Made by a program: the position numbers and the translations under genes
Shown here: one piece after another, positions 1-43,953 of the stretch
How the letters are laid out: every line of letters begins with the position of its first letter
Position numbering within the stretch: the first letter of the stretch is position 1
Notes under the pieces: generated by a model
Seen by the model: the letters and a program-made list of their open reading frames with translations, nothing else
What the model was told of the DNA's origin: nothing
Databases searched by the model: none
Source: a virus
Length of the DNA: 43,953 nucleotides
Reading direction: 5' to 3' (one strand)
Virus genome (UHGV): UHGV-0199997

Positions 1-417
1 ATGAAACTTTCTGATTTTTATTTCGAAGAGAAAGCACTGGTAGGCAAGAAGATGCCGATTACGCTGCCGAATGGTGAAGACTCAGGAGAGTGGCTTAACG
101 TTGTAAATACGGATGCGGATGCCGCCGTTAAAGCCGGGCGTGCTTTCATTATTGCGTACCGCCGTGGGTTGGCGCGTTTCGAAGAACTGGAAAAAGCCGC
201 CAAAGAAACCGGCGACTATACTGAATATAACCTGGCGGTTAACGAACTGGCGGAAGACCTCAACCGGCAACTCGCGGCAGAAGTCGTAAACGGCTGGAGC
301 TTTGACGAGCCATTCTCTAAGGAAGCGTTTAACAAATTGCTCGATCAGTTCAAAGCATTAGGCACACAGGTAGCGGCGTTTCATAACGCTGAACGTAAAG
401 CATTACAGGAAAAGTAG
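1..417 (+). CDS. tail assembly chaperone (gpG-like)
   Basis: 138-aa ORF directly upstream of the tape measure gene; acidic helical protein; the window end supplies an RBS (AAAGGA 43941-43946) if the sequence is circular. Confidence 0.55.
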   Translation: MKLSDFYFEEKALVGKKMPITLPNGEDSGEWLNVVNTDADAAVKAGRAFIIAYRRGLARFEELEKAAKETGDYTEYNLAVNELAEDLNRQLAAEVVNGWSFDEPFSKEAFNKLLDQFKALGTQVAAFHNAERKALQEK

Positions 418-782
418 ACGCGCTGTACAGGTTCGCCACCTACGAGTTCGTTGATAAGCATAAAATCAGAGAGTTTGATTCTATAGCTGACGGACACGAA
501 CAGGCGCTTATCGCGATGGGTGTAATCGATAAGAAAAAACGTGCAGCGCGACGGGGTGGGCCGGAATGCCCGCCCCTTTTTATATCCACCTTTGAGACGT
601 ATTGCGACATTAAGTTTACGCGACACGTGCGCGAGGACGCTGTAGTATTGTTTGCAAGAGAATCCGTTACGTGGCAAGACCTGAAAGCCTATCTCGATGT
701 TACGCAAAAGCAGCTTAGCCTGTTCGAGATAGACATTATCATGGGCTTAGAAGCAATCTTTGAAGGTAGAAATCATGGCTGA
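399..782 (+). CDS. tail assembly chaperone T-extension (putative G-T fusion via -1 frameshift)
   Basis: -1 frame opens at 399 right after a TAA (396-398), is protein-like through 782 and overlaps the tape measure start; heptamer G GAA AAG at 408-414 resembles the lambda G/GT slip site G GGA AAG. Confidence 0.4.
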   Translation, partial: SITGKVDALYRFATYEFVDKHKIREFDSIADGHEQALIAMGVIDKKKRAARRGGPECPPLFISTFETYCDIKFTRHVREDAVVLFARESVTWQDLKAYLDVTQKQLSLFEIDIIMGLEAIFEGRNHG

Positions 783-3048
783 TACCGCTAGTTTGATAGT
801 ACGAGTATCATCGACCGGCGTCGATAAAACCACATCACAACTGAACGGGCTTACTAAGGCGGCGGGGGCCGCAGCAGCCGCCGTTGTCAGTCTGGAAACC
901 GCTAAGCAGGTGTTCAGCGCGCTGGTGGACTCTCAGCGCAACTTCGACAAGCTAAATTCCGGACTCATCACGATGACCGGGAGCGCGGAGAACGCGGCTA
1001 AGGCTTTCAGCGTCCTGCAACAATTCGCAAAAGAAACCCCATACGGGCTTAACCAGGCGGTGGAAGGCTTTACTAAACTTGTGGCCCTGGGCCTGAACCC
1101 CAGCAAAGAAGCGTTAATCTCCTATGGCAACACCGCCGCGGCTATGGGTAAAGACCTTAATCAAATGATTGAGGCTGTGGCGGACGCCAGTACCTTTGAG
1201 TTTGAGCGCCTAAAAGAGTTCGGCATCAAGTCCTCCCAACAGGCAGATACAGTGTCGTTCACGTTCCGCGGCGTAACGACTACTGTTAAAAAGAACTCCG
1301 AAGAGATTCAGAAATACCTTCTGAACATCGGCAACACGGATTTCGCCGGGGCGATGGAGACGCGCTCTAAGACGTTAGACGGCCAGTTATCGAGCCTCGC
1401 TGACTCTTTCGACGGCCTTGTTCTTGCGGTAGCGCAATCCGGTTTTGGCGACGCGGTAGGTGAACAAGCAGCAACAGCGGAAGATGCCATCACGGCGCTC
1501 ACCGACGCCATTGCGTCTAATGAGATAGCAGCCACGCTGCAGGATTGGGTGACACTGTTCAATGAGTCGTTCAAGTTTATCTCCGACGCCTTGAACGACC
1601 TGGCATTTGACACCGAGGACAAATCCGCGGATATGTCCGACTCGCTGGGTACCATACCTGACGCTATCCGTGAGTGGTTGCCCGACATCCAGCAGACATT
1701 CCACGAGGTTATCGCGTGGTTCCAGCGCATTGACGATTATGCCGTAGCGCTAGGGCAGACCCTTGCCGACGTGTTTGACCCGAGCAAAACGGCAGCGCTC
1801 ACATTTAAAAACCTGACTGCAGAAGCCGACGCCGCATACGCCGCCAGCATAAAACGCGCAGAGGCAGAATCACAGGCCATTACCAACAGGTCTAAGCAGC
1901 GTAAGAAAGAAATTGAGGAGCAACGCAAGCAGTATAATGAGCGCAAGAAGCAAGAGATTGACTTAGCCAGCCTTGTTAATAACAAGGGTGGAACTGGTGG
2001 GGCGGGAAACACCAACGACAAAGACGCGAAAGCTGCCGCTAAGAAAGCGGAGCAATTACGTAAACAGGCGCAGGATTACCTCGACACTTTGGCTCGTCAG
2101 AACAACGACGAGTTAAAGGCTATTGACGCTCAGGAACAGCAGAAACTGGCTAAGGCAAAAGAGTTCTACGGCCAGGGCGCGTTGTCTCTGAAAGAATACG
2201 AACAAGCTAAAACGGCTATCGTCCTTGAAGCAGGGCAAAAACGGCAAGATGAACTGGATAAACGCCAGAAAGAAGCCCAGGAAAAGCAGCAGAAAGGCGA
2301 CGACTTCATGGCCCAGATTATGGGCCAGAACGCCACTGAGCTTGAGCTTCTCGATATCCAGGAACAGCAGAAACTGGCTGTCGCCGATAAATACCGCGAA
2401 CAGGGGCTGATTAAAGAGGAACAGTATCAGGCGGCACTTAACGCTATCAATGAGCAGTATGCTACGAAGCGCGCCGACGCAACGGCAACCGCCTTTGGTA
2501 ACATGGCCTCAAATATCGGGTCTGCGTTGGGCGAGGCCTCTGGTGCGTATAAGGCATTCGCTATCGTACAGGCCACTATCGCCACGTACACCGCAGCTAT
2601 TGAGGCGTACAAGTCAACGGCTGCTATCCCTGTAGTTGGCCCGTTCCTGGCCCCTGTAGCCGCTGCCGCTGCCGTTGGGGCAGGTATGGCGCAGATTTCA
2701 GCTATCAGATCCGCACGTGAACAGGGTGGTCAGTTGTCCGCGGGGCAGGCTTCCACCATCACGGAACGCGATAAACCTGAGGTTATCATGCCGGCGGGTG
2801 CATCGCGTGTGCGCACCGCGCAGCAGATGAAAGAAATTATGGGGCAAAACGGGTCTTCTTCCGGCCCGTCTAATGTTACTATCGTAAACAACACGAGTTC
2901 TCAAATCGGCAAAGTATCCACCGAACAAGATGATGAAGGCCGTTTGCGAATCATCATTGAAGAACAGGTTGCCGCGTCTTTGCAGAACAGCAACAGTAAG
3001 ATTAGCAAGGCCCGCAAGGCCACAAGAAATGCGCCGGGGTTCAAATAA
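775..3048 (+). CDS. tail tape measure protein
   Basis: Roughly 760-aa helical protein rich in A/Q/K/E repeats with a hydrophobic Gly/Ala segment near the C-terminus, in the expected position after the chaperone; ATG 775 follows RBS GAAGG (762-766). The ORF track opens at TTG 760. Confidence 0.85.
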   Translation: MADTASLIVRVSSTGVDKTTSQLNGLTKAAGAAAAAVVSLETAKQVFSALVDSQRNFDKLNSGLITMTGSAENAAKAFSVLQQFAKETPYGLNQAVEGFTKLVALGLNPSKEALISYGNTAAAMGKDLNQMIEAVADASTFEFERLKEFGIKSSQQADTVSFTFRGVTTTVKKNSEEIQKYLLNIGNTDFAGAMETRSKTLDGQLSSLADSFDGLVLAVAQSGFGDAVGEQAATAEDAITALTDAIASNEIAATLQDWVTLFNESFKFISDALNDLAFDTEDKSADMSDSLGTIPDAIREWLPDIQQTFHEVIAWFQRIDDYAVALGQTLADVFDPSKTAALTFKNLTAEADAAYAASIKRAEAESQAITNRSKQRKKEIEEQRKQYNERKKQEIDLASLVNNKGGTGGAGNTNDKDAKAAAKKAEQLRKQAQDYLDTLARQNNDELKAIDAQEQQKLAKAKEFYGQGALSLKEYEQAKTAIVLEAGQKRQDELDKRQKEAQEKQQKGDDFMAQIMGQNATELELLDIQEQQKLAVADKYREQGLIKEEQYQAALNAINEQYATKRADATATAFGNMASNIGSALGEASGAYKAFAIVQATIATYTAAIEAYKSTAAIPVVGPFLAPVAAAAAVGAGMAQISAIRSAREQGGQLSAGQASTITERDKPEVIMPAGASRVRTAQQMKEIMGQNGSSSGPSNVTIVNNTSSQIGKVSTEQDDEGRLRIIIEEQVAASLQNSNSKISKARKATRNAPGFK

Positions 3049-3548
3049 TGACTGACTTATATTTCCCACGTAGCCTTAAGCCTATCGTATCAAAAGGCTA
3101 CTCGATGACCAGACGCAACAACGTCTGGAGTGTCGATTTAGCCTGCGTCGGGGTGCGTCAGGGCCGTGACACGTACTACGACGTGTTCCCGATAAGCGTA
3201 ACCCTGATTACCTCAGCGCTGGGGCGGCAGGCGTTTCTATCGTTTCTCGAAAAAGTAGACGGCGGTGCGTCAAGTTTCTGGATGGCGCATGACTTCGGCA
3301 TGGGTATCGAGGATTATCAAGTCACCATCACGTCCACCATCGCGGAGTCCACAGAAGACGGCATTAACTGGACGATTACTTTCACGGCAACCGCTGAGAA
3401 ATCGCCGTTCCAGGATGAGGATAACCAGTGCCTTGTTAACAATCTGCCGGATTTGTACGGTTGCTATGGTGATGTGCTGGGATGTCTCATTAAAACCTAC
3501 GGCGCCGCACAATCAACGTTTCCACGAATTTGGGATCCGATGCAATGA
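3048..3548 (+). CDS. minor tail protein (gpM-like, distal tail)
   Basis: 166-aa ORF immediately after the tape measure gene, overlapping its stop; call is by synteny with lambda-type tail tip order. Confidence 0.5.
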   Translation: MTDLYFPRSLKPIVSKGYSMTRRNNVWSVDLACVGVRQGRDTYYDVFPISVTLITSALGRQAFLSFLEKVDGGASSFWMAHDFGMGIEDYQVTITSTIAESTEDGINWTITFTATAEKSPFQDEDNQCLVNNLPDLYGCYGDVLGCLIKTYGAAQSTFPRIWDPMQ

Positions 3549-4060
3549 GTCAGGAATCAGTAGAAGCCGCCTATCGCCGTAAGCTGGCTTCAAATCCCGA
3601 CGGCGAGATGGATTACATCACGTTGCAAATCAGCCACCCGTTGCTGTCAAAGACGTATTATCTTGTGCGCGGGCTGCAGGAACTTACGGCAACACTGGAG
3701 ACGGGCGAAACAATCACGTTCGAGCCGACCCCGATGGAAGCGTCGGGGGCCGCTAACAACAGCGATATGGACCAGACGACCACGTTTACTTTACCGGATA
3801 TCCTCAATCAACTGGATGATGAGATGGATAAAATCCCGATGAGTAATACTGAGTTGCCAAAGTTCGTATTCCGCCGTTACGTCAGCACCGACCTGTCTTA
3901 CCCGGCTGACGGCCCCGTCGTGTATGAGTTGCAGGCCATCAACCAGGAGAAAGGTGAGTTCTCTGCAGATGTTGGTACACCTATGCTGAACCAACGAAGC
4001 ACTGGTATACTGATGACACCTAAAGAGATACCGTTATTACGCGGCCTGTTGACCACATGA
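3545..4060 (+). CDS. minor tail protein L-like
   Basis: ATGA stop-start overlap with the upstream gene; N-terminal region resembles lambda gpL; synteny M-L-K. Confidence 0.55.
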   Translation: MSQESVEAAYRRKLASNPDGEMDYITLQISHPLLSKTYYLVRGLQELTATLETGETITFEPTPMEASGAANNSDMDQTTTFTLPDILNQLDDEMDKIPMSNTELPKFVFRRYVSTDLSYPADGPVVYELQAINQEKGEFSADVGTPMLNQRSTGILMTPKEIPLLRGLLTT

Positions 4061-4422
4061 ATATTAACGACTACACGGGCATACCTTACGACTTTCGCAA
4101 ACGCAATTGCTGGCATCACGTGCGCATTGTCCGCGCGGACGCCGGGTTAGACACCCCGGCGTTCGACGTCACAAGCCCTACGGCAATTAACGAAGCGTTT
4201 GACGAAGGTCATCGCAACACAAAGGGGCTTACGAAGATTGATAAGCCTGAAAACTTCTGTGCGGTGCTTATGGGGTATCGCCGTGGTGGTCGTATCGTGT
4301 GGCACGCAGGAGTTTACTTCGACGGGATGGTGAGTCATTGCGAGCTTGCATCCCGTCAGGTACGGCTTGACAGGCTGGCGGATCTCAGAGACACGTACAC
4401 GGAGATTGAATTTTGGCGATAA
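4057..4422 (+). CDS. tail assembly protein K-like, NlpC/P60-type peptidase domain
   Basis: ATGA overlap start; Cys in NCWHH and His in WHAGVYFDGMVSHCE are consistent with an NlpC/P60 catalytic pair as in the lambda gpK C-terminal domain. Confidence 0.55.
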   Translation: MNINDYTGIPYDFRKRNCWHHVRIVRADAGLDTPAFDVTSPTAINEAFDEGHRNTKGLTKIDKPENFCAVLMGYRRGGRIVWHAGVYFDGMVSHCELASRQVRLDRLADLRDTYTEIEFWR

Positions 4423-6968
4423 TCCTGCACTACACGCGAAACGCCGACGGCGCTTTCGACCGTACAAAACACGTCGGGATGCCGATGGAGTTTGTCGTTA
4501 ACCGTATTCCCGACGGCGTGCCTGCGCGAGTCTACCTCGGTGAGATTGGTGATGATACCGACGTAACCGACGACTTCGATGCGCTTAAAGACGAAGACGC
4601 GGTATACCACATTATTGAGGGTGCGGGTAGCGGGGCGCTTGGTGCCGTTAGTAAGGTGTTCGGTTTTATCCTTAAGCCAATCGCCAAGTTGTTCGGCCTG
4701 AACATGTCCGCTAACGCCAACTACACGGCGACTAACAATCAGACAACGTCACCGAACAACAGCCTTACCGACCGCTCAAACAAACCACGCCCTTACGAGC
4801 GCTCTTATGACATCTGCGGTACTGTGCAGACAATCCCTAACGACCTTATGCAGACGTATAAGGCGTTCAACTCAACTGGTGCTTTGCTGGAGTATTCGTA
4901 CTATGACGCGGGACGCGGGCATCTGCATATTGAGGCGGATGGCGTCACAGAAGGCGACACCCTTATAAGCGACATCACGGGTTCTTCTGTTGCCGTGTAC
5001 GCGCCGTATACTTCCCCGAACAACACCGCATCTCCCCAACTACAAATCGGCGACGTCATTGACCAGAAACTCTATGTGACATACTCCAACGACGACGTTG
5101 ACGGTATTGTACTGAAAGCACCAAACGACATCGGAGCTAACCCAAGCGCCGACGGCACCGCTAAACGTATTTCAAACACCGGCTACATTTATGACCCGTC
5201 AGGCGACTCTGCTTTTTCTGAGTTTCTTAGCGTCGGTGATGTCGCGGTGCTGAGCAACTTTGACGTTGCTGATGTCACTAACCTGAACGGCTCGTTTGAG
5301 GTTTTATACGTTGACGACTTCGAAGTAAGATTAGCCGTAAACGGTGCGTCTAACTGGACGGCGTTGACCAGCGGACAGACGTACACCCTAACAGAGCGTT
5401 CAGATACGTTTATTGGCCCGAGCAACACCTATGACGTATCCCTGACAGACTGGTATTACATGGTGCGCGGAGAGGTTGACCGTGTGCTCGCTAACGTAGC
5501 CGGGCAGAACGGCCTATACAAATACGACGGCGGCTATAACCGCACCAGCGTAACCGTAGAACTCCAGTACCAGATGATTGACTCTCAGCGCAACCCGTTG
5601 AGTGATATTTACACGGTACAGGCTACAATTACAGGCAACAATACGGATTACGTCGGTACGTCTATCTACGGACAGTTGCCGACAGCATCTCGTTTCCGCG
5701 CCCGTATGCGCCGTGTAACTAATTTTGACAAGGGCTACGACGGAACGGTAAGTGACGAGATAACCTTCATCAACCTGTACGGGCAGTCGCTGGACACAAC
5801 CCCACACTACGGCAACCGAACTACCGTGCATTGCGCACGTAAACAGACGCCGCGCGCCGCCAGTATCGACAACCCGGAACTACGCATGATTGCTACCGAG
5901 ATGTGCTACAAATACCTCGGCAATGGGGTGTTCGATACGGTAATGACTCCGAACACTCAGGCAGTGCAGTCGCTAATCCGACTGGCCCGAGACCCAGCGG
6001 TTGGTAATCTGAAACTGACAACGGTAAACATGGATAAGTTGCTTGCTGTGCAGGAAGAAATTGAGTCGTATTTCGGAAGTGAATTAGCGGGGCAATTCTG
6101 CTACACGTTCGACGACTACGACACCACGATGCAGGACATTGTTCAGACCATAGCGGAAGCCGTTTTCTGTACCGCATACCGTAAAGGCGCGGATATTATG
6201 TTGCGGTTTGACCGTCCGGTTGCGGGGCCTGAAATGGTGTTCACCCACCGCAGCAAAACTACCGGTACGGAGAAATGGACCCGCACGTTCAACGATTCTA
6301 CGACCTACGATAGCCTGTCGTTCTCGTACATCGACCCGGATACGAATGTACAGGAAACGATTTATATCCCGGAAGAACTCGGTGCAAATACGGAGGAGTA
6401 CGAATCGAAGGGCGTGCGCAACTACCAACAGGCATATTGGCTGGCGTGGCGTCGCTATCAGCGCAACACGTTAAGTAAAGTTGTCGTAGAGTTCGAAGCT
6501 ACGGAAGAAGGCGCTCTCGCTACCCCAGGCGGCGTAATTAGTGTAGTTAAAGGTTCACGTATTGCACCACAGGACGGCTATATTGTTGCCGTTAATGGGC
6601 TTACACTTACGTTATCCCAGCCTGTTACGTTTACTCCTGGCGATGACCACTCCATCATTCTTAAGAAGCGCGATGGCTCGGTGCAGAGTATCTCCGTTAT
6701 CAAAGGAAGCCACGACCGCGAAGTGATTATGCTCTCTGCGCCGGAGGAGGCAATCTACACAGGGAATAGTGCGCTAAAAACTGAGTTTTCATTCGGCAAC
6801 GAAGCAAGGCATAATGCTCAGAAGATAGTTGTTTCTTCAATCGACCCGGGCGACGACCGCACGGTCAAGATTACGGGCTACAACTATGATGACGGATTCT
6901 ATAAATACGACGGCGTCGCGCCATACGGCAGCGGTTTCTCCGACGGATTCAGCAATGGTTTTAATTAA
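4413..6968 (+). CDS. tail tip protein (gpI-like N-terminus fused to gpJ-like host-specificity region)
   Basis: 851-aa ORF; N-terminal ~100 aa (AVYHIIEGAGSGALGAVSKVFGFIL) resembles lambda gpI, the rest is a large beta-rich tip protein. The track start is TTG 4413; ATG 4476 or 4482 are alternatives. Confidence 0.6.
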   Translation: MAIILHYTRNADGAFDRTKHVGMPMEFVVNRIPDGVPARVYLGEIGDDTDVTDDFDALKDEDAVYHIIEGAGSGALGAVSKVFGFILKPIAKLFGLNMSANANYTATNNQTTSPNNSLTDRSNKPRPYERSYDICGTVQTIPNDLMQTYKAFNSTGALLEYSYYDAGRGHLHIEADGVTEGDTLISDITGSSVAVYAPYTSPNNTASPQLQIGDVIDQKLYVTYSNDDVDGIVLKAPNDIGANPSADGTAKRISNTGYIYDPSGDSAFSEFLSVGDVAVLSNFDVADVTNLNGSFEVLYVDDFEVRLAVNGASNWTALTSGQTYTLTERSDTFIGPSNTYDVSLTDWYYMVRGEVDRVLANVAGQNGLYKYDGGYNRTSVTVELQYQMIDSQRNPLSDIYTVQATITGNNTDYVGTSIYGQLPTASRFRARMRRVTNFDKGYDGTVSDEITFINLYGQSLDTTPHYGNRTTVHCARKQTPRAASIDNPELRMIATEMCYKYLGNGVFDTVMTPNTQAVQSLIRLARDPAVGNLKLTTVNMDKLLAVQEEIESYFGSELAGQFCYTFDDYDTTMQDIVQTIAEAVFCTAYRKGADIMLRFDRPVAGPEMVFTHRSKTTGTEKWTRTFNDSTTYDSLSFSYIDPDTNVQETIYIPEELGANTEEYESKGVRNYQQAYWLAWRRYQRNTLSKVVVEFEATEEGALATPGGVISVVKGSRIAPQDGYIVAVNGLTLTLSQPVTFTPGDDHSIILKKRDGSVQSISVIKGSHDREVIMLSAPEEAIYTGNSALKTEFSFGNEARHNAQKIVVSSIDPGDDRTVKITGYNYDDGFYKYDGVAPYGSGFSDGFSNGFN

Positions 6969-6980
6969 AGAGGACTCTAT

Positions 6981-8975
6981 ATGTCAAGCGGATGCGGTGA
7001 CGTTTTAAGCCTGGCGGATTTACAAACCGCCAAGAAACACCAGATTTTTGAAGCTGAGGTTATCACCGGCAAGTCCGGCGGTGTCGCTGGCGGTGCTGAT
7101 ATTGATTATGCGACCAATGCGGTTACAGGGCAGACCCAAAAGACACTACCTGCCGTGTTACGTGACGTGGGCTTCCGCCCGGCGGCATTTACGTTCGCCA
7201 CTGGAGGTACGCTGGGTGTTAATGACGCAGATTTAGCGGTTTTATGGCCTATTTCCGATGGTGGCGATGGTAACTATTACGCGTGGAAAGGCGCGCTGCC
7301 GAAGGTTGTGCCTGCGGCGTCGACCCCTCTAACCACCGGCGGCGTTTCCGATGAGGCTTGGATGCCTGTGACAGAGGCCGCCTTACGTAGTGATTTAGCT
7401 TCCAGTAGTGGGGCTGGTATGATAGGGACTACCTCAGGCGCTACGGTGCAAGATACTATTAATCAAACAGGAACCCAGCAAAAGGATTTACATCCATTTG
7501 TACCAACAGGTTCTTTCGGTTCTGGTGCTTCTTTCACTTCTACACTTCAAGTATTCGAACATAATGGCGAATATTATTCATACAAAGGACCAATTTCACC
7601 AGGTTCTACAGTCCCGGCAACACCATCATCCGATGCAAACTGGAAAAAAGAACCCGTGTCTGACTATATTGAAAATTACGGCGGCGGCGTGCATGTTGCC
7701 GACCAAACACCCGCGATATTAAAAGCTATAGATGCTGGTGTACGACGCATTGTTCTACCCAAGGGTGAGCTTAGGATGTCACCTTGTACCATACCGGGAT
7801 ACACCCAAGGGCTAACTTTTGTAGGTCAAGGTGCTAACCAGGCGTACTCAGGTACTACAGTAATAAAACCGTTGAACGATGGTCAGAACTATATTTTTGG
7901 CTCTGGTGACACTAATGATGGGCAAGATAGTATTAAGTTTGAAAACATCCAGTTCGACGGTGAGTGGCGGTGCAACCACGCCATACTGCATACTCGTGGT
8001 GCCGGTTGGTACTACGAGAAGTTAACTGGCAAGAGATTCAATACGTGGTTTATCTACGACGGTCAAGGACTTGCCAGATTTAGAGATATTTATTGCGAAG
8101 CCACTGATGCATCAGATATCTCAATCCGTGCAACGGGGGGTGGCATACGGGTGTATAGCGACTCTGTCCTGGACACTGTGGAAGTGTACGGAGGAAGCTG
8201 CCCATTAAGGTTATCAGCCGGTGGCAATCGAGCTAGCAATATCTTTTGTAATGGAGGGTATGATATCGGCGCTATAGCTTTAGAGCCACAAGATACTTCA
8301 ACAAATCATATAAACACGGCGTTAAGTAATATATATATAGGTGAGAGTACTAATACATCAGGTGTAGCTATCCCAATTTTAGCACTGTATGGAAACTCCG
8401 TAAGAAAAGTAGAATCTGTGCAAATATCTAACGCTCATTTTGTTCATGCATCAACCACATTGAATACTAACATGACAGTTATAAGGGCTGATAAAGTTAA
8501 TGGTTTTGTTATGTCTTCTTTTGATGCACTTGCCATGGGAGAATACAGCACATCTAGCCGACGTACATATAACTTCCTTAATGCAACTAATTCTACATCT
8601 ATGTTATTTTCTGCTGGCAGTATTAGAGGCGTAAATAATAATCCAATAGTATTGGGTGATGGATGCTCATTGAGCATAGATGCAGTTGAGTTTAATGGCT
8701 GGGGTACAAACTCTGATTCTGGCACTGAAAACAAAGCCGCTATCAGAACCACATCCTCCGATGCAAGGTGCGTGATAGGCTCATCATGTAACTTTACCGC
8801 AAGTCAAACAGACTCATACGCCGTTTGTGCTTATAATGAGTTTACGGTTAGCGCATCGATACTTAACATAAACTATAGTAGTTCTACAATATTCTACCCT
8901 GCTAACGTTAATTACAGTTACATATATAAACGTCCCGGTGGTAAGATAACTTTAGTTAACACTTTTAGTGCGTAG
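6981..8975 (+). CDS. tailspike / tail fiber (receptor-binding protein), mosaic
   Basis: 664-aa ORF with RBS AAGAGGA; GC-rich N-terminal anchor domain followed by an AT-rich, Ser/Thr/Asn/Gly-rich C-terminal part; last gene of the tail operon, followed by a strong terminator. Confidence 0.7.
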   Translation: MSSGCGDVLSLADLQTAKKHQIFEAEVITGKSGGVAGGADIDYATNAVTGQTQKTLPAVLRDVGFRPAAFTFATGGTLGVNDADLAVLWPISDGGDGNYYAWKGALPKVVPAASTPLTTGGVSDEAWMPVTEAALRSDLASSSGAGMIGTTSGATVQDTINQTGTQQKDLHPFVPTGSFGSGASFTSTLQVFEHNGEYYSYKGPISPGSTVPATPSSDANWKKEPVSDYIENYGGGVHVADQTPAILKAIDAGVRRIVLPKGELRMSPCTIPGYTQGLTFVGQGANQAYSGTTVIKPLNDGQNYIFGSGDTNDGQDSIKFENIQFDGEWRCNHAILHTRGAGWYYEKLTGKRFNTWFIYDGQGLARFRDIYCEATDASDISIRATGGGIRVYSDSVLDTVEVYGGSCPLRLSAGGNRASNIFCNGGYDIGAIALEPQDTSTNHINTALSNIYIGESTNTSGVAIPILALYGNSVRKVESVQISNAHFVHASTTLNTNMTVIRADKVNGFVMSSFDALAMGEYSTSSRRTYNFLNATNSTSMLFSAGSIRGVNNNPIVLGDGCSLSIDAVEFNGWGTNSDSGTENKAAIRTTSSDARCVIGSSCNFTASQTDSYAVCAYNEFTVSASILNINYSSSTIFYPANVNYSYIYKRPGGKITLVNTFSA

Positions 8976-8979
8976 AAAT

Positions 8980-9005
8980 AAGGCCCCGAAAGGGGCCTTT
9001 TCTCT
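8980..9005. terminator. bidirectional rho-independent terminator
   Basis: AGGCCCC-GAAA-GGGGCCT stem-loop followed by TTTCTCT; sits between the convergent tailspike gene and the minus-strand replication operon. Confidence 0.7.
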
Positions 9006-9141
9006 ACTCTTCTGATACCTTCTCCAGTACAAACGCCAGTTGCGCATTAGCGGCATCTCTTTGCTGCCGTAGTCGTAGAACCTCTTCTTCAAGTTCCTTG
9101 ATACGTTTTTGTAATGCCGGAATCGGGGCTATGATGTTCAT
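9004..9141 (-). CDS. small coiled-coil protein (45 aa), not in the ORF track
   Basis: MNIIAPIPALQKRIKELEEEVLRLRQQRDAANAQLAFVLEKVSEE; its ATG overlaps the TGA of the upstream primase-like gene (ATGA), suggesting translational coupling. Confidence 0.35.
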   Translation of the reverse strand: MNIIAPIPALQKRIKELEEEVLRLRQQRDAANAQLAFVLEKVSEE

Positions 9142-9653
9142 CTGGTAAATTTCCTCGCAAGATACGTTATTTCTTCTTCACAAAGTTCATCAAGGTCATT
9201 TGACACAAATCCTCTGGTGAATGTTTTGCTGAACTTTAAGCCCGCTTTATCATTGTCACCGGCGCACACCCATTCATACGGCAAAAGTGACATTTGCTGC
9301 CGTAAGTCCGCTGGTATGTTCGACCCCAATGCGCTAACTGCATTAAACCCGCAATTCATCAAAGCAACAGCTTTAAATATGCTTTCGGTAACAAATACCA
9401 CCCCGCTACTCGGCAAATACTCAAGTCCCCATAAACACGGCCTTGTTGTTCGGGTATAGTACCGCGCGTCTTTATGGTTCTTGCAGTTCTTTTCGGCGTG
9501 TGGTTTGTAGTGCTGGTACCCGCGAAGCCTACCGTCAAATCCCCACAGGTAAAACGTAGCTACTCCAGGGCCTAAGACTACACGTAAACGGTCCGCGTCA
9601 AAACCTCGTGACAGCAGATGTGCCTTAAGTAGTAACTCCTCGCTGCCCATCAT
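9138..9653 (-). CDS. TOPRIM-domain primase-like protein
   Basis: TOPRIM signature: conserved Glu in FVTESIF and DxD in CAGDNDKAG; ATGA overlap with the helicase stop. Confidence 0.6.
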   Translation of the reverse strand: MMGSEELLLKAHLLSRGFDADRLRVVLGPGVATFYLWGFDGRLRGYQHYKPHAEKNCKNHKDARYYTRTTRPCLWGLEYLPSSGVVFVTESIFKAVALMNCGFNAVSALGSNIPADLRQQMSLLPYEWVCAGDNDKAGLKFSKTFTRGFVSNDLDELCEEEITYLARKFTR

Positions 9654-11074
9654 TTCTTACCTCGTCTCTTCATGTAGTTAAGCAACTCTTCCTGCACCGA
9701 TTTCTTCTCATCAGTACGCGCGGCAACAACCTCGTCAAGAGTGTCTTTGGCAACGATATGATAGAGGAACACCGGGCGCTCGTGGCCTGCCTGTTTCTGG
9801 CGGACTGGGCCTATGCGCTCGACAACCTGCAAATAGTGCTCAAGGTTCCACCCTGGCGAAATAAACGCCAGATGATGCCCGCCGTCCTGTAAATTGAGGC
9901 CGTGGCCCGCCGACGCAGGATGCACGCATAAGATTTCGATTTCGCCGCGGTTCCACGCTTCCATCTGCTTATTACCCTTAGCGCCTTTGGCGAACGCCTG
10001 CGCCTGCGGGAATCGTTTAAGGATGCGCTCCAGTTCATGCTTGAACTGATAGGCGACTAGCAACGGTGCACCCTGCAACTCTTCCACAATGGACTCCAGT
10101 GCGTCCAGTTTCGTGTCGTGCACTTTCTCCCAGTCTTTCGTTGCTTCGCCGTCCGGCCCTGACACATACACGGCACCGGATGCAATCTGAAGGCACTTAG
10201 ATGTCTTCGCCGCCGCGTTAGCCGCTTCAACTTCCCCGCTCTCCAGCTCCGCGAATAGCTTCTCCTCCATATCGATGTACGCCTGACGTGCTTTCTTCGG
10301 CAGGTCGATTTCAACCGGTACGATAATCGGCGCTTCACATCCGAACCACTCGGCGGCGTCAATCGTGAGACTAATGTCCTTCATCTTCTGGTGAATCTCG
10401 GTATCCGCCCCCGGGCGGGCATGGTACTCGCGTGCCATCGCCGACTTACCTTTCTGTACCGAGTTAAACCAGCGGTCTGTGAATGCCGTGTATGAAGACC
10501 CCAAGCGCTCTCCTGCGTCGATAAACCAGTTCTGGCCCCACAAGTCCTTGAGGCCGTTCGGTGATGGTGTGCCAGTCAGGTTGATAAAACGCTTAACCTT
10601 ACCGAAAGCAACCTTGCTAAGAGCCTTTGCGCGCTTGCTTCCACCTGAACGGCTGCGGAACGATTTAAGCTTCGTGCTTTCATCGGCAACGATAACCGTA
10701 AAAGGCCAGTCGTCTTTGCCGTAGTAGTCAATCAGCCACTCGATAACTTCGTAGTTTGTGCACACCACGTTAGCGTCTGACTCCAGTGCCGCGATGCGAC
10801 GCCTCTCGCTACCTGTTGCATCTACGACACTCAGGCATGGAAATCGCCATTTCTCTTGTTCTGCGGGCCATGTGCCGGATGCGACGCGCAACGGAGCGAG
10901 GATTAACACGCGGTCGTCGTCCGTAAGCTGCCCGTTGCGGAACAGTCTGTTTAACGTCCACAGTACGCTGCCAGTCTTCCCGGCACCCATGCTTGCCCAT
11001 ATGTTGCAGCGATGGTGCCGCAACATGAACGAGGTAATGAGCTTCTGGTACTCGCGCCTTTGAAACTTACTCAT
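9650..11074 (-). CDS. SNF2/DEAD-like superfamily II helicase
   Basis: Walker A in ASMGAGKTGS, DEAH-type box in IVADESTKLK, C-terminal helicase motifs. Confidence 0.85.
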   Translation of the reverse strand: MSKFQRREYQKLITSFMLRHHRCNIWASMGAGKTGSVLWTLNRLFRNGQLTDDDRVLILAPLRVASGTWPAEQEKWRFPCLSVVDATGSERRRIAALESDANVVCTNYEVIEWLIDYYGKDDWPFTVIVADESTKLKSFRSRSGGSKRAKALSKVAFGKVKRFINLTGTPSPNGLKDLWGQNWFIDAGERLGSSYTAFTDRWFNSVQKGKSAMAREYHARPGADTEIHQKMKDISLTIDAAEWFGCEAPIIVPVEIDLPKKARQAYIDMEEKLFAELESGEVEAANAAAKTSKCLQIASGAVYVSGPDGEATKDWEKVHDTKLDALESIVEELQGAPLLVAYQFKHELERILKRFPQAQAFAKGAKGNKQMEAWNRGEIEILCVHPASAGHGLNLQDGGHHLAFISPGWNLEHYLQVVERIGPVRQKQAGHERPVFLYHIVAKDTLDEVVAARTDEKKSVQEELLNYMKRRGKK

Positions 11075-11903
11075 TTACAGCCCCCATGAACGCCTTTATA
11101 AATTCAGCGGCTACTTGCGGGACGATGGCATTGCCGTAACCGCGCAATCGTCCCACTCTGGCGGGTATCCCATTAGCCAGCGGGAATGTGCCGGGTTCAA
11201 CTGGCCGGAACTTTCCATCCCTGCATCCGAGCCAGTCAGCATCCGACCAGAAGCTGCGATTCGGATTGCCCCCACGAGGTAGCATTGATTGTGCAGATTG
11301 TTCGGGTCTCTTTTTGTTTCCGCCTCGCTGTAGCTGCCGTGACGCGAATTCTGAACCGTCGGCGTCCCCCATGCCGCTTTCAGTCCCTGCTCTGTTGAGT
11401 AGTCCAGCCTGTCGAATGTTCTGTCCTTCCCGTCCTTGCGAATCACTGTCTCTCCGCTCCCTTTGTGATCGTTCGCTGTCGGTGTCGGCCAGTTGGTACG
11501 CACCAAAGAAGAGTCGTTCTCTTTTATGCGGAGCGCCGACGCTACAAGCTGGGAGTACGGCAAACCCGACGGCGTAGTCTTCTCCTTCCAGGTGAGTTTG
11601 TAAATCGCACATCCACGATTTTGCAATTGCTGGCGCAACCTGTTCCCCAAAGAGGACTGGAGGGTGGCACTCGCTGATGAGGTCGAGGAAGACTGGCGCG
11701 AGGTGTCTCGGGTCGAACTGTCCGAGTTGTTTTCCTGCCGCGCTAAACGGTTGGCAAGGCGGGCTTCCCGTCCAGAGAGGCGTATCTTCCGAAACTCCCG
11801 CAAGTCTGAGCGCGAGAGGCCAGCCGCCGATGCCAGCGAAAAAAATGACACTGGGTGAACCCGTCAAGGTCTTCTGGCTTAACTTCGGTAATGCTTCTTT
11901 CAT
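11067..11903 (-). CDS. DNA (cytosine-5)-methyltransferase, frame-disrupted
   Basis: This frame carries motif I (FFAGIGGW), motif IV (PPCQPFSAAGK), ENV-like (FGEQV), motif VIII (PHKRERLFF) and motif X (GYGNAIVPQV); the target-recognition region and motif IX lie in an overlapping frame (11111-11851) and the N-terminus in a third frame (11743-11991). Confidence 0.65.
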   Translation of the reverse strand: MKEALPKLSQKTLTGSPSVIFFAGIGGWPLALRLAGVSEDTPLWTGSPPCQPFSAAGKQLGQFDPRHLAPVFLDLISECHPPVLFGEQVAPAIAKSWMCDLQTHLEGEDYAVGFAVLPACSVGAPHKRERLFFGAYQLADTDSERSQRERRDSDSQGREGQNIRQAGLLNRAGTESGMGDADGSEFASRQLQRGGNKKRPEQSAQSMLPRGGNPNRSFWSDADWLGCRDGKFRPVEPGTFPLANGIPARVGRLRGYGNAIVPQVAAEFIKAFMGAVNE

Positions 11904-11991
11904 CTACAACTCCAAAAGGTATGTGACCCTGTTTTATTAATTCACGCAGCCACGCGGCTGCACCTTTATCCCATTCATTGTAATAGTTCAT
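11743..11991 (-). CDS. N-terminal segment of the methyltransferase in an alternate frame
   Basis: ATG 11991 overlaps the TGA of the upstream 63-aa gene (ATGA); reads ...KPEDLDGFTQCHFF and would continue into AGIGGW if the A7 run at 11839-11845 were one base shorter. Confidence 0.4.
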   Translation of the reverse strand: MNYYNEWDKGAAAWLRELIKQGHIPFGVVDERSITEVKPEDLDGFTQCHFFRWHRRLASRAQTCGSFGRYASLDGKPALPTV

Positions 11992-12179
11992 TTGGCCACC
12001 AGAACTAACTCTTTACGCCCGAACGCCGTAACGTTACCTGTTACGTCTTCGATAACCAGTTTGCCGTTCGACTCTACGAACACTGTATCAACGGCAACAG
12101 GACGACGGGTCTTAACGTTGAAAATCATGTCGCCCGGTACGATGTCACGTGCTGGTTTGCGGTCATATTCGTGTTTCAT
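11988..12179 (-). CDS. hypothetical protein (63 aa)
   Basis: ORF with RBS AAGGAATTGAG before the ATG; lies upstream of and is coupled to the methyltransferase N-terminal frame. Confidence 0.5.
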   Translation of the reverse strand: MKHEYDRKPARDIVPGDMIFNVKTRRPVAVDTVFVESNGKLVIEDVTGNVTAFGRKELVLVAK

Positions 12180-12209
12180 TTCTCAATTCCTTATATTGTT
12201 GGTGTAGGA

Positions 12210-12494
12210 CTAACTATAGTAGTTCGCTATTAGGTCGTCAACCTGTTTGAACGAACCAACGACAAAAACATTTGCACCACGTTTGCGCATCCGCTCGTGC
12301 TCTCGTAACTGGTGCGGGTCAGGCTTCGTGCTTTCGTCTTTCTTAACCTCGACGAACCAGATGATGCCGCCGGGGAGAATTACCAGCAGGTCAGGAGCGC
12401 CGGAGCGCCCCTCGTAGGAAAGTTTACGAACGAGGCCACCAATGGCCTCGAATCGCTCTTTTGCGTATTTCTGTATTTTTCCTTCCGGGGTCAC
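12210..12494 (-). CDS. VRR-NUC domain nuclease
   Basis: 94-aa protein with the PD-(D/E)xK-like pattern GAPDLLVIL...FVEVKK...Q typical of VRR-NUC. Confidence 0.65.
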   Translation of the reverse strand: MTPEGKIQKYAKERFEAIGGLVRKLSYEGRSGAPDLLVILPGGIIWFVEVKKDESTKPDPHQLREHERMRKRGANVFVVGSFKQVDDLIANYYS

Positions 12495-12685
12495 AGCAAA
12501 GGCTCCGCATCCGGGTTACGCAGGAAGTACGCTTGATAGATGTCGTGTTCTGAATAGTAAACGCCTTTGTGCGTACACCCGGCACAAACGTCACTAAAGA
12601 ACCCATCACCCATTACCATGATAAATTCCCATTCTGGCATATCCACCAACGCAGCTAGTTTCTTACTAAATGGTTTGTTGCTCAT
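12491..12685 (-). CDS. hypothetical protein
   Basis: ORF track 12491-12694 opens at GTG; the internal ATG at 12685 is preceded by RBS AGAGGGG. Confidence 0.45.
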   Translation of the reverse strand: MSNKPFSKKLAALVDMPEWEFIMVMGDGFFSDVCAGCTHKGVYYSEHDIYQAYFLRNPDAEPLL

Positions 12686-12767
12686 AATACGCACCCCTCT
12701 CGTTTTGTATGCTCAATACCACAGCGCGGACAGATTCGGCAGTCTTCTTCATAAAACCAGTAAATTT

Positions 12768-12899
12768 TCATTCCAGCACCCACAGATAAATTGCGATGAA
12801 CATGCCCAGTACGGCGACAATCATGCCGTATTGGCCCTCGTGACAGTAGACACCGGCGGCAAATCCCGCCAGTACCGCGATAATCAGTTTACTTAGCAT
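12768..12899 (-). CDS. small hydrophobic membrane peptide (43 aa), not in the ORF track
   Basis: MLSKLIIAVLAGFAAGVYCHEGQYGMIVAVLGMFIAIYLWVLE; the start overlaps the 3' end of the DNA polymerase gene. Confidence 0.3.
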   Translation of the reverse strand: MLSKLIIAVLAGFAAGVYCHEGQYGMIVAVLGMFIAIYLWVLE

Positions 12900-15072
12900 A
12901 GCGCTTCATCTCCGCACCTTCCGCCACAAGAGGGAACCCCTCTGCCCACTCCGGTAATTCGCACATCAACCGCTCAAGCTCTGCAACATTGTATTCCGGT
13001 AAATCTGGCGTCTCGCAGATAATCTCATCGTGAACATGAAGTACAATCGGGTAGCCGTTTGCCTCTACGTTCAGCAGCGCATTAGCCAGCAAATCACGGC
13101 ACAGCGCCTGCGTGCAGTTTTCCACCAGTTTACCGGAGTAGGTGTACTGAAAGCCCCACTGACGGGTTAGCTGATTTTCACCCTGATACTTGATGCGGAC
13201 GTTAGTAGACACTTTTCCATCTTCGTCTGTCTCTTTCGACACGCTTAACCCAACACCCGGATAAGACATAACACGACCCGACGGCAGCGTCATACGCAAC
13301 CACCAACCGGCGACTTTGTTGCCGTTGTTGTCTGTCTCCACGTTACGCGAAAACTTAACTCCCCGCGGCCCTGCGGTGAACTCTTTACCTGGATTGCGAA
13401 TAGCTGCCATAGCCGCATCTTCAATATCTCGCCAGAAAGCTACGGTTTCCGGGTGGGACTCACGCCACATGCGTTTGATAGCGTCACAGGTACGCCACAC
13501 TTTCTTATCAAGAATATATGATGGTCGGTCATCTTTTTCACCTGGCCGCGGAGGCCGCTTGGCTTCCTGAATACGCGCCCACTCATATCCACGCGCGGTA
13601 GCGGCCCAGATGTGGTCGGGGAAAGTACCGTCCATTGTTTTAGCCATATCAACAAGGTCAAGGCCGAGGTTCTTAGCAAACTGAACGAAAGCACCTACAC
13701 CGCCTGCGTAGCCGAGGCCCAATTCGCAGGCTTTACCAATCTGCCGTAAGTCTTTACGTTCTTTCTTAATGTAATCCGGCTCCATGCCAAACATCTTACC
13801 TGCGGTTACGCAGTAAATATCCAGCCCAGCACGGAACGTATCTAACGCGGTTTCTTCCCCCGCCAGCCACGCGAGACCGCGGCCTTCAACGTTAGAGTAA
13901 TCGGCAACGACAAACTTATGCCCGGCTTCCGGGATAATGCAGCTACGAACCGTCGATGCCGTCAGCTTGGCTACATCGAAACGGCGGTGCGCGCGGCCCT
14001 TAAGTAACGCTGAAATGCCTTTATCCAGTTCATCATCATCATGGTAATACCCGCGCGCCAGGTTCTGCGGCTGGAAGCCTTTACCCGCAAACCGTAACGT
14101 ACGCTTTGCCCCACCGTACTGGATGCAACCGCGGCGTCGGTCGTCAGAAGAGCGGCCTAACAGCAGCGGGTTATATTTCGTTGACGCCGTGGACGCGGCC
14201 CCGAGGCGCATTTCGATAATCGTGCGGGCGTCGTCCGGTAAATCATCATCCGCCAGCAGGTCATTCAGCGTCGACTTCTGCGCATTGTGGATGCGGTGCG
14301 CGGGTGCGAGTTCACGCAGAATCGGAAGGAAGTCTTTACCGGTAAGCGAGCCGCCGTATTTGCGCTGTGCTTCTTCCTGTAACTGCGCTTTATGTTTCTC
14401 CACGGCTTCAATCGCGGCTTCCGCCAGCGCGACGTCAACCTTAAACCCTCGGTCATTGATTAACTGGTCCAGTTCCAGTACGCGGTCCTCGAACTCAGAG
14501 TTACCCCACCGCGGTAGCTTATGGAAAACTTCACGCATCGCAGTGATGTCGCTCACGGCGTACTTGATGAATAGCGCCCACTCGTCCGGGTGTGTTTCGG
14601 CGGTGTAACGGCGGATTTTGTAGTTCTTCGGCGTAGGTTTAGAAAAACGCTGAATCAGTGCCTTGCCGCGTTTATCTTTCGCGTTGTCCGCGGATACGCC
14701 CAGCACTTCGCACAGCGCATCGAGAGAACCCGGCAGCGCGTGACGAAACGCCCAAATCATCGTATCAATGGTGTTGCTTACCGGAATATCAAAGCCCCAG
14801 CAGTGCTTCATGATGAGCCTATCGAAAAGTCCACCGTTGTGCCACACCATCTTAATTCGGCTGTTTGGCTTCACCAGACGGCGTAACACGCGGTGCAAAT
14901 CCCCCGGCATGTCGCTGCCGTCCGTGCAATCCCACACCTGCACAGGCTCGTCATCGAAAGCATAGGTACAGATTAACACTTCGGTTGACGGGTGTTCGGC
15001 GTAAGCGTAGGAACCGACTTTCTTTAAATCGGCTTCGGAGAATGTTTCAAAGTCTAAGAACAGGTAACTCAT
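12889..15072 (-). CDS. DNA polymerase, family A (Pol I / T7-like) with 3'-5' exonuclease domain
   Basis: 727 aa; Exo I motif in LFLDFETFS at the N-terminus and a Pol A-type polymerase domain. Confidence 0.9.
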   Translation of the reverse strand: MSYLFLDFETFSEADLKKVGSYAYAEHPSTEVLICTYAFDDEPVQVWDCTDGSDMPGDLHRVLRRLVKPNSRIKMVWHNGGLFDRLIMKHCWGFDIPVSNTIDTMIWAFRHALPGSLDALCEVLGVSADNAKDKRGKALIQRFSKPTPKNYKIRRYTAETHPDEWALFIKYAVSDITAMREVFHKLPRWGNSEFEDRVLELDQLINDRGFKVDVALAEAAIEAVEKHKAQLQEEAQRKYGGSLTGKDFLPILRELAPAHRIHNAQKSTLNDLLADDDLPDDARTIIEMRLGAASTASTKYNPLLLGRSSDDRRRGCIQYGGAKRTLRFAGKGFQPQNLARGYYHDDDELDKGISALLKGRAHRRFDVAKLTASTVRSCIIPEAGHKFVVADYSNVEGRGLAWLAGEETALDTFRAGLDIYCVTAGKMFGMEPDYIKKERKDLRQIGKACELGLGYAGGVGAFVQFAKNLGLDLVDMAKTMDGTFPDHIWAATARGYEWARIQEAKRPPRPGEKDDRPSYILDKKVWRTCDAIKRMWRESHPETVAFWRDIEDAAMAAIRNPGKEFTAGPRGVKFSRNVETDNNGNKVAGWWLRMTLPSGRVMSYPGVGLSVSKETDEDGKVSTNVRIKYQGENQLTRQWGFQYTYSGKLVENCTQALCRDLLANALLNVEANGYPIVLHVHDEIICETPDLPEYNVAELERLMCELPEWAEGFPLVAEGAEMKRYAK

Positions 15073-15086
15073 TATTTTCGACCCTT

Positions 15087-15112
15087 AGTAAAAAGGCCCA
15101 ATGAAGGGCCTT
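15087..15112 (-). terminator. rho-independent terminator or attenuator between the SSB-like and polymerase genes
   Basis: GGCCC-AATGAA-GGGCC hairpin followed on the minus strand by a U tract (plus-strand AAAA at 15091-15094). Confidence 0.45.
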
Positions 15113-15131
15113 AGTTAAATTGATTCAGATA

Positions 15132-15761
15132 TTAACGGCGACGACGTTCGCGACGTGGTGCGTCATCTTCTTCGTCGTCTTCAAGGTCGTCGGTGCTCGC
15201 TACTACACTGGAGCCTCCGAAGCGTTTACCTTCTCCCATATACTTGATACCAAGGATGGTAGCGCACAGGTTTTTCCAATCTTTGTGCCACCATAATTCT
15301 ACAGATACGTTTGCTACACAACCGCTATAAACCTGCTCCCCTTCTACTTCCTTCCCGTCGATGTTGAAATCAGGCTCGGTTTGTTTTTCACCTTTAGCCG
15401 ATGTCATAATCACCGGTTGGCGGTTGTTAGTAGCACGGAAGTACAGACCTTCTTCAAAATCCTCAATCGGATTGTCGCGCATTGCCAGGTCGCGGACGCA
15501 GCATTTGTCTGCGTGGTGGTCTGCACCGTAGTTGGCCTTCATCCATTTCTCAGCAGCAGCAGCCCCGATTGCCTCTGTTACAACTTCCATAGCGGTATCG
15601 TAAAGCGCATCAATTTGAGGATGGTCCGGCTGCATAAGAACAGTAACCTGATATTTACCCTTAATCAGTTTACCGGTTTTCTTGTCCTCAGAGTCGGCAG
15701 CACGTTCAAATACATTAACCCATGCAGTGTTTACTTTACGCAGATTCAGCTTAATACCCAT
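15132..15761 (-). CDS. putative ssDNA-binding protein (phage SSB-like)
   Basis: 209-aa protein with an acidic C-terminal tail (DDLEDDEEDD), located between the exonuclease and polymerase genes; the family assignment is tentative. Confidence 0.45.
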   Translation of the reverse strand: MGIKLNLRKVNTAWVNVFERAADSEDKKTGKLIKGKYQVTVLMQPDHPQIDALYDTAMEVVTEAIGAAAAEKWMKANYGADHHADKCCVRDLAMRDNPIEDFEEGLYFRATNNRQPVIMTSAKGEKQTEPDFNIDGKEVEGEQVYSGCVANVSVELWWHKDWKNLCATILGIKYMGEGKRFGGSSVVASTDDLEDDEEDDAPRRERRRR

Positions 15762-15852
15762 CTTGATTTCTCGCTTTTAAGTTTCGTTTACTCCGGGAAC
15801 TGCCCGGCCAGTGGTTAGAAATATAATAGCTAACTATTCAGGTGTCAACACT

Positions 15853-17100
15853 TTATTCCAAATCTTCTTCACTAACCCGATTCCACTCAGGCCGTTTGTC
15901 GTCGGCTGTTGCGACGCATGGCGCCCCCCGCTTGCGTGTGATGAAGTCTTTCAGTTCTTCTTCCGGTATTACTTTAACCGCTTCGGTCGGTGTCATGAGC
16001 ACTACCTTTTGCAGCATAGTACCGTACTTCTCGAATACTGCATCGGCATCTTTCCACGCACGATTACCTGGGCGGCCCTCGACCAGCTTGTACCCCGGCA
16101 CTTTCTTACCGGAATGCAACGCGACCGCCATAGCTTTCTCAACCTTGTCGATGTGCTGGCGCAACAACGGCAACTTCTCGTACTCAGATACGAGTTGCTC
16201 TGGTGTCAGTTCCAGTGCAAAGTCGTCTTCCAGTTCTTCCGCCAGTACCGCGTTAACTGTTTTTGTACGCGCGGCGCACTGTTCAGAGAAACGACACCAC
16301 TGACAACCATCGACCGACGGCTTGAAGTCCGACGCTTTCAGGTTCTTCTTGCCACGGAAATACGCATCAAGAGCCAACAGCGCGCGTTTTTGTGCGAACT
16401 TAGCGAACAGTTCCAGACCTTCAACCGAGATATCCCACTCCGACGCACCTCCGGCATACGGCTGGAAGATGGCCAGACGAACCATGGTGATGTTATAGCG
16501 TCTCTTGAGTCGGCGATAAACACCGAGAGCGTAAAGCATAAGCTGCTTGTTTTCTTTCGCTTCGACGCGATGTCTCCCGGTTTTAAGGTCGCCGATAATG
16601 AGCATTGCTGAGTTACTTTCACCCGTAAAGCCTTCTATAACCGCCACTAAGTCGGCGGTTCCGAACGTCTCAACACCTTCATAGCCCGGATGCAATACCT
16701 CAGTAAGATTGACGCGCATTTCCAGCTTAGCGTAAGTCGCTACATCGATAATAGCTTTGCAGTAGTCGGTGTACTTGCGCACCTGCTCAATCATGTCAGC
16801 TGTAATCAGTACCGCGCCTTTCATCGGACTGATTAGCGCCTTAATATGGCCTTTACCATCATCCAGAACATACGCACCTACTTCACGCTCTAACGGCAGC
16901 GCAGTTCCGCGAATATAGGCGTTGAGATGTACCTCAGCTATGGTGTGGCACGCGGTCCCTGTAACGGCGGCTTTACCCGACGTGTTAGGAATATCTTTTT
17001 CACAGGCTAGCGATGCACTGCACGTCAGCCACTTCTTAGCACCTGACGGCGACAGTAGGGCGTGCACATCGTTATTACCACCGCGTTCTTTTAGAATCAT
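15853..17100 (-). CDS. PD-(D/E)xK exonuclease, Cas4-like
   Basis: N-terminal LSPSGAKKWLTCSAS motif and C-terminal cysteine cluster (DGCQWCRFSEQC); ATG 17100 overlaps the upstream stop (ATGA). The track start is 17115. Confidence 0.7.
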   Translation of the reverse strand: MILKERGGNNDVHALLSPSGAKKWLTCSASLACEKDIPNTSGKAAVTGTACHTIAEVHLNAYIRGTALPLEREVGAYVLDDGKGHIKALISPMKGAVLITADMIEQVRKYTDYCKAIIDVATYAKLEMRVNLTEVLHPGYEGVETFGTADLVAVIEGFTGESNSAMLIIGDLKTGRHRVEAKENKQLMLYALGVYRRLKRRYNITMVRLAIFQPYAGGASEWDISVEGLELFAKFAQKRALLALDAYFRGKKNLKASDFKPSVDGCQWCRFSEQCAARTKTVNAVLAEELEDDFALELTPEQLVSEYEKLPLLRQHIDKVEKAMAVALHSGKKVPGYKLVEGRPGNRAWKDADAVFEKYGTMLQKVVLMTPTEAVKVIPEEELKDFITRKRGAPCVATADDKRPEWNRVSEEDLE

Positions 17101-17369
17101 ACTCTGCTCTCCCACTGGTCAATTAAATGTCGCGTCTTATGGTCGCAGTGCATCGCCCACCCGTACATCGACTCGAAGACATAAAAGTCAGGTTTGGCGA
17201 AAGTCGTGCGTTTAATCTGCGACACATGACGGCCTATATCTTTATGCCGTGGTACTTTGCCTAAGTATGCCATCTCTTCCATCTGGTGCGCACCTGACGT
17301 CGCACGCAATAGCCACAACGCCTCGGTGTTATCCCGCCTGTCTACGGCGCGGTAGAGTTGGTAAATCAT
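17097..17369 (-). CDS. hypothetical protein (90 aa)
   Basis: ORF translationally coupled to the exonuclease gene. Confidence 0.45.
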   Translation of the reverse strand: MIYQLYRAVDRRDNTEALWLLRATSGAHQMEEMAYLGKVPRHKDIGRHVSQIKRTTFAKPDFYVFESMYGWAMHCDHKTRHLIDQWESRV

Positions 17370-17412
17370 AATTCCGACCCTCAGTTAAAGCGGCCCGAAG
17401 GCCGCGAGATAG

Positions 17413-17883
17413 TTATTCTTCTTCGAAATACTTGTTCTTGATTGCTGTCAAGCGTTCCAGGTATTCAGCCAGGTCTTCGTCTTTAATCGCAGCAATCTTC
17501 ATCTTCTTGCCGGTGAACTCTTCCAGCAGTTCATCTGAATCATCGCACGCGGCATCGCTAGGACCTTCGTTAATAGCATCGTCGATAGCCTGAATCTGGT
17601 CACGCAGAGACTGGTAATCTACCTCTTCCTTCTCTTCTTCCGGCTCTGGCGTTGGTTCCTCTACTTTAGCTTTACGCGGCTTGCGTTTCGGCTTCTCTTC
17701 TTCTGCCGGTTTAGTGTCGACGATGTCTTCACCTTCGACCGGGATTTCTTTTGTTGCTTCTTTTACAACATTAGGCTCAATTGTTGCGGTTTCAGCAACG
17801 ACAACTTGTTTCGCACTGTTCGCAGCAATCAGTTCATGTGCAACTACGAAACGTTCCAGTAATACTAAGAATTTCTCTAACAT
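17413..17883 (-). CDS. acidic hypothetical protein
   Basis: 156 aa with a Glu/Pro/Lys-rich low-complexity centre; RBS GAGGAGAG; first gene of the leftward operon, divergent from the XRE gene. Confidence 0.5.
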   Translation of the reverse strand: MLEKFLVLLERFVVAHELIAANSAKQVVVAETATIEPNVVKEATKEIPVEGEDIVDTKPAEEEKPKRKPRKAKVEEPTPEPEEEKEEVDYQSLRDQIQAIDDAINEGPSDAACDDSDELLEEFTGKKMKIAAIKDEDLAEYLERLTAIKNKYFEEE

Positions 17884-17916
17884 TTGTTTCTCTCCTCTCG
17901 TTTGGTATGCACTAAC

Positions 17917-17935
17917 TATAATAGCTAACTATTCA
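17917..17935 (+). promoter_or_regulatory. palindromic operator-like element in a divergent promoter region
   Basis: TATAATAGCTAACTATTCA contains AATAG-N4-CTATT; a near copy lies at 15821-15840; sits between the divergent genes at 17883 (-) and 18009 (+). Confidence 0.35.
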
Positions 17936-18008
17936 TTATGTCAATGGGCTTTTCTAAAATAATTAATATGGTACTATTCACATATCAACTGACTAAGGAG
18001 TAATTGAC

Positions 18009-18224
18009 ATGCAACCATCTGAACTAGGCATCCGTGTAGAACAACGCCGTAAAGAACTCGGTATCTCCCAGCGCCGTCTGGCGGTCCTGGCCGGTGTTTC
18101 CCAGGGCGCGATTAACCAGCTGGCACTTGGAGTAACTCAGGACGTCCGCCCGGCGACGCTGTTCAAGCTGGCGGAAGTGCTGGAAGTAGACGCCAAGTGG
18201 CTGGCGTTCGGTGAAGGGGCTTAA
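18009..18224 (+). CDS. XRE-family HTH transcriptional regulator (Cro/CI-like)
   Basis: 71 aa; HTH core ISQRRLAVLAGVSQGAINQL. Confidence 0.8.
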   Translation: MQPSELGIRVEQRRKELGISQRRLAVLAGVSQGAINQLALGVTQDVRPATLFKLAEVLEVDAKWLAFGEGA

Positions 18225-18238
18225 CGCCCCTTTCTTTT
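18216..18238 (+). terminator. rho-independent terminator
   Basis: GGGGC-TTAAC-GCCCC hairpin followed by TTTCTTTT; the XRE stop codon lies in the loop. Confidence 0.6.
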
Positions 18239-18264
18239 CATTCCTCTACGGCTTTCTCGCATAA

Positions 18265-18375
18265 TCACTCGAGAAACGAAACAAGACCGCAGATTAAATC
18301 CTCAGAAACAATAAATTGGCCGTCATCTTCCTGTTCGCACTGCTTCAACTCAGCAATTAACTGTTCAGCGTTCAT
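18265..18375 (-). CDS. small ORF (36 aa), not in the ORF track
   Basis: MNAEQLIAELKQCEQEDDGQFIVSEDLICGLVSFLE; ATGA overlap with the stop of the 753-aa replication gene. Confidence 0.3.
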   Translation of the reverse strand: MNAEQLIAELKQCEQEDDGQFIVSEDLICGLVSFLE

Positions 18376-20633
18376 TCCAAATCCTCATCTGTCACCACCA
18401 GCATTTCATTCGGTTCGTATATTGTCTTCGGAATTTTGTTGTCGTTTATACCCCACGGCAGCCGGTACTGCTTAGGTATAGGTCTGTTGTTGCCATCCAG
18501 ACCTGAGACGATAACCCCAGCCTCGTGCATCTCTTCCAGTTTCTTTCTAAGGTCGTTATTGGCGTTAATTGGTACGCCATAACTATCTTCTTTCGCGGCT
18601 TTGACGATAGCCGACATAGAGAACCCTCGCTTATCGTCGCCCTGCTCCTGCAATTTACCCAATGCGTAAATAACCGTAGCCTCTTTGGTGTCCAGTTTCT
18701 CGAACTGGCCTACCTTTTCTTTAACGGCTTCCTTCTGTTCGTCGGTCATACCTTCTACTTTCTTCACGAAGACAGAGAAGGCGTTAAAGTTAACAAAGAC
18801 ATCGATGTGCGGGTTTCCTGCGTCAAAATCGCGGACATCATCACTACTGTACCCTTCCGGAAGACCCATGAAGTTGTGAGTTGGCTCTTTCTTTTTCGGT
18901 GGCTCCGCTATCTGAATCTTCTGTATTACAAATCCTCTGGCTTTCTGCCGTTCTCCGTTTCGGTTCTTTATGTGATACAGGTTTATCCCTAAGTTATTGT
19001 CGTTGTCAGGCTTATGCAGGAACATCCCGTTATCGATGGAGTTGTGAAAGTCACTTCCACCCTTCGGCATCATGCCGTTTTCCGACGGTACTGTTTCGTC
19101 GATGTTTTTAGTCGGGTGCACCATAGCACCTACCGCGGCGTTAAGCGTCGACGCTATTTCGTTAAGTGCCTGCGCCGCTTCTTTCATTGACCTGTTGTCG
19201 TTTTCGTCAAAGCCAGGTATGCAAGTTTGCAGGGTATCAAACGTAACCTTTACAATTTTCTCTTCACCGGCAACACGGCGCATCATTCTCACCACCTGAC
19301 GTCGCCATGCTTCGTCGAGTAAGTTACATCCCTCCGCAACACAATCGATAATGTGCAAGCGGTCCAAGTTATCGCCGAGGGCAATCTGCAAAGATTTTTT
19401 ATGTCGCTCGAACGACCGCACACCTTCACCCGCAAAAATAAACGCATGACCTTCCGCTACCTCAGCCCCGCCGAACGCATATCTTTTTTCGGCAGCAATA
19501 GCGGCGTCAATCGCCATACTAAATGTTGACTTACCGGTATGCGACTTTGCACAAATGTAGAATGATTCGTTAGTCTGCATAAGACCATCTACGACGGAGT
19601 ATGCAGGTTCTTTTTCTAATTCCGGCTCGTCTTCAAGGTCTTCCAGCGTGCAAGTTACAGGTTCCTCGTTCTCTGTGCGGTGCAGTTCTTCAATCTCTTC
19701 ATCAGGTAAATCAGGCAGAGCCGCGCGAATGCTGTTAACGCTGATAGGTTGCTTGTCTACGTTAAGCTCGTCAGGTAGACCACACATACGCAGGGCCAAA
19801 TGCTGCCTACGGTTAAGCTCGGTGCAAGCGCCGTTGTTTGTATGCTGGCAGACAAAGCGCACTTCTTTACCGTCTAGCATGATGCTGGTGGAGCCTTTGC
19901 CTGTGTGCAGATGTTCGTTAGGGCATGGCACTTCGTACCCGCGCCCGGAAGATAAAGCATCAAGCCCAAGCTCGGCTTCGCAGAAATGCGCTATATCTGC
20001 GTTAAGCCCATGCTCATCGGCAGCAAGTGTCTTGGCTTCGCGTTTACGCAACCCCATCTCTTCGGCTTTCTTGATGTACCGCTCGGCACGGATAACACGC
20101 CCCTCTGTAACCGTTATCTTCGACTCTTTATGCGGCAGGTAGATAAGGCGGTTGCCATCTTCTGTGCAGTGGTCACGCAGCGATTCATCTATTTCTAACT
20201 CTGCACAAATAGCCCGTTGCACCATCCACGCATCGTTAGAGTTAAACGGAGTGCGAGCCGGAACCAGAACGCGGAATGCGTAATCCCCGTTTTTACACGC
20301 GTGCTGATGCGATGCCGTTGTGTGCAGAATATTGAAGAACGGCGCGTTCTTGAATTTGCGTGTCAGGTCGCGGTACTGAGTACGGTTGAGATGGTCGAAG
20401 TCGAACTTAACCACACTGTCTTCCAGAATCGCATTCTTACGGCGACCGCCAACAGGAGCAATAGCCTTCTGCTTAATCTTAGCCGCGTCGTATTCTTCCT
20501 TAGTCCACGACGGGTCCACGGACAAACGCTTCGATGTATCGCAGACGTACTCTACAAACTGCTCCAGCGGCATTTCACGTGCTACAGGGTTTTTATCGAA
20601 TGTGTTACGCAGCGTTGCAAAAACAATATTCAT
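18372..20633 (-). CDS. replication protein, primase/helicase-like P-loop NTPase
   Basis: 753 aa; Walker A in AKSHTGKST followed by a RecA-like region; Cys/His-rich segment (CPNEH...CQHTNNGAC) in the N-terminal half. Confidence 0.65.
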   Translation of the reverse strand: MNIVFATLRNTFDKNPVAREMPLEQFVEYVCDTSKRLSVDPSWTKEEYDAAKIKQKAIAPVGGRRKNAILEDSVVKFDFDHLNRTQYRDLTRKFKNAPFFNILHTTASHQHACKNGDYAFRVLVPARTPFNSNDAWMVQRAICAELEIDESLRDHCTEDGNRLIYLPHKESKITVTEGRVIRAERYIKKAEEMGLRKREAKTLAADEHGLNADIAHFCEAELGLDALSSGRGYEVPCPNEHLHTGKGSTSIMLDGKEVRFVCQHTNNGACTELNRRQHLALRMCGLPDELNVDKQPISVNSIRAALPDLPDEEIEELHRTENEEPVTCTLEDLEDEPELEKEPAYSVVDGLMQTNESFYICAKSHTGKSTFSMAIDAAIAAEKRYAFGGAEVAEGHAFIFAGEGVRSFERHKKSLQIALGDNLDRLHIIDCVAEGCNLLDEAWRRQVVRMMRRVAGEEKIVKVTFDTLQTCIPGFDENDNRSMKEAAQALNEIASTLNAAVGAMVHPTKNIDETVPSENGMMPKGGSDFHNSIDNGMFLHKPDNDNNLGINLYHIKNRNGERQKARGFVIQKIQIAEPPKKKEPTHNFMGLPEGYSSDDVRDFDAGNPHIDVFVNFNAFSVFVKKVEGMTDEQKEAVKEKVGQFEKLDTKEATVIYALGKLQEQGDDKRGFSMSAIVKAAKEDSYGVPINANNDLRKKLEEMHEAGVIVSGLDGNNRPIPKQYRLPWGINDNKIPKTIYEPNEMLVVTDEDLE

Positions 20634-20758
20634 TTCTTTTTCTCCGCACGTTCTAAGGCTTCCTGCATACGACGCATTGCGCGGTTCATCTTTACCGGTG
20701 CGAAGAAATCAGCGCCGTGTTTCTGGCGGCGTAGCTGTGGAACTATTAACTTCGTCAT
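20630..20758 (-). CDS. small basic protein (42 aa), not in the ORF track
   Basis: MTKLIVPQLRRQKHGADFFAPVKMNRAMRRMQEALERAEKKK; RBS AAGGA 7 nt before the ATG; its stop overlaps the ATG of the downstream gene (ATGA). Confidence 0.4.
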   Translation of the reverse strand: MTKLIVPQLRRQKHGADFFAPVKMNRAMRRMQEALERAEKKK

Positions 20759-20826
20759 TGTATAATCCTTGTGCTTACTTTGATGATTTGTACTTTAACC
20801 CCGACGTTCTGGCGTTGGGGTTTCTT

Positions 20827-21039
20827 TTATTTATCGCCTGCAAACCACGCGTGCGCAGAATCATAGAAACGACATTTACTTAACATGTCTACCGGCATCT
20901 TAATAATGCGCGTCGGTTCCGACAAATGATTAGGTTTACATATTTCTGCATAGAATCCGCTGTCGGTAATTTCTGACGCAAACTTAAACCAGTATTTAAC
21001 TTTACCGTTCTCAAAGTAACAACCCATACGCCCAATCAT
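20827..21039 (-). CDS. hypothetical protein (70 aa)
   Basis: ORF with ATGA coupling to the upstream HTH gene. Confidence 0.45.
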   Translation of the reverse strand: MIGRMGCYFENGKVKYWFKFASEITDSGFYAEICKPNHLSEPTRIIKMPVDMLSKCRFYDSAHAWFAGDK

Positions 21040-21218
21040 TTCACGTTCTCCTTAATCCACGCTTCAACTTTATTACGGTCAAATGTTCCAGGTAAACGGC
21101 GGCCCATAACCTTAATACAACAGTCGGGGAATTTACCACTGCGTAACCAGTTATTAATTGTCTGACGTGTCACCCCAATACGTTCTGCTACTTCATTCTG
21201 GGTCATGTAATGTTGCAT
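21036..21218 (-). CDS. small HTH DNA-binding protein (AlpA/excisionase-like fold)
   Basis: MTQNEVAERIGVTRQTINNWLRSGKFP helix-turn-helix; ATG 21218 with RBS AGGAG; divergent from the early rightward operon. The track start is 21290. Confidence 0.55.
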   Translation of the reverse strand: MQHYMTQNEVAERIGVTRQTINNWLRSGKFPDCCIKVMGRRLPGTFDRNKVEAWIKENVK

Positions 21219-21325
21219 TTTTATATCTCCTGTTTGTTTAGTGAAGCCAAGTATAGGATAGCGTGAATGTAAAAGCAACCAAAACACCACACAAAGTTAC
21301 TAAGATACAAAAGATGCTACTGGTA

Positions 21326-21470
21326 TTGACTTTTACTAAGAAATATGCTAAGCTCGTCCTGAGCTTGTGAAGTATGAACAAGCGACCGCGGTGCGCGGCA
21401 GGCGAAACGAGCACGTCTCGACGTGTGGAGTGAGTCTCGCTGGCGCATTCGGAAGGGCCATAGTCTATTG
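21326..21470 (+). promoter_or_regulatory. promoter (TTGACT-N17-TAAGCT) plus conserved leader element, copy 1
   Basis: -35 at 21326-21331 and -10 at 21349-21354; 34-nt block identical to copy 2 at 21358-21391 containing a perfect hairpin GCTTGT-N9-ACAAGC; second conserved block at 21448-21470. Confidence 0.5.
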
Positions 21471-21541
21471 TTATTCCCGCCTAAGTATCTAAGTTACTGA
21501 TTTGACGTAGGTTAGAACCGCAAGCTCACTCACTCACTCTT

Positions 21542-21573
21542 GGTGCCTTCGGCACCCCGTTCGTTTCGTTTCG
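21542..21573 (+). terminator. hairpin with U-rich tail (weak terminator) closing the copy 1 leader
   Basis: GGTGCC-TTC-GGCACC followed by CCGTTCGTTTCGTTTCG. Confidence 0.35.
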
Positions 21574-21623
21574 CTCGCTACCCTATTACACGAAAGAATC
21601 ACAACGGCAACGTAACTATTCTC

Positions 21624-21659
21624 TTGCACACCCCAATATAATAGGATACTATTCACTTA
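21624..21659 (+). promoter_or_regulatory. conserved promoter element (TTGCAC-N17-TACTATTCACTTA)
   Basis: One of at least five near-identical ~36-bp elements, each 25-40 bp upstream of an RBS and start codon; this one precedes the gene at 21687. Confidence 0.5.
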
Positions 21660-21686
21660 TCGAAACGAGACAGAGGAGTGAGGGTT

Positions 21687-21878
21687 ATGTTTAAAAAGGG
21701 TCAGTTGGTTAAATGCGCCGACGGTAAACACGGTGTGATTGAATTAAAATCCGCTTTATTTCCGGGAGAGTACGTAGTTACTGTGCAAAAGGTGAGAGGA
21801 GTAAATTCGGTGGTATACGTAGCGGAAGAGAATTTAAAGCTAATCGGCAACAATTTTAAATTCAAAGGGGCGAAGTGA
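21687..21878 (+). CDS. hypothetical early protein
   Basis: RBS GAGGAGTGAGGG before ATG 21687; first gene of the rightward early operon. Confidence 0.55.
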   Translation: MFKKGQLVKCADGKHGVIELKSALFPGEYVVTVQKVRGVNSVVYVAEENLKLIGNNFKFKGAK

Positions 21879-22084
21879 TGGACGAATTATTCGAAGAACT
21901 GAAACATCATAAACTGGAGAAAGTGCATTTCCAGGTAAACAGATACGAGGTTATTTTATTCGACGGCCCAACTATTTCTTCCGGGGTATGGAAGGACCTG
22001 CTAAAAGTTTTACGTGCGCTACGAACGGCATCGAATCATGATGCCAGTGCCGACGACTCTGAGGGAGTTGCCGTTAATGAATAA
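21875..22084 (+). CDS. hypothetical protein
   Basis: GTG 21875 or ATG 21878, overlapping the upstream stop. Confidence 0.45.
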   Translation: MMDELFEELKHHKLEKVHFQVNRYEVILFDGPTISSGVWKDLLKVLRALRTASNHDASADDSEGVAVNE

Positions 22085-22343
22085 CGCTGAACTGGAAAAA
22101 GTCTCCGACACTCTTCATAAGGTACGGGTCATGCGTCGGGGTGCTGGGCTGGAGCAGTTTTATAACATGTGGCGCACCGCGACGCGCGACCATGAGTTTC
22201 TGCGAACAGGTTATTATTTCACTAAAGGCATTATCCCGATTCGCGCACGCGGGGATTACGGATGGGTTCGCGAGACACCTAATCTTATGTGGTGCTGGTA
22301 CTGCGGTGAGTTCTGGGTGCACGTTAAAGAGAAGATGGGGTGA
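22077..22343 (+). CDS. hypothetical protein
   Basis: ATG 22077 inside track ORF 22014-22343, overlapping the end of the upstream gene. Confidence 0.45.
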   Translation: MNNAELEKVSDTLHKVRVMRRGAGLEQFYNMWRTATRDHEFLRTGYYFTKGIIPIRARGDYGWVRETPNLMWCWYCGEFWVHVKEKMG

Positions 22344-22346
22344 GTT

Positions 22347-22601
22347 ATGAGAGAAGCATTCGAACGGTGGGCCGTCGTCGATGGTCTGCCGGTTAACAAG
22401 GGTTCGAAGAAAGAGTACCTGAACGTTAAGACGCGTCTCGCGTGGCGGGCGTGGAAAGCTGGTGTGCAGTACAAATCTCGTGCTGACGAAGTGCTGCTCT
22501 CGCGTTCATACAAGAATCAGACACATGAAGCGTTAAAATGCGATTCTCCGAAGTCTGATGAATCGATCTTAGATATGCTATCTACTTACTCAGAAAGGTA
22601 A
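22347..22601 (+). CDS. hypothetical protein
   Basis: ATG 22347 close after the upstream stop. Confidence 0.5.
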   Translation: MREAFERWAVVDGLPVNKGSKKEYLNVKTRLAWRAWKAGVQYKSRADEVLLSRSYKNQTHEALKCDSPKSDESILDMLSTYSER

Positions 22602-22644
22602 GTGGAAAGCTGGTGTGTTGTTTATCGCGAATCAGAGGTGAGAT

Positions 22645-22848
22645 ATGGGTAAGTGGATTAAGTGTAGTGAGCGGATGCCAGACCATGGCCAGCCAGTTTT
22701 GGTTGTCAGTAGTATGGGTGGTGTGGTCCAGAACAATGTGTACGAGTGGGATGGGGTAACTTGGTGTGATTTCCGGGCGGACTACGGGGAACACGTGCAG
22801 GAAGTGTTTTCTCACTGGATGCCATTACCTGAGCCACCAGAAGTGTGA
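22645..22848 (+). CDS. DUF551-like small protein
   Basis: MGKWIKCSERMPDHGQPVLVV matches the recalled DUF551 N-terminal pattern (W-I-x-x-x-E-R-x-P ... V-L-V). Confidence 0.5.
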   Translation: MGKWIKCSERMPDHGQPVLVVSSMGGVVQNNVYEWDGVTWCDFRADYGEHVQEVFSHWMPLPEPPEV

Positions 22849-22881
22849 TGTTCAATAGTTTGGGATTTTACTGAGTGACTT

Positions 22882-22915
22882 ACGCTGCTACACAGCAGCG
22901 TATCATTTTTCTCAT
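22882..22915 (+). terminator. rho-independent terminator
   Basis: ACGCTGCT-ACAC-AGCAGCGT hairpin followed by ATCATTTTTCTCATTTTT. Confidence 0.65.
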
Positions 22916-22972
22916 TTTTGTTCTATTTCACCAAACGCAACAATCGAAGCGACTATTGAAGGAGATGCAACA

Positions 22973-23143
22973 ATGAAACTTAATGACATCGTAACCTGGA
23001 CCGGTAGAAACGGAGAAAAGCGATTCGGGCTTATTGTTGCATCAAACGGCAACAAGTACCGTGTTATGCGATGGCGTCAGTGGGCGCGACGCCCGAGGCA
23101 CTACTGGATTAGTAGCGAACGATTATCTTTAAAACACCAATAA
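22973..23143 (+). CDS. small protein (56 aa), not in the ORF track
   Basis: RBS GAAGGAGA before the ATG; MKLNDIVTWTGRNGEKRFGLIVASNGNKYRVMRWRQWARRPRHYWISSERLSLKHQ. Confidence 0.4.
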   Translation: MKLNDIVTWTGRNGEKRFGLIVASNGNKYRVMRWRQWARRPRHYWISSERLSLKHQ

Positions 23144-23150
23144 AATTTAC

Positions 23151-23186
23151 TTGCACGCTAAGATAGAATAGGCTACTATTCACTTA
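23151..23186 (+). promoter_or_regulatory. conserved promoter element (TTGCAC-N17-TACTATTCACTTA)
   Basis: Same element family as 21624-21659; precedes RBS GAGAGGAGAG and ATG 23211. Confidence 0.5.
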
Positions 23187-23210
23187 CACAAACGAGAGGA
23201 GAGACAGAAT

Positions 23211-23351
23211 ATGATTCCCGCAGCAACTTGGATGGAAGGGTATAGGTCCTGGACTTTAGGCGAACTGGTTGATGCTTACGAGATACTAGGCAGCACTTCG
23301 GTGTGTAACGGCGACACGAAAGTGATAACAATGGGGTTTGATGATGAGTAA
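23211..23351 (+). CDS. small protein (46 aa), not in the ORF track
   Basis: MIPAATWMEGYRSWTLGELVDAYEILGSTSVCNGDTKVITMGFDDE; promoter element and RBS directly upstream. Confidence 0.35.
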   Translation: MIPAATWMEGYRSWTLGELVDAYEILGSTSVCNGDTKVITMGFDDE

Positions 23352-24012
23352 CAAAAACGAAGTATTCGAGTACCTGATTGACCAGCTACGGCAGCAGCTA
23401 CCTGTCGTAGATGTAATGGGTGAGATTGAACGGTGGAGTATCGACCGTAGTATTGCTGGCCGCGGTAACTATACCGACGAGGAAAACGTCATAATCGATG
23501 CTTACATCGGCCTGGAGCACAACACATACAAGCAACAGTGCGAAGACCTGGCACAAGAGGTACAGTCACTCAAGAATCAGTTACGTGATGCGTCTGCACA
23601 GATTAAGGAGTTGCAGGAAGACAACATTAGGAAATCCGAGCACATATCACATATGACCGGGCAATCGTCCGCATATCGTAATGACGCGTTGCGCTTTCAA
23701 GCGCAAGTTGATGACCTGGTAAAACGACTGGCTACCGCTACCGGTGACGTGGAGGCGTACAAACTTATCCGCAAAGGCGGCTACATTTCTGGTGGTCAGC
23801 GATACGTAGTAGGTGAACACGGACCTGAGCAATCTGGTTGCCGCAAAGAAGATACACAAGAATGCAACCATACCTGGAGATTCGTTAATGGTAAGGCTCC
23901 CGCCGTTTGTATTAATTGCGGCGTGACTAAATCCAGCGAGTGTGAACACGAATGGCAATTTTACGGAGTAGGGTTTCCGTGTATGTGCATTAAATGCGGG
24001 CTGAAGAAATGA
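23341..24012 (+). CDS. hypothetical protein with coiled-coil centre and C-terminal Cys-rich zinc-ribbon-like region
   Basis: C-terminal CNHTW...CINCG...CEHEW...CMCIKCG; the track start is TTG 23338. Confidence 0.5.
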   Translation: MMSNKNEVFEYLIDQLRQQLPVVDVMGEIERWSIDRSIAGRGNYTDEENVIIDAYIGLEHNTYKQQCEDLAQEVQSLKNQLRDASAQIKELQEDNIRKSEHISHMTGQSSAYRNDALRFQAQVDDLVKRLATATGDVEAYKLIRKGGYISGGQRYVVGEHGPEQSGCRKEDTQECNHTWRFVNGKAPAVCINCGVTKSSECEHEWQFYGVGFPCMCIKCGLKK

Positions 24013-24212
24013 CCAGCGTCTTATTCATCTGGGTACTGTCCGCAGGCCAGATGCAACTGGCGGCATCAGAAACGTTCTATTCGATGGAGGCGTGCCAGTC
24101 AGCGGCACGCGCCGCAGAGAACGCGCACTTTCTGTTTCAGGGCGACAAGCCCATCGATTCAGAGGTACGCGCTATCTGCTCACCTAAGCGACTTGGTAAA
24201 CAGGAGAAGTGA
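24009..24212 (+). CDS. hypothetical protein with hydrophobic N-terminus
   Basis: ATGA overlap start; N-terminal MTSVLFIWVLSAGQMQLAAS is signal-peptide or TM-like. Confidence 0.45.
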   Translation: MTSVLFIWVLSAGQMQLAASETFYSMEACQSAARAAENAHFLFQGDKPIDSEVRAICSPKRLGKQEK

Positions 24213-24214
24213 TT

Positions 24215-24421
24215 ATGGTGCAGAGATATTTATTACAAGGCGGTTTAATTGGACCGCACGATGCAGGTGATTGGGTTGGCTATGAAGATTACGCAAAACT
24301 TGAGGCCGCCGTTATCGCATTACTTGCGGACATAAACCGACGCTACCCTGGAGAAGGGTTTAAGTGTCCGTTAATACTTAAACTCGCGGAGATTGTGGAA
24401 CATGTGGAAGGGGTGGAGTGA
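24215..24421 (+). CDS. hypothetical protein (MVQRY paralog A)
   Basis: RBS AGGAGA before ATG 24215; shares the N-terminal MVQRY and a YxxYxKLEA motif with the next gene. Confidence 0.5.
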   Translation: MVQRYLLQGGLIGPHDAGDWVGYEDYAKLEAAVIALLADINRRYPGEGFKCPLILKLAEIVEHVEGVE

Positions 24422-24615
24422 TGGTACAGAGGTACGAGGCAAACGCGTGGGGTCTGCCGGAGCCTGAGATGGCTGAGTACGCGTACGGCGATTACGTAGA
24501 ATATGACGCTTATCTGAAACTCGAAGCAAAGTTACGTGAATTCGCTGAACAGGTAATGTACGCACCTTGTTCGAAAGTTACAGAAGAAATGGCCCGCGAG
24601 ATTCTCGGAATATGA
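24421..24615 (+). CDS. hypothetical protein (MVQRY paralog B)
   Basis: Tandem paralog of 24215-24421 (MVQRYEANAWG...YDAYLKLEAK). Confidence 0.5.
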   Translation: MVQRYEANAWGLPEPEMAEYAYGDYVEYDAYLKLEAKLREFAEQVMYAPCSKVTEEMAREILGI

Positions 24616-24752
24616 GCCTCGCAACTGACATCCTGAAACGAAGCGGCCTCGCTCCGCTGTCTCCGAGAGCGAAGACCCGGATACACAAGCGCCGCCGTAA
24701 CGCGCTGTTCCCGGAGATACAAGAACGCCGTAAAGCTATCCGCGCCTGTTGA
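24612..24752 (+). CDS. small basic protein (46 aa)
   Basis: ATGA overlap with the upstream stop; Arg/Lys-rich. Confidence 0.3.
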   Translation: MSLATDILKRSGLAPLSPRAKTRIHKRRRNALFPEIQERRKAIRAC

Positions 24753-24901
24753 TTCCAGAACGGGAAGGCCGTGAATCTTGGTGAGTTTAAAACACAGGAA
24801 CGCGCAGCTATCGCTAATCGACTATTTAACTACTGGAAATCGCTGGGGTACGAGGATATTCCGACGAAACCTCAGAGACGACAATACATCTGGAGACACA
24901 A

Positions 24902-25342
24902 ATGACGACTATCGCGTTCGACGGAAAGACAATGGCATGTGACACGCGTGTTGTGTGCGGGAGTAACTGTTACAACACAGACACAAAGATATACGAGAAT
25001 GATTTTGCTGTTATCGGGGTGGCTGGCGATGCCGGAGTCGGAACTATGCTTATCGATTGTCCGTATATCCTCCAGGCCAGACACTATGACTTCGATTTCG
25101 AAGCCCTGGTGTTCGTGAAAGATACAGAAAAAGTGTATAAAGTCGCGTTTTATAAATCGTGGGATTGTGCACTAAGTTCGGTTATCCCTGTTGCCGATAG
25201 CTTTGCCGCCGTTGGTTCCGGTTCTCCTTATGCACTGGCGGCCATGGAATGTGGATATTCAGCACATGGAGGTGTGGCCGTTGCCTCGAAGTTCGACACT
25301 AACACGGGCGGCAAGATTATTACCAAACAACTATTAGGATAA
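24902..25342 (+). CDS. HslV-like Ntn-hydrolase (proteasome beta-type peptidase homolog)
   Basis: N-terminal MTTIAFDG (Thr2 nucleophile after Met removal), ...FAVIGVAGD..., and GSGSPYALAAME matching the HslV GSGGxYAxAA region. Confidence 0.6.
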   Translation: MTTIAFDGKTMACDTRVVCGSNCYNTDTKIYENDFAVIGVAGDAGVGTMLIDCPYILQARHYDFDFEALVFVKDTEKVYKVAFYKSWDCALSSVIPVADSFAAVGSGSPYALAAMECGYSAHGGVAVASKFDTNTGGKIITKQLLG

Positions 25343-25401
25343 ATCCTACCCGTGGTATCCTCCAGTTACTGCATACTTAATACGCACCTGGAGGATTCAT
25401 C

Positions 25402-25710
25402 TTGGATAAATTTACCGAAACAGTGACAGGCTGGCTTCTCGCTGCCGCACTCGCCGGAGGGGTCATCGGACTACGACAACATAAGTCCGTTATTTCTGGC
25501 CCTATCGACGGCTTCTGCTTTATCGCAACCGGCTTCACTTGCGCCGTATTTGGTGCGCCTCTTGCCGCCCAATGGTTTGGCATTACCGGGGAGCGTGAAA
25601 TCGCTGGCCTCGGATTTATCATCGCTGTCCTCTGGATGCCCATCTATTCCCGCCTTTCTGGCATCGTCGCCGGAGAATACATCGCACGTCGAGGAGGCTC
25701 GGATGAATGA
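25402..25710 (+). CDS. putative holin
   Basis: 102 aa with 2-3 predicted TM helices and a charged C-terminus; RBS GGAGG before TTG 25402; just upstream of the endolysin. Confidence 0.5.
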   Translation: MDKFTETVTGWLLAAALAGGVIGLRQHKSVISGPIDGFCFIATGFTCAVFGAPLAAQWFGITGEREIAGLGFIIAVLWMPIYSRLSGIVAGEYIARRGGSDE

Positions 25711-25975
25711 GCTATTCTGGTTCGGCGGTATGCTGGCAATCGGTGGCGCATCGCTGTTTAATGTGTATCATCCCAGCGTTGACGACGGGTTATTTGGTCG
25801 GGTGCTCTATATCCTGACCGCTATTGTCTGCGCCGCCGGGTGTATCCACCTGTTACAGGGCAGCATGTCACCTACGTTGCCCGAGACGTTAATCACATTA
25901 GTCGCGCTGCGTCAGATTCGTCAGGCGTGGCTGTCGTACGGAGGACATAAGCGTGTCTCGAAATATTTCAGATAA
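25703..25975 (+). CDS. small membrane protein (second holin/antiholin-like)
   Basis: RBS GAGGAGG before ATG 25703; two hydrophobic helices; overlaps the holin 3' end and the endolysin 5' end. Confidence 0.45.
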   Translation: MNELFWFGGMLAIGGASLFNVYHPSVDDGLFGRVLYILTAIVCAAGCIHLLQGSMSPTLPETLITLVALRQIRQAWLSYGGHKRVSKYFR

Positions 25976-26456
25976 TGGATTGCAGTTCAAAAAAGCGTGG
26001 GAAAAGTTTCGCGGAACTGCGTACAAAGCAACAAAGAACGAAAAATACTGGACTATAGGCTGGGGCCATACCGGGCCTGATGTGTACGAAGGGCAGAAGA
26101 TTACCGAAGGCCAGGGACTTCTGTTACTGAACCGTGATATGCAGTGGGCGGTGAAAGCAGTCGATGACGTCGCACATCCCTCCCTGACCCAAGCCCAGTT
26201 TGATGCCGTCGTTGACCTGGTGTTCAACGCAGGGACTGGCGTGATTGCGGCTACGACAGGGACGGGTAAGGCACTACAGCGGGGAGACATCCCTACCCTA
26301 CGGCACAAGATGAGTCAGTTCATTAACCAGCGCAACCCTAAGACCGGTAAACTTGAACCTGTTCTGGGCCTGCGCCGTCGCGTAGCGGGTCGTCTGGCGC
26401 TGTTCGACGGTAAACCGTGGCGGGAGGCAGAGGCTATCGGGAGGGCTGTTAAATGA
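25953..26456 (+). CDS. endolysin, phage lysozyme family (GH24-like)
   Basis: RBS GGAGGA before GTG 25953; the N-terminal E...TIGWGHTG block and the overall pattern match P22 gp19 / T4 lysozyme-type muramidases. Confidence 0.75.
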   Translation: MSRNISDNGLQFKKAWEKFRGTAYKATKNEKYWTIGWGHTGPDVYEGQKITEGQGLLLLNRDMQWAVKAVDDVAHPSLTQAQFDAVVDLVFNAGTGVIAATTGTGKALQRGDIPTLRHKMSQFINQRNPKTGKLEPVLGLRRRVAGRLALFDGKPWREAEAIGRAVK

Positions 26457-26669
26457 TGGACGAATACGAAGGTGTTTAGTATTCTGGTTAGGCCAAGTTT
26501 TTCGTATTTGCTAATGGAGGCCGATATGGCACTGCAAGAGTTCACCAACCCTGTTAAATCGCGCGACGATATTGACGAGTCTGTCGGTTACGGCGAAGGT
26601 TGACACCTAAGACTAATCCGACGATACTTAAATCACCTCCTGTTCCATCCCTCTACTCTCCAGTTTTAT

Positions 26670-26700
26670 CCCGGCCCTGACCTAGCCGGGATTTTTTTTA
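26670..26700 (+). terminator. rho-independent terminator
   Basis: CCCGGC-N9-GCCGGG hairpin followed by a T8 run. Confidence 0.7.
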
Positions 26701-26721
26701 TCTATTTTCTATAATGACTAG

Positions 26722-26750
26722 TTGACTATTATCTACGACCCTACTATATT
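26722..26750 (+). promoter_or_regulatory. sigma70-like promoter (TTGACT-N17-TATATT)
   Basis: Good -35 and -10 hexamers with 17-bp spacing, immediately after the terminator and ~35 bp upstream of the gene at 26785. Confidence 0.55.
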
Positions 26751-26784
26751 TACTCCATCGACAACGAGAACGGAGTAGAGAGAA

Positions 26785-26973
26785 ATGATGACTAAGATTA
26801 AGCATACCGATAACTGGGGCGATTTCATGGAGATAGAGAAGTGCCGGGACGGGACATTACTTATAACTTGTACAGACGGAGATAGCGACGAATCGGTTAG
26901 TGTTAACGTGAGTATGGGTGATTTTATGATTATTGTTGAGCAAGTGGCGTCTTTTTACGGAGATGATAAATGA
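26785..26973 (+). CDS. hypothetical protein (62 aa)
   Basis: RBS GGAGTAGAGAG before the ATG; acidic small protein. Confidence 0.5.
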   Translation: MMTKIKHTDNWGDFMEIEKCRDGTLLITCTDGDSDESVSVNVSMGDFMIIVEQVASFYGDDK

Positions 26974-27119
26974 AAATCACAGATACCGAAGCATTTGAAG
27001 ACGCACAACTGATGGCACGTATTGCCGTTAGCAACCTGGGCAGCAATATCCCGTCGGACGCGTTCTGGTCCGCGGCGATGCAGGCACTTAAAGCAGCTTA
27101 TGCAGGAGAGAAGAAATGA
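26970..27119 (+). CDS. small protein (49 aa), not in the ORF track
   Basis: ATGA overlap start; MKITDTEAFEDAQLMARIAVSNLGSNIPSDAFWSAAMQALKAAYAGEKK. Confidence 0.4.
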   Translation: MKITDTEAFEDAQLMARIAVSNLGSNIPSDAFWSAAMQALKAAYAGEKK

Positions 27120-27270
27120 GCTAACAAAGTCCAGCAAGCCGGCCATTACGAGTAGGCCGTAAAGTTAGTCACACCCCGTTCCCGACACGCGAGGAACTGA
27201 TGAAACGTAACAGTTTCCCTGGGCCGGACAAGAACAAGTATCTCAATCGCATGTGGGGAGAGCGTAAAGA

Positions 27271-27441
27271 ATGAAAAAGTTAATTGCAGACGTTGAGCTT
27301 GGCGATGTTATCCGTATTGATGATGACTACGGCGGCTACGACGTAGTGGCGAAGCGCATCGAGTGGGATTTTATGTTGCCGTTTGTCACGATTAACCGTG
27401 AAATCATGTTCGCTAAAACTGATTGGGTAGAGGTTCGATAA
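27271..27441 (+). CDS. small protein (56 aa), not in the ORF track
   Basis: RBS GGGGAGAG before the ATG; MKKLIADVELGDVIRIDDDYGGYDVVAKRIEWDFMLPFVTINREIMFAKTDWVEVR; its stop TAA overlaps the next ATG. Confidence 0.4.
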   Translation: MKKLIADVELGDVIRIDDDYGGYDVVAKRIEWDFMLPFVTINREIMFAKTDWVEVR

Positions 27442-27638
27442 TGACTGACCGTGAATACGAAAAGATGATGGTAGAGGCTGTTAACGGCGGTGTAGACATC
27501 GGTCACGTGATGCACGTCCTGAATACTAAAATTTCGGTAGCGGAGCAAATGGTTGAGTCGCTTTACGAGACACGCCGCGAACTGATTAACCGCTTCAACC
27601 TGAACAAAGTCTTGGGTGACGGGCATGAAAGCGCCTGA
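27441..27638 (+). CDS. hypothetical protein
   Basis: ATG 27441 within track ORF 27423-27638. Confidence 0.5.
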   Translation: MTDREYEKMMVEAVNGGVDIGHVMHVLNTKISVAEQMVESLYETRRELINRFNLNKVLGDGHESA

Positions 27639-27807
27639 ACCAGTAGTTATCGATGGCGTCCTGTGGAAACCCTACTCTGTTAACCACATAGACGCTGACG
27701 GGAAGAAGTTCAGCTTCTACATTTTTGCAATTAGCCGGGAGCATGCCGCTTGTGTGGTCGACGATATCAGAGAAACGGCGTGGCTCGGTGATGAGATAGT
27801 GGGGTAG
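27616..27807 (+). CDS. hypothetical protein
   Basis: ORF overlapping the upstream 3' end; ATG 27625 is an alternative start. Confidence 0.45.
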   Translation: MTGMKAPEPVVIDGVLWKPYSVNHIDADGKKFSFYIFAISREHAACVVDDIRETAWLGDEIVG

Positions 27808-27809
27808 TT

Positions 27810-27980
27810 ATGTTCAGTGACATCAACGCTGCAATCGAAGAGGCGATATGGCGCCGCTACAACGGTGGGCAACAGCGGCACTTCTGCCTGGTGCAGCGCG
27901 GTAACGTGATTGCCGTGGTACAGGACCGCGATAACAAATATCCGAATGCGATGTGGACAACGAGGAATTTCTTAGGATGA
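27810..27980 (+). CDS. small protein (56 aa), not in the ORF track
   Basis: MFSDINAAIEEAIWRRYNGGQQRHFCLVQRGNVIAVVQDRDNKYPNAMWTTRNFLG; ATGA coupling to the downstream gene. Confidence 0.4.
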   Translation: MFSDINAAIEEAIWRRYNGGQQRHFCLVQRGNVIAVVQDRDNKYPNAMWTTRNFLG

Positions 27981-28213
27981 TTACCAGCATTCCGAACCTG
28001 ATTAAAGAATTTGGCACGATGGCCGAGACATGCCGACAAACCGGCATCAACGAGATGACGATTGCCAAGTACAGCAAAGACGTGGACTGTGAGCGCCACG
28101 TAATTTATAACAACCGTCTGATGACGCATGTTAAGACAAGCCCGGTGTTATTCACGCGCCGGGGCATCACTAAAACTGAGCAACGCATTGCTAAAGGGGA
28201 GAGTGGAGAATGA
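27977..28213 (+). CDS. hypothetical protein, possible HTH
   Basis: ATGA overlap start; segment ETCRQTGINEMTIAKYSK is HTH-like. Confidence 0.45.
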   Translation: MITSIPNLIKEFGTMAETCRQTGINEMTIAKYSKDVDCERHVIYNNRLMTHVKTSPVLFTRRGITKTEQRIAKGESGE

Positions 28214-28392
28214 TTGCGTTTTTGAAGGCACTTGATGCCGCAGGCAACCTGGTGTTTTGGCTGGCCTTTTTAGTTGTGCTGATAAAACAACCGACTTTGT
28301 TTAACAGTCTTCCTAGCCATCTGTGGTGGCCTATGTTTTTAGGCATGATTGTGTCAGGAGTGGCTGGTATCCTTTTGTGGTTTTTCAAATGA
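28210..28392 (+). CDS. small membrane protein (2 TM helices)
   Basis: ATGA overlap start; two hydrophobic helices (LVFWLAFLVVLI, MFLGMIVSGVAGILLWFF). Confidence 0.5.
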   Translation: MIAFLKALDAAGNLVFWLAFLVVLIKQPTLFNSLPSHLWWPMFLGMIVSGVAGILLWFFK

Positions 28393-28494
28393 GACTACTA
28401 ATCATCCCGAACGCCTGGGCTATCGCTGTAGCTAACGACCATTACGGCGGTGATGGTAAAAGAGCACCACGACACGGCCTATATAACTGATACA

Positions 28495-28519
28495 AGCCCT
28501 CTACGGAGGGCTTTTCTGT
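28495..28519 (+). terminator. rho-independent terminator at the end of the early operon
   Basis: AGCCCTC-TACG-GAGGGCT hairpin followed by TTTCTGT. Confidence 0.55.
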
Positions 28520-28611
28520 ACATCCAGCCCAATCCCCTTATATAATCCCTTTAGACGCGTAGGGCGCGTCTGGTGCGCTCTGATGGTCAGACGCATATGC
28601 AAGGGGATTCT

Positions 28612-29121
28612 ATGAAGCTGAAACTTAAGCAGCCATCGCCTGAGGTGGTGCAAGCTGCACATGAAGAAGCTGTTAGCGCAAACCGTCGCCGTAAACGCCC
28701 GCGCGGTAAACAGAGCCTTTATCAATCATCCCGTAATTCCGCCGCGTTGTGGGACCCGGACTATTGCGACGAACTGATTCGTTTCTTCGACCGCACGTCG
28801 TGGGAGCTTGTGCCTACGTCTAAGGGTGGCGAACGCCCCCTTATTCAGGATAAACCGCCATCACTGGCCCGCTTCGCCTTGCACATCGGCGTCACTATTC
28901 CGATTATTAAACTATGGCTGCGCGAGATTCCCGCATTTGCAGAAGCCTATGAAACGGCGCAGGCACTGGAAGAGGCGTACTTCACTGAGACAGGGGCCGC
29001 GGGCATCTCCGCTACGTTCGCTGCCGCTAAGTTGGGCCTGAATAAAACAGTTGTTGCTGAAGAAGTACGCGACGAGCCAATCAGCGAAGTAACAATTAAG
29101 GTGGTGTCCGGTGAACGTTAA
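28612..29121 (+). CDS. terminase small subunit
   Basis: Basic N-terminus with an HTH-like segment; directly upstream of and overlapping the large terminase gene; RBS AAGGGGA before ATG 28612. Confidence 0.6.
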   Translation: MKLKLKQPSPEVVQAAHEEAVSANRRRKRPRGKQSLYQSSRNSAALWDPDYCDELIRFFDRTSWELVPTSKGGERPLIQDKPPSLARFALHIGVTIPIIKLWLREIPAFAEAYETAQALEEAYFTETGAAGISATFAAAKLGLNKTVVAEEVRDEPISEVTIKVVSGER

Positions 29122-30382
29122 TATCACGGCGACGGAGCCACAAGGCGCATTTCTAGGTATGCATTGCAAGTTCCCGGCATTCGTGGCAGGCTTCGGCACC
29201 GGGAAGTCAGAGGTTATGTGCAACTCTGCACTACTCGACAGCATGGAAGGTGGTAGCGATTCTATCATCGCCATGTACGAGCCTACCTATGACCTGGTGC
29301 GCCTCATCCTTGCACCGCGTATGGAAGAAAAGCTGACGGACTGGGGTATCCGATACAAATACAACAAGTCTGACAACATAATCTATACGTCATCCAGTCA
29401 ATTTGGGGATTTTGTTCTGCGTACATTGGATAATCCAGCACGAATCGTAGGTTACGAGTCCTTTCGCGCAAAAATCGACGAGTTGGACACCCTTAACATG
29501 GAACATGCTGAGCACGCGTGGAACAAAGTCATCGCCCGTAACCGCCAGTTGCCGCGGACATATAAACCTATTACGCCCAAACCGGCTAATACCGTTTCCG
29601 TGTTCACCACGCCGGAAGGATTCCGTTTCGTACATGACCGCTGGGTTGTTAAAAAGAATCCTGGCTACGAGATGATTCAGGCATCCACCCTGTCGAACCC
29701 GTTCCTGCCGGAAGATTATGTTCAGTCATTGCGCGATACCTACCCGGGTCAGTTGATTGACGCCTACATTAACGGCGAGTTTGTAAACCTCACGGCTGGG
29801 ACGGTCTACTACGCTTACGACCGCAGGAAAAATAGTAGTCGTGAAACAATCAAGCCTGGCGAGACTCTGTATATTGGGCAGGACTTTAACGTAGGCCACA
29901 TGGCGAGCACAGTTTACGTGCAACGCGGGAAGGTGTGGCACGCTGTCGCCGAGTTGGTTGATATGTTCGATACCCCCGATGTAGTGCGGGCTATAACCGA
30001 GCGATGGAAAAGTAAGGGTCACTATATCGTTATGTACCCGGACGCCAGCGGCAAAAACCGTAAAAGCAACAACGCCAGTACCTCAGACATCGCCCAGCTA
30101 CAGCAGGCCGGTTTCGAAGTACGCGCTAAATCGACAAACCCACCGGTTAAAGACCGCGTATCTGCGATGAATAAGGCGCTTGAATCTGGTATGGTCATGA
30201 TTAACGAACAGGCTTGCCCAGTTACGGCGCGATGCCTGGAGCAGCAAGCCTACGACAAGAACGGCGAACCGGATAAATCCGGGGGCGTGGACCACCAGAA
30301 TGATGGAACCACATACCCTATCGCGTACGAAATGCCGATTCGCAAACCAGTTATTAACGTCCCGGTGACTTTCGCACTTTAA
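29111..30382 (+). CDS. terminase large subunit
   Basis: Walker A-like AGFGTGKS, Walker B-like IDELD, C-terminal RNase H-like nuclease region (GQDFN...D). Confidence 0.9.
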   Translation: MNVNITATEPQGAFLGMHCKFPAFVAGFGTGKSEVMCNSALLDSMEGGSDSIIAMYEPTYDLVRLILAPRMEEKLTDWGIRYKYNKSDNIIYTSSSQFGDFVLRTLDNPARIVGYESFRAKIDELDTLNMEHAEHAWNKVIARNRQLPRTYKPITPKPANTVSVFTTPEGFRFVHDRWVVKKNPGYEMIQASTLSNPFLPEDYVQSLRDTYPGQLIDAYINGEFVNLTAGTVYYAYDRRKNSSRETIKPGETLYIGQDFNVGHMASTVYVQRGKVWHAVAELVDMFDTPDVVRAITERWKSKGHYIVMYPDASGKNRKSNNASTSDIAQLQQAGFEVRAKSTNPPVKDRVSAMNKALESGMVMINEQACPVTARCLEQQAYDKNGEPDKSGGVDHQNDGTTYPIAYEMPIRKPVINVPVTFAL

Positions 30383-30394
30383 GAGGATTATTCA

Positions 30395-31876
30395 ATGTTA
30401 ACTATGAACGGTCAGAATCAGGGTGTTAAGACAAAACACCTGGAATGGCTACATCACTTCGATAAATGGCAGAAGGTACGCCACGCTCTGGAAGGCGACC
30501 TCATCCGTTATCTTCGCAACGTCGGGAAGAACGAGCCGGACCCTAAATATGCAGCACAGCGCCAGGAAGAATACGAGAATGGCGCTATCTGCTACAACTT
30601 CACAAAACGTACCCTGGCGGGGATGGTCGGCAGCGTTATGCGTAAAGACCCTGAGCAAATTATCCCACCTGAAATGGAGTACCTGCTACGCAACGCGGAT
30701 GGCTCAGGTGTCGGCTTGTGGCAGCACGCGCAGGACACGCTGATGGAGATTGACTCGGTGGGCCGTGGCGGTTTGCTGGTGGACGCCCCTGAGACTGCTG
30801 CTGCAACGGCGGCAGAACAGAACGCGGGGCTATTAAACCCGGTCATCGCGTTCTACACCGCGGAGAACATCATCAACTGGCGACTTACTCGCATCGGCTC
30901 AGTGAACCGCGTGACGATGGTTGTATTGCGTGAGGTATGGGAATACTCAGAACCTGGTGCAGAGTTCGAAACCAAGTTCGGTGAGCAATACCGCGTCCTT
31001 GACCTTATTGAAGGCCGTTACCGTCAGCGCATTTACCGCTTCGATGCCGAAGGTGGTGCTCAGGATGAGGTAATCGAAATATTCCCGGAACTCGGCGAAC
31101 AGTTACGCGGCAAAATCCCCTTCACATTCATCGGGGCAAGCAACAACGATGCAACCATCGACGACGCACCTTTGCTGCCGTTGGCTGAACTTAATATCGG
31201 ACATTTCCGCAACAGCGCGGACAATGAGGAGTCCAGCTTCGTTGTAGGCCAACCTACTCTGTTCATCGCCCCGGGAGAGAACATGAGCATGGAACAGTGG
31301 GCGGAAGCTAACCCGCACGGCGTGCGCATGGGGTCGCGTTCAGGCCATAACATCGGCTACGGCGGCAATGCGTTTCTGGTCCAGGCGGGAGAGAACAACC
31401 TTGCCAAGCAGAACATGCTGGATAAAGAGAATCAGGCAATCCAGATTGGGGCGCAGCTTATCACCCCTACGCAGCAAATCACCGCGGAATCGGCCCGCCT
31501 GCAACGCGGCGCTGACACCTCAGTTATGGCAACAATCGCACGTAACGTAAGCATGGCGTATACCGATGCGTTGCGCTGGGTAGCGGCGATGCTAGGGTTG
31601 CGTGAAGGCACAGAGATTGAGTTCAAACTGAACATGGAATTCTTCCTGCAACCGATGACCGCTCAGGACCGTGCACAGTGGATGGCGGATATTAACGCCG
31701 GTTTGCTGCCAGCTACTGCTTACTACGCGGCGTTGCGTAAGGCCGGTGTAACCGACTGGACTGACGAGGACATTCAGAACGCTATTGAGGATGCACCTCT
31801 GCCGAATGCTACGATGGTGCAAGGAGATATTCCGGCATCGGCTAACCCGCAAGACCAACAGAACCCGCCGCAATGA
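30395..31876 (+). CDS. portal protein
   Basis: 493-aa protein immediately after TerL; RBS AAGAGGA; acidic Q/P-rich C-terminal tail. Confidence 0.75.
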   Translation: MLTMNGQNQGVKTKHLEWLHHFDKWQKVRHALEGDLIRYLRNVGKNEPDPKYAAQRQEEYENGAICYNFTKRTLAGMVGSVMRKDPEQIIPPEMEYLLRNADGSGVGLWQHAQDTLMEIDSVGRGGLLVDAPETAAATAAEQNAGLLNPVIAFYTAENIINWRLTRIGSVNRVTMVVLREVWEYSEPGAEFETKFGEQYRVLDLIEGRYRQRIYRFDAEGGAQDEVIEIFPELGEQLRGKIPFTFIGASNNDATIDDAPLLPLAELNIGHFRNSADNEESSFVVGQPTLFIAPGENMSMEQWAEANPHGVRMGSRSGHNIGYGGNAFLVQAGENNLAKQNMLDKENQAIQIGAQLITPTQQITAESARLQRGADTSVMATIARNVSMAYTDALRWVAAMLGLREGTEIEFKLNMEFFLQPMTAQDRAQWMADINAGLLPATAYYAALRKAGVTDWTDEDIQNAIEDAPLPNATMVQGDIPASANPQDQQNPPQ

Positions 31877-31878
31877 GA

Positions 31879-31898
31879 AAGGCCCCGTGAGGGGCCTT
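31879..31898. terminator. bidirectional hairpin terminator
   Basis: AAGGCCCC-GTGA-GGGGCCTT stem-loop; U-rich flanks on both strands; separates the portal gene from a convergent minus-strand small gene. Confidence 0.6.
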
Positions 31899-31902
31899 AA
31901 AT

Positions 31903-32088
31903 TTAACAAGCTGATGTTGTCCAGTAATCACCATAATCATTTACGTAAAATTTCTTCATACCAGACCACCCGAAGTTCTTACATGTCTTTTTGAATCGCT
32001 TCATTACCTGTGTTCTTGTCAGCATCAAAACACTACCGTTTCCATCTCTTGCGAAATCTCCGCCGGACTTATATGGTTTCTTTTCCAC
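31903..32088 (-). CDS. small AT-rich moron protein (61 aa)
   Basis: Minus-strand ORF between portal and head-morphogenesis genes with its own upstream promoter element and downstream terminator; GTG start with RBS AGGGGG; clearly AT-richer than its flanks. Confidence 0.5.
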   Translation of the reverse strand: MEKKPYKSGGDFARDGNGSVLMLTRTQVMKRFKKTCKNFGWSGMKKFYVNDYGDYWTTSAC

Positions 32089-32109
32089 TTTTATGCCCCC
32101 TGTTTAAAT

Positions 32110-32145
32110 TAACCGAATAGTACCCTATTATATTGGTGTCTGCAA
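32110..32145 (-). promoter_or_regulatory. conserved promoter element (TTGCAG-N17-TACTATTC), minus orientation
   Basis: Member of the ~36-bp element family; drives the 61-aa minus-strand gene. Confidence 0.5.
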
Positions 32146-32189
32146 ATATTATTTTTATGCGTTACACTGGCGATACTACAGGAGGGCTT

Positions 32190-33233
32190 ATGAGCTTACT
32201 TACATCGCTAATCAGCCACCAGATATGGCTGCAACGCACCGCATCCGGCGAAGTGAAAGACCTTGCACCGTTTATTCAGGAGATGCGGGATGAAATCAAA
32301 CGGCAGGTGCTGTTATTCGGTGACGACGGGCGAAGCACAGCGCGCCTGAATAAACTGTTACGCGACCTCGAAGAAGCATTGACCGGACTTACGGGTGACT
32401 GGCAGACAAAGCTGACAGAAGACCTTAAGGAACTGGCAGCGTATGAGGCTGAGTGGAACGTAAAGACACTTACCGCCAACGTAAATGCGGAATTTGTTAC
32501 ACCTACCGCCGAACAGGTGTGGGCCGCCGCCGAGTTTCAACCGCTCTCATTAAGCGACAAACCAGTTGATTTCACCAAGCTGATGTCGGGCTGGGGTGAA
32601 ACAGAAGTCGCGCGCCTTGTAACCGGCGTTAAAATGGGTTTCGTACAAGGCCAAACCACACGGCAGATTGTTAAAAGCGTAGTCGGCGCTGGCGGACTGG
32701 CAGACATCTCGGAACGAAACGCAGCTACAGTAATACGTACTGCGCTGTCTCATGTGTCCAACGAAGCCCGTAACGAGACGTACCGCCAGAACGACGACAT
32801 CATTGAGAAATACGAAATAGTCGCCACACTCGACAGCCGTACATCAACAATATGCCGTAGCCTGGACAGGCAGGAATACGAAATCAGCAAAGGTCCGAGA
32901 CCCCCTTTCCATCCTAACTGCAGAACGACCACTGCGCCCGTAATCAGTTCCGAGTTCGATTTCCTGGATAAAGGTGCAAAACGCGCGGCTAAGGGTGCGA
33001 ACGGCGGTACTCAGGTAAGTGCGGACACCACTTACTACGAGTTCCTCAAACAACAACCGGCGTGGTTTCAGGACCAGGCCCTCGGCCCTGTTCGCGGTAA
33101 GATTTTCCGTAACAGCGGTATATCGCCGGAAGAGTTTCGCGTAATATCTGTAGATGGTTTTGGGAATCCGCTCACGCTTAAGCAGATGGCGGAACTCGAT
33201 AAACGTGTCGCTGATTATCTGAAAGGGGAATAA
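32190..33233 (+). CDS. head morphogenesis protein (minor head protein, SPP1 gp7 / Mu F-like)
   Basis: RBS AGGAGGG before ATG 32190; ~350-aa protein after the portal gene. The track start is 32133. Confidence 0.65.
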   Translation: MSLLTSLISHQIWLQRTASGEVKDLAPFIQEMRDEIKRQVLLFGDDGRSTARLNKLLRDLEEALTGLTGDWQTKLTEDLKELAAYEAEWNVKTLTANVNAEFVTPTAEQVWAAAEFQPLSLSDKPVDFTKLMSGWGETEVARLVTGVKMGFVQGQTTRQIVKSVVGAGGLADISERNAATVIRTALSHVSNEARNETYRQNDDIIEKYEIVATLDSRTSTICRSLDRQEYEISKGPRPPFHPNCRTTTAPVISSEFDFLDKGAKRAAKGANGGTQVSADTTYYEFLKQQPAWFQDQALGPVRGKIFRNSGISPEEFRVISVDGFGNPLTLKQMAELDKRVADYLKGE

Positions 33234-33694
33234 TGATGGGCTTTTTCAAAGTAACTGATGTACCGTCGCGTCGCGTAGTCCAGTACGCCCGCGTGTCTGG
33301 CTCCGGCGAGAACGTAGTATTTATTGAGGATGAAAGTGTACTAGGTACACCAGTAGACGATATGCCGTTTGCGGATAAGACAGGCATCGCACTTCCTGCG
33401 GCAGGTATGCTTTATGAGATTCCGTATCTGGCTGATGCGGGTGATGTGTATTTCTCCGAGCAACCGAAAGATGCGGAACTGGTAGACGGCAGCGCAACCC
33501 TCACTGTCGAAGTTAAAGCAGGTGAAGCGCCGTATACACTGACCTGGTACAAAGACGGTAAGGAAGTGGTAAACGCCCCGGAAGAGGCCTTGTCTCTGAC
33601 GGTCAATGCAGTTGGTGAATACTTCGTTAAGGTTACTGATGCCGATGGTGTAGATGCGGTAAGTAAAGCGGCGAAGGTTACTAAGCCAGAATGA
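33233..33694 (+). CDS. Ig-like domain protein (putative virion decoration)
   Basis: C-terminal Ig-like segment TLTVEVKAGEAPYTLTWYKDGKEV...GEYFVKVTDADG. Confidence 0.5.
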   Translation: MMGFFKVTDVPSRRVVQYARVSGSGENVVFIEDESVLGTPVDDMPFADKTGIALPAAGMLYEIPYLADAGDVYFSEQPKDAELVDGSATLTVEVKAGEAPYTLTWYKDGKEVVNAPEEALSLTVNAVGEYFVKVTDADGVDAVSKAAKVTKPE

Positions 33695-33697
33695 TAA

Positions 33698-33727
33698 AAG
33701 GCCCCTTATGGGGCCTTAATTTTATTT
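33698..33727. terminator. bidirectional rho-independent terminator
   Basis: AAGGCCCC-TTAT-GGGGCCTT followed by AATTTTATTT; shared by the convergent genes 33233-33694 (+) and 33722-34243 (-). Confidence 0.65.
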
Positions 33728-34243
33728 AAATCGCGCTGGCATTAGCACCATAAATGCAGTGTTTGAAAATGATATTTTGCATCCTCTGATTTGGTCCTGG
33801 AAATCGAAACGAGCGATTTCATTTTTGTATGCCTTAGAAATCTTGTGCGCGTCCGCCAAGTAGCGCAGGGTGAACCCTATGCTGTCAACCGCCCCCGGCG
33901 TGATGTGCGCCACACGTCTCCAGTCAGGAAACCTTCCGTCTACAACATCTACCGGAAGTGTACATATAAGCGCACGACTATCGTCATAGAAAGAAACGCT
34001 GCTGTTGTCGTGGTCTACTTCCGCGTAGTTAAATTTAGAAGGCTCTCTCCCTTTGATGTCTATGAGAACCGCATTCTCAACGTTTGTCTTAACGTTGTCG
34101 CAGAACAATCTATGACCGTCCGTAGACACTATCAATCCCTCCGGGTCTATGTAAAAAGCATTCAAATAATAGCGCACATCATTTTTAGCTCTGCATATTT
34201 TTGCCCCTACATACGCAGGGAAAGTAATTACTGTAGTAGCCAT
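33722..34243 (-). CDS. DnaN (beta sliding clamp)-like mini-protein
   Basis: 173 aa; VSTDGHRLF matches the conserved DnaN TDGHRL motif and the C-terminus FMVLMPARF matches the DnaN YVVMPMRL tail; own promoter element upstream; RBS GAGGAGGAG. Confidence 0.55.
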   Translation of the reverse strand: MATTVITFPAYVGAKICRAKNDVRYYLNAFYIDPEGLIVSTDGHRLFCDNVKTNVENAVLIDIKGREPSKFNYAEVDHDNSSVSFYDDSRALICTLPVDVVDGRFPDWRRVAHITPGAVDSIGFTLRYLADAHKISKAYKNEIARFDFQDQIRGCKISFSNTAFMVLMPARFK

Positions 34244-34264
34244 TTTAACTCCTCCTCGTTTCGA

Positions 34265-34300
34265 TAACTGAATAGTACCCTATTATGTTGGGGTGTGCAA
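34265..34300 (-). promoter_or_regulatory. conserved promoter element (TTGCAC-N17-TACTATTCAGTTA), minus orientation
   Basis: Member of the element family; immediately upstream of the DnaN-like gene. Confidence 0.5.
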
Positions 34301-34366
34301 ACTATTTATTAGCCTATTCCAGTTATTCCGCTCAATTGTAAATGTTGGAATAAACTATTCGAATAG

Positions 34367-34509
34367 TTGACTTTTCACTAAAAATATGCTAAGCTCCACC
34401 TGAGCTTGTGAAGTATGAACAAGCGACCGCGGCGCGGGCAGGTAACGGAGCGGGACGTAAGTCCTGAGTGTAGTTACGCTGACGCGTTCGGAAGGGCCAT
34501 ACTCTATTG
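34367..34509 (+). promoter_or_regulatory. promoter (TTGACT-N17-TAAGCT) plus conserved leader element, copy 2
   Basis: -35 at 34367-34372 and -10 at 34390-34395; conserved blocks at 34399-34432 and 34487-34509 are identical or near-identical to copy 1. Confidence 0.5.
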
Positions 34510-34575
34510 CTTGTGTAAAAAGTAACTGGTTTACTGAGATTACGCCGTTTCTATGTTTAAATGATAAGGACTAGC

Positions 34576-34602
34576 GCCCCGCTTTATGGCGGGGCTTTAC
34601 TT
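34576..34602 (+). terminator. hairpin terminator between the copy 2 leader and the spanin gene
   Basis: GCCCCGC-TTTATG-GCGGGGC followed by TTTACTT, about 20 nt upstream of the spanin RBS. Confidence 0.45.
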
Positions 34603-34619
34603 ATCGAGAAAGGAGAAAC

Positions 34620-35006
34620 ATGAATCTTAAAGCAACTGTCGTAGCGGGAGCATGTTTCATCATCCTGGCTTACGCACACGGCATCCACCAGTATCGCAGC
34701 GGCTGGCACGAAGGCCGGGCGAATCTCGTTTCGCAGCAACAGCAGAAAGCACAAGCTGAGTTAGCGAAGAAAACACAACGGCAGCAGCAGGATGAATCAA
34801 AGGCCGCAGCCGCTGACAACGAAGGCAAGACGAAATCAGAGGTGATTACCCGTGAAGTCGTTAAGTACATTAAAACGCCTGGCCGCAGCGTGTGCACTTT
34901 TGACCCTGAGCGCGTGCAGCTCAAGTCCCGCGCCGTCGCAAACGCAAATTCCATCCCCGGATATGACGATGATGCAGCCTCCGTGCAAACTGGCGCCGCC
35001 AAGTAG
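34620..35006 (+). CDS. i-spanin (Rz-like)
   Basis: N-terminal TM helix followed by a Q/A/K-rich coiled-coil periplasmic domain; contains an embedded +1-frame lipoprotein gene. Confidence 0.7.
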   Translation: MNLKATVVAGACFIILAYAHGIHQYRSGWHEGRANLVSQQQQKAQAELAKKTQRQQQDESKAAAADNEGKTKSEVITREVVKYIKTPGRSVCTFDPERVQLKSRAVANANSIPGYDDDAASVQTGAAK

Positions 35007-35115
35007 CGACGCTGACGAGGATTTGGCTATCGACGTTCAGAACGCCGAATGTGTACGGCAACTGAGACTGAAAGTGTTCATGTTGCAGGATTACGTGAGG
35101 AATATTCTGGAATAG
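34852..35115 (+). CDS. o-spanin (Rz1-like lipoprotein)
   Basis: Signal peptide with lipobox LSAC, Pro-rich mature region; overlaps and extends past the i-spanin gene. Confidence 0.7.
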   Translation: MKSLSTLKRLAAACALLTLSACSSSPAPSQTQIPSPDMTMMQPPCKLAPPSSDADEDLAIDVQNAECVRQLRLKVFMLQDYVRNILE

Positions 35116-35197
35116 TTGCCTTGCATGTTGGAATAATTTATTCTTGACATGTAAATCCGGGTGGCCCGGGTTCCAACGTCCAGGGGACATACTGACT

Positions 35198-35899
35198 ATG
35201 AATCGTTTTTTACGTTATCCGTTCCAGGAAGAAGCTGGGGCAGAAGATAAAGCTGGTGGCGGTGACGCGCCGAAAATGTTCACCGCTGAAGAAGTTCAGG
35301 CGCTGATTGAGAAAGAAGTCGCCGGGCTTAAGGCCAATCAGGAAGCGTTGCTGGCGGAGAAGAAAGAAGCCGCTCGCAAAGCAAAAGAGGCCGAAGAAGA
35401 ACGGCAGCGCGCACACCAGGAGGCGTTAAAAGCCGCTGGTAAGATGGACGAGTTCGAAAAAACGATTCGTAGCCAGTATGACCCGGTGCTAGCCGAGAAA
35501 GATGGCCGCATCTCCAGAATGGCAGAGCGCATCCTCGGCAGCGAACGTAAAGCGGTGTTAGGCTCTTTCGCAGGTGACTTCATCACCCCGGAAGCAGTGG
35601 ACATCCTTGCACCGTTCGTTAAGACTGAGTTCGAAGGTGATGATGTGGTTACTAAGTTTGTCGGTGCAGATGGCAACGTAATCACGACTGACCCGGAACA
35701 GTTCCGCAAATATCTGCGCGAACACAAAGCGTTTTCGCATTTGATTAAAGCAAATGCAGCTTCCGGCGGCGGGGCTTCCGGTGGCAAAGGCGGCGGGGCC
35801 GCACCAGCGTTTAAAGACATGAGTGAAGCGGAGCGTTTAGCTCTGTATAAATCGAACCCTGCCGAATTTGAACGGCAACTTAAAGCCCTGAGGAAATAA
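35198..35899 (+). CDS. scaffolding protein
   Basis: Charged alpha-helical, coiled-coil-like protein directly upstream of the major capsid gene; ATG 35198 within track ORF 35144-35899. Confidence 0.55.
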   Translation: MNRFLRYPFQEEAGAEDKAGGGDAPKMFTAEEVQALIEKEVAGLKANQEALLAEKKEAARKAKEAEEERQRAHQEALKAAGKMDEFEKTIRSQYDPVLAEKDGRISRMAERILGSERKAVLGSFAGDFITPEAVDILAPFVKTEFEGDDVVTKFVGADGNVITTDPEQFRKYLREHKAFSHLIKANAASGGGASGGKGGGAAPAFKDMSEAERLALYKSNPAEFERQLKALRK

Positions 35900-35901
35900 T
35901 A

Positions 35902-36951
35902 ATGGCAATTACCACTATCGGCGATATCGTAACTAGCAACATCCCGGTCTTGGCGTCTTATATGACCGAGGACCCGGTAGAGAAAACCGCGTTCTTCCAG
36001 TCCGGTATTCTGACCCCGACTCCGTACGCCGCAGAGATTGCTCGTGGCCCTTCCAACGTCGCCAACATTCCTTTCTGGAAAGCGATTGATGCCTCTATCG
36101 AGCCTAACTATTCGAACGACGTGTATCAGGACATCGCTACCCCGCGTAACGTGCAGACCGGTGAGATGATGGCCCGCGTTGCGTACCTGAACGAAGGTTT
36201 CGGCCAGGCGGACCTGACTGTCGAACTGACCAGTCAGAATCCGCTGCAATCCGTGGCTTCTCGTCTGGATAACTTCTGGCAGCGCCAGGCACAACGCCGT
36301 CTGATTGCTACCGCGCTGGGTCTGTACAACGACAACGTAGCCGCTACTGATGCTTACCACGAGAAGGATGACATGGTTATCGACGTGTCCGCTACTCTGG
36401 GCTTCGACGCGGGTGCATTCATCGACGCTACCCAGACTATGGGCGACGCTCTGATGGGCAACGGTGGTGAAGTGCTGGGCGCCATTGCTATGCACAGCTT
36501 CGTTTATGCGCAGGCGCGTAAGCAGCAGCTTATTGACTTCATCAAAGACGCCGACAACGACACCCTGTTTGCCACCTACCAGGGCTACCGCGTGATTGTT
36601 GACGACAGCATGACCGTGGTCGGCACTGGTCCAAGCCGTAAGTTCATCTCCATCATCTTCGGCAACGGCGCTATCGGTTATGGCGAAGGCAACCCGTCCA
36701 ACCCGCTGGAATATGAGCGCGAAGCGTCTCGCGGTAACGGCGGTGGCATTGAAACCCTGTGGACCCGTAAGACCTGGCTGTTGCACCCGCTGGGTTACAG
36801 CTTCACCAGCGCAGTAATCACTGGCAACGGCACCGAGACTACCCCGCGCTCTGCTTCATGGCAGGACCTGGCGAACGCCTCCAACTGGAACCGTGTTGTT
36901 GACCGTAAGCACGTACCGATTGCCTTCCTGGTAACTGGTGTCGGTGCTTAA
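35902..36951 (+). CDS. major capsid protein
   Basis: 349-aa protein after the scaffold; codon usage typical of highly expressed genes; followed by a strong terminator. Confidence 0.8.
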   Translation: MAITTIGDIVTSNIPVLASYMTEDPVEKTAFFQSGILTPTPYAAEIARGPSNVANIPFWKAIDASIEPNYSNDVYQDIATPRNVQTGEMMARVAYLNEGFGQADLTVELTSQNPLQSVASRLDNFWQRQAQRRLIATALGLYNDNVAATDAYHEKDDMVIDVSATLGFDAGAFIDATQTMGDALMGNGGEVLGAIAMHSFVYAQARKQQLIDFIKDADNDTLFATYQGYRVIVDDSMTVVGTGPSRKFISIIFGNGAIGYGEGNPSNPLEYEREASRGNGGGIETLWTRKTWLLHPLGYSFTSAVITGNGTETTPRSASWQDLANASNWNRVVDRKHVPIAFLVTGVGA

Positions 36952-36966
36952 GGTTAAGCTATAATC

Positions 36967-36995
36967 GAGAGGGACTTCGGTCCCTCTTTTCATTT
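36967..36995 (+). terminator. rho-independent terminator after the capsid gene
   Basis: AGAGGGAC-TTCG-GTCCCTCT followed by TTTCATTT. Confidence 0.7.
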
Positions 36996-37010
36996 ACTAA
37001 GAGGTAAATT

Positions 37011-37310
37011 ATGGCTAAGACCGGAAAAGGCTTGCCGCGCAGCCTTCAGAATGTTGACTTCGGCGACTTTGATATCCCAGTCACGCCTGCTACTACCAGC
37101 GTAGTTGGTGGCGTTAAAAAGTCAGCTACTGTAGCCGCACCAGCCGCCATTACCGCTGGTGAAGGGGCACAGTCTGCGGATGCCCCGACTAAGATCGAGT
37201 TCGACGCCCTTGTAGCGGAGTACAACAAACTCCGAACTGATGTTACCGCGCTGCGCACTACCGTAGCAAATCTATTGACTGCGCTTAAAAACGCAGGAAC
37301 TGTAAGCTAA
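37011..37310 (+). CDS. hypothetical structural protein (99 aa)
   Basis: RBS AAGAGG before the ATG; Ala/Thr-rich with a C-terminal helical segment. Confidence 0.5.
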   Translation: MAKTGKGLPRSLQNVDFGDFDIPVTPATTSVVGGVKKSATVAAPAAITAGEGAQSADAPTKIEFDALVAEYNKLRTDVTALRTTVANLLTALKNAGTVS

Positions 37311-37322
37311 AGGAGCTTAAAA

Positions 37323-37673
37323 ATGGTTGATGTAATCAAACGTCGTATTACCGGTGTTTCTGATGATTCTCCTGCCGATGGTCAGGTTGAAATCGATATG
37401 GCGAATATCTCGCCAGCGTCTTTTTCTACCGCACTCTCGGCTACTACCGCAGTTACAGCAGGGCAGACAATGACTCTGACCGTAGCGGTAACTGGCGGTC
37501 TGGAGCCGTATTCCTACCAGTGGTATAAGAACAACAACGCCATCGACGGAGCTACCGCAGCTACCTATGCTAAAGCGTCGACCACTACCGCCGATTCCGG
37601 TACGTATAAAGTGGTTGTTCACGATGTATATGGTAATATTATCTCCGGCAGCACTGTAGCAACTGTGTCTTAA
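37323..37673 (+). CDS. Ig-like domain protein (putative decoration protein)
   Basis: Ig-like segment TLTVAVTGGLEPYSYQWYKNNNAIDGATAATY...GTYKVVVHD, similar to the domain in 33233-33694. Confidence 0.5.
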   Translation: MVDVIKRRITGVSDDSPADGQVEIDMANISPASFSTALSATTAVTAGQTMTLTVAVTGGLEPYSYQWYKNNNAIDGATAATYAKASTTTADSGTYKVVVHDVYGNIISGSTVATVS

Positions 37674-37709
37674 TACAACGGCCCTTCGGGGCCGTAATAA
37701 GGAAAGGTC

Positions 37710-37889
37710 ATGGCTGATAATTACGTAATCCGCGAAAAGTATACCCACGTTGATGTTGTTGATGGGCAGGTGATGCCGGTTCGCGGTGTTGTAGAAGCGG
37801 ATGAACTGGTTGCAACGCAACCGGACAACGAAGAAGCGCACAACAACGGCGGTGGTACTAAGCGTCGTCGCCGTAAGTCAGAGGAATAA
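37710..37889 (+). CDS. small protein (59 aa), not in the ORF track
   Basis: RBS AAGGAAAGG before the ATG; basic C-terminus (KRRRRKSEE); preceded by a GC hairpin at 37678-37695. Confidence 0.4.
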   Translation: MADNYVIREKYTHVDVVDGQVMPVRGVVEADELVATQPDNEEAHNNGGGTKRRRRKSEE

Positions 37890-37892
37890 TCT

Positions 37893-38405
37893 ATGCCGCT
37901 AATCGTGGAAACTGGGGCAATCGTCCCGAATGCCGACAGTTACATTAGTCTGGCTGACGCCCGCGCGTTAGCGGCTAATTATGGCCTGGAGCTGCCGGAA
38001 GACGATACCGCAGCAGAGGTGGCCTTGCGCAACGGTGCTACTTATGTCGGGCTTGCAGAGCCGCAGATGTGTGGTCGTCGGGTGTCAGCGGAACAGTCTC
38101 TGGCGTATCCACGCACCGGCGTTGCGTTAAACGGGTTCCCTGTAGCAAACAATGTTATCCCTAAGCAGGTAATTCTTGCGCAGGTAATCGCCGCCGTTAC
38201 ATATGGCGCAGGTACTGAGGTACGAGCTAACTCAGATGGGCGCGCGGTACAGACCGAGCGCGTAGAGGGCGCAGTAACCGTGACGTACTTCAACAACGGC
38301 AACAGTGGAGCTACAACCGCTATTACCGCCGCGGACGACGCCTTACGCCCGTTACTGTGTGGTGGTCTTAACAATGGCTTCTCGTTTAACGTGTACCGGG
38401 GTTAA
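37893..38405 (+). CDS. putative head-tail connector / head completion protein
   Basis: 170-aa ORF in the connector region between capsid and tail genes; assigned by synteny. Confidence 0.45.
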   Translation: MPLIVETGAIVPNADSYISLADARALAANYGLELPEDDTAAEVALRNGATYVGLAEPQMCGRRVSAEQSLAYPRTGVALNGFPVANNVIPKQVILAQVIAAVTYGAGTEVRANSDGRAVQTERVEGAVTVTYFNNGNSGATTAITAADDALRPLLCGGLNNGFSFNVYRG

Positions 38406-38407
38406 AA

Positions 38408-39022
38408 ATGGCGAAGACTAAAACAGAGATGTTTACCCTTATCGGTGCAAATCTTCCCGATAACACTACCGGTCTTATCACCCCAGCCGCATTGCGCGAG
38501 GTAATGACGCAGATGGCCGACTCGCCTATTTACGCCACTCCTGGGGTGAAAGAGGTCGAAGTTCTCCGTGCCGCGTCGACCGTAACACAAGCGCCTACCG
38601 CGGTAGATACGGCGTTGCAGTTAACTTTTGGTTCCGCTCAGGGTAGCGCATCTGACCCGGTAATGATTAATGCCGCCGGGCTGGTTACATTCAACACCGC
38701 GGGTAACTACGCCGTTCGCATCAAGTTACAAGCTGGGCGCACTGGGGCAAGCGGCACGTCTATCCTGTTATCGCGTATTCTTCTGAACGGCGCTCAGTAC
38801 GGCTCGCCAGCAGCTACTAAACTGGTAAACGCTGATATTACAATCCCGATTGAGTCTCGCGTCGTTATTAACCCGACCGCAGGTCAGACGTTTGCCGTTC
38901 AGATTATGCGGGACAGCGCCGGGAGTGACTTCGGCGGAGTATACCCACAAGCAGCTACTGTAACCTCATGGGGTACTGCGCCATCTGCGCTACTGGTTAT
39001 TTCGAGACTGGAGGCCGCCTGA
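38408..39022 (+). CDS. hypothetical structural protein
   Basis: 204-aa ORF, tightly packed in the structural operon. Confidence 0.45.
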   Translation: MAKTKTEMFTLIGANLPDNTTGLITPAALREVMTQMADSPIYATPGVKEVEVLRAASTVTQAPTAVDTALQLTFGSAQGSASDPVMINAAGLVTFNTAGNYAVRIKLQAGRTGASGTSILLSRILLNGAQYGSPAATKLVNADITIPIESRVVINPTAGQTFAVQIMRDSAGSDFGGVYPQAATVTSWGTAPSALLVISRLEAA

Positions 39023-39381
39023 TGAGCACCGCTTTCAGTAAACGTATGCAAGGCGTTGGCACGCGCCTGCTAACTAAATTCGGTAGCACGGTATCTCTGG
39101 TTCGTGCTGGCTCGAAAGTGTGGGATGAAGTTCTCGGTGAATACGTCTGGTCCGCGGATGAAGTGCTGCCGTTAAAGGCCGTTCCGGTTCCTGTTAACGC
39201 GGGGCTGGTAAATGGTACGACGATTCAGGCGGGCGACATGATTGTTAAAGCCGATTGCAGTGTCGTTCCTAAGATGGAGGACAAGGTGCAATTCGGTGGC
39301 GAGCAATGGTCTGTCGTAGCTATTGAGAAGAAGATGGTTAACGATGATGTCGTGGCATATTTTATTCAGGTGAGAAAATGA
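39022..39381 (+). CDS. putative head-tail joining protein
   Basis: ATG 39022 sharing one base with the upstream TGA; synteny. Confidence 0.45.
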   Translation: MSTAFSKRMQGVGTRLLTKFGSTVSLVRAGSKVWDEVLGEYVWSADEVLPLKAVPVPVNAGLVNGTTIQAGDMIVKADCSVVPKMEDKVQFGGEQWSVVAIEKKMVNDDVVAYFIQVRK

Positions 39382-39776
39382 GTTTCGCGCTTGATGTCTC
39401 TAAGTTCGTGGAAAAGGCGAAGAAGAACCCAGAGAAGGTGATGCGTCAGGTGTCTATCAAGCTGTTTTCCGCTATTATAAAGGCGAGTCCGGTAGATACG
39501 GGTCGCTTTCGTATGAACTGGATGGCGTCTGGCGGCATTCCTGCTTCGGGGATTACAGATGCTACGGATAAATCAGGAAACATAGCAATCGGAAACGCTA
39601 CAGGTTTCGTACTGAAAGCCACAGACTGGCACGAGTTCACGCTGACAAATAACCTACCGTATGCCCAACGGCTGGAGTATGGCCATTGGTCGAAACAGGC
39701 CCCACAAGGCATGGTCAGGATAAATGTGTCCCGCTTCCAGCAACTCATTAACGAAGAAGCCAACAAGGTGAAATGA
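39378..39776 (+). CDS. HK97 gp10-like head-tail joining / tail completion protein
   Basis: PVDTGRFRMNW matches the characteristic DTG(R/N)LRNSW-type motif of the HK97 gp10 family. Confidence 0.6.
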   Translation: MSFALDVSKFVEKAKKNPEKVMRQVSIKLFSAIIKASPVDTGRFRMNWMASGGIPASGITDATDKSGNIAIGNATGFVLKATDWHEFTLTNNLPYAQRLEYGHWSKQAPQGMVRINVSRFQQLINEEANKVK

Positions 39777-40189
39777 TGGGCTACTTTGAGGACTTAACCA
39801 AAGCGTTCGATGTGCCACTGGTAGCCTTCGGAACCACCAACGGCATCAAGGTCGCGCTTGAAAATATCGACGCGCCAACGTCAACCAATACCCCGTATCT
39901 GGCAAGTTACATGTTGCTGGCGGATACGGAACAGGCGGATTTGTTCTTCACGGAACAACGCGCCGGTGTTTATCAGGTAGACATTAACTACGCATCGGTG
40001 AAAGGTAGCGCGCCAATCAATAAAATGGCAGACTTACTTAACACGGCGTTTAAAGCAGGTAAGTCATTTTCGCGTAACGACATCTGCGCCGAGGTTCAAT
40101 CGGTTAGCCTGGGGCCGCTAATTGTAGAAAACGGATGGGCCAAACGACCATTGTCAATTAACTTTATTGCATTCACCAAGAGGCTGTGA
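39773..40189 (+). CDS. putative tail terminator / tail completion protein
   Basis: 138-aa ORF between the gp10-like and major tail genes; synteny. Confidence 0.45.
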   Translation: MMGYFEDLTKAFDVPLVAFGTTNGIKVALENIDAPTSTNTPYLASYMLLADTEQADLFFTEQRAGVYQVDINYASVKGSAPINKMADLLNTAFKAGKSFSRNDICAEVQSVSLGPLIVENGWAKRPLSINFIAFTKRL

Positions 40190-41358
40190 ATATGGCTACA
40201 ACTCCTTTTAAGGGCGCGACTACCGCGCAATTCTATGTGGCAGAAGTCACCCCGGGCGTAACACCGACTAACCCGGTATGGTCGCCGTTGCGTAACACAG
40301 GTGGCGTCCCCGCTATTACCCGCGACACGCTGACCTCCAACGAGCTGGACGGCAGCCGTGAAACTACGTCCATCCGCACCGGTAACAAGCAGATTAGCGG
40401 GGAATACGCTATTGAGCTTAGCTCGAAAAGCCAGGACGACTGGCTGGCGGGGGCTTTAGGCTCTACGTGGCAATCCGGTAGATCTCTGACAGGGCTATCA
40501 ATTACCGTCGCACCGGCGGGCAAGACGTTCACACGCGCCACTGGCAGCTTCATCACTGACGGCGTTGAAGTTGGCGACCTGATCGCGTTTACCGACTTAA
40601 CAGGCGATAACGCAAAACCATTTATTGTTACTGCAGTAACGGCTACGGTTGTTACTGGTGCAGGTATCCAACACACCCTGACCACCGAGACAAAAACCAG
40701 TAAGGCTAAAACTGGCGACACGCTGGAAACCGGCAACACGTGTAAGACGTTCTCTATCCTCACCTGGTACAAAGGCCAGTGCGGCGGTACTGACGCGTAC
40801 ACGTTAACCAAAGGCGTGGAAGTTTCTGGTTTTACCATCGAACAGGCTGTTAACGCAATGGTAACGGGCAGCTTCCCGTTCATCGGGCGCAGCCAGGAGA
40901 TTCTCGCGACGCCGCCGTCTGGTTCCGACTTCTCTTCCGTTACGTTTGGTGACGAGCCGTTCTCTTCGGTTGACGTTTCTGTGTTCGATGGGTCTACGCC
41001 GTTGCGTTGCGACAGCCTGACCATCACCAACGATAACAGCGCGTCTGCGCAGTTCGAACTCGGCAACACTAACGTAGCGTTTGTGGAACGTAGCCGCGCG
41101 GCTAACACCTTCTCCATCTCCGGTAAGCTGTACGACATGGCGATGATTCAGAAGTTTATCAACGAACAGCAGGTAGAGATTAACTCTATTCTGGCTGGGG
41201 TAAACGGGGCTATGTCCTTTAGTCTGAAACGTGCAGAACTTACAGCGGTTACACCAGAGATTGGCGGGCCTGAGTCAATCACTCAGTCTATTGAAGGCCA
41301 GGCTACGGGCAACCAGTACCAGTCGTCTATTGTTATCCAGCGTATCACCTACGCATAA
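40186..41358 (+). CDS. major tail protein
   Basis: 390-aa protein, last structural gene before the chaperone and tape measure (through the circular junction); followed by a very strong terminator. Confidence 0.6.
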   Translation: MNMATTPFKGATTAQFYVAEVTPGVTPTNPVWSPLRNTGGVPAITRDTLTSNELDGSRETTSIRTGNKQISGEYAIELSSKSQDDWLAGALGSTWQSGRSLTGLSITVAPAGKTFTRATGSFITDGVEVGDLIAFTDLTGDNAKPFIVTAVTATVVTGAGIQHTLTTETKTSKAKTGDTLETGNTCKTFSILTWYKGQCGGTDAYTLTKGVEVSGFTIEQAVNAMVTGSFPFIGRSQEILATPPSGSDFSSVTFGDEPFSSVDVSVFDGSTPLRCDSLTITNDNSASAQFELGNTNVAFVERSRAANTFSISGKLYDMAMIQKFINEQQVEINSILAGVNGAMSFSLKRAELTAVTPEIGGPESITQSIEGQATGNQYQSSIVIQRITYA

Positions 41359-41362
41359 AACT

Positions 41363-41388
41363 AAGGCCCCTTTCGGGGCCTTTTTCTT
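41363..41388. terminator. bidirectional rho-independent terminator
   Basis: AAGGCCCC-TTTC-GGGGCCTT followed by TTTTTCTT; U tracts on both strands; shared with the convergent minus-strand cassette. Confidence 0.75.
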
Positions 41389-41941
41389 ACAAACCTAATT
41401 TTAAAGCAATGTCTATAACGTTCGATTTAACGTCACCTGGTATGATGTAGGTGTCGTAATCTTTTACACCGCTAACATCATACAGATAACCACGGCTGTC
41501 CCCCTCAAACGTATAGCCGTCGCGATGGAGGCGAACGATTCGCACGTCATGACCCGCGGCGACGATAGGGGCTACTTCGCTGGCGAACCCGCCGTCGGAC
41601 ACTACAAAAACTTCGTCGCCGTCTGGCAAGTTTTCAGCAAGATACTTACCGAAATAATCACTACCAAGTACCGGTTTAATGAATTGCTCAGATATAGCAA
41701 TCATGAACTGACGCCGCGACAAGCCATTAAGGAAGCCTTCTGACTTTTCTTTCCGTGCCCGGTCGTCGTAGCCGTCGATAAACTCGTGGTAAGCATCCGG
41801 GCCTAATGCCGCCAGAGCGATATTGAACATTGGATTCTTGAAACTGGTGATTCCCTTCGCAAAGCCCATTTCTACCAGCGCCATAGCAAGTGTGTCTTTC
41901 CCGCAACCCGCCGGGCCATTAAGAATAATTACCTTAGCCAT
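41387..41941 (-). CDS. P-loop nucleotide/polynucleotide kinase (dNMP kinase / Pnk kinase-like)
   Basis: Walker A ILNGPAGCGKDT; the C-terminal pattern resembles T4 dNMP kinase; its start overlaps the stop of the HAD phosphatase gene. Confidence 0.6.
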   Translation of the reverse strand: MAKVIILNGPAGCGKDTLAMALVEMGFAKGITSFKNPMFNIALAALGPDAYHEFIDGYDDRARKEKSEGFLNGLSRRQFMIAISEQFIKPVLGSDYFGKYLAENLPDGDEVFVVSDGGFASEVAPIVAAGHDVRIVRLHRDGYTFEGDSRGYLYDVSGVKDYDTYIIPGDVKSNVIDIALKLGL

Positions 41942-42429
41942 TATTTATCGCTCCCGTGTGGTTTTAAGTGTGTAGAGTTCCCGTTACAGTCGTATTCAGT
42001 AACCGCGTGAGTGGTTATACCGAGTCCGCGGAAATGCTTTATTACCGCGGGAGAGTCGTCGAATGCGCACAAGATTCTTTCCAGCCCGATAGCACGTAAC
42101 ACCTCTTCTTTAATTACGATGTCTTTTCTGTTGTCGTGTTTGCTGCGCATTATCAGCGTGTCAAACTTAACGTTATTTTCTCGCAACCATTTACGAGTCC
42201 CATCCTCAGCGTCGTCGCTTCGACCGGTAAGGATGATTACGGTCATCCCGGTATGCCACAGCGTGTTGCACAAGTGAATGTTGTCATATATCGGCGCATC
42301 ATCTTTGCACGCCATGTTAAATGGCCTCCAAGCCCATGTTTCGCCGTAGTTATCTTTCGGCAGCAGGTGCAAACGATGTGTACCATCTGCTAATGTCCCG
42401 TCTAAATCGAAAATTACAATATCTTTCAT
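41941..42429 (-). CDS. HAD-family phosphatase resembling the T4 polynucleotide kinase 3'-phosphatase domain
   Basis: HAD motif I FDLDGTL, motif II ILTGR, and the segments DNRKDIVIKEEV and FDDSPAVIKHF align with recalled T4 Pnk phosphatase-domain motifs. Confidence 0.7.
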   Translation of the reverse strand: MKDIVIFDLDGTLADGTHRLHLLPKDNYGETWAWRPFNMACKDDAPIYDNIHLCNTLWHTGMTVIILTGRSDDAEDGTRKWLRENNVKFDTLIMRSKHDNRKDIVIKEEVLRAIGLERILCAFDDSPAVIKHFRGLGITTHAVTEYDCNGNSTHLKPHGSDK

Positions 42430-43556
42430 CCCAGCATCTCCGGTGAAATAGTTAAACGCGCAACCTCGCCATATTCGGCGCTATATGTAATTACGTTTGC
42501 ACTGCGGCCTGACATCCATCCGCCGCGAGAGGCGTAGGCGTCTTTAGCCGCCAGGGTGCGGTGTTGCTCGACAATCATGTTACGACTTTCTACAATCTTC
42601 TGGTGGTGCAGGTGGCCCACGTGAGCGTAGCTGTAAACACTCTCGCCGAACGCTTTACGGAACTTGGCAATCATAACAGGTTCGATAGCGTCGAATCGCG
42701 CCTTATGGCCGTGATGAAAGAACAGAGTCGTTTTGCCGTGTCGCACCATCTTGTAAACATCCGGCGACGTATCGACGAACACACGCGGCTCGTTGTCGTA
42801 CAGCGTGCTAAACATCTCAGCCAACCAAATCATTCCGCTTTCGTCGTGGTTCCCTTGCACGATAAGCAAGCGAACATTTTTATGCTTAACAAGGGCCATA
42901 TCAACAACACGGCGGACCATACGAATCATGTAGCGGACAAGTTTCTGATAACGGGTGTCAGCATCAAGAACATTACCACTCGCCGGTGTAACGGCAACCA
43001 GACTATCGAAGTGCGCAAGGTCCCCAAGCAGGTTAATAACCCCTGTTCCCGCATCCGGTGCTTTCTGAAACGCGGCATCGAACCAGCGGGAGAACAGGTC
43101 TTCTGCAATCTTCATATCCCAGTCGTCGCCGCTTTCATCGGCCCAGGCCAGCATACCGAGATGGAAATCAGATACCGTGTAAAGATTGAGTAGTTTATCG
43201 TCGCGTTTAGCCCGAACGGCTTTAACAGGAGCAACGGGGGTAATCTCCGACTTCATCCCTTCGATTACGGCTTTCATCAACTCTACCTGACGTTCGGCAT
43301 CGGTGTCGGTCTTAACCCATTGCAGCTTAGTGTTGCCGAACTCGTCCACCAGTGACGACGTGCCTTTAATCTTGTAGCCGTCTGGTACAAGATGACTGAC
43401 GTCGCGGCCGTGCCCTACGCCTTTCTTAGCCAGCTTCGCTTTACGGATACGAATAACGCGATCTGAGATGCCATATTTACGGGCTATATCGATATTCCTC
43501 AATCCGGCGTTCAATTCTTCCTGTAACTGTTCGTCGGTTATTTTCTTCCGGGCCAT
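42426..43556 (-). CDS. HTH domain fused to a calcineurin-like metallophosphoesterase
   Basis: N-terminal HTH (NIDIARKYGISDRVIRIRKAKL); phosphoesterase motifs DFHLG, GDLAHFD, GNHDE, HHGH, GHLHH. Confidence 0.65.
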   Translation of the reverse strand: MARKKITDEQLQEELNAGLRNIDIARKYGISDRVIRIRKAKLAKKGVGHGRDVSHLVPDGYKIKGTSSLVDEFGNTKLQWVKTDTDAERQVELMKAVIEGMKSEITPVAPVKAVRAKRDDKLLNLYTVSDFHLGMLAWADESGDDWDMKIAEDLFSRWFDAAFQKAPDAGTGVINLLGDLAHFDSLVAVTPASGNVLDADTRYQKLVRYMIRMVRRVVDMALVKHKNVRLLIVQGNHDESGMIWLAEMFSTLYDNEPRVFVDTSPDVYKMVRHGKTTLFFHHGHKARFDAIEPVMIAKFRKAFGESVYSYAHVGHLHHQKIVESRNMIVEQHRTLAAKDAYASRGGWMSGRSANVITYSAEYGEVARLTISPEMLG

Positions 43557-43594
43557 GCTTACGTCCTCGTGTTTAGGATTTGTCCTATACTAGC

Positions 43595-43786
43595 TCACTT
43601 CTCGTTAACATTCGAGTTGCACGCCCAGATTAAAATAAACACCCACGGCAGCAGAACCCATCCGAGAAACAGGTTAGCCATGAATATCGCTAACTTCGCT
43701 TTATGGTTACGGAAGTATGCAACCAGGAAAGGTGCGAAATAGGCGAGCAGTGCAAACAGAATTAAGGAAACTGGTAAACTTGACAT
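43595..43786 (-). CDS. superinfection-immunity-like small membrane protein
   Basis: YFAPFLVAYFRNHKAKLAIFMANLFLGWVLLPWVFILIW matches the recalled Imm-type pattern (YF.P.IIAF.R.H...AIF.LNL.LGWT..GW..ALIW); ATG 43786 with RBS GAAGGGG; first gene of the minus-strand cassette. Confidence 0.55.
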   Translation of the reverse strand: MSSLPVSLILFALLAYFAPFLVAYFRNHKAKLAIFMANLFLGWVLLPWVFILIWACNSNVNEK

Positions 43787-43809
43787 TTTAAACCCCTTCA
43801 TTGTTGGTG

Positions 43810-43845
43810 TAAGTGAATAGTACCCTATTATATTGGGGCGCGCAA
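43810..43845 (-). promoter_or_regulatory. conserved promoter element (TTGCGC-N17-TACTATTCACTTA), minus orientation
   Basis: Member of the element family; drives the four-gene minus-strand cassette. Confidence 0.5.
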
Positions 43846-43953
43846 GTAGTGTGCTAGAATAAGTTTGCGCCTAGTGTCGCACACGAAAAGCGGGTGGTTC
43901 CCGTCTGGCGCATTTATCGTTAACCTGTAACCTCTTAACCAAAGGATTAAAGA

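Follow-up and report, generated by a model that had tools for sequence, protein, structure and literature searches.

The same promoter, followed by the same conserved leader sequence, occurs at two places in the viral genome UHGV-0199997, which raises the question of whether it is the DNA, an encoded peptide or the transcribed RNA that is maintained in this module, and how it might contribute to the expression of the genes behind it. The window, which denotes the whole stretch of 43,953 nucleotides that was analysed, constitutes the complete genome (about 44 kb) of a Kagunavirus (Guernseyvirinae), whose nearest relative is Escherichia phage EcoPhCCP1 and whose genes were assigned by comparison with annotated relatives.

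A promoter and leader module at the head of two operons

Both copies of the module reside on the + strand, copy 1 at positions 21326-21470 and copy 2 at 34367-34509, and their similarity extends from the -35 hexamer over about 145 nt, before it continues into a partly similar linker. Exact searches recovered a 34-nt block (CCTGAGCTTGTGAAGTATGAACAAGCGACCGCGG) precisely twice on this strand, at 21358-21391 and 34399-34432, and in none of 100 shuffles, and a second block (TTCGGAAGGGCCATAnTCTATTG) equally twice, at 21448-21470 and 34487-34509. The same two copies emerged from a repeat search, where they span 70 nt at 89% identity and start with TTGACT, and a scan of the window with the full covariance model described below, carried out with filters turned off, found no third one. 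The structured leader of the tail operon (43866-43953), which had been considered as a further family member, was not matched by the full model and was rejected. A replication origin at copy 1, suggested by GC skew, was equally dismissed, as the minimum near 21 kb simply tracks the orientation of the genes.

An earlier inspection of the letters alone, in the following termed the sequence-only reading, had described a twice-occurring module with a 34-nt block identical in both copies, a hairpin GCTTGT-N9-ACAAGC and a promoter consisting of a near-consensus -35, a 17-bp spacer and a TAAGCT -10, all of which is borne out at both positions (Table 1). Its assignment as leader of the early operon is correct for copy 1, which is located between leftward replication genes (a helix-turn-helix gene and the helicase-primase) and rightward early genes starting at 21678 and which heads the rightward early operon, but not for copy 2, which instead stands at the head of the late structural operon that encompasses the spanin (34620), scaffold, major capsid, head-completion and tail-tube genes and that reaches to 41358.

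The promoters of both copies share the layout TTGACT, 17 nt, TGnTAAGCT, and their spacing predicts transcripts to start at about 21361-21362 in copy 1 and 34402-34403 in copy 2, on a G or A immediately 5' of the first hairpin. All of about 90 distinct family sequences contain the TG, followed by C, A, G or T, and in the same sequences the positions T1, A2 and T6 of the -10 hexamer never vary and the -35 hexamer shows little variation (TTGACT, TAGACT, TCGACT). Such a pattern of conservation is expected of an extended -10 sigma-70 promoter, and the alignment provides good support for the assignment of the module promoter to this type of host promoter. Since its -10 hexamer matches TATAAT at only three of six positions, it was missed by a consensus scanner. 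A second, unrelated promoter follows the copy 1 leader and precedes the first early gene; it is not part of the RNA and is one of at least eight sites of a repeat family. Copy 2 alone is preceded by an inverted repeat, unique in the genome, which SE2, FSL SP-031 and phiEap-2 have likewise kept ahead of the late promoter and which may be regarded as a candidate binding site for a regulator.

Table 1. Coordinates of promoter, leader and downstream elements of both module copies in the window.
Feature	Position	Strand	Description
Copy 1 promoter	21326-21354	+	-35 TTGACT 21326-21331, 17-nt spacer, TG 21346-21347, -10 TAAGCT 21349-21354
Copy 1 P1, 5'-terminal hairpin	21363-21383	+	GCUUGU / 9-nt loop / ACAAGC, 6 bp; minimum-energy fold
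Copy 1 long irregular hairpin P2-P3-P4	21386-21452	+	minimum-energy fold, consensus fold, pair counts
Copy 1 conserved 3' tail	21453-21470	+	AAGGGCCAUAGUCUAUUG; purine-rich run, then U-rich block
Copy 1 downstream GC-rich hairpin	21542-21573	+	GGUGCC-UUC-GGCACC (hairpin 21542-21556), interrupted U tail; weak or marginal terminator-like site
Second, unrelated promoter	21624-21652	+	TTGCAC, 17 nt, TACTAT; carries palindrome AATAG-N4-CTATT
Inverted repeat	34323-34353		TTATTCC-N16-GGAATAA; centre about 62 bp upstream of predicted late transcript start
Copy 2 promoter	34367-34395	+	TTGACT 34367-34372, 17-nt spacer, TG 34387-34388, TAAGCT 34390-34395
Copy 2 P1 hairpin	34404-34424	+	minimum-energy fold
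Copy 2 long hairpin P2-P3-P4	34427-34491	+	minimum-energy fold, pair counts
Copy 2 conserved tail	34492-34509	+	AAGGGCCAUACUCUAUUG
Copy 2 downstream terminator-like hairpin	34576-34605	+	GCCCCGC-UUUAU-GGCGGGGC, then UUUACUUAUC; top-scoring terminator-like site of the region

The region behind the promoter is well supported as a structured non-coding RNA of about 115 nt that is fused to it. In independent minimum-energy predictions, both window copies fold into the same architecture, which consists of the 5'-terminal hairpin P1, a 66-nt hairpin composed of the segments P2, P3 and P4 and an unpaired tail (AAGGGCCAUAnUCUAUUG). The general form of P2 is CCG-C-GGnGCG paired with CGCnUU-CGG, which is represented in copy 1 by CCG-C-GGUGCG with CGCAUU-CGG. 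P3 pairs CAG-G-CGAAAC with GUCUCG-CUG in copy 1 and CAG-GUAAC with GUUAC-G-CUG in copy 2, and the long hairpin contains an internal loop, with GA on the 5' and GGAGUGA on the 3' side in copy 1 and, asymmetrically, GGAG and AGUGUA on the respective sides in copy 2. At the tip of the hairpin, P4 connects 21411-21416 with 21421-21426 across the loop CUCG in copy 1 and CGGGAC with GUCCUG across a GUAA loop in copy 2. The base of the long hairpin joins both halves of a conserved core, which contains ACCGCG on the 5' side and CGGAAGGGCC together with the U-rich block on the 3' side and from which CGGAAGGG is retained even in Cornellvirus and phiEap-2 leaders. The internal loop sequence AGUGUA is conserved in types A to E of the family described below. 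At the position of P1, leaders of the SE2 type contain the unrelated hairpin ACGCU-UUC-AGCGU and those of Cornellvirus the hairpin GUUC-UAC-GAAC. Two additional interactions were considered and rejected, namely a pseudoknot of the P1 loop (AGUAUG) with the tail (CAUACU), where 85% of cells pair as in shuffles and double changes are absent, and a hairpin P5 within the tail (UUCGG/CCAUA), where 75% of cells pair, again as in shuffles.

Conservation of the fold and its distribution in related phages

Relatives of the leader were collected from GenBank phages, IMG/VR and metagenomes and fall into six sequence types. Between these types, the sequences of P3 and P4 have diverged nearly completely with their pairing maintained, as illustrated by P4, which reads CGGGAC/GUCCUG in type A, GCACGU/ACGUGU in type B, GUGCC/GGCAC in type D, CGGUGC/GCACUG in type E and either GGGCGC/GCGCCC or GGGCGU/ACGCCC in type F. 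A covariance model was built, with which 73 instances, 43 of them distinct, were aligned. In this alignment, 94.1% of pair cells are paired, compared to 79.3% in shuffled alignments and 29-40% with slid partners, double-sided and hence compensatory changes are found at 13 of the 28 pairs, and the covariation score of 0.378, compared to 0.133 in shuffles, was reached by none of 500 shuffles. An alignment of this kind is fitted to the model, and the count was repeated on a plain MAFFT alignment, which led to the same conclusion, with 95.2% of cells paired, compared to 88.5% after shuffling and 28-40% with slid partners, and with seven pairs in which both partners had changed. Two G-U pairs do not vary in any of the 42 distinct sequences that were scored at these positions, which identifies the + strand as the strand of the RNA. 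The same architecture was obtained by independent folding in five of the six types, whereas the minimum-energy fold of the SE2 type differs from the consensus, which fits this type only through the model alignment. Since thermodynamic z-scores are ordinary in most types (-0.5 to -1.6, with type D at -3.9), the case for the fold rests on covariation and not on energy. As judged from this pattern of substitutions, a non-coding RNA fold on the + strand is shown to be under selection at the entry of the late operon. The search for compensatory changes that had been proposed in the sequence-only reading is thus strongly positive in both alignments, and its claim that conservation acts at the level of RNA or DNA rather than of a peptide is supported for RNA by these changes and by the G-U pairs.

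With respect to a potential coding function, the ATG frames of the two copies (21373 and 34414) diverge at codon 7, as had been noted before from the candidate peptides, which part after six codons. Other family members lack these frames, the respective ATG is missing in types D, F and G, and an AUU frame following the tail is similar among closely related early copies only. A leader peptide was rejected, as no frame with a ribosome-binding site is conserved across the family.

The same data bear on an action of the module as DNA, where a Q-type antiterminator or a repressor would bind in the initially transcribed region and where the fold would be incidental. Although the position immediately downstream of the promoter and the palindromes CCGCGG and ACCGCGGT within the invariant block would be in line with such a site, compensatory changes together with invariant G-U pairs point specifically to RNA, an insertion of 65 bp divides the conserved halves in some types while they adjoin in others, and a scan of 20 ORFs found no Q homologue. 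We thus consider this explanation as largely refuted and very improbable.

The late leader is found in nearly all relatives of the phage. From about 464 close relatives that were identified in the phage collection by their capsid protein, about 450 records contain the late and about 43 the early copy. Types A to E account for 224 places in 181 records, so that about 43 genomes carry two copies, and type F, the late leader of SE2-like Jerseyviruses, for 269 records with one place each. Together, these counts define the late copy as near universal and the early copy as the feature of a subclade to which the window belongs. In K1ind3, the position of copy 1 is occupied by another promoter and leader, and phages of this type contain the same early operon without the module. 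Early-type cores are occasionally found at the late position, which indicates that the copies recombine, and the types of leader show a mosaic composition. A comparison of this Kagunavirus with the Jerseyvirus skrot gives an identity of 94-100% for the leader and of 66-88% for flanking genes, which could reflect selection, recent exchange or both. In the Jersey strain UPWr_S1, a deletion between ACCGCG repeats has removed the entire long hairpin.

The late leaders of Cornellvirus FSL SP-031, phiEap-2 and Hafnia TS33 were not detected by the covariance model. Read by eye, they contain the same inverted repeat upstream as found here, an extended -10 (TGATAACCT), a small hairpin at the 5' end, a variable long hairpin whose stems covary and the core ACCGCGCGGAAGGG as a single contiguous stretch. 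The core halves ACCGCG and CGGAAGGG are thus adjacent in Cornellvirus-type leaders, whereas types A to F contain a 65-nt hairpin between them, and a core that is split and yet re-closed by a helix is a mark of function at the level of RNA, which alone would explain both arrangements. The leader of phage Shemara is different and shares only GGGGAUAGUCUAUU. No similar sequence was found in 5,426 complete E. coli genomes, which argues that the leader is neither a host mimic nor a prophage element. A metagenome scan with a 23-base split pattern yielded 41 loci, all of known types, and scans of IMG/VR returned only members of the same clade and three chance matches. We found no description of the leader element in the literature that could be searched, where the single RNA-seq paper on a Kagunavirus reports genes only. 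The leader forms a new RNA family within the structured, presumably cis-acting leader RNAs of phages, and its placement as an undescribed family of the Guernseyvirinae, which precedes the late operon in nearly all phages of the Jersey/K1 type, is well supported.

Downstream hairpins and passage into the operons

The sequence-only reading had further proposed a hairpin with a U-rich tail behind the conserved blocks and an overall layout of promoter, leader of about 200 nt and terminator, which both hold in part. In copy 1, the hairpin at 21542-21556 is present with its tail CCGTTCGTTT, directly preceded by a (CTCA)n repeat at 21527-21541, but it is only marginal in the terminator scan, and it is not conserved in other early-copy types. 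The layout applies to the types found in the window, with a good site in copy 2 (34576-34595) that ends 14 nt before the start codon of the spanin, but not to SE2-type late, fFiEco03-type early and Cornellvirus FSL SP-031 leaders, where the scan detected no terminator-like site and where GC-rich hairpins without U tracts are found, which at the corresponding place of SE2-type leaders is a different hairpin. Terminator-like sites in the window are located at 21542, 22881, 34576 and 36967, the latter (36967-36988) following the capsid gene, and a bidirectional one marks the end of the late operon (41363-41382). On the + strand, no promoter-like site with at least 10 of 12 matches was found within 34620-41358. 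Together, these scans suggest that polymerases starting from the promoter at 34367 must pass at least two hairpins. A PHROGs scan of 20 small ORFs from the early and nin-like regions revealed two helix-turn-helix regulators but no Q- or N-like protein.

The distribution of these hairpins is relevant for two potential functions of the leader. As an attenuator that responds to a protein or a small ligand, akin to a riboswitch or the L4/S10 leader, the RNA would time late expression, with the core serving as aptamer or protein site that decides between termination downstream or a block of the ribosome-binding site of the spanin. The conserved junction core and the variable peripheral helices of the leader correspond to the way in which aptamers and protein-binding RNAs are usually built, and in every type the first late gene has a GC-rich hairpin directly in front of its ribosome-binding site. 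However, about 65 nt separate the conserved RNA from this hairpin without a conserved alternative pairing, most types do not contain a terminator-like site, the same RNA also precedes an early operon, where the sequence behind it is unrelated and another promoter follows, and matches in Rfam were not obtained. We thus regard an attenuator as unlikely. In a second scenario, one or two genes would give rise to a trans-acting small RNA of about 200 nt that ends at the leader hairpin and whose unpaired tail or P1 loop would act on targets of host or phage or titrate a protein. There is precedent in StxS, which is made from the PR' leader of Stx phage. In the window, either copy comes with its promoter and, about 195-205 nt downstream, a terminator-like site, the dose would be raised by a second copy, and the genes behind copy 1 have an independent promoter. 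These observations contrast with the absence of a terminator in most family members and with a capsid operon without another recognizable promoter, which would make read-through obligatory. Moreover, targets complementary to the tail were found at chance level only within the phage genome, and E. coli genomes, which were searched for the leader sequence itself, contain nothing similar. The probability of a small RNA appears to us to be lower still. Both functions are weakened by the fact that terminators are missing in most of the family.

Relationship to known elements and possible function of the leader

Searches against Rfam 15 found no match at gathering score in the whole window, and both leaders and the SE2 leader gave sub-threshold chance matches only, with bit scores up to 20.7 compared to gathering thresholds of 33-70. 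Among the known elements, the put RNAs of HK022 suppress pausing and termination independently of other factors via the zinc-binding domain of the beta' subunit. Like put, the leader is a nascent, promoter-proximal, non-coding stem-loop RNA in a phage that uses the host polymerase throughout, and in both copies it starts about 7-8 nt after the -10 with terminator-like sites downstream. As in case of the leader, two copies of put, whose positions in the HK022 genome we located at about 28243-28267 (putL) and 29494-29518 (putR), are found in two operons with stems that covary between the copies (PMC9378689). The put RNA is about 73 nt long and contains two long stems arranged in a V shape and a triplex (PMC9378689). 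In contrast, the leader consists of a short 5' hairpin, a 66-nt hairpin of three segments and an unpaired tail, it shows no similarity to put in either sequence or model and its long hairpin can be lost, as in UPWr_S1. A search of the HK022 genome with the leader covariance model (R1) gave no match at E-values up to 10; put itself is not an Rfam family.

Copy 2 is also reminiscent of the PR'-qut-tR' region of lambda (6S RNA), with which it shares a constitutive-looking promoter, a leader of about 200 nt, a terminator and a long late operon. Yet, qut is a DNA site that needs Q, whereas the leader is conserved at the level of RNA, a Q-like protein is not found among the 20 ORFs scanned and the terminator is missing in most family members. 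The P1 sequence, which possibly carries a -10-like hexamer, is absent in SE2-type and Cornellvirus leaders. With nut and rrn leaders, which employ BoxB, BoxA and Nus factors, the leader has in common a hairpin followed by an untranslated and unpaired U/C-rich block (CUCUAUUG, UCUUUUAC), but these blocks agree with BoxA at no more than about 6-8 of 12-13 positions and, unlike in BoxB, the hairpin loops are not conserved. BoxA (GCUCUUUAACAA or CGCUCUUA) was not detected with up to three mismatches in either 21355-21680 or 34396-34620, and the 40 BoxA-like matches of the genome compare to 38.7 expected by chance. Finally, conAn of Gram-positive conjugative elements, a bipartite antitermination system that needs a dedicated small protein (PMC8191782), resembles the leader in that an RNA element opens a long operon with internal terminators but differs in host group, sequence family and its dependence on this protein. 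In comparison with put, PR'/qut and nut/rrn, the leader does not qualify as a member of any of these systems, and its likeness to these systems is confined to position and layout. The resemblance to put or qut that had initially been noticed is thus retained in this restricted sense, whereas the lacking match in HK022, the lacking Q- or N-like protein in 20 ORFs and the covariation, which argues against a qut acting as DNA, speak against a closer relationship.

The function that we tentatively prefer, at low confidence, is that of a cis-acting, promoter-coupled leader that would control elongation by the host RNA polymerase. The leader would act on the transcript that begins with it, and its folded core would engage the transcribing host polymerase either directly or via a factor from host or phage. 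Polymerases starting at the leader promoter would then pass the hairpin at 34576-34595 ahead of the first gene and subsequently the internal terminator at 36967-36988, so that the entire late operon would be transcribed from one promoter. Such control might proceed by processive antitermination or by anti-pausing, and it might be direct, as in put, or factor-assisted, as in nut. Its outcome would resemble that of HK022 put or lambda nut, with an RNA that is unrelated to either. We infer an action in cis because promoter and RNA move as one cassette, with both coupled in a duplication that starts exactly at the -35, because the junction and the tail are conserved with the tips of the helices free to vary, and because the operon contains no other promoter. 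Control of elongation was ranked first owing to the predicted need for read-through and since no protein antiterminator was found among the 20 ORFs scanned. This preference is challenged by several observations. A leader terminator is no conserved trait, as none was detected in leaders of the SE2 type, the fFiEco03 type or Cornellvirus. The long hairpin is missing altogether from UPWr_S1, the same early operon functions without the module in phages of the K1ind3 type, the RNA model finds no match in HK022 and a BoxA is absent. In addition, the identity between genera may in part be a consequence of recombination, in light of the mosaic leader types, and terminators following the capsid gene are common in phages without an antitermination system. 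It appears doubtful whether the leader represents a second class of polymerase-modifying antiterminator RNA that is structurally unrelated to put, which as a portable cassette of promoter and RNA in virulent siphoviruses without antiterminator protein would render the polymerase of E. coli or Salmonella terminator-resistant, alone or with host factors only.

Nearly as likely as the control of elongation, and similarly tentative, is a role of the leader as stabiliser or processing element of the mRNA 5' end, which would lead to a long-lived and abundant late mRNA. It builds on the principles of protection by 5' hairpins, T7 RNase III sites and STAB-SD. P1 would block decay that depends on the 5' end, the long hairpin would constitute a T7-like RNase III site, and the purine-rich CGGAAGGG would hold a 30S subunit or a shielding protein, as in STAB-SD. 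With the ompA 5' hairpin, T7 RNase III sites and the STAB-SD of cryIIIA, the leader shares a hairpin at the extreme 5' end, a helix with interruptions that extends over about two turns and a purine run that resembles a Shine-Dalgarno sequence but is located far from the next start codon downstream, and in the predicted fold the approximately 23 bp of its long hairpin conform to the helix length of an RNase III site. Such a function would account for the preservation of a hairpin at the start site despite a wholly different sequence (GCUUGU/ACAAGC, ACGCU/AGCGU, GUUC/GAAC), for promoter and RNA travelling together, for the variable top of a long hairpin that can be deleted and for a Shine-Dalgarno-like purine motif in all types (GGAAGGG, GGGAGG, GAGAGG), and it requires no leader terminator, which fits the types that lack one. 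In contrast, the leader contains about 25 near-invariant nucleotides in unpaired or junction regions, whereas known 5' stabilisers and processing sites show little conserved sequence, and neither simple stabilisers nor RNase III sites would need them. The conservation of the internal loop AGUGUA is equally at odds with this role, and the RNase III sites of T7 are intergenic and not only found behind promoters.

Kagunaviruses and Jerseyviruses, for which several hundred genomes are available, are among the phages most often isolated for therapy directed against E. coli K1, urinary tract infections and Salmonella, and we know of no account of how they schedule and sustain late transcription with the host polymerase alone. 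In nearly all of them, the leader RNA sits at the single entry point to the operon encoding capsid and tail tube, and its conservation exceeds that of the neighbouring genes. Should it modify the polymerase, it would be only the second class of RNA known to do so without a dedicated protein and would provide synthetic biology with a compact part. As a stabiliser or processing signal, it would instead explain the high late expression and offer a handle for the engineering of these phages. In either case, the leader constitutes a well-defined new RNA family, with a covariance model, six to seven sequence types and, in UPWr_S1, a natural deletion variant.

Promoter-like elements and a candidate late regulatory site

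Besides the promoters of the two leader copies, the window contains a second family of promoter-like repeats on both strands (Table), which is unrelated to the leader-RNA family. Its members share the layout cTTGCAC, 17 nt, TACTAT, with a palindrome AATAG-N4-CTATT overlapping the -10 element, and since they precede early genes, the gene of a DicA-like repressor and several leftward genes, they probably constitute a set of promoters under repressor control. A promoter-like match on the minus strand is found inside both leader copies as a consequence of its overlap with the conserved block. This match is probably incidental, as separate promoters seem to serve the leftward genes.

Some 62 bp before the predicted start of the late transcript lies the centre of an inverted repeat, TTATTCC-N16-GGAATAA, which is kept in the Jerseyvirus SE2, the Cornellvirus FSL SP-031 and the related phage phiEap-2. 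It is not found at copy 1 or elsewhere in the genome, and it may be a site for an activator or repressor of the late promoter. The tail operon has a candidate promoter of its own, and the 3' end of the roughly 90-nt structured leader downstream of it is CCUCUUAACCAA, a sequence that differs from BoxA by three mismatches. This leader is unrelated to the leader-RNA family, and a scan with the RNA model did not detect it.

Table. Coordinates of regulatory features in the window and in compared phage loci (L-numbers)
Feature	Position	Strand	Location or basis
TTGCAC/TACTAT repeats	15819-15840, 17914-17935, 21624-21655, 23148-23193	+	Repeat comparison within window
TTGCAC/TACTAT repeats	32110-32148, 34255-34300, 43810-43848	-	Repeat comparison within window
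Promoter-like match (TTCACA, 18 nt, CATATT; 9/12)	21342-21371, 34383-34412	-	Promoter scan
Inverted repeat	34323-34353		Single occurrence in genome
Candidate promoter of the extended -10 type (TTGGGG, 16 nt, TGcTAGAAT)	43833-43860		Tail operon; with leader, 43833-43953
Terminator-like hairpin, UUCG loop	36967-36988		Directly 3' of major capsid gene
Bidirectional terminators AAGGCCCC...GGGGCCTT	41363-41382, 33698-33717, 8973-9004		Operon ends
(CTCA)n tetranucleotide repeat	21527-21541		Adjoins 5' side of copy 1 hairpin
K1ind3 leader	L003 36420-36560		Position of copy 1
Shemara leader	L165 100-475		Late operon
Core-swapped copies	L090 2185-2337, L015 1575-1727
Natural long-hairpin deletion	L101 1558-1625		MT588083, Jersey UPWr_S1

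Terminators and a variable repeat

The three predicted bidirectional terminators of the window are nearly identical. The tetranucleotide repeat next to the copy 1 hairpin varies in length between phages, as evident from its three units in the window and six in locus L089 of a compared phage.

Variation of the leader among relatives

At the position equivalent to copy 1, phage K1ind3 carries a different promoter (TTGACA, 16 nt, TAAAAT) together with an inverted copy of the terminator hairpin of the late leader (AGCCCCGCCATAAAGCGGGGCGCT). The late operon of the Salmonella phage Shemara is preceded by a different leader containing several GNRA-capped hairpins, whose sole part in common with the leader-RNA family is the block GGGGAUAGUCUAUU, which suggests that the leader evolves by modules around this block. 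In some genomes, the early and late copies have exchanged their cores, so that a core of type E, one of the sequence types of the leader, lies within late-copy flanks. This points to recombination or gene conversion involving both copies. Finally, a natural deletion in UPWr_S1 has removed the entire long hairpin between two ACCGCG repeats, leaving promoter, P1, core and tail in place. Unless this deletion is an assembly error, the phage provides a ready-made mutant for investigating the function of the leader.

Follow-up and report, generated by a model that had tools for sequence, protein, structure and literature searches.

The DNA analysed here most likely carries a largely ordinary phage control system, a predicted Cro-type promoter-operator regulon of a lytic phage, with the addition that its conserved promoter block appears to double as a recombination junction. 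On balance, the account judged likely from the sequence is that early promoters of the host sigma-70 type contain a built-in 14-bp operator, and that a dimer of the small HTH_3 (XRE/Cro-type) protein of the phage would repress them through it. The window (the whole stretch of DNA that was analysed) has the length of a whole genome, 43,953 nt, shares about 90% identity with Kagunavirus phages of Escherichia (subfamily Guernseyvirinae), including KMB36, Snoke, fBC-Eco01, Golestan, and others, and is itself a Kagunavirus genome. Kagunavirus phages are lytic siphoviruses with tailspikes, and the group is described as strictly lytic, with no lysogeny genes reported, in the accessible portions of two papers (PMC7203180, PMC9825357).

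The original prediction had named five copies of a conserved promoter element distributed over both strands, and all five, referred to here as class A, were found where it had placed them:

21624-21659, plus strand: class A promoter A1, with the -35 TTGCAC at 21624-21629, the dyad AATAGGATACTATT at 21640-21653, and the -10 TACTAT at 21647-21652
23151-23186, plus strand: class A promoter A2, with the dyad at 23167-23180 and the -10 at 23174-23179
32110-32145, minus strand: class A promoter A3, with the dyad at 32116-32129, ahead of a 61-aa cassette gene (31903-32088)
34265-34300, minus strand: class A promoter A4, with the dyad at 34271-34284, ahead of a 173-aa clamp-like gene (33722-34243)
43810-43845, minus strand: class A promoter A5, with the dyad at 43816-43829, ahead of an Imm-like gene (43595-43801) and the operon reaching down to 41387

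When at most two mismatches were allowed, searching the window for TTGCNC-N17-TACTATTC returned exactly these five matches, against 0.95 expected, and none of 100 shuffles reached five. In the alignment of the five copies there is no conservation upstream of the -35; the similarity begins sharply at an invariant TTGC, passes through a variable stretch of spacer next to the -35, and then enters a near-invariant block, A.A.AATAGG.TACTATTC..TTA, which ends a few bases past the -10. The short leaders that had been claimed are borne out, start codons lying some 28-35 nt downstream of every copy with a purine-rich ribosome-binding site in place. A1 and A2 precede small early rightward ORFs: A1 is predicted to drive those from 21687, and A2 is placed to restart rightward transcription past a terminator, from 23211 onward and toward the lysis genes. 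A3, A4, and A5 precede three minus-strand units inside the structural region, the A3 gene lying between the portal and head-morphogenesis genes and the A5 operon comprising an Imm-like membrane protein, an exonuclease, a polynucleotide kinase, and a dNMP kinase. The view that the elements drive these three insertions is upheld insofar as the class A copies are the sole promoter candidates there, in the right orientation and with short leaders. Two of the three minus-strand cassettes, those of A4 and A5, are bounded by terminators, and none was detected after the A3 gene. The terminators that bear on the present account are as follows:

18213-18233: terminator after the HTH_3 gene
22881-22902: terminator before A2
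33698-33717, either strand: bidirectional terminator at the 3' end of the A4 cassette
41363-41382, either strand: bidirectional terminator at the 3' end of the A5 operon

The class A elements are very probably host-type sigma-70 promoters, a prediction that draws on their hexamers and spacing. Every copy reads TTGC..-17-TACTAT, keeps the six key sigma-70 positions, and has its spacing fixed at 17 bp, within the pattern of a -35 TTGnnn and a -10 TAnnnT separated by 17 ± 1 bp. Measured against the sigma-70 consensus, their hexamers agree at only 7 of 12 positions, too few for a consensus scanner to list them, and the promoters would accordingly be expected to be weaker or regulated. To our knowledge, none of the sigma-32, sigma-28, sigma-24, and sigma-38 consensus sequences fits class A. 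A perfect TATAAT embedded in the class A spacer was considered as the true -10 and set aside, as no conserved -35 stands 16-18 bp upstream of it and conservation begins only at TTGCAC.

The palindrome AATAG-N4-CTATT noted in the spacer proved to be the centre of the matter. In the window it occurs seven times in perfect form, where 200 first-order Markov simulations give 0.035, and four times with a single mismatch, where they give 0.93; the dyad also came out top of an unbiased scan of all 5-gap-5 dyads, with a score of 18 against a null maximum of 10, so that the claim of a conserved spacer holding a palindrome is confirmed in its core and extended to an enriched dyad. On the ORF map, all but one of the eleven sites fall between genes; the exception runs into the final codons of an upstream gene. 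Eleven promoters, the HTH_3 gene's own included, carry a 14-bp dyad: in class A its right half-site overlaps the -10, in class B it lies within the spacer, and in class C it covers the -35. Outside class A these are:

12213-12241, minus strand: class B promoter B1, TTGACG-17-TATAGT, with a one-mismatch dyad at 12218-12231 in the spacer
15820-15848, minus strand: class B promoter B2, TTGACA-17-TATATT (11/12), with a perfect dyad at 15825-15838 in the spacer
17915-17944, minus strand: class B promoter B3, TTGACA-18-TATAGT (11/12), with a perfect dyad at 17920-17933 in the spacer
17965-17978, plus strand: dyad AATATGGTACTATT, one mismatch, in the HTH_3 gene's own promoter
26717-26750, plus strand: class C promoter C1, TTGACT-17-TATATT at 26722-26750, with the one-mismatch dyad ACTAGTTGACTATT at 26717-26730 over the -35
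34362-34395, plus strand: class C promoter C2, TTGACT-17-TAAGCT at 34367-34395, with the one-mismatch dyad AATAGTTGACTTTT at 34362-34375 over the -35

Two of these had been taken for degenerate copies of the class A element, at 15821-15840 and 17917-17935; they are instead perfect dyads within strong leftward promoters of the opposite orientation. A "related core" reported at 12196-12234 is indeed a relative of the dyad, at one mismatch, and the promoter it belongs to is a third leftward promoter of the TTGACA type (12241-12213, 10/12). The copies at 17965-17978, 26717-26730, and 34362-34375 had escaped notice altogether. Class B carries the same block of about 21 bp as class A, reversed, inside the spacer of leftward promoters that serve replication genes: B1 precedes 11988-12179 and the methyltransferase, helicase, and primase genes, B2 precedes the gene for an Enc34-type ssDNA-binding protein and the DNA polymerase, and B3 precedes a 156-aa gene (17413-17883) and is divergent from the HTH_3 promoter. 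Classes B and C match the sigma-70 consensus at 10-11 of 12 positions, and class B stands among the best matches of a 15-kb consensus scan. C1 lies past the lysis-module terminator and before the packaging and structural genes; C2 is divergent from A4 and precedes the capsid genes from 34620. In the HTH_3 promoter the mismatch, a G-to-T change, yields a TGn extended -10 (TG at 17969-17970, -10 TACTAT at 17972-17977) beside a weak -35, and this arrangement of a weaker dyad with an extended -10 is kept in other Kagunaviruses. The dyad thus occupies three different registers relative to the promoter hexamers. Neither recognition by the polymerase nor an activator of fixed geometry is compatible with this; the natural reading would be a dimeric protein that represses by steric hindrance.

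Absence of the elements from homologous positions in related phages had been named as the observation that would count against them, and it was not what was found, for they are present there in Kagunavirus, Jerseyvirus, and the Serratia phage Tsm2. The complete Kagunavirus genomes LM08P1 and K1B4 hold 13 dyad sites each (at most one mismatch), mostly at homologous promoter positions. When 73 distinct class A contexts were compared, drawn from some 39 Kagunavirus genomes or loci, hardly any variation was seen in the -35, in either half-site, in the -10, or around the start, and five to seven spacer bases together with one central base are free; half-sites that stay fixed while spacer and centre vary indicate a position-specific constraint and not recent copying. 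In Jerseyvirus, another genus with another host, Ent1 and Kenya-K28 each carry four to five perfect dyads at homologous promoters, namely those of the imm operon, the replication operons, and the early rightward genes, along with a one-mismatch dyad at the late promoter. Serratia phage Tsm2 has perfect dyads at two homologous promoters and, by direct reading, only a three-mismatch dyad in its HTH_3 control region. The single mismatch of C1 is itself conserved, as ACTAG..CTATT in 30 distinct Kagunavirus contexts and as AATAG..CTAGT in 11 distinct Jerseyvirus contexts, so that it falls in opposite halves in the two genera. A dyad that remains constant across genera while the adjacent spacer varies points to a trans-acting dimeric protein and a single regulon. 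The original prediction of one regulon therefore stands, its extent being wider than was supposed, with at least 11 promoters that include two before late genes. We think it quite probable, given this pattern of conservation, that the dyad is bound by a phage-encoded dimer.

For the comparison of helix and operator, about 10 lineages were gathered from IMG/VR, metagenomes, and GenBank; the more distant ones were recovered via the conserved neighbouring 156-aa gene. At the same promoters, L052, L155, L076, L126, and L170 carry AATA-N6-TATT with the fifth base free, and L097 and L105 have three perfect copies each of TTAGC-N2-GCTAA. In the Cornellvirus genomes VSiA and SE1 no AATAG-N4-CTATT was found, and a fuzzier ATTA-N6-TAAT occurs. 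A concerted change of site at several promoters of one genome argues for a phage-encoded trans factor, and the difference in dyad between the Salmonella-infecting Jerseyvirus and Cornellvirus makes a shared host factor unlikely. Unbiased dyad scans have little power on such short loci, and they gave scores at or near the null maximum for Jerseyvirus, L100, and L097, with perfect-site counts far above expectation; the statistical support is marginal for some of the lineage variants. L100 was also tried as a clean AATAC-N4-GTATT variant, a reading weakened by the rest of its contig (L170), where the fifth positions are mixed.

Regarding the protein that may occupy the dyad, the original prediction had offered an XRE-type regulator or a small helix-turn-helix protein, which correspond to the following genes:

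18009-18224, plus strand: HTH_3 (XRE/Cro-type) gene, 71 aa, monocistronic, the proposed operator-binding repressor
21036-21218, minus strand: HTH_17 (excisionase/MerR-like) gene, 60 aa, the rival candidate binder

The former is favoured, as it is found across lineages, resembles 434 Cro, and has the dyad in its own promoter, and the latter has lost ground, being absent from VSiA and apparently from Tsm2. The product of 18009-18224 matches Pfam HTH_3 with E = 2.3e-12, and of the solved structures 434 Cro comes closest to it, aligning over residues 6-68 with E = 5.4e-7; both proteins are 71 aa long. Its gene, annotated "Cro" in Golestan, sits between a dyad-bearing promoter and a terminator, is physically linked to two dyads 45 bp apart, and adjoins divergent promoters in every lineage examined where the region was recovered. 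Family libraries were applied to part of the ORFs, and of the proteins so scanned none but HTH_3 is both recognisable as DNA-binding and present across lineages. Its identity is 35-50% between lineages and goes down to 78% within the Kagunavirus clade, where the helix-turn-helix GVSQGAINQLALG hardly varies, the exception being a V-to-A substitution at locus L128. A word-indexed protein search for distant homologues returned only relatives of at least 78% identity, all of the same phage group; no phage outside the family with both an HTH_3 homologue and the same dyad was found, and the Tsm2 protein as query gave no match. A paralogue with the same N-terminal motif was met in a regular-expression search for the divergent control regions across loci. 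The identification of the dimer with HTH_3 is, on these sequence comparisons, slightly favoured.

The sole RNA-seq paper on Kagunavirus provides coarse, gene-level time classes only; a helix-turn-helix gene falls into the early (earliest) one, and a gene given as "specific DNA binding" is classed as middle. We read these as HTH_17 and HTH_3, respectively, by gene order only, and the data neither support nor refute the present model.

The closest parallel is phage 434, whose Cro protein recognises operators of 14 bp that are conserved at both ends and variable in the middle. The 71-aa HTH_3 protein has 434 Cro as its closest solved relative, and the operators are alike in plan, 14-bp AATA(G)-N-(C)TATT here and ACAA-N6-TTGT in 434, each with the outer 4-5 bp conserved and the centre variable. 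As with OR1-3 and OL1-3 at PR, PL, and PRM of 434, the operators overlap early and regulator promoters, and the regulator gene lies in a divergent promoter region. Unlike 434, the present phage group is reported to be strictly lytic, no cI partner is recognised (the divergent 156-aa protein being without a match), and single operators over at least 11 promoters at three registers take the place of a tripartite cooperative operator, their binding here being a prediction. The divergent region was looked over for the features of a lambdoid switch; it shows no recognisable cI-like gene, and in place of three adjacent dyads it has two, separated by 45 bp. Cro-like features in the absence of cI and of tripartite operators suggest a predicted Cro-like mode of working, as opposed to a lambdoid immunity region.

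In the mechanism proposed, the host sigma-70 polymerase would start at all dyad-bearing promoters upon phage entry, and the 434-Cro-like HTH_3 protein would accumulate from its own extended -10 promoter until its dimers bind the dyads and block RNA polymerase. Perfect operators at the early and replication promoters would fill first, leading to the shut-off of early genes, and HTH_3 would limit its own synthesis; occupancy would come last, or stay partial, at the conserved one-mismatch operators, which belong to the HTH_3 promoter and to those of the late genes, two in number. An early-to-late shift could then take place with neither a phage polymerase nor a phage sigma factor. Sequence features, enrichment, conservation, cassette junctions, and the protein family are matters of observation, from which promoter activity, repression, the identity of the binder, and the timing by graded affinity are inferred; the last of these is speculative, the idea having been suggested by the conserved operator mismatches alone.

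The motif itself is already in print, where it has been mislabelled. Seven "conserved promoter sequences" detected with PHIRE are listed for Golestan in Table S4, for instance TAATAGGGTACTATTCATTA, with the motif TAATAGGGTACTATTCA.. (PMC7203180), and seven copies with the consensus tgAATAGTa-ccTATTat-T are given for fBC-Eco01 and assigned to a phage-encoded RNA polymerase (PMC9825357). Both describe the motif found here, the fBC-Eco01 consensus being its reverse complement, and the accessible portions of the two papers present 20-mers only, with no -35, dyad, set of three geometries, regulator, or cassette junction (PMC7203180, PMC9825357). No published start-site mapping or binding study on these promoters was found, and promoters are not mentioned in the K1 phage collection paper or in the BASEL paper. 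Recognition by a phage RNA polymerase has in its favour that PHIRE, which was built for the promoters of such polymerases, picks the motif in both phages (PMC7203180, PMC9825357). No ORF in the window can encode such an enzyme, those of at least 650 aa being the tape measure, a tail protein, the tailspike, DNA polymerase A, and a helicase-primase, and the -35/-10 spacing is canonical. The polymerase is thus refuted by gene content, and on that ground the assignment made for fBC-Eco01 is wrong. Binding of the dyad by a host transcription factor is made unlikely by the variation of the dyad between phage lineages, the Salmonella-infecting Jerseyvirus and Cornellvirus among them, and we know of no E. 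coli regulator whose site it matches; whether as a phage polymerase or as a host factor, an explanation of this kind is very improbable. It is also rather improbable, albeit less so, that there is no dedicated regulator at all, the promoters being recent copies homogenised by recombination and their symmetry the product of bidirectional -10-like hexamers. Identity between copies does reach into the 5' leader (A1 with A4; A2 with A5 and B1), the element is a cassette junction whose cassettes move between slots, and the reverse sides of A1 (TCGATA-17-TATATT, 21663-21635, facing the HTH_17/helicase-primase operon) and A3 (TTTAAA-17-TATTAT, 32103-32131, plus strand) are promoter matches of 9/12 facing genes that need a promoter. 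Copying, however, is hard to square with half-sites that are fixed over the 73 contexts, and across genera with diverged flanks, next to spacer and central bases that vary, and in classes B and C, which are not copies of class A, the same dyad falls within the spacer or on the -35, positions that no hexamer accounts for. As for the bidirectional hexamers, the left half-site of class A lies, by direct reading, in the spacer and outside any usable reverse -10.

A further alternative accepts the dyad as an operator and assigns it to a binder other than HTH_3, be it HTH_17, the acidic 156-aa protein, or an unrecognised small early protein; it is unlikely, though the least so of the alternatives. 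Kagunavirus and Jerseyvirus, which are the genera that have the strict dyad, share HTH_17 at 82% identity, and by tblastn of all phage records (443 hits) the protein is confined to them; the complete Cornellvirus genome VSiA, the one searched outside these genera, gives no match to it and also lacks AATAG-N4-CTATT, and the helix-turn-helix gene in the earliest RNA-seq class would by gene order be HTH_17. Moreover, the helix-3 residues of HTH_3 do not co-vary cleanly with the operator. They read QGAINQ in Kagunavirus, QSLITH in Jerseyvirus, and QGMLNH in Tsm2, all with AATAG-N4-CTATT, while the QSAISH of Cornellvirus is close to that of Jerseyvirus and yet comes with no such dyad; helix and operator both differ between lineages, three helices share one operator, and the relation is many-to-one. 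Many early ORFs in the window are without a family assignment and could hold another binder. Against this, none of the 443 hits for HTH_17 is a Serratia record, so Tsm2, which keeps perfect dyads at two homologous promoters, is apparently without that protein. The 156-aa protein is conserved but acidic, and had no match to a Pfam or DNA-binding family, a helix-turn-helix, a repressor family, or a solved structure. HTH_3 alone is recognisable as DNA-binding and cross-lineage among the scanned proteins and is linked to two dyads, and it is retained as the candidate repressor in what follows.

Besides its predicted regulatory function, the class A element marks a conserved boundary at the 5' end of gene cassettes that have been shuffled. 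The first gene behind the class A block varies among six complete Kagunavirus genomes, the genes found there being unrelated; slot A3 has four unrelated genes in four genomes. The same gene may also be met in different slots: the 173-aa clamp-like gene occupies slot A4 in the window and in K1B4 and slot A3 in NRG857CP3, and a 94-aa gene occupies slot A3 in LM08P1 and slot A4 in LM02P1. Slot A5 contains the Imm-like gene in five genomes and, in LM08P1, a 108-aa protein with a hydrophobic N-terminus. Alignment of slot A3 displays near-identity over the upstream flank and the promoter, as well as over much of the leader in three of the four genomes, and the similarity is wholly gone by the start codon. 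Leaders are shared within the window by A1 and A4, and by A2, A5, and B1. Since the block of promoter, operator, and leader is nearly identical at all sites, it would offer a homologous 5' junction for the exchange of genes between phages and between slots, and, as the operator travels with the block, an incoming gene would join the same regulon.

Comparable arrangements have reportedly been described by Arbiol et al. in 2010 as mobile regulatory cassettes (promoter-early stem-loops, PeSLs) of T4-type phages and by Juhala, Hendrix et al. in 2000 as the "morons" of lambdoid phages. In common with both, a short conserved promoter block here bounds unrelated ORFs, and the same ORF turns up in different slots. 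At the other boundary, terminators close the A4 and A5 cassettes and none was detected for A3. Unlike PeSLs, there is no stem-loop beside the promoter, and unlike either system, the block carries an operator that would place incoming genes under the phage's own predicted repressor, and the cassettes include replication-related genes and not accessory ones only.

Kagunavirus and Jerseyvirus are among the most often isolated of the coliphages and Salmonella phages that are proposed for therapy, biocontrol, and synthetic biology, and no study of their transcriptional control was found in the literature. To the specialist, Cro-type repression of sigma-70 promoters is textbook material and would hold little surprise; the outline of the original prediction is correct, the published assignment to a phage RNA polymerase is corrected, and a concrete case is gained in which one regulatory element is also a hotspot of cassette exchange. 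A bolder version of the account can be put forward only tentatively and is the more doubtful one, namely that one 434-Cro-like protein runs the whole transcription programme of a strictly lytic subfamily, with its 14-bp operator present in nearly every promoter at three registers, conserved operator imperfections ordering the shut-off from early to late, the promoter block acting as a recombination linker, and operator variants marking immunity-like specificity groups. If the main account is true, one small protein and one 14-bp site would explain the timing of almost all genes, and the system would amount to a compact, engineerable switch with a simple rule for payloads, that is, insertion behind the 36-bp block. 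In the bolder version, acquired genes would automatically join the regulon, and the operator variants of sister lineages may be akin to immunity-like groups in phages that never lysogenise.

The class A motif, the 36-bp promoter element, appears among the PHIRE 'promoters' of two genome papers (PMC9825357, PMC7203180), the former of which credits it to a phage-encoded RNA polymerase. No such polymerase is present in these genomes, the window containing no ORF able to encode one. Further promoter-like sites, on the opposite strand in each case, were located at three of the class A copies, namely A1, A3, and A5:

43852-43860, + strand: extended -10 promoter-like site TGC-TAGAAT, back-to-back with A5
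21635-21663, - strand: reverse side of A1, TCGATA-17-TATATT, a 9/12 sigma-70 match
32103-32131, + strand: reverse side of A3, TTTAAA-17-TATTAT, a 9/12 sigma-70 match

The putative -35 of the first site (TTGGGG) lies 3 bp away from the A5 dyad. Because the window resembles a whole genome, circularly permuted and starting at an ATG, the predicted targets of this site are the + strand tail genes that start at position 1. The reverse side of A1 points at the operon of HTH_17 (the 60-aa protein) and the helicase-primase, and that of A3 at the head-morphogenesis gene; judging from the sequence, both cores may fire bidirectionally, with one operator serving both directions.

Immediately downstream of the leftward promoter B2, the transcript encoding the Enc34-type ssDNA-binding protein holds a leader hairpin:

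15793-15807, RNA on the - strand: CCGGG-N5-CCCGG

The same hairpin was observed in Kagunavirus, Jerseyvirus, Cornellvirus, and two further loci (L052 and L099), with a looser version in Serratia phage Tsm2. A role as terminator was ruled out because no T-run follows it, and it may instead be a processing or stability element.

The position of cI relative to Cro is taken in the window by an acidic protein, encoded divergently from the Cro-like gene:

17413-17883, - strand: gene of the 156-aa acidic protein

Alignment of five representative lineages (Kagunavirus, Jerseyvirus, two Cornellvirus-type phages, and Tsm2) revealed residues 1-23, MLEKFLVLLERFVVAHELIAANS, to be invariant or near-invariant, and no match was found in Pfam or among solved structures. 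A second gene with this same N-terminus is seemingly present in some Kagunaviruses. The helicase-primase gene of Cornellvirus and of Tsm2 shares its strand with the Cro-like gene, an orientation opposite to that in Kagunavirus and Jerseyvirus. Searches of Cornellvirus VSiA, of stretches of SE1 and Tsm2, and of Serratia phage records turned up no homologue of HTH_17; inside its structural module, VSiA instead encodes on the minus strand a 'transcriptional regulator' of 377 aa.

Comparison of the window with loci L041, L042, L174, and L176 shows swappable gene cassettes whose conserved 5' boundary is the class A block:

31903-32145: cassette bounded by the class A block
33722-34300: cassette bounded by the class A block
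41387-43845: cassette bounded by the class A block

Four unrelated genes occupy slot A3 in four Kagunavirus genomes, the slot of the clamp-like and 94-aa genes differs from genome to genome, and cassette homology stops at the start codon. In the Kagunavirus K1B4, the leaders behind two different class A promoters (8886 and 19210) are near-identical, tcgaaacgaga(g/c)ataaggaatttagaa, and precede genes that differ from each other, which suggests that promoter plus leader were copied intragenomically.

Follow-up and report, generated by a model that had tools for sequence, protein, structure and literature searches.

Proteasome-like proteins encoded by phages have already been described as a family of their own, the PPH family of Fuchs et al. 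2021 (PMC8665760). Its members comprise about 140 residues, are distributed over Caudovirales and prophages, and were placed in group I together with HslV and BPH; they lack H2, the C-terminal S12/H5 and a propeptide, and keep the catalytic triad and the oxyanion hole (PMC8665760). Among the relatives in this group, BPH gave no HslU pull-down, is HslU-independent, and is inert on standard peptide substrates and on casein, yet binds epoxomicin (PMC5777263). Our literature searches retrieved neither experiments on phage proteasome homologs nor PPH biochemistry or genetics, and the interest of the protein analyzed here rests on viral proteasome homologues having no known function. To the published picture we add negative evidence on an HslU partner and the observation that adjacency to the lysis cassette is lineage-specific.

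The window, by which we mean the whole stretch of 43,953 nucleotides analyzed (UHGV virus genome UHGV-0199997), was identified by megablast and tblastn as a Kagunavirus-like E. coli siphophage of the Guernseyvirinae. The closest protein to the product of interest is that of Escherichia phage vB_EcoS-phiEc3 (97% identity), annotated as 'putative ATP-dependent protease'. The searches returned 302 database homologues. A homologue is carried by about 300 phage records, for the most part those of Salmonella Jerseyviruses, with about 60% identity. Many of these records bear the label 'peptidase HslV family', 'HslV family peptidase' or 'N-terminal nucleophile hydrolase domain containing protein', and near-identical proteins carry such annotation in Kagunavirus and Jerseyvirus records. 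The novelty implied by a preliminary description of this DNA is thus not sustained, the family having been published as PPH (PMC8665760) and its orthologues annotated in GenBank records: public annotation and the literature already cover the gene, the family to which it is assigned and its position, and no new kind of element is involved.

The gene was present in all six Kagunavirus-type loci that were opened, including those of phiEc3, fEg-Eco19, CR01, G AB-2017 and NTEC3. A tblastn search with the peptidase listed 30 'Escherichia phage' records and a 3-kb DNA query listed 103; these record counts are no sign of gene loss in most Kagunaviruses, because every locus opened has the gene. The large terminase (window 29111-30382) shares 99.5% identity with its counterpart in Raoultella phage RP180, but the peptidase shares only 84% with that of RP180 and 97% with that of phiEc3. 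The phage of the window is a mosaic pieced together from known Kagunavirus-like genomes.

Table 1. Predicted features of the peptidase gene and its downstream neighbors in the window
Feature	Coordinates	Strand	Remarks
Shine-Dalgarno motif GGAG	24892..24895	+	6 nt before the peptidase ATG; read from the sequence
Predicted CDS, PPH-family proteasome-like Ntn (Thr1) peptidase homolog	24902..25342	+	146 aa; stop codon included
Thr2 codon (predicted nucleophile Thr1 once Met is removed)	24905..24907	+	Thr 131/134, Ser 3/134; aligned to beta5 Thr1
Asp14 codon (Asp17 equivalent)	24941..24943	+	Asp 131/134; aligned to beta5 AADSR
Lys29 codon (Lys33 equivalent)	24986..24988	+	Lys 134/134; also invariant in a second family alignment
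G39-V-A-G42 codons (Gly47 oxyanion-hole segment; HslV G45…G48)	25016..25027	+	
Residues 48-65, truncated H1 and acidic loop in place of HslV H2 and pore turn	25043..25096	+	AF2 model, alignment
G105-S106-G107 codons (Ser129 glycine loop)	25214..25222	+	Gly 134/134, Ser 123/134, Gly 134/134
D132-T-N-T135-G136 codons (proteasome Asp166…Ser169-Gly170)	25295..25309	+	aligned to beta5 RDAYSGG
First downstream holin (class II-like), context only	25402..25710	+	phrog_2359, 5e-29
Second downstream holin (class I-like), context only	25703..25975	+	phrog_2508, 1e-33
Endolysin, context only	25953..26456	+	phrog_7, 1.5e-36

The sequence bears out the 146-aa ORF of the preliminary description (24902-25342), together with its MTTIAFDG start and its glycine loop: the product begins MTTIAFDGKTMACDTRVV, and residues 105-114 read GSGSPYALAA. 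The ATG of the peptidase shares bases with the stop codon TGA of the preceding ORF in an ATGA arrangement, and it is the first start codon past the preceding in-frame stop; an N-terminal propeptide is therefore impossible. Pairwise dN/dS between the peptidase gene and five Kagunavirus orthologues ranged from 0.02 to 0.18. These values place the gene under strong purifying selection, and together with the 302 database homologues and the 1529 matching clusters described below they show that it is real and not a chance ORF. The upstream ORF (window 24612-24905, + strand) corresponds to phrog_9632, a 97-aa protein conserved in phiEc3, CR01 and fEg-Eco19. The window copy is broken by an in-frame TGA at 24750-24752, where phiEc3, CR01 and fEg-Eco19 all have GGA (Gly), and its 3' fragment keeps the ATGA overlap with the peptidase ATG. 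Possible explanations of this TGA are a nonsense mutation, a sequencing error and read-through.

As a single sequence the protein scored 21.9 bits against Pfam PF00227 (Proteasome), just short of the gathering score of 22.4, and it matched phrog_1040, 'peptidase HslV family', with E=1.5e-34. A HMMER search against 1.84 billion cluster representatives retrieved 1529 clusters (50% identity) at E<=1e-3, and the best 150 of the 1529 were nearly all 135-155 aa long and aligned from residue 1. The start 'MT' was found in 136 of the 146 top-ranked diverse relatives, and 'MTT' in 119 of them. When a profile built from 127 family sequences was compared with the PDB, it matched proteasome beta (6e-12), HslV (2e-11) and BPH (8e-11), and the register with beta5 held through Thr1, Asp17, Lys33, the GSG loop and Asp166-x-x-Ser169-Gly170.

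An AF2 monomer prediction from the same 127-sequence alignment (pLDDT 94.3, pTM 0.89) exhibits a beta sandwich with three helices only, at residues 46-51 (a stub of H1), 108-116 (H3) and 121-131 (H4). The model has no H2 and no helix between residues 52 and 107, and nothing follows the last strand at 139-143. Foldseek against the PDB returned 113 matches at E<=1e-3, headed by Thiobacillus BPH (5ovt/5ovs; E 3.5e-7, TMq 0.73-0.75) and followed by active beta5 (E about 5e-7) and HslV; the best 50 of the 113 were all proteasome beta, HslV or BPH. Among predicted viral structures (BFVD), dozens of phage relatives were found, some of them named 'Proteasome subunit beta' or 'Ntn hydrolase domain'. 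Profiles and model together identify the phage protein as a proteasome-like Ntn hydrolase with the alpha-beta-beta-alpha sandwich shared by proteasome beta, HslV and BPH.

Conservation was counted after 134 diverse relatives had been aligned with E. coli HslV; the HslV sequence used is off from the real one by one residue and the start codon, a discrepancy that leaves the alignment unaffected. The catalytic positions listed in Table 1 are accompanied by an oxyanion-hole segment in which G39, corresponding to the backbone oxyanion hole at Gly47, is Gly in 99/134 and Ala in 23/134, and G42, equivalent to HslV G48, is Gly in 133/134. Toward the C-terminus, D132 (Asp166) is retained in 128/134, T135 (Ser169) is Thr or Ser in 120/134, and G136 (Gly170) in 124/134. 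A separate sample was drawn from IMG/VR by means of a degenerate DNA motif for A[IV]GSGxx[YF]AxxAM, which gave 120 loci; a family member was found in 118 of them, and profile positions 1-2 were the start codon and Thr in 100 of the 104 complete genes. By virtue of this steady Thr right after the initiator Met, the family behaves as an N-terminal-nucleophile enzyme. The active-site set (equivalents of Thr1, Asp17, Lys33, Gly47, Ser129, Asp166 and Ser169) is complete and conserved. The earlier reading of a Thr1 Ntn-type protein with a catalytic triad agrees with this alignment and with the beta5 register, and the profile searches and the predicted structure both point to the presence of Ntn homology and of the triad, the absence of which the preliminary description had named as evidence against itself.

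The apical layer of HslV, made up of H1 and H2, is largely gone from the phage protein. In the alignment, no residues of the phage protein pair with HslV positions 61-83 (precursor numbering), and the loss of H1/H2 might block the formation of a closed chamber. The segment that replaces these helices is also the most variable part of the protein: among 118 close orthologues, 81-98% identical, residues 51-60 exhibit a mean entropy of 1.35 bits vs 0.06-0.8 elsewhere, and the variation is concentrated in residues 48-61 (window 25043-25084). This stretch occurs as discrete allele types, such as TMLIDCPYILQAR, ILLVKDDGILVPK and DILVGDRGILVPK, and its hypervariability could mean that the loop is relaxed, that recombination has made it a mosaic, or that an interaction surface is evolving there.

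Such variability is what would be expected of a binding surface, and it is one of the observations consistent with a protein that is no peptidase in vivo and acts instead as a Thr1-dependent transpeptidase/ligase or amidase, in the manner of connectase, or as a silent binder or decoy. The superfamily does include a ligase, connectase (PMC8665760), and an intact active site is no guarantee of general peptidase activity, given that BPH has the same active site and is inert on standard substrates (PMC5777263). Against a silent decoy, however, seven catalytic and oxyanion positions are near-totally conserved across relatives only 28-40% identical to the query. The fold and the best structural matches are those of proteolytic members, and connectase has a different architecture in which the H1/H2 pair is entirely absent (PMC8665760). 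Taken together, a non-peptidase function appears quite unlikely.

The preliminary description had called the protein HslV-like, a label that stands at the level of the proteasome/HslV superfamily and falls for HslV proper. Membership in HslV was rejected on the equivalog models TIGR03692 and NF003964, against which the protein reached 14.4 bits vs a cut-off of 157.75 and 13.5 vs 137; H2 and most of H1 are missing, and the missing HslU interface was a further ground for rejection. The C-terminus of HslU is reportedly accommodated in HslV by F54, F57, Q114, A79 and K80 (PMC6429459), and R86/R89/K90 form a basic pore cluster (PMC5777263). The first three of the pocket residues correspond to T48, I51 and P96 of the phage protein, which are unconserved in the family (134-relative alignment), A79 and K80 fall in the stretch deleted from it, and R86/R89/K90 align to a poorly conserved, mostly acidic family loop. 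With these positions substituted or deleted, the earlier proposal that the protein may use host HslU loses its footing.

We accordingly examined that proposal in its broader form, in which host HslU or ClpX-type unfoldases drive the phage protein, replacing or supplementing HslV, and ATP-dependent proteolysis is retargeted. It draws on the superfamily kinship revealed by the profile match, on the MTTI N-terminus, which is shared with E. coli HslV (176 aa) apart from the GTG start codon of the latter, and on database relatives named 'ATP-dependent protease HslVU peptidase subunit', names that are transferred annotation. The host carries its own HslU, and Proteobacteria, which are the known hosts inspected, generally have HslUV. 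On the opposite side, the HslV equivalog models are far from matched, the HslU-pocket and basic pore residues are lost, and in the model H2 is deleted and H1 is down to six residues. H1 and H2 are the helices that form the HslU-facing surface in the HslVU structure. Actinobacteria generally lack HslU. The published PPH table includes Actinobacteria as well (PMC8665760). We therefore give the use of a host unfoldase in the HslU manner only a slim chance.

The search for a partner encoded by the phages themselves was equally negative. In agreement with the earlier remark that no HslU-like ATPase is adjacent, phmmer at E<=10 retrieved no HslU-like ORF from the six-frame translation of the window or from the 120 viral loci of relatives, and no AAA+ unfoldase was among the 25 most frequent Pfam families per scan of the 100-300-aa neighbors in 57 lineages. 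The protein may still engage a host unfoldase, such as HslU or ClpX, in a non-canonical way.

The preliminary description had also placed the gene next to lysis genes, and phrog_2359, phrog_2508 and phrog_7 genes do lie downstream. The peptidase gene is located directly 5' of the holin-holin-endolysin cassette in the window and in 6/6 other Guernseyvirinae loci inspected. A consensus scan detected no strong promoter or terminator match in the 59 nt that separate the gene from the first holin, and the only match nearby is a weak promoter-like one (9/12) inside the 3' end of the peptidase gene. This invariant site and the gap without a strong signal fit a possible role of the peptidase in Guernseyvirinae lysis, in which it would process or degrade the holin/antiholin, the endolysin or a host lysis-timing factor. 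Also in line with such a role, phages of the phi92-like, Phapecoctavirus and Aeromonas Plateaulakevirus groups share a recurrent lysozyme-PhoH-x-PPH-like module, Ruegeria phage RpAliso has a cell-wall hydrolase 1.8 kb upstream, and one further locus (L004) has a Peptidase_M15_4 gene 0.5 kb upstream.

The wider sample, however, weighs against a lysis role. Only about 7/57 IMG/VR lineage representatives have a lysis gene (lysozyme, M15 peptidase or holin) no more than 3 kb away, roughly what chance would give in genomes of some 45 kb, and on this count a family-wide lysis linkage was rejected. The contexts in other lineages are of a different kind: in Xylella phage Cota the gene lies between DNA ligase and RNA polymerase, in a Ruegeria phage it follows RNA ligase and polynucleotide kinase, in a Vibrio phage it follows a primase, and further copies are associated with a head-tail connector or a portal. 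The phage protein itself carries neither a signal nor a transmembrane segment, and it needs a free N-terminus. We consider participation in lysis improbable, and the lysis adjacency is specific to the Guernseyvirinae lineage, at best. The idea that these are spanin-less phages in which the peptidase stands in for spanins in outer-membrane disruption was likewise rejected, because a Guernseyvirinae-like phage is reported to carry spanins at another place in its genome (PMC6763661).

The recurrent module mentioned above has the order lysozyme, PhoH-like, one or more hypothetical genes, and PPH-like, and was observed in large myophages, namely phi92-like phages, Phapecoctavirus and Klebsiella phage 05F01, and in Aeromonas Plateaulakevirus phages (L006, 1663-4187; L010, 2055-4546; L012, 2182-4654; L011, 1-4885; L003, 100-5519). 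PhoH is annotated in L006, L010, L012 and L011, and only hypothetical genes lie between the lysozyme and the homologue in L003. The PPH-like protein of this module is C-terminally extended, at 183-294 aa, and these extended homologues may be what Fuchs et al. call the 'RPC' group.

Across the 57 loci no conserved neighbor or partner gene was found, no neighbor family being present in more than 7 of them. With its variable context and no common neighbor, the gene behaves as a portable accessory gene. The most frequent neighbor, a DnaT_2-family protein of about 168 aa, abuts it in 6-7 of the 57 lineages (e.g., L022, 10183-11128; L110, 1442-2238). This neighbor is a putative head-tail connector-like protein. 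The genes so neighbored lie near portal and terminase, in a structural module and not among early genes. With respect to defense systems, PADLOC gave no match.

Together, these observations are best explained by a propeptide-free Thr1 peptidase that has no dedicated or HslU-type unfoldase, probably self-assembles, and serves as a portable accessory enzyme, a reading that we hold to be probable with moderate confidence. The gene would be transcribed with the block of small genes running into the lysis cassette. Host methionine aminopeptidase would then remove Met1 and expose Thr1 as the nucleophile. Thr is a permitted second residue for Met removal, and E. coli HslV matures likewise. By analogy with BPH, the protein would probably self-assemble into rings through the retained H3/H4 face, and the assembled enzyme would carry out Thr1-dependent peptide-bond hydrolysis without the aid of a dedicated or HslU-type unfoldase. 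Its substrates would be host or phage proteins or peptides, and it would not be a fixed part of lysis; the variation of its genomic context across phage lineages suggests such a portable accessory enzyme.

A more specific version of this reading would be that the Guernseyvirinae recruited a Thr1 peptidase that needs no partner and acts on a specific target, for instance an adjacent lysis-timing component or a host defense or stress factor, and that the hypervariable loop at residues 48-61 is its evolving recognition surface. We regard this proposal as speculative and rather unlikely; if true, it would give a viral proteasome-family enzyme a function for the first time. For work on this question, a Kagunavirus that infects E. 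coli is a convenient system.

Compared with the known members of the superfamily, the beta5-type 20S proteasome subunit aligns with the phage profile in register over the full length, including D166/S169/G170. The 20S beta subunits differ from the phage protein, which is about 55-60 residues shorter and has no propeptide, alpha-ring partners, H2 or S12/H5. HslV shares the fold, the catalytic residues, the MTTI N-terminus and the GSGxxYAxAA motif, whereas it has Cys where the phage protein has Asp (the Asp166 position). It is also 30 residues longer, the phage protein being, as had been noted before, 146 vs 176 aa and without most of the H1/H2 apical layer, and no hslU lies beside the phage gene. 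HslV forms a dodecamer from two hexameric rings.

BPH (PDB 5ovs/5ovt) is the best structural match of the phage protein and resembles it in having no propeptide, no partner ATPase, no conserved HslU-interface residues and a pore region that is acidic and not basic (PMC5777263). It differs in its chains of 183-185 residues, in the presence of H2 and a long pore loop, in its location on a bacterial chromosome and in its heptameric double rings; the phage protein, with 146 aa vs about 185-200, no H2 and a phage genome as its carrier, lies outside BPH. The closest likeness is to PPH: the window protein has 146 aa, comes from a tailed phage, is devoid of propeptide, H2 and S12/H5, and keeps the triad and the oxyanion Gly. 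No difference from PPH was found in this comparison, which was made by the published features of the family (cluster representative WP_042125023.1). By these features the phage protein belongs to PPH/PHROG 1040, already described and annotated, and what goes beyond the published description of that family is its Guernseyvirinae-specific site before the lysis cassette and its hypervariable apical loop.

Follow-up and report, generated by a model that had tools for sequence, protein, structure and literature searches.

A probably complete three-step lysis system encoded at two inherited loci of a Kagunavirus-type genome

Introduction

Why are the spanin genes of this phage encoded far from its holin and endolysin genes, and does this separation have a role in the timing of lysis? 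We addressed these questions in the window, i.e., the whole stretch of DNA analysed (UHGV virus genome UHGV-0199997), whose 43,953 bp are about the size of a complete genome for this group of phages (41-46 kb among relatives). A 10.7-kb stretch covering both lysis loci has approximately 90% identity to the Escherichia phages vB_EcoS_XY2, EM1, NTEC3 and others, and it matches 498 phage records, mostly of Salmonella and Escherichia siphophages. By its sequence, the window is assigned to Kagunavirus, subfamily Guernseyvirinae. ARAGORN found no tRNA or tmRNA genes in it, and no Rfam family was detected at gathering thresholds, the leader RNA described below giving chance-level matches only.

Our assessment is that the window very likely encodes a complete, canonical three-step lysis system of the Gram-negative type with its genes in two places, and that this layout is inherited, the split reflecting an old relocation which most likely has no special timing role. 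The roles of the five lysis proteins (a predicted holin/antiholin pair, endolysin, i-spanin and o-spanin) are assigned by homology and sequence features.

The holin-endolysin cassette

The first lysis locus consists of three overlapping genes and a downstream terminator:

25402..25710, + strand: putative holin/antiholin A, 102 aa; TTG start with GGAGG upstream; phrog_2359 holin, E=5e-29
25703..25975, + strand: putative holin/antiholin B, 90 aa; start overlapping the stop of A (ATGAATGA); phrog_2508 holin, E=1e-33
25953..26456, + strand: predicted soluble endolysin (glycoside hydrolase/phage lysozyme type), 167 aa; GTG start; PF00959 Phage_lysozyme, E=2e-24; phrog_7; PDB 8hp8, E=1e-68
26670..26699, + strand: intrinsic terminator closing the lysis-cassette unit; CCCGGC...GCCGGG, then A and eight T; dG -13.8 kcal/mol, z -3.6

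Pfam gave no match for either holin or either spanin, and their families come from PHROGs. Proteins A and B have the features of a holin/antiholin pair, with two to three apolar segments each, charged C-termini (RRGGSDE and HKRVSKYFR) and coupling to the endolysin gene. In A, apolar stretches cover residues 7-24 and 37-52, with 19-residue hydropathy peaks at 38-56 and 67-85, and its orthologue in phage Schulenberg is annotated as 'antiholin/holin class II, 3 TMDs'. The apolar stretches of B are residues 4-19 and 34-48, and its Schulenberg orthologue is annotated as 'holin/antiholin, 2 TMDs'. The endolysin gene overlaps that of holin B by 23 nt, and the overlaps indicate that the three cassette genes are translationally coupled. 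The PDB entry matched by the endolysin is titled 'Endolysin mtEC340M'. Its own N-terminus has no hydrophobic, transmembrane or SAR segment in a hydropathy scan, as in canonical non-SAR endolysins of the lysozyme type, and the protein is therefore predicted to be cytoplasmic and dependent on the holin to reach the wall.

The terminator lies about 215 nt 3' of the endolysin gene and is followed by a promoter-like site; the Schulenberg record has an annotated terminator in the corresponding position. The strength of this terminator implies that the lysis cassette ends a transcription unit, and it is in this sense that the first-pass annotation was right to place the holin and endolysin genes at the end of an array. 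Its calls of holin-like proteins and a lysozyme-type endolysin agree with the PHROGs, PF00959 and PDB 8hp8 matches, and all its coordinates hold.

The spanin pair

The second lysis locus encodes two overlapping proteins:

34620..35006, + strand: predicted i-spanin, 128 aa; phrog_2536 Rz-like spanin, full length, E=4.5e-56
34852..35115, + strand: predicted o-spanin precursor, 87 aa; GTG start with GAGG upstream; phrog_1267 over residues 9-86; phrog_5672

The i-spanin gene has the ribosome-binding site AAGGAG 6 nt upstream of its start. Its product has a single N-terminal transmembrane segment (residues 5-19, preceded by Lys4) and a charged periplasmic domain (18 K+R and 13 D+E) and carries Cys92. 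It thus combines type II inner-membrane topology with homology to known i-spanins, and Klebsiella phage 2b LV-2017 encodes, in a canonical cassette, a spanin with which it shares 38-43% identity. The o-spanin precursor has the signal peptide MKSLSTLKRLAAACALLTLSA|CSS with the lipobox L-S-A-C, the lipidated position being Cys22 and the +2 residue Ser, i.e., a signal peptidase II signal that lacks an inner-membrane retention residue at +2. Its mature part of 66 aa is proline-rich (8 Pro) and contains Cys45 and Cys67, both invariant among the o-spanin homologues compared. The lipobox is kept as LSAC, LSGC, LCSC or LASC in 8 homologues, and signal and lipobox are conserved across Kagunavirus, Jerseyvirus, a Dhillonvirus and a lambdoid Klebsiella phage. 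The two genes overlap out of frame by 155 bp (34852-35006), the overlap length also published for phage Jersey, and the identity of the spanin proteins to annotated relatives is 90-98%. The call of an overlapping i-spanin/o-spanin pair at 34620-35115 is thus upheld by PHROGs, by the transmembrane segment and by the lipobox, and the transmembrane and lipobox predictions proposed as a check on it gave every sequence feature expected of spanins.

This pair belongs with a known family. Kongari et al. described in 2018 a 'Jersey' family of two-component spanins with overlapped architecture, a 155-bp gene overlap and conserved o-spanin cysteines Cys45 and Cys67, whose members include AG11 and HK578 as well as K1G, K1H and K1ind1-3, the K1G, K1H and K1ind phages being Kagunavirus (PMC6139136). 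The window's pair shares with this family the N-terminal transmembrane segment of the i-spanin, the lipoprotein nature of the o-spanin, the 155-bp overlap and Cys45/Cys67, and differs only by ordinary sequence divergence.

The start of the o-spanin gene is annotated in two ways. The XY2, EM1, fBC-Eco01 and Schulenberg records begin the protein at an internal ATG, giving 48 aa and no signal peptide, so that the lipoprotein signal is lost; the AG11 record has the 87-aa form. The 87-aa start given by the first-pass annotation is right and is preferred over the 48-aa form in GenBank.

No second spanin was found beside the endolysin. A six-frame scan of the window for lipoprotein signals gave 34852-35115 as the only credible o-spanin candidate, with none of the lipoprotein type near the endolysin, and the six-frame lipobox scan found no unimolecular spanin there. 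Other matches to the lipobox pattern (at 4199, 7633, 19648, 31518- and 610-) fall within other genes in a different reading frame, and most lack a ribosome-binding site. The small ORF that follows the endolysin gene (26472/26527-26603) has neither a transmembrane segment nor a lipobox. With no spanin pair adjoining the endolysin anywhere in this whole-window scan, the split stands.

Extent and distribution of the split

The distance from the endolysin stop to the i-spanin start is 8,164 bp, in line with the separation of about 8 kb noted earlier. The spanin genes sit in the head-gene module, between a Hoc-like (head-decoration) gene and the scaffold and capsid genes. We compared gene order with a Jerseyvirus (AG11), four Kagunavirus phages (Schulenberg, XY2, EM1 and fBC-Eco01) and a Dhillonvirus (BMA1). 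AG11 and the four Kagunavirus phages share a common order: a small-gene array, an HslV-like peptidase gene, two holin genes, the endolysin gene and small genes, and then terminase, portal, MuF, Hoc-like, spanin, scaffold and major capsid genes. In BMA1 the spanin genes are likewise found between MuF and the scaffold gene. What varies is the gene between the Hoc-like gene and the spanin unit, which is sliding-clamp-like here, a Dam methylase gene in EM1, two small ORFs in fBC-Eco01 and absent in AG11; the window differs from the Schulenberg-type layout in this phage-specific gene.

The layout extends well beyond these genomes. A tblastn search with the i-spanin matched 665 phage records. We also sorted 80 IMG/VR loci with i-spanin relatives by identity: all 40 at 42% identity or more (>=42%) lie between MuF/Hoc and scaffold/MCP, with the endolysin absent within 6 kb; the 40 loci at 35-42% identity all lie directly 3' of holin and lysozyme genes. 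Klebsiella phage 2b LV-2017 likewise has a homologous spanin pair in an ordinary holin-lysozyme-spanin cassette. The head-module context in close relatives, taken together with the cassette context in distant homologues, therefore points to a relocation of the spanin genes that is old and common to the whole lineage.

The split has also been described before. It was stated explicitly for Escherichia phage Schulenberg in 2019 (PMC6763661), and the papers on Golestan and fBC-Eco01 map the spanins close to the start and put the holins and endolysin towards the other end (PMC7203180, PMC9825357). Unclustered lysis genes are reported for T4-like phages too (PMC6139136). The view that such a separation is uncommon is therefore not sustained, given the 665 records with the i-spanin, the split in 40/40 IMG/VR loci and these earlier publications; Guernseyvirinae and Dhillonvirus-like phages have the split as a rule, and it is already known.

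Transcription context of the spanin unit

The spanin genes are preceded by a promoter, a structured leader and a hairpin, and the promoter and leader have a paralogous copy elsewhere in the window (R1 is a covariance model built from nine Kagunavirus copy-2 leader sequences):

21326..21473, + strand: paralogous promoter and leader, copy 1; R1 82.9 bits at 21359-21473
33698..33717, bidirectional: terminator hairpin separating the Hoc-like gene (+) from the sliding-clamp-like gene (-); dG -16.6 kcal/mol
34367..34395, + strand: sigma-70-type promoter, TTGACT-17-TAAGCT with TG at the extended -10
34400..34512, + strand: structured, non-coding leader, copy 2 of 2, with hairpin P1 and long irregular hairpin P2; R1 146 bits
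34576..34595, + strand: terminator-like hairpin, GCCCCGCU-UUAU-GGCGGGGC, with an interrupted U tract (UUUACUUAUC); dG -17.9 kcal/mol, z -3.9

The hairpin at 33698-33717 is predicted to insulate the spanin unit from upstream + strand transcription, and the sliding-clamp-like gene on the minus strand has its own promoter. The promoter at 34367-34395 is nearly identical to the one at 21326-21354, and the fBC-Eco01 record has an annotated host promoter in this position too. The terminator-like hairpin ends 24 nt upstream of the i-spanin ATG and occurs as the compensatory variant GCCCTGC/GCAGGGC in loci L011 and L012. The first-pass annotation had placed the spanins downstream of leader copy 2 and a terminator, and promoter, leader and hairpin are indeed found there in this order. 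It had also put them at the head of the late operon, which is only partly accurate: the spanin genes head the scaffold/capsid/tail unit, but terminase, portal, MuF and Hoc belong to other + strand units further upstream. Given its own promoter, leader and terminator, the spanin unit may have some separate regulation.

Leader copy 1 heads the rightward array in which the holin and endolysin genes lie about 4 kb downstream. R1 has exactly two matches in the window and two in Schulenberg, and one, upstream of the spanins, in AG11-type Jerseyviruses; no match was obtained in the HK022 genome (E<=1) or in Dhillonvirus-like loci. In an alignment fitted to R1, 93.4% of the cells are paired, with compensatory double changes at 18 of 29 pairs; none of 500 shuffles reaches the observed values, and slid controls pair at 26-42%. 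Independently of R1, each of the 15 leader sequence variants folds into two hairpins of one common shape, and at least 6 different apical stems occur among them. The region 34333-34632 has 96-98% identity to Jerseyvirus-type loci whose flanking coding DNA has 64-91%, and the leader region is present in 180 phage records at 95-100% identity. A scan of contigs with the leader core pattern gave chance matches in GC-rich genomes and one real match (L162), in a contig binned as Bacillota which is a Kagunavirus contig carrying leader copy 1. We also considered the leader as a small protein, and rejected this reading: a 2-nt indel disrupts, in copy 1, the frame of the 38-codon ORF of copy 2, and AG11-type leaders lack this ORF. 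Because the frame is broken between the two copies, the leader is not protein-coding.

The position, two-hairpin form and duplication of the leader recall the put elements of HK022. In Kagunavirus it is, like put, a cis element directly downstream of a sigma-70 promoter with two stem-loops, present in two similar copies per genome, each at the head of a major operon with terminators downstream (PMC9378689). It differs from put in that R1 gave no sequence or structure match in HK022 and in its length (about 95-113 nt, compared with about 70 nt for put), and AG11-type Jerseyviruses have one copy where Kagunavirus has two. The leader might thus conceivably act as a cis-acting, protein-independent processive antiterminator analogous to put, but with no sequence match this is a lead to which we give a low probability.

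Proposed lysis mechanism

Based on family membership, lysis would proceed in three steps. The proteins encoded at 25402-25975 would act as a holin/antiholin pair and permeabilise the inner membrane at a programmed time. The soluble lysozyme-type endolysin would then gain access to the peptidoglycan and degrade it. The i-spanin/o-spanin complex, pre-assembled across the periplasm and presumably inactive under an intact wall, would disrupt the outer membrane when the wall has been degraded. The spanin pair comes first in the unit that continues into the scaffold, capsid and tail genes, a layout common to Kagunavirus, Jerseyvirus and Dhillonvirus-like phages, with more distant homologues remaining in holin-lysozyme-spanin cassettes.

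In the established lambda Rz/Rz1 model, spanins build up in the cell envelope, where the peptidoglycan meshwork keeps them inactive until it is degraded by the endolysin, and the time of their synthesis does not set the time of lysis. Because spanins need only precede holin firing, the split most likely has no special timing role.

Alternative explanations

The first-pass annotation had suggested a regulatory purpose, in which the terminator at 34576-34595 would hold the spanin and capsid genes off until antitermination while the holin and endolysin genes are expressed early. The arrangement directly upstream of the i-spanin gene, with a near-consensus promoter, a structured conserved leader and a terminator hairpin, is what such coupling would use; a strong terminator of its own ends the lysis cassette, and the leader is 96-98% identical where flanking coding DNA is 64-91%. 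However, the array of the holin and endolysin genes is also headed by the paralogous promoter and leader, so that this element cannot set the two lysis loci apart. No antiterminator of the Q or N type was recognised among the small ORFs at 26785-28392, 21036-21290 and 23338-24012, and Dhillonvirus-like relatives have their spanins at the equal position with no leader. Nor do spanins time lysis in studied systems such as lambda Rz/Rz1, and since they stay inactive until the cell wall is degraded, such coupling is unnecessary. The one transcriptome of a close relative, K1B4, assigns lysozyme, MuF, capsid and tail genes to a single 'middle' class, so that lysozyme and capsid-module genes peak together, in a coarse series of 5-120 min that apparently spans several infection cycles and does not have the spanin genes among those reported (PMC12645636); the supplements of that paper hold no per-gene timing of the phage lysis genes. 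Overall, we consider antitermination coupling improbable, and differential control of the two lysis loci by antitermination unlikely. The small ORFs screened for antiterminators yielded a NinH-like protein and an excisionase-type HTH protein only.

Two further readings concern the spanin locus itself and fare still worse than coupling through antitermination. The ORFs at 34620-35115 could be head-assembly accessory proteins or spurious overlapping ORFs, the outer membrane being breached by another route; they do lie within the head-gene module, Pfam has no match for them, and many records give the second as a signal-less protein of 48 aa. Against this stand the full-length PHROG match to an Rz-like spanin, the N-terminal transmembrane segment, the lipobox and the conserved cysteines, along with 35-42% identical homologues directly after holin and lysozyme in 40 loci and in phage 2b LV-2017, and a family that is already catalogued (PMC6139136), which together make a non-spanin identity highly improbable. 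Least probable of all, to the point of being negligible, is a recent accident, e.g., foreign DNA inserted between a once contiguous endolysin gene and spanin pair. The variable gene just upstream of the spanin unit might hint at such an event, but the 8 kb between the loci are made up of conserved terminase, portal and MuF genes, and the order is identical in every Guernseyvirinae genome examined and in 40/40 IMG/VR loci. An inherited, old relocation of a genuine spanin pair is thus the preferred reading.

Comparison with known lysis systems

The predicted system shares its three functional steps with lambda S-R-Rz/Rz1, and lambda-type cassettes of lambdoid phages and prophages hold homologues of the window's spanin pair (35-42% identity). 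In lambda, however, the lysis genes all adjoin one another and are read as a single late transcript controlled by Q antitermination, with Rz1 lying entirely inside Rz, whereas the spanin genes of the window are 8 kb off in the head module and overlapped rather than embedded. T4-like phages have a much larger genome with a phage-modified transcription programme; their proteins are unrelated to those of the window, and the T4 spanin genes have a 'separated' architecture. Nevertheless, T4-like phages resemble the window in that their holin, endolysin and spanin genes are dispersed (PMC6139136), which implies that physical linkage is not needed for function.

Implications

The split between the two lysis loci re-describes a conserved, published feature of Guernseyvirinae; by itself it matters little and raises no fresh lysis question. 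Of more practical use is the o-spanin start, since many records for this lineage, including one curated by lysis specialists, mis-start the gene; annotations should adopt the 87-aa form. The leader itself may be a new element. It is duplicated, covarying and more conserved than its flanking genes, and is a reasonable target for transcription studies. If it did act as a put-like antiterminator, a single RNA-based read-through system would govern the two lysis loci as well as the virion genes in a virulent siphophage lineage.

Leader RNA and annotated genes in its region

The window carries two copies of a structured non-coding leader RNA, each preceded by a promoter:

21359-21473, leader RNA copy 1 (promoter 21326-21354)
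34400-34512, leader RNA copy 2 (promoter 34367-34395)

The RNA folds into two hairpins with strong covariation, and Rfam holds no family for it. The leader is 96-98% identical to that of relatives in which identity of the surrounding coding DNA drops to 64-91%. In AG11-type Jerseyviruses there is one diverged copy, sited only upstream of the spanins. Several relatives' annotations place 'hypothetical protein' genes inside the leader region:

L007 (AG11) 5764-5955, AG11_07
L006 1549-1665
L008 6328-6438

These genes are unlikely to be genuine, since the frame is not preserved and the region has the behavior of a structured non-coding RNA. Leader copy 1 is also present on L162 (JAEWLW010000073.1), a 6.2-kb contig labelled as part of a Bacillota metagenome-assembled genome, which is ~93% identical to window 19226-21672. 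This contig is a Kagunavirus fragment that was wrongly binned.

Lysis genes and their neighbors

In GenBank, several close relatives have the o-spanin annotated as a 48-residue protein starting at an internal ATG, and the specialist-curated record of Schulenberg is among them:

L001 13058-13204
L002 10488-10634
L006 2109-2255
L008 6882-7028

This annotation lacks the signal peptide and the lipobox. The correct o-spanin is the conserved 87-residue form with a GTG start (window 34852-35115). Two further genes adjoin the lysis loci:

24902-25342, +, HslV/proteasome-like peptidase (phrog_1040; weak PF00227)
33722-34243, -, 173-residue product; gene flanked by the Hoc-like gene and the spanin unit

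The peptidase gene lies directly 5' of the holin genes, a position kept in AG11 and XY2. The minus-strand product is weakly similar to the DNA polymerase III beta sliding clamp, and the PHROG that it matches carries the label RusA-like. Its slot differs among relatives, holding a Dam methylase in EM1 and two small ORFs in fBC-Eco01, and being empty in AG11.

A repeated, partly palindromic motif

The partly palindromic motif GAATAGTACCCTATTAT occurs eight times in the window, against 0.06 expected by chance:

15823, 17918, 17963, 21638 and 23165, one orientation
32115, 34270 and 43815, opposite orientation

At least five of the eight fall within a promoter-like TTGCAC-N17-TACTAT, and several are oriented against the local genes, facing inserted minus-strand genes (31903-32088 and 33722-34243). 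The fBC-Eco01 paper gives the same motif as a PHIRE 'phage promoter'. Together, the copies look like a single operator/promoter regulon.

Follow-up and report, generated by a model that had tools for sequence, protein, structure and literature searches.

A putative one-gene accessory cassette in a variable slot between the portal and head-morphogenesis genes of a Kagunavirus

A gene for a 61-residue protein, lying on the minus strand between the portal gene and the Mu-F head-morphogenesis gene of a Kagunavirus genome, appears to form an accessory cassette of a single gene, set in a hypervariable slot of a phage reported to be virulent. The open reading frame (ORF) was acquired horizontally, its product belongs to a rare and uniformly basic protein family, and it is bracketed by elements that belong to the phage itself, a repeated putative promoter on one side and a repeated GC-rich hairpin on the other. 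The features are collected in Table 1; "the window" denotes the whole stretch of 43,953 nucleotides that was analysed.

Table 1. Positions of the features in and around the portal/Mu-F interval, and of the minus-strand islands, in the window
Feature	Position	Strand	Description
Portal gene	30395-31876	+	PHROG 145, DUF4055
GC-rich hairpin	31879-31898		Stems 31879-31886 and 31891-31898, loop GTGA
61-aa protein-coding gene	31903-32088	-	GTG start 32086-32088, TAA stop 31903-31905; from the ORF list
Ribosome-binding site AGGGGG	32096-32101	-	7 nt upstream of GTG; read from the sequence
Repeated promoter element, copy	32110-32148	-	-35 TTGCAG (32145-32140), 17-nt conserved spacer, -10 TACTAT (32122-32117)
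Mu-F leader	32149-32189	+	Sequence …ATTATTTTTATGCGTTACACTGGCGATACTACAGGAGGGCTT-ATG; conserved only where the slot of relatives is occupied
Mu-F head-morphogenesis gene	32190-33233	+	PHROG 241, PF04233
Minus-strand island with the 61-aa gene	31880-32148	-	Hairpin, cargo, promoter
Minus-strand island	33699-34303	-	Hairpin, cargo, promoter
Minus-strand island	41364-43848	-	Hairpin, cargo, promoter

The window is the genome of a Kagunavirus (Guernseyvirinae), and the DNA surrounding the gene matches 170 phage records, mostly of Escherichia Kagunavirus phages, at 86-92% identity. The remaining large ORFs specify tape measure, tail, tailspike, helicase, methyltransferase and DNA polymerase, and further ones exonucleases, a helicase-primase, terminase and the major head protein; no RNA polymerase gene was found among the large ORFs annotated in the window. 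Searches of Rfam returned no match in positions 31000-35000 at E values up to 1, nor in the whole window at gathering thresholds. Reports on relatives of this phage describe kagunaviruses as virulent and without lysogeny genes (PMC9825357, PMC7203180). Their sensitivity is reported to be high towards restriction-modification systems and variable towards Old (PMC11990801). The Kagunavirus time course in the literature (PMC12645636) comes without promoter-level data.

A preliminary description of this DNA had placed a minus-strand gene, starting with GTG behind the ribosome-binding site AGGGGG, between a portal and a head-morphogenesis gene. The ORF, its translation as quoted, its start and its ribosome-binding site all hold, and family assignments of the two neighbours confirm its position (Table 1). 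The homology search proposed at the same time, run against 5.8 billion protein clusters, returned 19 close relatives at 66-95% identity, and a profile search of the same collection extended these to 53 homologue clusters, each of 60-104 residues with aligned ends, all of them unnamed or "hypothetical". An exhaustive profile search of 1.84 billion representatives gave 12 matches, nine of which are small proteins of the same kind, one (P0018) having already been found among the 5.8 billion clusters. The other three (P0022, P0026 and P0027) are long repeat proteins matched by repetition only and were discarded as spurious. The N-terminus MEKKPYKSGG aligns with the starts of the homologues and thereby identifies GTG as the true start; the nearest relative, a copy on the metagenomic contig L009, likewise starts with GTG. 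The exact protein of the window, written with V1 (P0060), is present in the protein collection via JGI/IMG; a look-up of its genomic context returned no record.

Comparison of seven homologous DNAs gave saturated synonymous change (proportion of differences 0.60-0.92) versus 0.15-0.24 for non-synonymous differences, the mark of a real gene under strong purifying selection. In favour of a mere chance ORF in a regulatory spacer, short ORFs are plentiful in the window (215 of at least 55 residues), but full-length homologues occur in many phages, synonymous change is saturated while non-synonymous change is constrained, and the structure prediction is confident. We give that reading practically no credence; the homologues and the selection pattern have already effectively refuted it.

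The AT-rich pocket at the ORF, to which the preliminary description had drawn attention, is clear, yet not extreme. Sliding windows of 186 nt place the GC content of the ORF (39.2%) at the 2.6th percentile of all such windows (sd 5%), compared with 50.7% for the genome, 55.1% for the portal gene and 52.3% for Mu-F; the whole gap (31899-32189) stands at 37.8%. Third codon positions follow the same trend, with a GC fraction of 0.40 versus 0.55-0.63 in the neighbours. The genome contains about ten low-GC pockets, and the ORF is one of them.

Upstream of the gene, the sequence previously described as a conserved promoter element proved to be a true repeat. The element at 32110-32148 recurs at 34265-34303 and 43810-43848 and, inverted, at 21633-21654 and about 23162, and its 22-nt core has four matches with up to three mismatches versus none expected (100 shuffles). 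Read toward its gene, the motif is TTGCA(C/G)-N17-TACTAT with a nearly invariant spacer, ACCCCAATATAATAGGG. There are five strong, co-oriented copies (21635+, 23162+, 32134-, 34289- and 43834-), each followed after 20-35 nt by a ribosome-binding site and a start codon of the same polarity. Behind the four copies other than that of the 61-aa gene, the ribosome-binding sites are purine-rich (GGAG, GAGGAG, AGGAGG and GAAGGGG) and are found 14-22 nt after the motif and 5-12 nt before the start codon. The polarity of the promoter is fixed by the copy at 23162, which sits between two plus-strand genes. For the copy at the 61-aa gene, transcription is predicted to start near 32110 on the minus strand. 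Elsewhere, copies lie ahead of groups of small ORFs (starting at 21678 and about 23211) and of a gene for a 173-aa clamp-like protein, and another precedes an operon comprising a 68-aa protein that matches an "immunity to superinfection" PHROG, an exonuclease, a polynucleotide kinase and a dNMP kinase. Judging by these genes, the promoter class belongs to non-structural functions.

A simple consensus scanner called no minus-strand sigma-70 promoter at this position, where the motif matches 7 of the 12 consensus positions; the predicted promoter and the hairpin described below are called on repetition and context, not on consensus strength. A perfect TATAAT within the conserved spacer was considered as the -10 element and ruled out, as it has no conserved -35 at the right distance. 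The motif matches the PHIRE consensus tgAATAGTa-ccTATTat-T, which is reported at seven sites in phage fBC-Eco01 and was attributed there to a phage RNA polymerase (PMC9825357). That label does not fit here, since no polymerase is found among the annotated large ORFs, and host RNA polymerase is the likelier reader, perhaps aided by a phage factor that recognizes the conserved spacer. The strong conservation of the spacer suggests a regulator, and the temporal class is uncertain. Within the core lies an inverted repeat, AATAG-N4-CTATT, a weak 5-bp AT palindrome.

At the other end of the gene, the hairpin (8-bp stem, 4-nt loop) begins 4 nt past the stop codon and folds with -16.8 kcal/mol (z = -2.4). 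Four exact copies of AGGCCCC-N4-GGGGCCT are present in the window (8981, 31880, 33699 and 41364) versus 0.07 expected, all at convergent ends of plus- and minus-strand genes. It is presumed to act as a bidirectional terminator common to the portal gene on the plus strand and the 61-aa gene on the minus strand; a strict scan called no terminator at the hairpin, where the T-runs are short. The order hairpin, cargo, promoter is found in three minus-strand islands within the late plus-strand region (Table 1). Since both bracketing elements are repeats of the phage's own, and the hairpin is also found in relatives with an empty slot, where it is presumed to terminate the portal transcript, they were not imported with the gene.

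The same interval was compared among relatives. The gap between the portal and Mu-F genes is empty, about 70 bp long, in fFiEco03, K1G, K1ind1/2, Bas70, Bas72 and RP180, and this is the condition of most of the two-flank matches that could be read among the matches listed. An empty gap holds the hairpin AGCCCC-GAAA-GGGGCT and TTTCTT only; the promoter element is absent. A longer gap with minus-strand cargo was seen in about sixteen records among the matches listed, and the cargo differs from one group to the next: a 114-aa protein together with a 53-aa DUF7170 protein in UTEC10; a 173-aa protein with a weak, below-threshold match to the beta-clamp in fBC-Eco01, SHAK7693 and phage 26; a 93-aa ORFan in the CR01 group; a 64-aa coding sequence and an unannotated 79-aa ORF in phiWAO78-1; a 217-aa protein annotated as "amidase" with a KilA-N match just below threshold in EcoPhCCP1; and a 55-aa ORFan in phiSD1. 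Counting the 61-aa gene of the window, the slot holds at least seven unrelated cargos.

In each of the occupied slots that were read (UTEC10, CR01 and phiWAO78-1), the post-portal hairpin flanks the cargo on one side and the same promoter on the other, followed by the conserved Mu-F leader. The hairpin is kept whether the slot is full or empty, and similarity among relatives breaks just after it and just downstream of the -10 element. The leader is present in UTEC10, CR01 and phiWAO78-1, diverged in L009, and replaced by unrelated sequence in fFiEco03, where the slot is empty; a divergent promoter on the plus strand, CTGCAA-N17-TACACT, may lie within the leader, with a -35 that would overlap that of the minus-strand promoter. 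The 173-aa clamp-like cargo occupies the portal/Mu-F slot in fBC-Eco01 and the next slot in the window.

In tblastn searches of 50,697 phage records, no other Guernseyvirinae record carries the 61-aa protein; matches were to Klebsiella weberviruses (four close relatives of one another, at 78% amino-acid identity), an Aeromonas phage (40%) and, more weakly, Vibrio phages. No copy was found in 72,556 plasmids (tblastn) or in 5,426 complete E. coli genomes comprising 20,395 replicons (blastn), and a search of IMG/VR with close alignment identified only two loci with the gene. The nearest annotated homologue, a hypothetical protein of Webervirus KW1 / RCIP0004 (for example WWS21424.1), is 78% identical over its full length and is also encoded by a small gene among early or accessory ORFs. 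Unlike the gene of the window, it is on the same strand as its neighbours, following a run of small ORFs and immediately upstream of terS, and its flanking DNA shows no similarity; the DNA match to the weberviruses (74.5% identity) is confined to the ORF. Elsewhere, too, homologues occupy early or accessory regions of unrelated phages. One lies downstream of NinG in a lambdoid-like nin region, another follows a primase-helicase, and a third belongs to an accessory island that runs in reverse within a structural module. A further copy stands alone on the reverse strand, surrounded by small ORFs, and one comes first in a short plus-strand ORF run set among minus-strand genes. The loci compared have no gene neighbour that is conserved across the homologue lineages.

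The clearest comparison is with the metagenomic contig L009, where the ORF likewise sits between the portal and Mu-F genes. These two genes of the contig most resemble those of Salmonella phage PSDA-2 (87%), and its Mu-F is only about 66% identical to that of the window. Identity between L009 and the window is 82% at the 3' end of the portal gene, 92% in the hairpin region and 97.8% in the ORF, falls at the start codon to 64% in the 5' UTR, and is 69% in the promoter and 52% at the start of Mu-F. With the ORF nearly identical and its flanks diverged, the ORF must have been exchanged recently between diverged lineages. The promoter of L009, only 69% identical, has the version TTGCAT-N17-TACTAT, and each lineage keeps its own. 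Homologous ORFs are AT-richer than the resident phage in nine of 11 loci, mostly at third codon positions too, and the low GC content is thus a matter of the gene's history and not only of a product rich in lysine and asparagine.

The preliminary description had recognized no family for the product. This stands for the curated libraries, as the 61-aa protein has no match in Pfam, PHROG, NCBIfam or PADLOC, and 23 family members scanned against the same libraries gave only scattered single-member matches at E values of 0.003 or weaker; it does not stand for sequences at large, where the 53 clusters of homologues do exist. Structure prediction was also carried out as had been proposed, and resulted in a confident ββαββ model (pLDDT 94.1). 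With 46 sequences, five AlphaFold2 models converge (pLDDT 91.4-94.1, pTM 0.78), and with 20 sequences one model was good (pLDDT 91.7) and four were poor. The predicted elements are β(4-8), a short β pair around a DGNG turn, α(25-38), β(47-51) and β(56-60). The protein is hydrophilic (GRAVY -0.83) and basic (pI 9.7, net charge +7), as are all 46 aligned members of the family (pI 9.0-10.1, net charge +4 to +11), and members as low as 25-40% in identity keep both fold and charge. The best-conserved residues are P5, G10, D15, N17, D51, G53 and Y55 in turns and core, and the lysines K4, K7, K33 and K45.

Sequence and fold searches of PDB found no credible match to a known family or fold. The best structural matches are ββαββ two-layer domains with the same order of elements (protein G B1, the N-terminal domain of IF3 and the beta chain of AdoMetDC). 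The only PDB sequence match, 8fjf "H10" in a profile search (E = 9e-6), was rejected as homology because the alignment consists of a DGxGN beta-turn and a following helix, matched three times; its molecule name and three near-identical internal repeats indicate that it is likely a designed repeat protein. Basic charge is common among small phage proteins. The features of the protein weakly support a binding function without enzymatic activity, directed at a polyanion or at an acidic partner, and nothing more specific.

The gene had been described as an autonomous moron. Against the criteria listed in PMC2920897 (after Hendrix et al.; a concept of Hendrix and Juhala for lambdoid and other temperate phages), it shows every trait that can be read at the sequence level. 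It splits a pair of genes that lie side by side (about 70 bp apart) in related phages; it has a predicted promoter and terminator of its own, which strict scanners did not call; its GC content deviates downwards; it occurs in several classes of phage (Webervirus, Aeromonas and Vibrio phages, the lambdoid-like nin region and metagenomic phages); and its site is a hotspot, where different relatives have different inserts. Insertion, own elements and deviant composition thus stand from the earlier description. Its autonomy is qualified, in that promoter and terminator are resident repeats and only the ORF is common to the phage groups. A classical moron is also expressed from the prophage of a temperate carrier, whereas this carrier is reported virulent, with no expression from a repressed prophage, and E. 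coli replicons and plasmids yielded no copy. Because kagunaviruses are reported virulent, we call the gene moron-like and not a classical prophage-expressed moron.

The closest mechanistic analogue is offered by the PeSL (promoter-early stem-loop) cassettes of T4-type phages, in which copies of early promoters and stem-loops flank ORFans and bring about their shuffling as modules (PMC2839356, PMC4122927). Here too, repeated putative promoter and stem-loop elements bracket presumably non-essential ORFans, the end-points of insertion, deletion and replacement between relatives coincide with the repeats, and the same 173-aa clamp-like cargo appears in different slots of different relatives. The repeated -35/-10 motif upstream of the ORFans is in our case a weak match to sigma-70. 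The two systems differ in that the GC hairpin and the promoter stand on either side of the cargo, about 210 nt apart, and form no composite motif, that the sequences are unrelated, and that the host phage is a 44-kb siphovirus. With promoter and hairpin as separate elements, the relationship to PeSL is one of analogy, not membership.

We propose that host RNA polymerase would start near 32110 on the minus strand and terminate at the hairpin, to yield a monocistronic transcript of about 235 nt. The transcript would be made alongside the DNA-metabolism and small early genes of the same promoter class, and expression of the cassette would thereby be uncoupled from the surrounding head genes. Cargo would be gained, lost and swapped through recombination at or between the repeated promoter and the repeated hairpin. 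The product would be a cytoplasmic, strongly basic ββαββ protein, too small and poor in motifs to be an enzyme and most likely acting stoichiometrically. Its target would be a polyanion (nucleic acid of the host or of the phage) or else an acidic protein of the host, and it would have a dispensable, strain-dependent role in host takeover or anti-defence. The architectural statements, of an independent, reverse-strand, AT-rich unit between structural genes, are in our judgement very probably right. Toward the explanation as a whole, with its one-gene accessory cassette, early-class expression, exchange by recombination and basic binder in takeover or anti-defence, we lean slightly. Host takeover or anti-defence would be the likeliest role of the protein, and is itself a tentative assignment; the host-interaction or anti-defence function put forward in the preliminary description seems a reasonable guess.

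Several other explanations deserve weighing. The protein might act on competing phages, through superinfection exclusion or other inter-phage interference, and not on the host. The same promoter class drives the 68-aa protein with the "immunity to superinfection" match, and a patchy, mobile distribution over co-occurring enterobacterial phages would fit. Known exclusion proteins are mostly membrane or periplasmic proteins, though, and this one is hydrophilic and has no homology to any exclusion family; we consider such a function improbable. We rate equally low the reading of the ORF as a selfish or near-neutral passenger that persists because its slot, bounded by promoter and hairpin, readily takes up DNA, and that is of no benefit to the phage. 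Nearly all relatives lack the gene, the slot has taken in many unrelated ORFans, and the family is extremely small (53 clusters among 5.8 billion, two loci in IMG/VR), all of which would suit a passenger. Against it stand the strong purifying selection across lineages whose synonymous sites are saturated and the conservation of fold and charge to 25-40% identity, which indicate that the protein sequence matters to some replicator.

Location between the portal and Mu-F genes is the one argument for a role in head assembly or as a virion accessory protein. Opposed to it are the orientation on the opposite strand, a promoter class common to DNA-metabolism and early genes, the absence of the gene from most kagunaviruses with the same head genes, and homologues that adjoin primase-helicase, NinG or terS genes or sit in early clusters of unrelated phages, which together make this role very unlikely. 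Scarcely any more weight, and if anything a shade less, goes to the idea of a small DNA-binding regulator that acts on the promoter element, with its palindrome, of the phage itself: the protein is basic and the promoter core contains the inverted repeat, but relatives keep the promoter elements without the gene, and homologues occur in phages that lack the element.

As a type of feature, the accessory cassette is ordinary, an ORFan in a plastic slot with a tidy regulatory frame and a clear sign of recent transfer. The 61-aa protein is one more uncharacterized small phage protein, and it will matter only if a target is found. The slot itself may be of practical use. Kagunaviruses are small, engineerable phages that are used in therapy and as models, and a mapped slot which naturally takes foreign genes, with a predicted promoter and terminator, would be a practical landing pad for payloads, while its cargos make up a short list of candidate counter-defence genes. 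A bolder reading, which we think unlikely, is that the protein is a founding member of a group of small basic binders with no detectable structural relative, which would neutralize a host defence or process, for example by coating or masking nucleic acid, and would spread at the level of the ORF among enterobacterial, Aeromonas and Vibrio phages through promoter/hairpin slots. If so, small siphoviruses would have a PeSL-like system of cassette exchange. The regular order of hairpin, cargo and promoter suggests that cassette shuffling of the T4 type takes place in small siphoviruses as well.

All five copies of the repeated promoter element (see table) share a nearly invariant 17-nt spacer, which holds both a perfect TATAAT and a palindrome, AATAG-N4-CTATT. 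This near-invariance suggests that the copies are read by a putative phage regulator on top of host sigma-70. The motif has previously been ascribed to a phage RNA polymerase (PMC9825357), which does not fit because no RNA polymerase gene was found among the large ORFs annotated in the window. A promoter of the same repeated class lies upstream of a minus-strand operon for an exonuclease, a polynucleotide kinase and a dNMP kinase. The first gene of that operon, a 68-aa ORF, has a match to a PHROG labelled “immunity to superinfection”.

The Mu-F leader, TGCAAATATTATTTTTATGCGTTACACT, is kept in all relatives with an occupied slot, with a diverged version in the Salmonella-phage-like contig L009, and is absent from the empty-slot phages compared. 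Its sequence fits a candidate divergent plus-strand promoter, CTGCAA-N17-TACACT, with a -35 hexamer reverse-complementary to that of the minus-strand promoter. L009 has in addition a short hydrophobic ORF, MIDAIVISGGICGVIGYLIGMLTS, located between its promoter region and the beginning of Mu-F; this ORF overlaps the Mu-F ATG and is absent from the window.

Features discussed in the text (window positions unless a relative's locus is named)
Feature	Position	Strand	Remark
Repeated promoter element	21635, 23162, 32134, 34289, 43834
Mu-F leader	32140-32168
Mu-F leader, relative L001	2520-2555
Mu-F leader, L009	about 1200-1240	-
Short hydrophobic ORF, L009	about 1030-1105	-
Largest low-GC pocket	8194-9051		GC scan
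Tailspike gene	6981-8975
Duplicated ~145-nt element	21326-21470, 34367-34509
Candidate 36-aa ORF	34415-34525		
Strong hairpin	34574-34600		ends copy 2
AGGCCCC-N4-GGGGCCT	8981-8998, 31880-31897, 33699-33716, 41364-41381		motif count
Second cassette slot	33699-34303	- (cargo)
Second-slot hairpin	33699-33716
Second-slot promoter	34265-34303		as upstream of 61-aa ORF
173-aa gene, relative L002	1996-2517
68-aa ORF	43595-43801	-

The two copies of the ~145-nt element share 87-89% identity. At the head of each stands a sigma-70 promoter close to consensus, TTGACT-N17-TAAGCT, and the sequence after it is conserved and may be structured. The consensus fold, built from two sequences only, has, within its one divergent hairpin, four pairs preserved by two-sided changes. 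An Rfam search returned no match for the element, which could encode a phage small RNA or the 36-aa peptide. The low-GC pocket spans the C-terminal portion of the tailspike gene. This gene has a match to a PHROG labelled “haemolysin-type calcium binding”, and the finding is compatible with recent exchange of a receptor-binding module.

All four exact copies of the hairpin AGGCCCC-N4-GGGGCCT, differing solely in the loop, lie at convergent plus-strand/minus-strand gene junctions, and the motif looks like a standardised bidirectional terminator. In the second slot, an almost identical hairpin, a cargo gene and the same promoter element are laid out as in the portal/Mu-F slot. The cargo here, a minus-strand gene of 173 aa, weakly matches the DNA-polymerase-III beta clamp and is variously annotated as “sliding clamp” or “RusA-like”. 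Since the same gene occupies the portal/Mu-F slot, not the second one, in phage fBC-Eco01, cargo moves between slots.

Follow-up and report, generated by a model that had tools for sequence, protein, structure and literature searches.

The 173-aa product of a minus-strand gene in the head module of a Kagunavirus genome is a true truncated homologue of the bacterial beta clamp DnaN. Judging from the alignment with the E. coli clamp, this mini clamp has kept the cleft in which the partners of the clamp dock, and the parts that form the ring are gone. The protein is very probably a clamp derivative that does not act as a clamp.

The window, i.e. the whole stretch of 43,953 nucleotides that was analyzed, represents an E. 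coli siphophage of the genus Kagunavirus (Guernseyvirinae), the nearest relatives of which in the phage collection are ~92-93% identical. The initial annotation had placed a 173-aa gene between an Ig-like head gene and the lysis/late region, with a promoter of its own and a bidirectional terminator shared with its neighbour, and had regarded the phage polymerase as a family A enzyme. This is indeed the organization that was found, with the mini-clamp gene lying on the minus strand amid plus-strand head genes:

33722-34243, minus strand: mini-clamp coding sequence, 173 aa, ATG start
33233-33694, plus strand: Ig/Hoc-like head decoration gene, convergent with the mini-clamp gene
34620-35115, plus strand: i- and o-spanin genes on the other flank of the mini-clamp gene, followed by the scaffold and major capsid genes
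33718-34311: accessory cassette (promoter, RBS and gene), an indel with respect to Kagunavirus K1ind2 in a pairwise alignment
34272-34300, minus strand: putative sigma-70-like promoter, TTGCAC-17 nt-TACTAT, a weak match to the consensus (7/12)
34251-34257, minus strand: Shine-Dalgarno sequence GAGGAGG, 7 nt 5' of the ATG, read from the sequence
33698-33717, both strands: bidirectional intrinsic terminator hairpin AAGGCCCCTTATGGGGCCTT, which scores as terminator-like on either strand
12889-15072, minus strand: phage DNA polymerase, family A (PF00476 match)

Homology to DnaN and the parts kept and lost

The likeness to DnaN had initially been read from two motifs, TDGHRL and a C-terminal MPxRF. 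These motifs constitute residues 41-46 and 168-172 (MPARF) of a product that is less than half as long as a bacterial clamp (173 aa versus 366 aa for E. coli DnaN), and the likeness is not coincidental. A phmmer search against the beta clamps of the PDB returned E. coli beta (E = 4e-7) in two segments, in which aa 16-117 match DnaN 144-253 (domain II) and aa 116-171 match DnaN 311-365, the last beta-alpha-beta-beta-beta motif of domain III. A family profile based on 63 members scored 109 bits on E. coli DnaN. Moreover, the AF2 model of the 173-aa protein (pLDDT 95.8, pTM 0.91) shows the secondary structure of 1.5 domains, and a Foldseek comparison with the PDB yielded beta clamps only (E = 5e-8). 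The Foldseek alignments extend over ~256 columns for a query of 173 aa, which implies an internal deletion. In the predicted structure, the parts that correspond to domain II and to the C-terminal motif of domain III can be superposed on DnaN at 2.2-2.7 A and keep the native inter-domain geometry. The domain databases gave sub-threshold DnaN matches only, namely the central domain PF02767 in Pfam (17.6 bits versus a cut-off of 27) and TIGR00663 in NCBIfam (18.1 bits versus a cut-off of 137.65); the PF02767 cut-off is passed by many of the longer family members. When domain fusions were considered as a hint to function, these longer members showed the DnaN central domain only.

The residues that make up the dimer interface and the pocket for the clamp-binding motif (CBM) of partner proteins were taken from a 2024 review (PMC11139829), and those of the pocket also from PMC3716654. 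In E. coli, subsite I of the pocket consists of R152, L155, T172, G174, H175, R176, L177, P242, R246, V247, V360 and M362, and subsite II of H175, N320, Y323, V344, M362, P363, M364 and R365 (PMC11139829). The mini clamp is identical to E. coli at 15 of the 18 pocket positions, compared to 38 of the 136 other aligned positions (28%; Fisher p = 8.5e-6). The identical residues include TDGHRL, P242, R246, V247, Y323 and MPxR, whereas the substitutions are N320T, V344I and M364A. Three stretches of the gene are of particular concern:

34106-34123, minus strand: codons T41-D42-G43-H44-R45-L46, equivalent to E. coli T172-L177, subsite I
33911-33943, minus strand: codons V101-DGRFPDWRR-V111, equivalent to E. 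coli V237-V247, holding P242, R246 and V247
33728-33742, minus strand: codons M168-P169-A170-R171-F172, equivalent to E. coli M362-P363-M364-R365-L366, subsites I and II

The same residues stand out within the family. Among 63 members, the T, D, G and R of TDGHRL are invariant and the H is found in 62; P106 is likewise invariant, with R110 present in 62 members and V111 in 56; and at the C-terminus the M is kept in 58 and the P and the R in 61 members each. In total 24 family columns have one residue in at least 85% of the sequences. Pocket positions account for 13 of the 24 and nearly all others are direct neighbours of the pocket, K134 and W108 being the conserved columns that lie off it. 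Between the window and phage Ivi the dN/dS of the mini clamp is 0.13 (0.105 for the neighbouring decoration gene), a value that indicates purifying selection, and the sole pocket position that differs is the equivalent of V344, a residue that is not conserved among clamps (PMC11139829). On this pattern the pocket would be expected to bind CBM peptides. Nevertheless, the pocket residues are among the most conserved ones in DnaN generally, so that part of the conservation could reflect constraints of the fold.

Two segments of DnaN, domain I (residues 1-122) and residues 254-310, have no counterpart in the mini clamp according to the alignment. The residues listed for the head-to-tail dimer interface of E. 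coli (I78, F106, R103, I272, L273, E298 and E304; PMC11139829) all fall within these missing segments. Thus, the loss of domain I together with the first half of domain III has removed the dimer interface on both of its sides, and we infer that the mini clamp forms no ring. In Kagunavirus, other Guernseyvirinae and Dhillonvirus, domain II is also without its second helix, which in DnaN lines the channel, and the AF2 model has a loop (residues 64-72) where this helix is expected. The long-form member P0051 (191 aa; pLDDT 90.7) has the same fold and keeps the helix (H67-76). The long-form members P0066, P0070 and P0105 carry 20-60 residues beyond the MPxR end, in Ala/Pro-rich tails with a short motif such as LPAW(A/V); the window protein is without such a tail. 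With a pI of 7.7 and a net charge of +1 the mini clamp is near neutral, and its charge therefore gives no hint of DNA binding.

The cassette and its distribution

The genome of K1ind2 aligns with the window on either side of the cassette and lacks exactly positions 33718-34311. In line with this, K1ind2 gave no blastn match to window 33693-34240, and neither tblastn nor the family HMM detected a homologue anywhere in its genome. At the same time the genes for polymerase, SSB, nuclease and helicase-primase are common to K1ind2 and the window. The clean indel, taken together with the shared replication genes, implies that the gene is dispensable for Kagunavirus replication. The term 'moron', as used in the initial annotation, is therefore accurate: the cassette is an opposite-strand unit of promoter, gene and terminator that some Kagunavirus genomes carry and others cleanly lack. 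The cassette allele was found in 23 phage records, versus 470 records that have the adjacent scaffold and capsid segment, of which ~99 are Escherichia, Shigella or Kagunavirus.

The putative promoter (34300-34272) was not picked up by a consensus promoter scan. It is identical in phage Ivi, however, and at the equivalent position before the homologues there is TTGACA-17-TATTGT in Salmonella phage SE1 and TTGCAA-18-TATATT in TheodorHerzl, both sigma-70-like and stronger. The element lies inside the segment that is absent from K1ind2. The terminator hairpin is common to the mini-clamp gene and the convergent decoration gene, and K1ind2 has a different hairpin at this position.

The non-coding stretch of 308 bp that separates the cassette from the i-spanin gene (34312-34619, plus strand) was found to be nearly identical to that of K1ind2, with a handful of differences, whereas the neighbouring coding DNA is ~92-94% identical. 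On the plus strand it contains a TTGACT-17-TAAGCT element (34368-34396), a GC-rich segment and, directly before the spanin RBS, a strong terminator-like hairpin (34576-34595). The stem of one hairpin in the stretch reads GGGAC/GUCCU in the window and CGGAC/GUCCG in K1ind2, a change that looks compensatory. The stretch may encode a small RNA or act as a regulatory leader; it has no Rfam match, contains no tRNA and its fold z-score is only -1.35.

Two other variable parts of the genome were compared with the occurrence of the cassette. Window 18450-21038, which comprises most of the helicase-primase gene and the genes upstream of it, has no blastn match in K1ind2 and matches 43 further records at 92-94%, with a query coverage that is complete for some of them and partial for the rest; this pattern points to allele replacement and mosaicism in the replication module of the genus. 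Co-variation of the cassette with this primase-helicase allele was rejected, as the overlap is partial and many records with the allele are without the cassette. A second accessory gene, absent from K1ind2 as well, is formed by a Toprim-like ORF of 171 aa (9138-9653, minus strand) beside the SNF2 helicase gene; the ORF is found in 65 phage records, mostly of Salmonella Jersey-type phages. Co-occurrence was rejected here too: no phage was shared between the 60 listed of these 65 records and the 23 records with the cassette. The window thus joins modules that were not seen together in the collection, at least among the 60 listed records.

The family extends far beyond the genus. An HMM search of 1.84 billion representatives yielded at least 425 clusters (50% identity) at E <= 1e-30, and the proteins of the best 150 clusters are all 169-302 aa long, each covering the whole profile in one stretch. 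By tblastn, homologues were found in 242 records of cultured phages. The carriers include Kagunavirus and other Guernseyvirinae, Dhillonvirus (SO-1, TheodorHerzl/Bas14), the Burkholderia myophage Bcep781, Drexlerviridae-type phages of Klebsiella and Salmonella, and Vibrio phages. In Dhillonvirus, SE1 and Bcep781 the gene is located antisense in the head module, between head-morphogenesis and scaffold/protease genes. In Webervirus and metagenomic relatives it is located in small, early-looking gene clusters or beside replication genes. There were tblastn matches in 121 plasmid records as well, and the mini form was sought there in one case. In the large conjugative enterobacterial plasmid NZ_AP018396.1 (8482-11962) the match turned out to be a full-length DnaN paralogue of 425 aa, directly upstream of a DinG-like helicase gene and near dam and rdgC, and not a mini clamp.

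Possible functions of the mini clamp

The CBM cleft is the one feature that selection keeps and the features needed for encircling DNA are gone, which led us to propose a soluble competitor for CBM-bearing proteins. More specifically, the mini clamp may quite possibly be a monomer-sized, ring-less derivative of the beta clamp, a soluble CBM-pocket module that competes for, or hijacks, the clients of the host clamp; we favour this reading tentatively. Put a shade more cautiously, it is conceivable that phages of many lineages carry such a 'clamp-pocket decoy', which titrates or hijacks the host clamp interactome, i.e. the clamp loader, polymerases, Hda, mismatch repair and RecBCD. In a rarer variant of the decoy reading, the half-domains would pair into a new ring of four subunits.

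The steps of the proposed mechanism would be as follows. Host RNA polymerase would transcribe the optional antisense cassette from its own promoter. The product, an arc of ~1.5 clamp domains, would keep the hydrophobic cleft between domains II and III in which all partners of the clamp dock their CBM (QLxLF-type). Staying off the DNA, it would vie in solution with the host beta2 ring for CBM-bearing proteins of the host, among which the candidates are the clamp-loader subunit delta, Pol III alpha and epsilon, Hda, Pol II/IV/V, MutS/MutL and RecB. As a result, replication, repair or nuclease functions of the host would be diverted or disabled in favour of the phage. Two observations in the literature make a competitor of this kind plausible: monomeric beta binds the clamp-loader subunit delta ~50-fold tighter than the dimer does (PMC11139829), and RecB requires a CBM for its full DNA-degrading activity. 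The presence of distant members in early clusters of small genes was counted in favour of the competitor as well. A PADLOC search gave no match of the mini clamp to a defence system.

The initial annotation had offered three functions, viz. a mimic or poison of the host clamp, a decoy for clamp-binding defence proteins and a processivity factor. A mimic or decoy for clamp-binding proteins fits best, since conservation is strongest at the CBM pocket. A poison that co-assembles with the host clamp is unlikely in view of the missing interface residues I78, F106, R103, I272, L273, E298 and E304. A processivity factor is discussed below.

Klebsiella phage 6991 (Webervirus) has a homologue of the mini clamp and lacks a DNA polymerase; its replication set consists of a Prim-Pol/PriCT primase-helicase, a helicase, an AAA_24 protein and a DUF669 protein. 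Webervirus depends on host Pol III and nevertheless carries the gene, which argues against a protein that would titrate Pol III alpha or the clamp loader indiscriminately. In phages of this type a recruiting role is as plausible as an inhibitory one.

Such a recruiting role could be generalized into an adapter, in which the pocket captures a CBM-bearing host enzyme (the Pol III core or holoenzyme, ligase or Pol I) and a second, lineage-specific surface tethers the captured enzyme to the phage replisome or to the DNA, so that the host enzyme is helped into use and not inhibited. We regard this as a credible but rather unlikely explanation. The conservation of the pocket suits it equally, and so does the gene in the polymerase-less Webervirus, which must use the host polymerase. 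Moreover, a fused primase-helicase is encoded by every carrier examined (the window, Dhillonvirus, Webervirus, Bcep781 and the metagenomic L010 and L012). On the other hand, a second conserved surface is not evident, as the conserved columns cluster at the pocket, with K134 and W108 as the exceptions. Nor is there co-variation between the gene and the allele of the primase-helicase, and the gene is dispensable in Kagunavirus, which has a polymerase of its own.

Finally, a conserved CBM was not found in any phage protein. The window does contain three exact CBM strings: QLSLF (711-725, plus strand) in the frameshift extension of the tail-assembly chaperone (PF23812), QADLF (39932-39946, plus strand) in the tail terminator, and QMSLL (9282-9296) in the Toprim-like ORF. 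The last is the same string as the clamp-binding motif of E. coli MutS, probably by chance, and QADLF is shared with SE1 inside a fully conserved stretch. As candidate phage-encoded partners these proteins were rejected: the strings are not conserved in the orthologues of other carriers and occur in different, unrelated proteins in each genome, and they were therefore judged to be chance occurrences or buried sequence.

A processivity factor is improbable in our view, either as a non-encircling monomer like herpesvirus UL42 or as a novel oligomeric ring, for example of four 1.5-domain subunits that yield six domains by half-domain pairing. The modelled clamp fold with its native inter-domain geometry would suit such a role, and the pseudo-two-fold symmetry of clamp domains suggests that the exposed half-domain could pair with that of a second copy. 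In addition, most carriers encode a family A polymerase that has no known processivity partner, and many GenBank records name the protein a sliding clamp. These points are outweighed, however, by the dispensability of the gene, which is absent from K1ind2 and from most Kagunavirus genomes with the same polymerase, by its presence in a polymerase-less phage, by a phage polymerase in which no CBM was found, and by the loss of the channel-lining second helix of domain II in the lineage of the window. The near-neutral charge of the protein speaks against a processivity factor as well, and in the genomes examined the gene never adjoins the polymerase gene.

The notion of a functionless, decaying dnaN remnant or of a 'RusA-like Holliday junction resolvase', for which the older annotation 'fragment' and the RusA label of phrog_3007 could be cited, is effectively refuted by the conservation and fold data, considering that the same architecture recurs in at least 425 diverged clusters, that the dN/dS is 0.13 and the fold is predicted with high confidence, that the gene has its own RBS, putative promoter and terminator, and that Pfam and NCBIfam gave DnaN models without any RusA match while the structural neighbours are all clamps.

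Annotation, meaning and likeness to known systems

As an annotation the mini clamp is already known. GenBank records label it 'DNA Pol III b subunit fragment' (Bcep781), 'beta clamp domain-containing protein' (Ivi), 'putative DNA polymerase III beta subunit; possible moron gene product' (SO-1), 'DNA polymerase III sliding clamp' or 'RusA-like resolvase', and one genome paper treats the protein as a normal processivity clamp (PMC9825357). A full-text literature search yielded only genome announcements in which the term 'sliding clamp' is repeated; a study of function or structure was not among the results. We found no prior statement of the exact anatomy, with the pocket kept and the ring interfaces deleted, of the size and uniformity of the family, of the clean indel that proves the accessory status, or of the gene in a polymerase-less phage.

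The RusA label is common in annotation that derives from PHROG (phrog_3007), with examples in the RefSeq records NC_004333.2 gp15 and NC_013600.1 gp07, and Bcep781 has a separate, real RusA (gp22). Since the family is a DnaN fragment by both sequence and structure, the 'RusA-like Holliday junction resolvase' of phrog_3007 appears to be a propagated misannotation. A correction would concern hundreds of phage records that say 'DNA polymerase III sliding clamp' or 'RusA-like resolvase', neither of which fits.

Replication and repair in bacteria have the beta clamp as their central hub, and the single pocket shared by all of its partners makes it a target for antibiotics. If the proposed competitor is real, this would be the first case of a virus that mimics the hub itself instead of attacking it, and a pocket-only protein would be a new phage tool for host takeover or counter-defence. 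The mini clamp would then also be a compact natural reagent to trap clamp clients in vivo, and it would show how small the clamp fold can become as a stable unit with the pocket retained. The natural, isogenic-like pairs with and without the cassette (the window phage versus K1ind2-type Kagunaviruses) make the question directly testable.

Among known systems, the mini clamp is homologous in sequence and fold to DnaN (E. coli, PDB 2POL/1MMI; PF00712, PF02767, PF02768), which has three clamp-fold domains in ~366 aa. In contrast to DnaN, the mini clamp lacks domain I, residues 254-310, the dimer interface and with these the three-domain half-ring, it has one channel helix fewer, and it is encoded by an optional, monocistronic phage gene. 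The herpesvirus proteins UL42, UL44 and PF-8 comprise two full domains, bind DNA through a basic face and are partners that the viral polymerase cannot do without, whereas the mini clamp is neutral, dispensable and unlinked to the polymerase.

Phages are known to use clamps outside replication as well. The examples of Mu MuC with the host beta (PMC12867686) and of T4 gp45 in late transcription show that CBMs can be carried by phage regulators, which in this way make use of the pocket. The T4 gp45 and Mu MuC systems use complete, DNA-loaded rings, however, and a conserved CBM-bearing phage partner was not found here. Small phage proteins that act on the clamp or its loader are known as well: Twort gp168 and G1 gp240 bind beta (PDB 7EVP) and N4 gp8 binds the clamp-loader subunit delta. 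These are unrelated to the mini clamp, which would copy the docking site of the clamp and act on its clients and not on the clamp. The nearest analogue of the proposed function is the engineered monomeric beta (I272A/L273A), in which the pocket is kept and the ring cannot close, as would be the case in the mini clamp. Nevertheless, monomeric beta is a laboratory mutant that has all three domains, whereas the mini clamp is also without the domain III loop that contacts delta.
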